Positions 1 through 15,473 of a DNA stretch of 15,473 nucleotides are shown here, in pieces (position 1 is the first letter of the stretch; each line of letters begins with the position of its first letter). A program made the position numbers and the translations under genes. The DNA is taken from assembly GCA_965221955.1 (NCBI GenBank), contig CBDCTA010000013.1, forward strand, positions 1 through 15,473. The letters are read 5' to 3'. The stretch is from Gammaproteobacteria bacterium (GTDB taxonomy: Bacteria; Pseudomonadota; Gammaproteobacteria; UBA4575). The notes under the pieces are model-generated. The model made no database searches and was not told the DNA's origin. It saw only the letters and a program-made list of their open reading frames with translations.

Positions 1-151
1 TAGATAAGGATTCAATTTCTTCAGTTAAATTATTTATTTCTGGACTTATTTCTGAGTTAGCATTCGAATGTGGCGGTGCATGCGAACAGCCAATCAAGCA
101 AATATAAAATAGGCTAATAAAGGCTAGTAAGCTCTTTAAGAGAAATTTCAT
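1..151 (-). CDS. Putative lipoprotein, N-terminal part only (runs off the left edge; not in the ORF track)
   Basis: Manual translation from ATG at 151-149: MKFLLKSLLAFISLFYICLIGCSHAPPHSNANSEISPEINNLTEEIESLS..., no stop before base 1. Basic N-terminus, hydrophobic core and lipobox LIG-C (Cys22). Starts 17 nt downstream of the DoxX stop on the same strand. Confidence 0.8.
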   Translation of the reverse strand, partial: MKFLLKSLLAFISLFYICLIGCSHAPPHSNANSEISPEINNLTEEIESLS

Positions 152-168
152 AATGAAGGCGTGTAGAG

Positions 169-573
169 CTAATCAGGCTTTATGGCAAATCGACCACTAC
201 CAAACAGTAGAACCAATAATCCTCCTGCCAAGTAAAAAGCTTGTAACTCTAATCTCCAGCCACCATGCTCAGTCAACATCAATAAGTGATCCGCGTGCAC
301 CAACACAATCGCGAAAATCATATTCACAAATATTAAAAACCCTCCAAATCGAGAGTAGATTCCCAGCAGAATTAATATCGGCGCAACAATTTCTCCTACA
401 TAGACTCCATAAGCAAATATAGGATGCATTCCAATATTTACGAGTTGATTTTTAATAAACCCAAGTGTTTGTAAATCATATAATTTTGCGACACCATGGA
501 ATAACATTAAGCCACCCACCACAAGCCTGAGAATAAGTTTGGCAAAATCTTCGGTTCGATAAACAGTACTCAT
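169..573 (-). CDS. DoxX family inner-membrane protein
   Basis: 134 aa with about 4 hydrophobic helices; DoxX-type motifs LILRLVVGGLMLFHG, GEIVAPILILLG..SR, GGWRLELQAFYL and terminal GSGRFA. GAGG Shine-Dalgarno at 584-581. Confidence 0.9.
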   Translation of the reverse strand: MSTVYRTEDFAKLILRLVVGGLMLFHGVAKLYDLQTLGFIKNQLVNIGMHPIFAYGVYVGEIVAPILILLGIYSRFGGFLIFVNMIFAIVLVHADHLLMLTEHGGWRLELQAFYLAGGLLVLLFGSGRFAIKPD

Positions 574-724
574 TGCAAGTCCTCATTAAATGTCCTTAAT
601 ATAGAATGCTACCTTAAAGATGGAGTATTTAAATTTTGGTCACTAATTAACCTAATCTTATCGCTTTTTAGTCAACTCGTATCCCCTCAGATTATTATAG
701 TGACACTTGATTTTGTGTAGCATG

Positions 725-742
725 AAACCATTTATATGGTTT
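725..742. promoter_or_regulatory. Inverted repeat, candidate transcription-factor operator in the divergent doxX / protease intergenic region
   Basis: AAACCAT-TTAT-ATGGTTT, perfect 7-bp arms with a 4-nt spacer. Confidence 0.35.
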
Positions 743-814
743 TGAGGCCACATATATACCTAATAACAGCGTTGGGCAACTTGCAGCTCCATCACGATTA
801 ACTTTAATTTAAAA

Positions 815-1342
815 ATGAAAATAATTACCAGGAAGAACATTACAATCTTTTCGATCCTATCTATATTCTGCTCATGTTTTGTCACAAGTAATTTACTTGC
901 TAAAGACCCTGCAAGAGTGATAGCTGGCTGGGTAGAAAAAGTTCGTATCAATGGCCATGATTTTGAGGTAAAAGCTAAGCTTGATACTGGCGCACGAACA
1001 TCTTCTATTCATGCTAAAGATATTAAGTCATTTAAAAAAGACGGAGTACGCTGGGTTAAATTTACGTTGGTATTAACCGATAGCAAAGATAATAAACATG
1101 AAATTCCTATAGAAAAGCCACGTTCACGAAGAACAAATATTAAAAATCACGATGGTGAACATGACAAACGCCACGTTGTCGATTTTGAAATTTGCTTCAA
1201 TGGGCGCACATATACAACTGAATTTACTTTAGCAGACCGTCGTGAGTACATCTATGACGTGTTACTAGGTAGACAATTTCTCAAGAAAACAGCCATCGTG
1301 GACCCCAAGCAAATCTTTCTCACTACCGCAAAATGTGAATAA
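815..1342 (+). CDS. Exported retropepsin-like aspartic protease of the RimB / 'putative ATP-dependent zinc protease' (Zn_protease) family
   Basis: Signal-peptide-like N-terminus (..SNLLA|KD); family motifs GWVEKV, AKLDTGARTSSIHA (catalytic DTG), EFTLADR and VLLGRQFL. Confidence 0.88.
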   Translation: MKIITRKNITIFSILSIFCSCFVTSNLLAKDPARVIAGWVEKVRINGHDFEVKAKLDTGARTSSIHAKDIKSFKKDGVRWVKFTLVLTDSKDNKHEIPIEKPRSRRTNIKNHDGEHDKRHVVDFEICFNGRTYTTEFTLADRREYIYDVLLGRQFLKKTAIVDPKQIFLTTAKCE

Positions 1343-1417
1343 AGTTCTATAATTGCTTAAAACTGAAAAGTTACCTTTTAAAATAGCAACCATAATCCTC
1401 CTTGCTCTAAAACACTG

Positions 1418-2941
1418 ATGCATAAATTAACAGTCCGTTTATGGTCTATTTTCTTTATCGTTATTGGTTTAGCTATTTTTGCGCATAAAGTTTTTCAACT
1501 CGGTATACCGATTACTCCTGATGCGACTACCGAAACCTGGACAATCCAAGCACGTTTAACCTTTATTGGAAATGGCAAAAATATTAAAGCTTCACTAGCC
1601 GTTCCGAACGTTACCCCTGGATATATAAAAATTGATGAACATTATATATCGGGTGATTTTGGGCTCAATGCCAAAATTATTGGCGATAACAAAACAGCTG
1701 AATGGGCTAAACGCAAAGCCTTAGGTCAACAAACACTTTACTATCGCACTACACTGACCCAATCCAGAGTCGCAACAAAATGGACAAAGGTACCAGAATA
1801 TCCTCAAGCACCTGAATTTTTTGAGCCCTACTCTACTGCAGTAAACAAAATCATTGAAGACGTACGCAACCATTCTGCAGATACCGCATCATTCACATAT
1901 GAACTAATCAATCAACTTCGCTCATCTGATAAAAATGAAAACATTTCATTAGTGAAAGGTTTGGCTAGAACAGATGAACAAATTGCTGACTTAATTACAA
2001 AACTTTTAGCCGTAGCGCATATCCCAACACGAAAAATTTGGCTAATAGGTCTCGCTGATGCAGCAAACGACGTTATTCCTCGCATATTTATTCAGTCTTA
2101 TAACGGAGAAGAATGGTTAACCTTTAATCCAAAAACAGGTGCATCAGGCATACCCGCAGAACATATTATTTGGAAAGTTGGTGACACTCCGCTTTATACT
2201 CTAAAAGGAGGAAATTCTGCAGAAGTGACCTTCTCAGTAACAAAATCTTTTATCGAATTACTAGACGTAGCTAAATTAACAACCGAGAAAAAAAGCTCCA
2301 TTCTAGGCAAACTGACTTTATTTTCTTTACCAGTACAAAGTCAAAATACTTTTAGCTTAATTTTAATGGTGCCATTAGGCGCTTTACTTGTTGTGTTCAT
2401 GAGAACATTTGTTGGCGTTCAAACTTTTGGTACATTTATGCCAATATTAATAGCCATTGCATTTCGAGAGACTCAACTACTTTGGGGAGTCATACTTTTT
2501 ACCGTCATTGTATTTATTGGCTTACTGATTCGTTTATATCTTGAGCGCTTGCGCCTCTTATTAATTCCACGACTTGCTGCAATCTTAGTAATTGTCGTAA
2601 TTCTGATGTTAATCATTAGCTTTGCTACCAGTCAGTTAGGCCTTGATCGTTTGTTATCAATCTCATTATTCCCCATGGTTATTCTCGCTATGACGATTGA
2701 ACGCATGTCTATCACTTGGGAGGAAAGCGGTGCTCAAAATGCTTTAATTCAAGGTCTTGGAAGTTTGCTTGTGGCTTGTTTAGGTTATTTAATTATGACT
2801 AATCAGCACTTGATATATATGATGTTCGCCTTTCCAGAGTTTTTGCTTGTTGTATTAGGTATATGTATTTGGATGGGTCGTTATACTGGTTATCGAATTA
2901 GCGAACTACTTAGATTTCGTGAAATAAAAACTTCTATGTAA
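1418..2941 (+). CDS. Inactive transglutaminase-like domain fused to a C-terminal multi-TM domain (Transglut_i_TM / 7TM_transglut type)
   Basis: N-terminal TM anchor, soluble domain with a degenerate transglutaminase core (LLAVAHIPTR...QSYNGEEWLTFNP), then about 7 hydrophobic helices with GVQTFGTFMP, FPMVILAMTIERMSITWEE and GRYTGYRISELLRF. Lies between the protease and the ATP-grasp gene, the neighbourhood known for this family. Confidence 0.9.
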   Translation: MHKLTVRLWSIFFIVIGLAIFAHKVFQLGIPITPDATTETWTIQARLTFIGNGKNIKASLAVPNVTPGYIKIDEHYISGDFGLNAKIIGDNKTAEWAKRKALGQQTLYYRTTLTQSRVATKWTKVPEYPQAPEFFEPYSTAVNKIIEDVRNHSADTASFTYELINQLRSSDKNENISLVKGLARTDEQIADLITKLLAVAHIPTRKIWLIGLADAANDVIPRIFIQSYNGEEWLTFNPKTGASGIPAEHIIWKVGDTPLYTLKGGNSAEVTFSVTKSFIELLDVAKLTTEKKSSILGKLTLFSLPVQSQNTFSLILMVPLGALLVVFMRTFVGVQTFGTFMPILIAIAFRETQLLWGVILFTVIVFIGLLIRLYLERLRLLLIPRLAAILVIVVILMLIISFATSQLGLDRLLSISLFPMVILAMTIERMSITWEESGAQNALIQGLGSLLVACLGYLIMTNQHLIYMMFAFPEFLLVVLGICIWMGRYTGYRISELLRFREIKTSM

Positions 2942-2946
2942 AGTCT

Positions 2947-3885
2947 ATGGCAAGTTTAATTAACCCTACACAGCTTAGAAAGAAAGGTATTCTCGGAATC
3001 AATCAACGTAATAGCGATTACATCATGCGTTATAACAAACGCAGTCTTTATCCTTTAGTTGATGACAAATTACAAACCAAACAACTTGCAATTAACGCAG
3101 GAGTTTCTGTTCCTAAACTCTACGCTATCATTAAATATCACCATCAACGAAAAGATTTAGAAAATCTTTTAAAGGAGCATGGGGATCTAGTGATTAAGCC
3201 TGCACATGGTAGTGGTGGAAATGGAATACTAGTAATCCAAAGCAAAGTCGGCAAACTTTATAAAACGCCTAGTGGCGATCTAATGAGTATTAATGCAATT
3301 AAGCATTATGTATCGAACATACTCTCTGGCATGTACAGTTTGGGAGGTGTGCCTGATCGGGCTTTTTTAGAATACCGAATTCAGTTTGATCCTATTTTTG
3401 ATGATATTAGTTTCAAAGGTGTGCCAGACATTCGTATTATTGTTTTCCGTGGAGTACCCGTCTCTGCAATGGTGCGACTTCCCACAAGCGAATCCAATGG
3501 TAAGGCAAATCTTCATCAAGGCGCTATTGGAGTGGGAATTGATCTCAAAAGCGGTTGCACTACGCATGGGGTTGTAGGAAATGCATTGACTAACTATCAT
3601 CCGGATACTGGTCACCCGATTGAAGGTATACAAATTCCACGCTGGAAAGAAATTTTACAAATCGCTGTTAAATGTTCAGATACAGTTGGTTTAGGTTATT
3701 TAGGTGTGGATATCGTCTTAGATCGTACGCTTGGCCCTCTAATGCTTGAACTGAATGCACGGCCTGGCTTGAATGTGCAATTAGCCAATCAACGTGGACT
3801 TCTATCAAACTTAAACACTATTGAGCGCTTAGAGAAAATACCGTCCCAAATAGACCAACGTGTAAACTTTGCACAATCCTTATAA
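2947..3885 (+). CDS. Alpha-L-glutamate ligase-like ATP-grasp protein (RimK-related)
   Basis: ATP-grasp motifs VDDKLQTK, VIKPAHGSGGNGI, DIRIIV, KANLHQG, GVDIVLD and LELNARPGL; no signal peptide; 5 nt after the upstream stop. Confidence 0.92.
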   Translation: MASLINPTQLRKKGILGINQRNSDYIMRYNKRSLYPLVDDKLQTKQLAINAGVSVPKLYAIIKYHHQRKDLENLLKEHGDLVIKPAHGSGGNGILVIQSKVGKLYKTPSGDLMSINAIKHYVSNILSGMYSLGGVPDRAFLEYRIQFDPIFDDISFKGVPDIRIIVFRGVPVSAMVRLPTSESNGKANLHQGAIGVGIDLKSGCTTHGVVGNALTNYHPDTGHPIEGIQIPRWKEILQIAVKCSDTVGLGYLGVDIVLDRTLGPLMLELNARPGLNVQLANQRGLLSNLNTIERLEKIPSQIDQRVNFAQSL

Positions 3886-3899
3886 ACGAATCTTTAGAA

Positions 3900-5264
3900 G
3901 TGATTATCCAGAATAAAAATGCTTTTGGTTTAATTTGCTTAGTTTTACTTCTAGGAATCACACTTTTTAACTCGACGTGTTTTGCGAAAGAGCAAAACAC
4001 ACACGATGAAGCTACTTCTGTAGAAGCCAGCCAAGAAGCTGAAGAAATAAAAGTTGCCCCTAATCTCGACTTAAAGGAAGTTGCCCCTCCTCCTGAACCC
4101 GTAGTTGCAGTCCCAAAAGAAGACGAACAAGTAAAGAGTGACGAAAGTTTTAAAGAAATTGAAACAATTCCAGAAGATGAAAAACCAGAAGAATTAATAC
4201 TGGAAGAACCAACACAAACTGAAAACATAAAAAAAATTCCCGAGCGAAAAAAATTAGTTATATTAGGCTCAGAAGTTTCACCTGGCACTTCGACACGTTT
4301 GGCTTGGTCTCCTGAGGTCAGTATTTCAGGACTCTCTTTACCCACACCAGTATTAGTTATCAATGGATCTAAACCAGGACCCACATTGTGTTTAACTGGT
4401 GCCATTCATGGTGATGAATTAAATGGCATTGAAGTTGTTCGTCGTGTGATGTACGACATTAATCCTGATGATTTAAGTGGCACCATTATCGGTGTACCTA
4501 TCGTTAATCTACAAGGCTTTCAACGCGGATCCAGATATTTATCAGATCGACGTGACCTAAATCGTTTTTTCCCAGGTGAAGAAAATGGCAGCTTAGCTTC
4601 AAGAATTGCGCACTCACTATTTTCAGAAGTTATTACTCACTGTGAATATTTAATTGATTTGCATACGGGCTCACTACGTAGAACAAATTTGCCGCAAATA
4701 AGAGCCAATATGAGCAATCCAAACGTAGCTAAATTTGTAGAAGGCTTCGATAAAATAGCCATCGTCCACCATCCCGGCAACACTGGTATGTTGAGAACCG
4801 CCGCAAACAATATTGGTATCATTGCCGTAACAATGGAGTTGGGTGAATCACTTCGTATTCAAGAAAACCAAATTGCGGCTGGCACGCATAGTGTAAATAG
4901 CTTACTGGATAAGTTTGAAATGTATCCACGAGTCTTTATTTGGGGTGAGCCAAAACCCGCATATTATGAATCCACTTGGATACGTGTTGAAAGTGGCGGC
5001 ATATTATTTAGCCAAATGGGCTTGGGTGATCGTGTTTCGGTTGGTGATGTTTTGGGCGTCGTAACGGATCCTATTACCAATCAAAGCTCAAATTTAGAAG
5101 CACACATTAATGGACACATTATTGGCATGGCCGTTAACCAAGTTGTAATGCCAGGATTTGCGGCCTACCACATTGGAATAGAATCTAATCAAAAAGAAAT
5201 GGTAAAAGTTGAAGAAAACACACTTTTAGACGTCCAGCCAAATGGTGAGTTAGACCCAGAATAA
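3900..5264 (+). CDS. Exported M14-type zinc carboxypeptidase (succinylglutamate desuccinylase/aspartoacylase family) with acidic low-complexity N-terminal extension
   Basis: GTG start (approximate); signal peptide ..STCFA|KE; Zn and substrate motifs GAIHGDELNG, RDLNRFFPG, IDLHTG, and candidate catalytic Glu in TMELG; C-terminal hybrid-barrel-like segment (GDRVSVGDVLGVV). 14 nt after the ligase stop. Confidence 0.88.
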   Translation: MIIQNKNAFGLICLVLLLGITLFNSTCFAKEQNTHDEATSVEASQEAEEIKVAPNLDLKEVAPPPEPVVAVPKEDEQVKSDESFKEIETIPEDEKPEELILEEPTQTENIKKIPERKKLVILGSEVSPGTSTRLAWSPEVSISGLSLPTPVLVINGSKPGPTLCLTGAIHGDELNGIEVVRRVMYDINPDDLSGTIIGVPIVNLQGFQRGSRYLSDRRDLNRFFPGEENGSLASRIAHSLFSEVITHCEYLIDLHTGSLRRTNLPQIRANMSNPNVAKFVEGFDKIAIVHHPGNTGMLRTAANNIGIIAVTMELGESLRIQENQIAAGTHSVNSLLDKFEMYPRVFIWGEPKPAYYESTWIRVESGGILFSQMGLGDRVSVGDVLGVVTDPITNQSSNLEAHINGHIIGMAVNQVVMPGFAAYHIGIESNQKEMVKVEENTLLDVQPNGELDPE

Positions 5265-5395
5265 TTAAAATAAAAGTACTAATTCTTCAGTATTTGATTG
5301 CTCTTAAATTTAAATAAAAATTACTTTCGAGTACGATATAAGAATTCACCCATACAAATCAAATAGATTGGAACTAAAGGATTAATAACAAGAAT

Positions 5396-5419
5396 ATATA
5401 TGTGGCAATTTACATATAT
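5396..5419. promoter_or_regulatory. Inverted repeat upstream of deaD, candidate operator or weak hairpin
   Basis: ATATATGT-GGCAATTT-ACATATAT, perfect 8-bp arms with an 8-nt spacer. Confidence 0.3.
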
Positions 5420-5543
5420 GACTTTCCCCAAGCGCACTATCCAAAATGATTTACTAAATTAATCAAAATAATGTGTGCAACCACGATTATAACCCGCTAC
5501 CCTACAAACCTTTTCCTAGCCTAGTAAATTCAAAATAATCATT

Positions 5544-5583
5544 TGGTTTTCAGGTGCTCTAGAAGCAATTCCTGAAAAAACCA
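5544..5583 (+). promoter_or_regulatory. Extended RNA stem-loop in the probable deaD 5' leader
   Basis: TGGTTTTCAGG (5544-5554) pairs with CCTGAAAAAACCA (5571-5583, 2-nt bulge); the inner stem TGCT/AGCA closes a CTAGA loop. Confidence 0.45.
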
Positions 5584-5605
5584 TATTATCCAAATATACA
5601 TCTGC

Positions 5606-7345
5606 ATGAGCATCACAGCACCTATGACTTTTAAGCAACTTGCGTTGAACACCGCCTTATTAAAATCATTAGACAAGATCGGCTATGAAATGCCTTCACC
5701 CATTCAGTCGCAAACCATACCGTTGCTATTAGAAGGTGGTGATTTAGTTGGACAAGCTCAAACTGGTACGGGTAAAACTGCAGCATTTGCATTGCCAATC
5801 TTAAATAATTTGGATTTCAAGCAAAAAGAACCACAAGTTTTAGTGCTGACCCCTACTCGTGAACTTGCCATTCAAGTTTCAGAGGCATTTAAGAAATATG
5901 CCGCGAATCTAAAAAACTTTCATGTGTTACCAATCTATGGTGGACAAGACTATCGTGGACAAATCCGCGCATTACAACGTGGAGTTCATATTGCTGTAGG
6001 CACTCCAGGACGCGTGATGGATCATATGCGACGCGGCACTCTTAAGCTCGAAAACCTAACAACTTTAGTACTTGATGAAGCCGATGAAATGCTGCGCATG
6101 GGCTTTATTGAAGACGTTGAATGGGTGCTTGAACAAATCCCTAAAAAAAGACAAATTGCGTTATTTTCTGCAACCATGCCGCAACAAATTCGACGTATTG
6201 CAAAAAAATACTTAAACAATCCATCTGAAGTAACTATAAAAGTTAAAACCACTACGGCAGATACAATTCGCCAACGTTTCTGGCCTGTGAGTGGGATGCA
6301 TAAATTAGATGCACTTACACGTATTCTCGAAGCAGAACAATTTGAGGCTATGCTGATATTTGTACGAACTAAAACAGCAACTACCGAACTTGCAGATAAA
6401 TTAGCAGCTCGAGGTTATGCATCAGCAGCTTTGAATGGTGATATTGCACAAAAAAATCGTGAACGTACTATTCATCAGTTGAAAAGTGGAAAAATTGACT
6501 TGCTCGTTGCCACTGATGTTGCCGCACGTGGTTTAGATGTGGAGCGTATCAGCCATGTTATCAATTATGACATTCCATATGACACTGAAGCTTATGTACA
6601 TCGTATAGGACGTACCGGTCGTGCTGGGCGCCAAGGTGATGCTATTTTATTTGTGGCACCTCGTGAAAAACATTTGTTACACGCTATTGAAAAAGCAACG
6701 AAACAAAAAATAGATATGATGGATCTGCCTTCCACGGAAATCATCAATAACAAACGCATTGTTAAATTTAAACAAAAAATTACAGACACATTAGCAAACG
6801 AAGATTTAGGCTTATTTACAAATTTAATTGAGCAATATCAAACTGAACACAATGTGCCCGCAAATGAAATTGCTGCAGCATTGGCGCAATTGCTACAAGG
6901 TGACACTCCGTTTCTATTAAAGAAAAAGCACAATCCAATCCTTCAGCAAGACTGGGGCAATAATAGCTCTCATGAAAGGAACACCAAATCAAAAAAGAAT
7001 AATAGATCTAAAAAGCACACTCAAACCAAAAACATCTCATTAAAAAAAGGTATGCAGCGCTTTCGTTTAGAAGTAGGTCGCAAACATAAAGCTAAGCCTG
7101 GCAATATTGCTGGGACAATTGCTAATGAAGCAGGTTTAGAGAGTCAACATATAGGAAAAATTAACATTTATGACGAGTATAGTGAAATTGATTTACCAGA
7201 AGGTATGCCTAAAGATATTTTTAATAGTTTAAAAAAGACTCGGGTAGCTGGACAGAAACTCAATATATCGCTTCTACACTCTACCGATAAACCTAAAGAA
7301 AAAAATCGTAGAAGAAAAAGGAAAAAGGAAAAACTAGCTAAGTAA
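5606..7345 (+). CDS. deaD: ATP-dependent DEAD-box RNA helicase DeaD/CsdA
   Basis: Q motif (GYEMPSPIQ), AQTGTGKT, PTRELA, DEAD, SAT, ARGLD and HRIGRTGRAG; C-terminal DbpA-type RNA-binding domain (RFRLEVGRKHKAKPGNI..IANEAG) and a basic tail. Alternative start ATG at 5624. Confidence 0.95.
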   Translation: MSITAPMTFKQLALNTALLKSLDKIGYEMPSPIQSQTIPLLLEGGDLVGQAQTGTGKTAAFALPILNNLDFKQKEPQVLVLTPTRELAIQVSEAFKKYAANLKNFHVLPIYGGQDYRGQIRALQRGVHIAVGTPGRVMDHMRRGTLKLENLTTLVLDEADEMLRMGFIEDVEWVLEQIPKKRQIALFSATMPQQIRRIAKKYLNNPSEVTIKVKTTTADTIRQRFWPVSGMHKLDALTRILEAEQFEAMLIFVRTKTATTELADKLAARGYASAALNGDIAQKNRERTIHQLKSGKIDLLVATDVAARGLDVERISHVINYDIPYDTEAYVHRIGRTGRAGRQGDAILFVAPREKHLLHAIEKATKQKIDMMDLPSTEIINNKRIVKFKQKITDTLANEDLGLFTNLIEQYQTEHNVPANEIAAALAQLLQGDTPFLLKKKHNPILQQDWGNNSSHERNTKSKKNNRSKKHTQTKNISLKKGMQRFRLEVGRKHKAKPGNIAGTIANEAGLESQHIGKINIYDEYSEIDLPEGMPKDIFNSLKKTRVAGQKLNISLLHSTDKPKEKNRRRKRKKEKLAK

Positions 7346-8321
7346 CCAACCCTTGTCTTACAAACATAATCAAAATTAGCATTAGCAACGTCACGATCCA
7401 CATCAAGACATATACCTTCATTCGCTTCTTGGCCTTTTCCTTCTTCCACCAACTACGCGGGCTAATTCCTTTTATAAAAAACACTATATTACAAGCGAGA
7501 TTCACGCATACGATATTTATTGCTAATAATAAAGTTGCCCCTAATGCAAAGTTAATATTCCCATAACCCAACATAATGCCTACTGTTGCAGCTGGCGGCA
7601 GCAAGGCTACAGCAACCATCACACCTACCAATACACTTGATAAACCAGTTGTCAAAGACAATGCAGCCGCAGCACCTGAGGCTAATGCGAATGCTACAGA
7701 ATCTAACCCAACTTCAGTTCTTGAAATCAACTCTGCACTAAATGCATCGGTAGGCCACATATAACCAATAAAAATAGACATAATCACCGCTATTGCAATG
7801 CCTATTAGTGTTGTAAATATAGATTTCAGCATTAATGAAACATCACCTAATGCCGTTCCCAAACCCAAAGCAAGGTTTGGTCCCAATAAAGGCGCAATCA
7901 CCATTGCCCCGATAATGACCGCGACGTTATCTTTAATAAGACCCACTGCAGCAACGATTGTGGATAAAACCACTAACAACACAAAACCAGAATCTAAGTG
8001 AGAATTTTTTTCAACATCTTTATAAAGCGTTTCTCGAGTTGTAGTTGCAAGATCCTCATCTCTTCGCTGTTCATCTGAAAGTTTAGGAAGAGATATTTCT
8101 ATAGGCAATACTACAATTCTTTCATTCGGCTGAGTTTCTAAGGCACGCTGCAATTTATCAAGCGTGTCCTGAATTTTATTGTCAGGCACCAACAAACGCA
8201 TTTGTTGCAAACCATCTTCATCAAGGTGCCCTAGCCTGAAATCAGGCACTTCTAACTGTTGAGCAATTGCAGCTACAGTATCTACATGTCCAGCATCTGC
8301 AACAACTTCAACATATTTCAT
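7338..8321 (-). CDS. DUF389 / TIGR00341 family integral membrane protein
   Basis: Small soluble N-terminal domain followed by about 7 TM helices; motifs AVIIGAMVIAPLLGP and LVGVMVAVALLPPAA. Stop overlaps the deaD 3' end by 8 nt. Confidence 0.88.
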   Translation of the reverse strand: MKYVEVVADAGHVDTVAAIAQQLEVPDFRLGHLDEDGLQQMRLLVPDNKIQDTLDKLQRALETQPNERIVVLPIEISLPKLSDEQRRDEDLATTTRETLYKDVEKNSHLDSGFVLLVVLSTIVAAVGLIKDNVAVIIGAMVIAPLLGPNLALGLGTALGDVSLMLKSIFTTLIGIAIAVIMSIFIGYMWPTDAFSAELISRTEVGLDSVAFALASGAAAALSLTTGLSSVLVGVMVAVALLPPAATVGIMLGYGNINFALGATLLLAINIVCVNLACNIVFFIKGISPRSWWKKEKAKKRMKVYVLMWIVTLLMLILIMFVRQGLVT

Positions 8322-8329
8322 AGCAAGTA

Positions 8330-8345
8330 ATCAAAATATTTTGAT
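8330..8345. repeat. Perfect 16-bp palindrome just upstream of the DUF389 start codon
   Basis: ATCAAAATATTTTGAT equals its own reverse complement and ends 8 nt before the - strand ATG at 8321. Confidence 0.5.
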
Positions 8346-8369
8346 CAGGAAGTTTCGAATTGTGAAATG

Positions 8370-8813
8370 CTAATCTTTGTTAATCACATAATTAAGAATT
8401 TCAACGACTTGATCAGGGGTTCGCGCCCATGCCATTGCAGCCGCATCAACTTCTTTTAAAGGATGAATAATGTTTTCATCATGTAAAGTTATATATGGCT
8501 TACCAAGAGCAGCACAACAACCTGCATCAAATGCAGCATTCCATTGCTTATATTTATCACCAAAACGCACCACTGCTACATCGCATTTTTCGATTAGTGT
8601 TTTAGTGCGGATGCTGTTTACTTTTGATGATTTATGGTCTCGCCAAAAGTTATTATCCTCTTGCCCAAGCAAATCACCCGCAGCATCACTTGCTTCATGG
8701 TCTGTTACAGCAGAAGTGAATGTTACGGGTAAACCATTTTGTTTCGCCCCAGCTTGTATCTGCTCTCTCCAGTCAGTATGGATCTCTCCTGATAAATATA
8801 TATTCCAATTCAT
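8370..8813 (-). CDS. ytoQ: YtoQ family protein (nucleoside 2-deoxyribosyltransferase-like fold)
   Basis: Family motifs YLSGEIHTDWR, RFGDKYKQWNAAFDAG and HPLKEVDAAA. Confidence 0.88.
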   Translation of the reverse strand: MNWNIYLSGEIHTDWREQIQAGAKQNGLPVTFTSAVTDHEASDAAGDLLGQEDNNFWRDHKSSKVNSIRTKTLIEKCDVAVVRFGDKYKQWNAAFDAGCCAALGKPYITLHDENIIHPLKEVDAAAMAWARTPDQVVEILNYVINKD

Positions 8814-8842
8814 AGTAGTTATTCAAAAAATATTTGATTAGA

Positions 8843-9310
8843 TTAATGAACATGTCCGTGAGCGATTTCATCTTCGGTCGCCTCACGTACGTTGACGATA
8901 TTAATGTCAAAATTCAATTCAACACCTGCTAATGGATGGTTTCCATCAATAGTAACTTGATCGCCCTCAACTTTTTTAACAACTATCCGTTGTGGACCAT
9001 TTGGTCCTTGAGCTTCAAACATCATTCCTGCTTCCAAAGTTTCTACATCTTGAAAAGCAGCTTTATCAATGGTTTGAATTAACTCTTGCAATACTTCTCC
9101 GTAACCCTCTTCTGGAGCAACTTTCACAGTAATCGTGTCCTGCTCAACCTTTCCGATTAAAGCCTTCTCTAATCCGGGAATAATATTTCCTGCGCCGTGT
9201 AAATAAGTAAGTGGCTCCATTCCTTCAGAACTATCTATTACATTTCCATCATTATCAGTAAGTTTATAGTGCATGCTCACCACTGAATTCTCGCCAATTA
9301 ATAACGACAT
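8843..9310 (-). CDS. slyD: FKBP-type peptidyl-prolyl cis-trans isomerase SlyD
   Basis: PLTYLHGAGNIIPGLEKAL, PEEGYG, IDGNHPLAGVELNF and REATEDEIAHGHVH; AGGA Shine-Dalgarno upstream. Confidence 0.93.
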   Translation of the reverse strand: MSLLIGENSVVSMHYKLTDNDGNVIDSSEGMEPLTYLHGAGNIIPGLEKALIGKVEQDTITVKVAPEEGYGEVLQELIQTIDKAAFQDVETLEAGMMFEAQGPNGPQRIVVKKVEGDQVTIDGNHPLAGVELNFDINIVNVREATEDEIAHGHVH

Positions 9311-9367
9311 ATCGGTTCCTAATTATTTAAAAAGATTGTCATCTTACACATGATGTATAGCATTACA

Positions 9368-10051
9368 CTATCTAATAATTGCTAGCCACCTCCACAAACT
9401 CAAAACATCAGCCAATGCGGCCGCTACGTAAGTTAAGGCACAGGCTTTTAGCACCTGGCGAATAGCAGGCATATGCTTTATTGGTATCAGATTATCGTGC
9501 TCAAGCATGGGTAAGGCTTTATTAAAACTCGCATCCCATTCTTCTGGCAGTATGGCTACATACATAGACACTGAAGCCAGCATCGTAATGACTCCAATAA
9601 TTGCTGTGAGAAAAGCGATATATGGAACACGAAATATTAAAGTAACAATAGGAATGCTAATTAAAATAAAAATACCTATTTGGCGTATCTGATGTGCTTT
9701 ATTTAAATATTTTCCACGCAACCGACTTACTGGTTCGTTTCGATTAAATTGAATTGCATGTCCTACTTCATGTGCAGCAACAGCCACTGCTGATAATGAC
9801 TTACCTGTATACACTTCAGGGCTAAGACAAACAGTGTTGGAAGAAGGGTTATAATGGTCATTCTCTTTTAAACCTTTTACCAGTTCTACCTCATTAAGCT
9901 CATACTTCTCCAGCAAATATGAAGCCAGTTCGCCACCTGTACCGGGCATATTTTCAATATGTTCATGATGTTTTTTAAGCACATAGCGCACCCAGATTTG
10001 TGGCGCATAGATAACGATTACAAACGCAATAATGACGAAAGCATATAGCAT
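9368..10051 (-). CDS. Membrane zinc metallopeptidase, YugP / Zn_peptidase_2 family
   Basis: DHYNP, AVAAHEVGHAIQ (HExxH), LPEEWDAS and VLKACALTYVAAAL; TM segments at the N-terminus and centre. Confidence 0.9.
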   Translation of the reverse strand: MLYAFVIIAFVIVIYAPQIWVRYVLKKHHEHIENMPGTGGELASYLLEKYELNEVELVKGLKENDHYNPSSNTVCLSPEVYTGKSLSAVAVAAHEVGHAIQFNRNEPVSRLRGKYLNKAHQIRQIGIFILISIPIVTLIFRVPYIAFLTAIIGVITMLASVSMYVAILPEEWDASFNKALPMLEHDNLIPIKHMPAIRQVLKACALTYVAAALADVLSLWRWLAIIR

Positions 10052-10069
10052 AGGTCGCTTACAAATAAC

Positions 10070-10150
10070 TTAGAAAAATAATCCATACATTGAATAGAAT
10101 GAAACCAACAAACCAAGTCCTAAAAGTAATATTAAGCTTAGCTTTTTCAT
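10070..10150 (-). CDS. Candidate 26-aa single-pass membrane peptide (not in the ORF track)
   Basis: ATG 10150-10148 to TAA 10072-10070: MKKLSLILLLGLGLLVSFYSMYGLFF. Wholly intergenic and co-oriented with its neighbours, but no clear Shine-Dalgarno. Confidence 0.4.
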   Translation of the reverse strand: MKKLSLILLLGLGLLVSFYSMYGLFF

Positions 10151-10161
10151 GAAGTACAATA

Positions 10162-10186
10162 TATTTATCAGGCGTGTAGATAAATA
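10162..10186. other. AT-rich inverted repeat downstream of lpdA (weak terminator-like hairpin or operator)
   Basis: TATTTATC-AGGCGTGTA-GATAAATA, 8-bp arms. No GC-rich stem and no clean U-tract. Confidence 0.25.
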
Positions 10187-10241
10187 AATAAGGCAAAGTT
10201 CAGCTTGATAACTATAAAATCATTAAAAATCTTATAAAAAA

Positions 10242-11660
10242 TTATATGTGTATTGCACGCTCGTCTACTGCGAGCGCAGCTTCGTGCATGCCTTCTGCAA
10301 GGGTTGGATGGGCATGAATCGTACGCGCCAAGTCTTCTGTTGAAAGCTCAGACTCCATTGCAACAACAGCTTCTGAAATCAGCTCAGATGCATTTGGCCC
10401 AAGAATATGGACACCAAGGATTTGATCTGTTTCTTGATCAGAAATAATTTTAAACAACCCTTCTGTATCGCCCATCGCACGTGCCCGACCTAATGCCATA
10501 AAGGGGAATGTTCCAACGCGATATTTAATATTTGCTTGTTTACATTCTTGCTCAGTTTTGCCTGCCCATGCAAACTCAGGCCAAGTGTAAATTACCCAAG
10601 GAATGTTGTCGTGATTCATTTCAGCATATTGACCCGCTAACAGCTCTGCTACAGCAATACCTTCTTCCGAGCCTTTATGTGCAAGCATTGCACCCCCGAT
10701 AACATCTCCAATTGCATAAATGTTAGGTGTAGAAGTTTTCCATTGATTATCAGTTGTTACGAATCCTTTTTCGTCTGTTTTAACTTTTGCGGCATCTAGA
10801 TTCAAACGTGTTGTATTAGGTTTACGGCCCACTGCAACAATTAACTTATCTACTTCTAATGATTTTTCTTCACCTTTTGACTCGTACTTAACTAGCGCTT
10901 TATGTGCGCTGACATTTACTTCTTTAACTAAACTATCTAAACGGATATCTAAGCCTTGTTTTGTTAGCATCTTTTGTGCTTCTTTCGCAGTCGTTTGATC
11001 TGCGCTTGGCAGAAAACTAGACAACGCCTCTAAAATAACTACTTCCGAACCCAGGCGCTTCCACACACTCCCCATTTCTAAACCAATTACACCTGCCCCA
11101 ATAATACCTAGGCGTTTTGGGGCTTCTTGCAAATTCAATGCACCGGTAGAATCTAGAATGGTTTCTTGATCTATCTTTGCAATAGGAATATCAATCGGAA
11201 CTGAACCACTTGCGATGACAATCTGTTTTGCTTGCAATTCTTCTGAGGTACCGACTGAATTATTTCTGACGTTGACTGAAGTTTCCGAAATAAAACTCGC
11301 AGTGCCAACGATCACTTCTACTTTATTTTTTTTCAATAGGCTTGCAACACCACCAGTAAGCACCTGAACAACTTTATCTTTACGCTTTTGCATGGTGGGT
11401 ACATCTACCTCTACCTTGCTAAGCTTAATACCATGATCTTTAGCCTGTTCATTTAGAAAATGTACATGGTGACTAGAATCAAGCAATGCTTTTGATGGAA
11501 TACAGCCTACATTTAAGCATGTACCCCCTAATGTTGATTTGCCTTTCGAATTTACCCATTCATCTATACAGGCCACTTTCATGCCGAGTTGTGCACAACG
11601 AATTGCACATACATAACCTGCCGGTCCTGCACCGATAATGACTACATCAAACTTTTTCAT
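10242..11660 (-). CDS. lpdA: Dihydrolipoamide dehydrogenase (E3)
   Basis: FAD-binding IGAGPAGY, redox disulfide GGTCLNVGCIPSK, NAD-binding IGAGVIGLE and active-site HAHPTLAE; 7 nt downstream of sucB. Confidence 0.97.
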   Translation of the reverse strand: MKKFDVVIIGAGPAGYVCAIRCAQLGMKVACIDEWVNSKGKSTLGGTCLNVGCIPSKALLDSSHHVHFLNEQAKDHGIKLSKVEVDVPTMQKRKDKVVQVLTGGVASLLKKNKVEVIVGTASFISETSVNVRNNSVGTSEELQAKQIVIASGSVPIDIPIAKIDQETILDSTGALNLQEAPKRLGIIGAGVIGLEMGSVWKRLGSEVVILEALSSFLPSADQTTAKEAQKMLTKQGLDIRLDSLVKEVNVSAHKALVKYESKGEEKSLEVDKLIVAVGRKPNTTRLNLDAAKVKTDEKGFVTTDNQWKTSTPNIYAIGDVIGGAMLAHKGSEEGIAVAELLAGQYAEMNHDNIPWVIYTWPEFAWAGKTEQECKQANIKYRVGTFPFMALGRARAMGDTEGLFKIISDQETDQILGVHILGPNASELISEAVVAMESELSTEDLARTIHAHPTLAEGMHEAALAVDERAIHI

Positions 11661-11667
11661 GATTAGT

Positions 11668-12984
11668 TCAGACTTGCAGTAAAAGCCTATTTGGGTCTTC
11701 TATAATGCTTTTAACATGACCCAAAAACTGTACAGCCTCTTTACCATCAATAATGCGATGGTCATAACTCAATGCTAAATACATCATTGGCGCAATAACC
11801 ACTTCTCCATTTTGCGCGATTGGACGTGCTTGAATAGAGTGCATACCTAAAATTGCACTTTGAGGCGGATTAATAATAGGTGTAGACATCATTGAGCCAA
11901 ACACACCGCCATTAGAAATGGTAAATGTGCCACCTGTTAATTCTTCTATCGTTATTTTATTCTCCTGCGCACGCATAGCCATATCATTTATCGCTTTTTC
12001 TATGTCTGCGAAAGACAAACTATCTGCATCACGTACTATTGGAACAATTAATCCTCTTTGCGTGCTCACCGCAACACCGATATCAAAATAATCGTGATAA
12101 ATGATATCAGTATCTTCGATCGATGCATTGATGAGTGGAAACTCTTTTAAGGCTTCTACAGTAGCTTTAACAAAGAACGACATAAATCCAAGCTTTACTC
12201 CATGTGCTTCCTCAAAGCTCTCTTTATAACGCTTACGCAAATCCATAATATTTTGCATATTGACCTCGGTAAAGGTCGTTAACATTGCGCTTTCATGCTG
12301 CGATTGCACCAAACGTTTAGATATGCTCTTACGCAAAGCTGTCATAGGAACACGCTTATCTTCACGCGTACTCGAAATTAAATTTGGTACAAATTGAGGT
12401 GCGGTCATAATCTCAGTGGCAGAATCTAGCTCACTTGCTGTAGCAGGTTCAGTTGAATCAATTACCGCTTCGATATCTTTTTTGGTTACACGCCCATCCT
12501 TACCTGTCCCATGAATCGTGCTTATATCGATATTATTTTCTGCTGCAAGTTTTCTTACAGCTGGACTGGTTTTAGATACACTAGTATTTGTTACTTGCTC
12601 AGAATTTGGAGCTTGACTTGGCGCAACATTAATTTCAGGTTTTATTTGCGAAACTGTATTCACGCTTGTTACTGCAGAAATAGATTCTGAAACACTTGAT
12701 CTTTCCTGATCAGATTCTTCATTAGCTGAAGCTTTTGTACCTTTTTTACTGGTATTGATTACTGCAATTACTTCATTACTTTGTACATGTTCGTTTTTAT
12801 GTTTAGTTATGGAAGCAAGCTCTCCAGTTTGTGGGGCAGTAATTTCTAAAATAACTTTATCCGTTTCCACATCAACCAATTGCTCCCCTTCTTCCACGAA
12901 ATCACCAGGTTTTTTCAACCAATCACCCATTATGGCTTCTGTCACTGATTCCGCTAATTCAGGAATCGTTACATCTACTTTCAT
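11668..12984 (-). CDS. sucB: 2-oxoglutarate dehydrogenase E2, dihydrolipoyllysine succinyltransferase
   Basis: Lipoyl domain (VETDKV), peripheral subunit-binding domain ([20 protein letters not shown]) and catalytic GTFTISNGG and YDHRIIDG; GAGG Shine-Dalgarno. Confidence 0.97.
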
Positions 12985-13011
12985 GACAATACCTCAGTTT
13001 TCATGAATATG

Positions 13012-15473
13012 TTATACGGCACGAAGCGGTGGCCTTGACACCTGCTCTCGCAAGCCCAATGCATCTTCGATTAAAGCTTGTTGTTGTTCTCTATGGATAT
13101 GCAATGAACCTGCTGCTGGTGACGCAGAGTACGTTCTACCTGCATATCTCAAGTTATGATCTTCACGTATACAAGCTTTCATATTACGCCTAGATTGTAT
13201 AAAGAACCATGCACCTTGATTACGCGGCTCTTCTTGACACCATACCAATTCGCGCACACCGGAATATTTATTAATGATCTGTTTAACTTCATCTTGCGGG
13301 AATGGATATAATTGCTCAATTCGCACAATAGCAGTGTTATTAATTTTATGCATACTGCGCGCTTTAACTAACTCATAGTAAAGCTTACCAGCACAGAAGA
13401 TAATCCTTTTTACTTCAGCCGGATTCATATCGGTAACTTCGTCTAATACATTATTAAATTGGCCTTCAGTAAATTCATGCATAGGTGACGAAGCAATAGG
13501 ATCACGCAATATATTTTTCGGCGTCATCACGATTAAAGGTTTACGATAAGGACGTAACATTTGTCGACGCAACATATGAAAAATTTGCGAAGGTGAGCTT
13601 GGCATGCACACTTGCATATTATCTTCTGCACAAAGTTGCAAATAGCGCTCTAATCGAGCAGAAGAATGCTCGGGCCCTTGACCATCATAACCATGTGGCA
13701 ACAACATTACTAAACCGCAATAACGTTGCCATTTCGCTTCGGATGAACTTAAAAATTGATCCACATACATTTGCGCATTATTCGCAAAATCACCAAACTG
13801 AGCTTCCCAAATTACTAAAGTCTCAGGATCTGCAGTGCTATACCCTACTTCATAACCCAACACAGCTTCTTCAGATAACAATGAATTAATCGGTAAGAAT
13901 AATGGCTGATCCTTAGCAATATGACGTAAAGGAACATAGGTTTCCCCTGTGGTTTGGTCATGGAACCCCGCATGCCGATGAAAAAAAGTACCTCGCACAC
14001 AATCTTGACCAGATAGGCGTACAGAAAAACCGTCTTCAAGTAATGAAGCATAGGCTAAGGTTTCACCAAATCCCCAATCTGCATTTAATTCGTCATTACC
14101 CATTTTAATTCGTGCATCGACAATTTTCTGCACAGTGCGATGCAAATTAAAACCTTTAGGTATCGTTGTGAATTTCTTGGTTAAATCTTTAACACGTTTA
14201 GTTGTGATTTTCGTATTCGCTTTATCACGCCAATGTGTACCAATATAAGATTTATAATCGACCACGTACTTACGATTAATTTTCTTGGCTATTGGTCCAC
14301 AAACACGTTCACCTCTTTGCAATTTATTTAAATACTTAGTTTCTAAGGCCTTAACACGTGATGGTGTAATTGTTTTATTACGCACTAAACGATTAGCGTA
14401 CACTTTTCGAACGCCTTCTTTATGACGTATTGCTTGATACATGAGTGGTTGTGTTACAGATGGTTCATCTGCTTCATTATGTCCATGTTGGCGATAACAA
14501 ATCATATCGATCACCACATCACGCTTGAACTTCATACGAAAATCCACTGCGAGTTTAGAAACATAGGCAACTGCTTCAGGGTCATCGCCATTCACATGAA
14601 ATATTGGCGCTTGAACCATTTTAGCAACATCTGTGCAATATAACGTTGAACGTGAATCTAGTGGGTCACTAGTGGTAAAACCGATTTGATTATTCACCAC
14701 AACATGAATGCTCCCTCCGGTAGTGTATCCACGTGTCTTAGAAAGATTGAGTGTTTCCATGACTACACCTTGCCCCGCAAATGCTGCATCACCATGAATC
14801 AATAATGGCATCGCATCGACACGCTCATTATCTTTACGTCTTTCTTGTCTAGCACGTACCGACCCTTCTACCACAGGGTTGATTGCTTCCAGGTGCGAAG
14901 GATTGAAAGCAAGTACTGTGTGTACTGGCGCATGGTCAGTTTTTAAATTTGACGAGAAACCTTTATGGTATTTCACATCGCCCGAACCTGAAGCTGGATC
15001 AAGTGTGTCTTCAAACTCTTGGAAAAGTTTTTCAGGACTTTTTCCCAAAATATTTACCAGTACATTTAATCTACCTCGATGAGCCATTCCCATAATGACT
15101 TCACTCACTTTATGAAACCCACAACGCCGAATAATTTCATCAATACTTACAATTAAACTCAAACCACCTTCTAATGAAAAGCGTTTTTGACCCACATATT
15201 TTTTATGCAGGTATACTTCAAGTGATTTTGCGGCGATGAGTGTTTCTAAAATTGTACGCTTGCGCTTATCCGATAAACCACTTGAAAGATAAAATTGTTC
15301 TAAACGTTGCTGAATCCATTCTTTTTGTTCAGGTGAAGTTATATGCTTGAATTCAGAACCAATCGTTCCACAGTATGTGACAGAAAGCATATTGATAATT
15401 TCACGTAATGGCGCTTTTTTGATACCCCCCAGTGAACCAGTTTCAAAAACCGTTTCCATATCTGCATGGGTTA
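13012..15473 (-). CDS. sucA: 2-oxoglutarate dehydrogenase E1 component, 5'-truncated by the window edge
   Basis: GQKRFSLEG, GMAHRGRLN, ThDP motif HGDAAFAGQG, WEAQFGDF and GPEHSSARLER. The frame stays open to base 15473 (..THAD-METVF), so the Met at 15459 is internal. Confidence 0.97.
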   Translation of the reverse strand, partial: THADMETVFETGSLGGIKKAPLREIINMLSVTYCGTIGSEFKHITSPEQKEWIQQRLEQFYLSSGLSDKRKRTILETLIAAKSLEVYLHKKYVGQKRFSLEGGLSLIVSIDEIIRRCGFHKVSEVIMGMAHRGRLNVLVNILGKSPEKLFQEFEDTLDPASGSGDVKYHKGFSSNLKTDHAPVHTVLAFNPSHLEAINPVVEGSVRARQERRKDNERVDAMPLLIHGDAAFAGQGVVMETLNLSKTRGYTTGGSIHVVVNNQIGFTTSDPLDSRSTLYCTDVAKMVQAPIFHVNGDDPEAVAYVSKLAVDFRMKFKRDVVIDMICYRQHGHNEADEPSVTQPLMYQAIRHKEGVRKVYANRLVRNKTITPSRVKALETKYLNKLQRGERVCGPIAKKINRKYVVDYKSYIGTHWRDKANTKITTKRVKDLTKKFTTIPKGFNLHRTVQKIVDARIKMGNDELNADWGFGETLAYASLLEDGFSVRLSGQDCVRGTFFHRHAGFHDQTTGETYVPLRHIAKDQPLFLPINSLLSEEAVLGYEVGYSTADPETLVIWEAQFGDFANNAQMYVDQFLSSSEAKWQRYCGLVMLLPHGYDGQGPEHSSARLERYLQLCAEDNMQVCMPSSPSQIFHMLRRQMLRPYRKPLIVMTPKNILRDPIASSPMHEFTEGQFNNVLDEVTDMNPAEVKRIIFCAGKLYYELVKARSMHKINNTAIVRIEQLYPFPQDEVKQIINKYSGVRELVWCQEEPRNQGAWFFIQSRRNMKACIREDHNLRYAGRTYSASPAAGSLHIHREQQQALIEDALGLREQVSRPPLRAV

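Follow-up and report, generated by a model that had tools for sequence, protein, structure and literature searches.

The genes at positions 815–3885 of the window, the whole 15,473-nt stretch of gammaproteobacterial DNA that we analysed, are, judged by their sequences, an rloABC operon, and the gene at 3900–5264 is a lineage-specific fourth member. The rloABC genes are already known; what is added here is the secreted AstE/AspA-type hydrolase encoded after rloC, gene 4, which by its position in a tree is the sister of a cytoplasmic, rimK-linked hydrolase. We read these relationships as two parallel sets, in which a ligase, an endopeptidase and a finishing hydrolase would work inside the cell (Rim) and an equivalent trio would serve the envelope (Rlo). 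We put at about even the chances that RloC makes, RloB exports, RloA cuts and the gene 4 protein finishes a glutamate-rich product, where the product, its export and the gene 4 substrate are what we infer. The product of rloABC is the question remaining after the 2025 work in Pseudomonas, and gene 4 bears on it. The features concerned are the following.

815..1342, + strand: rloA, secreted retropepsin-like aspartic endopeptidase, 175 aa (PF05618)
1418..2941, + strand: rloB, inner-membrane protein, 507 aa (PF14400 and PF14402)
2947..3885, + strand: rloC, cytoplasmic RimK-related ATP-grasp ligase, 312 aa (TIGR02291)
3900..5264, + strand: gene 4, secreted AstE/AspA-type zinc hydrolase, 454 aa, GTG start (PF24827)
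3900..3986, + strand: signal-peptide-like N-terminus of gene 4, residues 1–29, with a hydrophobic 19-mer at 2–20
4053..4100, + strand: linker motif VAPNLDLKEVAPPPEP of gene 4, residues 52–67, within the acidic linker 30–118
4254..5189, + strand: catalytic and C-terminal domains of gene 4, residues 119–430 (PF24827 at 159–337)

The open reading frames confirm the coordinates of four co-oriented genes given in the sequence-only reading: all lie on the + strand, with intergenic gaps of 75, 5 and 14 nt. A scan of positions 400–5700 found no excess of promoter-like sites (15, against 17.7 +/- 4.6 in shuffles) or terminator-like sites (4, against 3.5 +/- 1.7), and placed neither kind in the gaps between the four genes.

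The first three proteins have largely the character assigned to them earlier. RloA is indeed a signal-peptide-bearing DTG aspartic protease: it matches PF05618 in Pfam with 133 bits, carries the active-site DTG at residues 57–59 and shows a hydrophobic N-terminal segment at 11–29 by hydropathy; signal-peptide cleavage after A29, here as in the gene 4 protein, was read by eye. Across 60 RloA sequences, conservation reaches 93% or more at D57, G59, R119, R142, G152 and R153; the protein's sequence matches in the PDB are 9g58, 9g59 and 2pma. The best NCBIfam matches are RloA3 (142 bits, with an equivalog cut-off of 210), RloA (103 bits) and RloA2 (89 bits), all under the narrow cut-offs.

RloB matches PF14400 (156 bits) and PF14402 (323 bits) far over the Pfam cut-offs and the NCBIfam RloB model with 468 bits, under its cut-off of 900. 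Hydropathy gives eight hydrophobic helices, one at 4–22 and seven at 314–484, separated by a 291-residue loop. Inspection of that loop found no cysteine, and across 45 orthologues W41 is its sole invariant residue, with no invariant Cys, His or Asp; the sequence thus fits an inactive transglutaminase-like domain, as had been proposed, on the extracytoplasmic side. The 7-helix domain carries invariant buried charges (R329, R372, R385, E428, R429, E436, R493 and E496 in the same 45 orthologues). Its model has a pLDDT of 86.3 and appears to be without a convincing transporter relative: Foldseek returned no solved structure at E <=0.001 (best E 1.4), and the best matches in VIA, RnfA (8ahx_A, Z 9.0, rmsd 3.3 over 125 aligned) and NqrE (7xk3_E, Z 8.2), lie at a level common for helical bundles. 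In a Shewanella vesicle screen, disruption of an RloB-type gene is reported to have increased vesicle production.

RloC was described as a cytoplasmic RimK-related ATP-grasp ligase, and we agree. It matches TIGR02291, 'alpha-L-glutamate ligase-like', with 449 bits (cut-off 314) and PF14397 with 302 bits, and hydropathy finds no hydrophobic segment in it. It stays under the RimK-family cut-offs (55 against 143 bits for TIGR00768, 26 against 331 for PRK10446) and its match to the TTL family PF03133 is weak (19.1 bits, cut-off 20.1). K84, D255, E268, N270 and R272 are invariant in 45 orthologues, and the first four of these are ATP-grasp residues. Klebsiella CfmP, described in a preprint, belongs to another ATP-grasp family. 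Co-folding lends weak support to the earlier suggestion that the ligase interacts with the membrane protein, that is, to a predicted docking of RloC on RloB: the pair reached an ipSAE of 0.49, the best of three controls 0.00, and three runs shared at least 87% of contacts with a partner pLDDT of at least 81. Of 157 solved complexes, 116 reach the mark applied, as do 2 of 215 mismatched pairs; those reaching it with a value <=0.60 comprise only 18 of the solved complexes, plus both mismatched pairs.

The fourth protein had been called an M14 carboxypeptidase, of which secretion and an M14-like fold stand and the family assignment does not. PF24827 AstE_AspA_cat is its only Pfam match at E <=0.01 (153 bits, cut-off 25), with no match to classical Peptidase_M14. 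Hydropathy shows a hydrophobic segment at 2–20 followed by an acidic, proline-rich linker; the signal-peptide-like segment ends in C-F-A29, and all aligned clade members show a comparable one. The VAPNLDLKEVAPPPEP motif is conserved in the rloC-linked subclade while the linker flanking it varies freely, and the AF2 model has low confidence there. The model is structured over residues 119–428; 10-residue block means over 121–430 mostly exceed 90 and fall to 79, 67 and 82 in places. Across 36 sequences H170, D172, E173, H255 and E313 never vary, nor do many arginines; H170/E173, H255 and E313 align with the HGDE, H and ELG of 3cdx and 6twl. We take H170-x-x-E173 and H255 to bind zinc and E313 to be the catalytic Glu, and the active site is, to judge from these residues, intact.

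The fold points in the same direction. The best Foldseek match is DoeB/EutE (6twm, E 2e-28, target-normalised TM-score 0.79), followed by 3na6, 3cdx and 2qj8, the top four having E values of about 1e-24 to 1e-28, and alignments to solved AstE/AspA-type structures cover 307–323 columns. The cyanophycin dipeptide hydrolase CphZ (8ein) is matched at E 7e-19 with 15% identity, and the murein peptide amidase MpaA is also among the fold matches; carboxypeptidases D, M and O are distant (E about 3e-9, query-normalised TM-scores 0.34–0.35). To judge from PDB entry titles, the substrates of characterised AstE/AspA-type enzymes are small N-acyl amino acids or dipeptides rather than polymers, so that 'polymer trimming' by gene 4 may be wrong in detail. 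The role that we propose for it is that of a finishing hydrolase, exo- or oligo-glutamyl.

These same relatives are small-molecule deacylases, and with MpaA among the matches and a Pfam name for the RloC family of 'sugar-transfer associated ATP-grasp', one may ask whether the product is a peptide at all. RloC could join an amino acid to a sugar, or to a lipid-linked or peptidoglycan-related carboxylate, RloB could flip or present the product, and gene 4 could take the group off again as a true deacylase; the cell-shape and beta-lactam phenotypes of a triple rloA mutant, which its authors tentatively tie to peptidoglycan, would suit such a modification (PMC12239564). However, the specificity demonstrated for RloA is for long Glu runs (PMC12239564), and the sister clade of gene 4 stands beside bona fide RimK in 19 of 20 chosen loci. 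We consider a non-peptide modification rather improbable.

How firmly gene 4 belongs to the rlo system was addressed in a sample of 400 Gammaproteobacteria genomes with 57 assessable rlo loci. Gene 4 is not a fixed part of the system: it lies directly 3' of rloC in 7 of the 57 loci and is not there in 50, and in one further locus (G247) it is divergent beside rloA. Elsewhere the position 3' of rloC is held by unrelated housekeeping families only (24 ORFs examined); SIMPL, shikimate dehydrogenase and chorismate-binding families occur there twice each, each pair coming from one genus or GTDB family. The secreted gene 4 clade, defined at >=330 bits, is found in 16 of the 400 genomes, from 12 GTDB family codes. 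All 16 have rloB, compared with 76 of 400 overall, so the survey does tie gene 4 to rlo, although these counts are drawn from related genomes and overstate independence. Conversely, only 16 of the 76 rloB-positive genomes carry the clade. Among rloB-positive relatives, gene 4 is on the rloB contig, about 1 kb after the match to the rloB 7TM domain, in 16 of 18. Gene 4 is thus a lineage-restricted accessory and not part of the rlo core, and the rlo system functions without it in most lineages, Pseudomonas included.

Such patchiness would also be expected of a chance neighbour, for instance one that scavenges N-acyl amino acids or peptides in the periplasm and happens to follow rloC in one lineage. 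Its absence after rloC in 50 of 57 loci fits that account, as does the lack of linkage to rlo in 7 of the 15 clade genomes other than the source, but rloB is still present in all of these. The 16 of 16 co-occurrence, a 14-nt rloC/gene 4 gap with no terminator-like site, the second arrangement, divergent from rloA, and a paralogue linked to rimK all speak against an unrelated neighbour, which we regard as very unlikely.

The paralogue also bears on what gene 4 acts on. On contig 11 the source genome has rimB, rimK and a cytoplasmic gene 4 paralogue side by side; its RimK scores 457 bits (cut-off 331), and the genome holds one rloA-type gene and one rimB. In the 20 cytoplasmic-type hydrolase loci chosen for inspection, among them the rimB-rimK locus of the source genome, rimK is adjacent in 19 and rimB in 16. 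A quick IQ-TREE run separates secreted from cytoplasmic types (24 and 24 rows) on one branch with SH-aLRT 100. The rimK adjacency of the sister clade thus indicates a Glu-peptide substrate for gene 4, and the kinship supports a glutamate-rich product degraded outside the cytoplasm. The Rim/Rlo literature searched (the main text of PMC12239564, and PMC11957791) makes no mention of a rimK-linked hydrolase. If our reading is correct, the envelope received a copy of a Rim-type set, in which the finishing hydrolase, like the protease, was duplicated and gained a signal peptide. The copied hydrolase would then be independent comparative evidence that the extracytoplasmic substrate has the same chemistry as the poly-alpha-glutamate of RimK.

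The core of the cluster, correctly recognised as a conserved neighbourhood, now has a name: it is the rloABC operon, so called by Lormand et al. (mBio 2025; PMC12239564), who examined its genetics in P. aeruginosa and report phenotypes for it. In P. aeruginosa the operon has a role in tolerance of hypo-osmotic and envelope stress, and the rlo genes influence low-salt survival, biofilm formation and beta-lactam tolerance (PMC12239564). The triple rloA mutant is rescued by deletion of either rloB or rloC, so that these two genes are epistatic to the rloA genes, and in vitro RloA acts on runs of at least 8 Glu, cutting the 8E and 10E reporters and leaving 6E intact (PMC12239564). Together with the kinship of gene 4 to a rimK-linked enzyme, these findings support the anatomy and general idea of the make, export and trim scheme put forward earlier, with a ligase inside, hydrolases outside and a glutamate-rich product. 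In the mechanism that we propose, RloC in the cytoplasm would make an alpha-linked glutamate-rich chain, free or as the tail of a carrier; RloB, a possible dock for RloC, would carry this chain to the outside of the inner membrane or present it there; secreted RloA would cleave long Glu runs; and the secreted gene 4 hydrolase would break down the short products, or C-terminal Glu, yielding free glutamate. This last role is modelled on that of CphZ with cyanophycin dipeptides, and the cytoplasmic sister presumably does likewise beside RimK and RimB.

A variant would have RloC add Glu tails to the C-terminus of a specific exported or membrane protein, with RloA and gene 4 shortening or removing the tail, as TTLL and CCP enzymes do on tubulin and RimK/RimB on ribosomal protein S6. 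RimK, the nearest characterised ligase, does modify a protein C-terminus, and the conserved acidic '...D-P-E' C-terminus of the rloC-linked gene 4 subclade is, speculatively, an end that a Glu ligase could extend. Against it, we know of no precedent for a cytoplasmic ligase that modifies a Sec substrate before export. Polyglutamylated proteins are one of the two options of the P. aeruginosa authors, and RloA cuts the Glu tail of RpsF-8E in vitro, but when P. aeruginosa was searched for secreted proteins that contain runs of Glu, none came up, and the single acidic candidate was left uncleaved (PMC12239564). Protein tailing seems to us unlikely.

Returning to a released or carrier-borne chain, one can extend the proposal to two parallel glutamylation cycles in Gammaproteobacteria, assembled from duplicated parts: RimK, RimB and a hydrolase in the cytoplasm, and RloC, RloB and RloA at the envelope, joined in some lineages by the secreted sister hydrolase. 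RloB would then be a new synthase-coupled alpha-polyglutamate exporter and the secreted hydrolase the first bacterial extracytoplasmic deglutamylase, a possibility that we hold tentatively and with some doubt. If true, the cell would get back glutamate, which is an osmolyte, through the secreted hydrolase. This enzyme also offers a practical handle: like its cytoplasmic sister it is a small and soluble zinc enzyme, and the substrates of both are open to direct assay.

Among known systems the closest is rloABC of P. aeruginosa, with the same three families in the same order, orientation and tight spacing as at 815–3885. In contrast to it, the locus described here has an extra secreted AstE/AspA-type hydrolase 14 nt after rloC, and the main text of PMC12239564 makes no mention of an AstE/AspA- or M14-type fourth hydrolase. 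P. aeruginosa has three rloA paralogues, whereas the source genome has one rloA-type gene and one rimB, and RloA and RloB here fall under their narrow NCBIfam cut-offs. The RimK/RimB (RimABK) system of S6 shares the pairing of an ATP-grasp Glu ligase with a poly-Glu-cutting retropepsin and, in 19 of the 20 chosen loci and the source genome, a sister of gene 4 at the locus, a partner that a text search of the RimB paper (PMC11957791) did not find mentioned. It differs in that Rim proteins have no signal peptides, the standard locus has no RloB-type membrane protein and RloC falls under the RimK-family cut-off. PgsBCA/CapBCAD, which the sequence-only reading took as an analogue, is alike by function only, in membrane-associated extracytoplasmic polyglutamate synthesis with dedicated hydrolases; homology is not borne out, no Pgs/Cap-type family appearing for the four proteins in Pfam at E <=0.01 or in NCBIfam. 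That system uses a ligase of the Mur-ligase type, which forms gamma linkages. TTLL glutamylases and the M14 enzyme CCP offer a conceptual parallel, an ATP-grasp Glu writer with a zinc eraser of related fold, although they belong to other subfamilies, are cytosolic and act on tubulin tails. The cyanophycin system handles a beta-Asp-Arg polymer with every step in the cytoplasm, and CphZ and gene 4 share 15% identity, but its logic is similar: an ATP-grasp synthetase makes the polymer, cyanophycinase makes the endo cut, and CphZ, a zinc hydrolase of AstE/AspA fold, finishes.

The cluster comprises four co-oriented open reading frames, separated by gaps of 75, 5 and 14 nt, whose profile matches are as follows.

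815-1342, co-oriented: gene 1, retropepsin-like protease; PF05618, with RloA3, RloA and RloA2 as best NCBIfam matches
1418-2941, co-oriented: gene 2, membrane protein; PF14400 (inactive transglutaminase) and PF14402 (7TM), NCBIfam RloB
2947-3885, co-oriented: gene 3, ATP-grasp protein; TIGR02291 'alpha-L-glutamate ligase-like', 449 bits, above the cut-off of 314
3900-5264, co-oriented: gene 4, hydrolase; PF24827, AstE/AspA-type

Hydropathy analysis places a single N-terminal hydrophobic segment in the protease (residues 11-29) and in the hydrolase (residues 2-20), finds none in the ligase, and gives the membrane protein one plus seven helices flanking a loop of 291 residues. The protease has the active-site motif D57-T-G, and the membrane protein loop is free of cysteine, with W41 as its sole invariant residue among 45 orthologues. 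Because the reading frames, profile matches, hydropathy, active-site motif and cysteine-free loop all agree, the sequence-only reading of the cluster (two exported hydrolases, a membrane protein with a dead transglutaminase domain and a cytoplasmic ligase) holds as a description. The rest of the window (5606-15459) encodes housekeeping functions: a deaD-type RNA helicase, DUF389, YtoQ, a SlyD-like FKBP, a Zn_peptidase_2 protein and, on the minus strand, lpd-sucB-sucA. We found nothing in these genes that ties them to the rlo cluster.

Genes 1-3 are exactly the trio described as rloABC in the main text of a study of P. aeruginosa (Lormand et al., 2025; PMC12239564), and are therefore a further copy of a known system. 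According to that text, cells depend jointly on three secreted RloA paralogues to survive hypo-osmotic conditions, form biofilm, tolerate beta-lactams and keep their normal shape, and the triple protease mutant is rescued by deletion of rloB or rloC. RloA cuts reporters that carry a run of 8 or 10 Glu residues and leaves those with six or fewer uncut. The authors offer free poly-alpha-glutamate and polyglutamylated protein as possible substrates and make no choice between them. The terms carboxypeptidase, deacylase, aspartoacylase, desuccinylase, M14 and metallopeptidase are all absent from the main text of that paper.

The fourth gene begins with a GTG codon, at a position consistent with the starts of its orthologues, and the window's copy is intact. 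Across 36 aligned sequences, H170, D172 and E173 (the HGDE motif), H255 and E313 never vary, and nor do five arginines (R212, R218, R222, R268 and R299). The AF2 model has a mean pLDDT of 79.5; averaged in blocks of ten, residues 121-430 mostly exceed 90 but fall to 79, 67 and 82 in places, and residues 30-112, the linker, are disordered. Foldseek matches this model to the ectoine-pathway deacetylase DoeB/EutE (6twm, E 2e-28, target-normalised TM-score 0.79), to the structural-genomics AstE/AspA proteins 3na6, 3cdx and 2qj8, and to the cyanophycin dipeptide hydrolase CphZ (8ein, E 7e-19), with true AstE, aspartoacylase and M14 carboxypeptidases more distant. The enzyme had been called an M14 carboxypeptidase; the zinc-hydrolase type of fold stands, but Pfam reports the AstE/AspA type and not the classical M14 carboxypeptidase family, and we reject membership in Peptidase_M14. 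By profile, alignment and fold match, the protein belongs to the AstE/AspA family and has a deacylase fold. Its relatives are annotated publicly as 'succinylglutamate desuccinylase/aspartoacylase family protein' or 'predicted deacylase'. Within the variable acidic linker lies a conserved motif, (V/I)APN(L/V)DLK(E/D)(V/I)AP (residues 52-67, window 4053-4100), a candidate element that might serve in docking or self-inhibition. In the rloC-linked subclade the acidic C-terminal tail, otherwise variable, closes with a conserved D-P-E (window 5256-5261).

The close relatives of the source genome are MAGs of uncultured organisms, labelled Thiotrichales or Gammaproteobacteria. Among 40 relatives, 18 are rloB-positive, and in 16 of these the hydrolase lies on rloB's contig, about 1 kb past the 7TM match of rloB. 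Of the other two, G004 has the genes on separate contigs and G037 is without a secreted-type hydrolase. For the class as a whole, we surveyed 400 Gammaproteobacteria, each at least 90% complete. PF14402 is present in 76 of them, with one further genome unscored; leaving out two of the 76 that are flagged unpublished, 73 regions were examined. The canonical rloA-rloB-rloC set occurs in 63; six of these regions stop within 1.4 kb of the end of rloC and are set aside, leaving 57 assessable. The secreted hydrolase lies directly 3' of rloC, co-oriented, in seven of these 57 loci (genomes G014, G035, G225, G159, G189, G333 and G347, from five GTDB family codes), and in one more (G247) it is divergent and adjoins rloA. 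Elsewhere rloC is followed by unrelated housekeeping genes (24 reading frames). In one same-family relative (G019 contig 1, 1574746-1575484) the rloB 7TM region is divided between one open frame of 143 aa and another of 156 aa, and rloB may be broken there; the adjoining secreted hydrolase is intact.

When the hydrolase was used as query over the same 400 genomes, the matches fell into two score classes. The high class (at least 330 bits, open frames of 408-560 aa) covers 16 genomes, including its own, from 12 GTDB family codes, with identities of 46-76% among the non-own matches; the low class covers about 130 genomes at 35-41% identity, with frames of about 340-400 aa. All 16 high-class genomes are rloB-positive, and the secreted clade was found in none of the 324 sampled genomes without an rloB match, although these counts overstate independence because the genomes are related to one another. 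In seven of the 15 non-own cases the gene lies away from rlo and still has a signal-like N-terminus and an acidic linker. That the secreted clade occurs, in the sampled genomes, strictly together with rloB is a new result.

Contig 11 of the window's genome carries a further PF05618 gene and a further hydrolase; there RimB is the best NCBIfam match of the protease, rimK scores 457 bits against a cut-off of 331, and the hydrolase is without a signal peptide and 40% identical to gene 4. We inspected 20 such cytoplasmic-type loci, chosen non-randomly (11 from genomes in which the secreted type occurs too, nine from elsewhere in the match list); rimK adjoins the hydrolase in 19 and rimB in 16. In a quick maximum-likelihood tree of 24 plus 24 sequences, the secreted and cytoplasmic types split on one long branch (SH-aLRT 100), and the secreted side contains a 15-row subclade (support 99) that includes every rloC-downstream copy but that of G159. 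A full-text literature search for RimK together with desuccinylase returned unrelated papers only, and a term search of the RimB paper (PMC11957791) gave no mention of such a hydrolase. New as well are the sister relationship of gene 4 to a widely rimK-linked enzyme and the clean division of the two types on the tree.

Several loci around the sister set have features of their own.

L013 (contig 11 of the window's genome, 3000-16000), 5068-7375, minus strand: rimB-rimK-hydrolase trio, flanked on one side by an MscS-type mechanosensitive channel fragment (4339-4839) and on the other by CorA and a 723-aa MscK/MscS-like channel, which places the cytoplasmic polyglutamate set in an osmotic-stress setting
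L013, 5068-5913, minus strand: the cytoplasmic hydrolase, 281 aa with an unrelated tail versus 340-350 aa in relatives, which may be truncated by a frameshift or assembly error
L074 (G271 contig 19), 3292-8705: rimK, cytoplasmic hydrolase and rimB directly 5' of rloA-rloB-rloC and co-oriented with it, the Rim and Rlo systems forming one block

Six loci encode divergent, low-scoring 7TM_transglut-like proteins (tblastn identity to RloB 23-33%; PF14402 at 92-124 bits), with which Rim-type sets may have a membrane partner of a second kind. The protein adjoins rimB, rimK and the cytoplasmic hydrolase in L083 and L084, and rimK and an RloA-type protease in L086; in L081, L082 and L085 an RloA-type protease is present and RloC was not detected.

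The simplest reading is that a set of ligase, endopeptidase and finishing hydrolase was duplicated and that one copy became adapted to the envelope, both hydrolases gaining signal peptides and the ligase becoming coupled to RloB. Such a parallel set supports the part of the earlier proposal in which the product is made inside and processed outside. A refinement also suggests itself for gene 4: to judge from CphZ and from the deacylases of this fold that act on small molecules, its likelier substrates are short oligo-Glu, or a C-terminal Glu that RloA leaves behind, rather than a long polymer to be trimmed. Three less probable readings stand beside this one: a system that writes and erases tails on proteins, modification of a non-peptide envelope molecule, and a fourth gene that is an unrelated neighbour. 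RloB is a candidate exporter of the product. Its co-fold with RloC gave an ipSAE of 0.49 against 0.00 for the best control, with a verdict of 'weak support' from the tool. Three runs share at least 87% of contacts, with partner pLDDT of at least 81. When the tool was calibrated, 116 of 157 solved complexes and 2 of 215 mismatched pairs attained its mark, among them 18 of the 157 and both mismatches at 0.60 or below. The RloB 7TM domain, which has eight invariant charged residues, is modelled confidently (pLDDT 86.3); Foldseek gave no convincing solved relative (best E 1.4), and the best VIA Z of 9.0, to RnfA over 125 residues, is at a level that the tool itself describes as ordinary for helical bundles.

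The rlo locus in the window is real, well conserved and mostly already explained, and gene 4 is a modestly novel accessory enzyme. Every testable defining feature of rloABC is found in genes 1-3, although the RloA and RloB scores of genes 1 and 2 fall below the narrow cut-offs of those NCBIfam models. RloC is not, by score, a member of the RimK family, and the likeness to PgsBCA is an analogy that no homology underlies. With gene 4 added, the locus is a variant of the known rloABC system.
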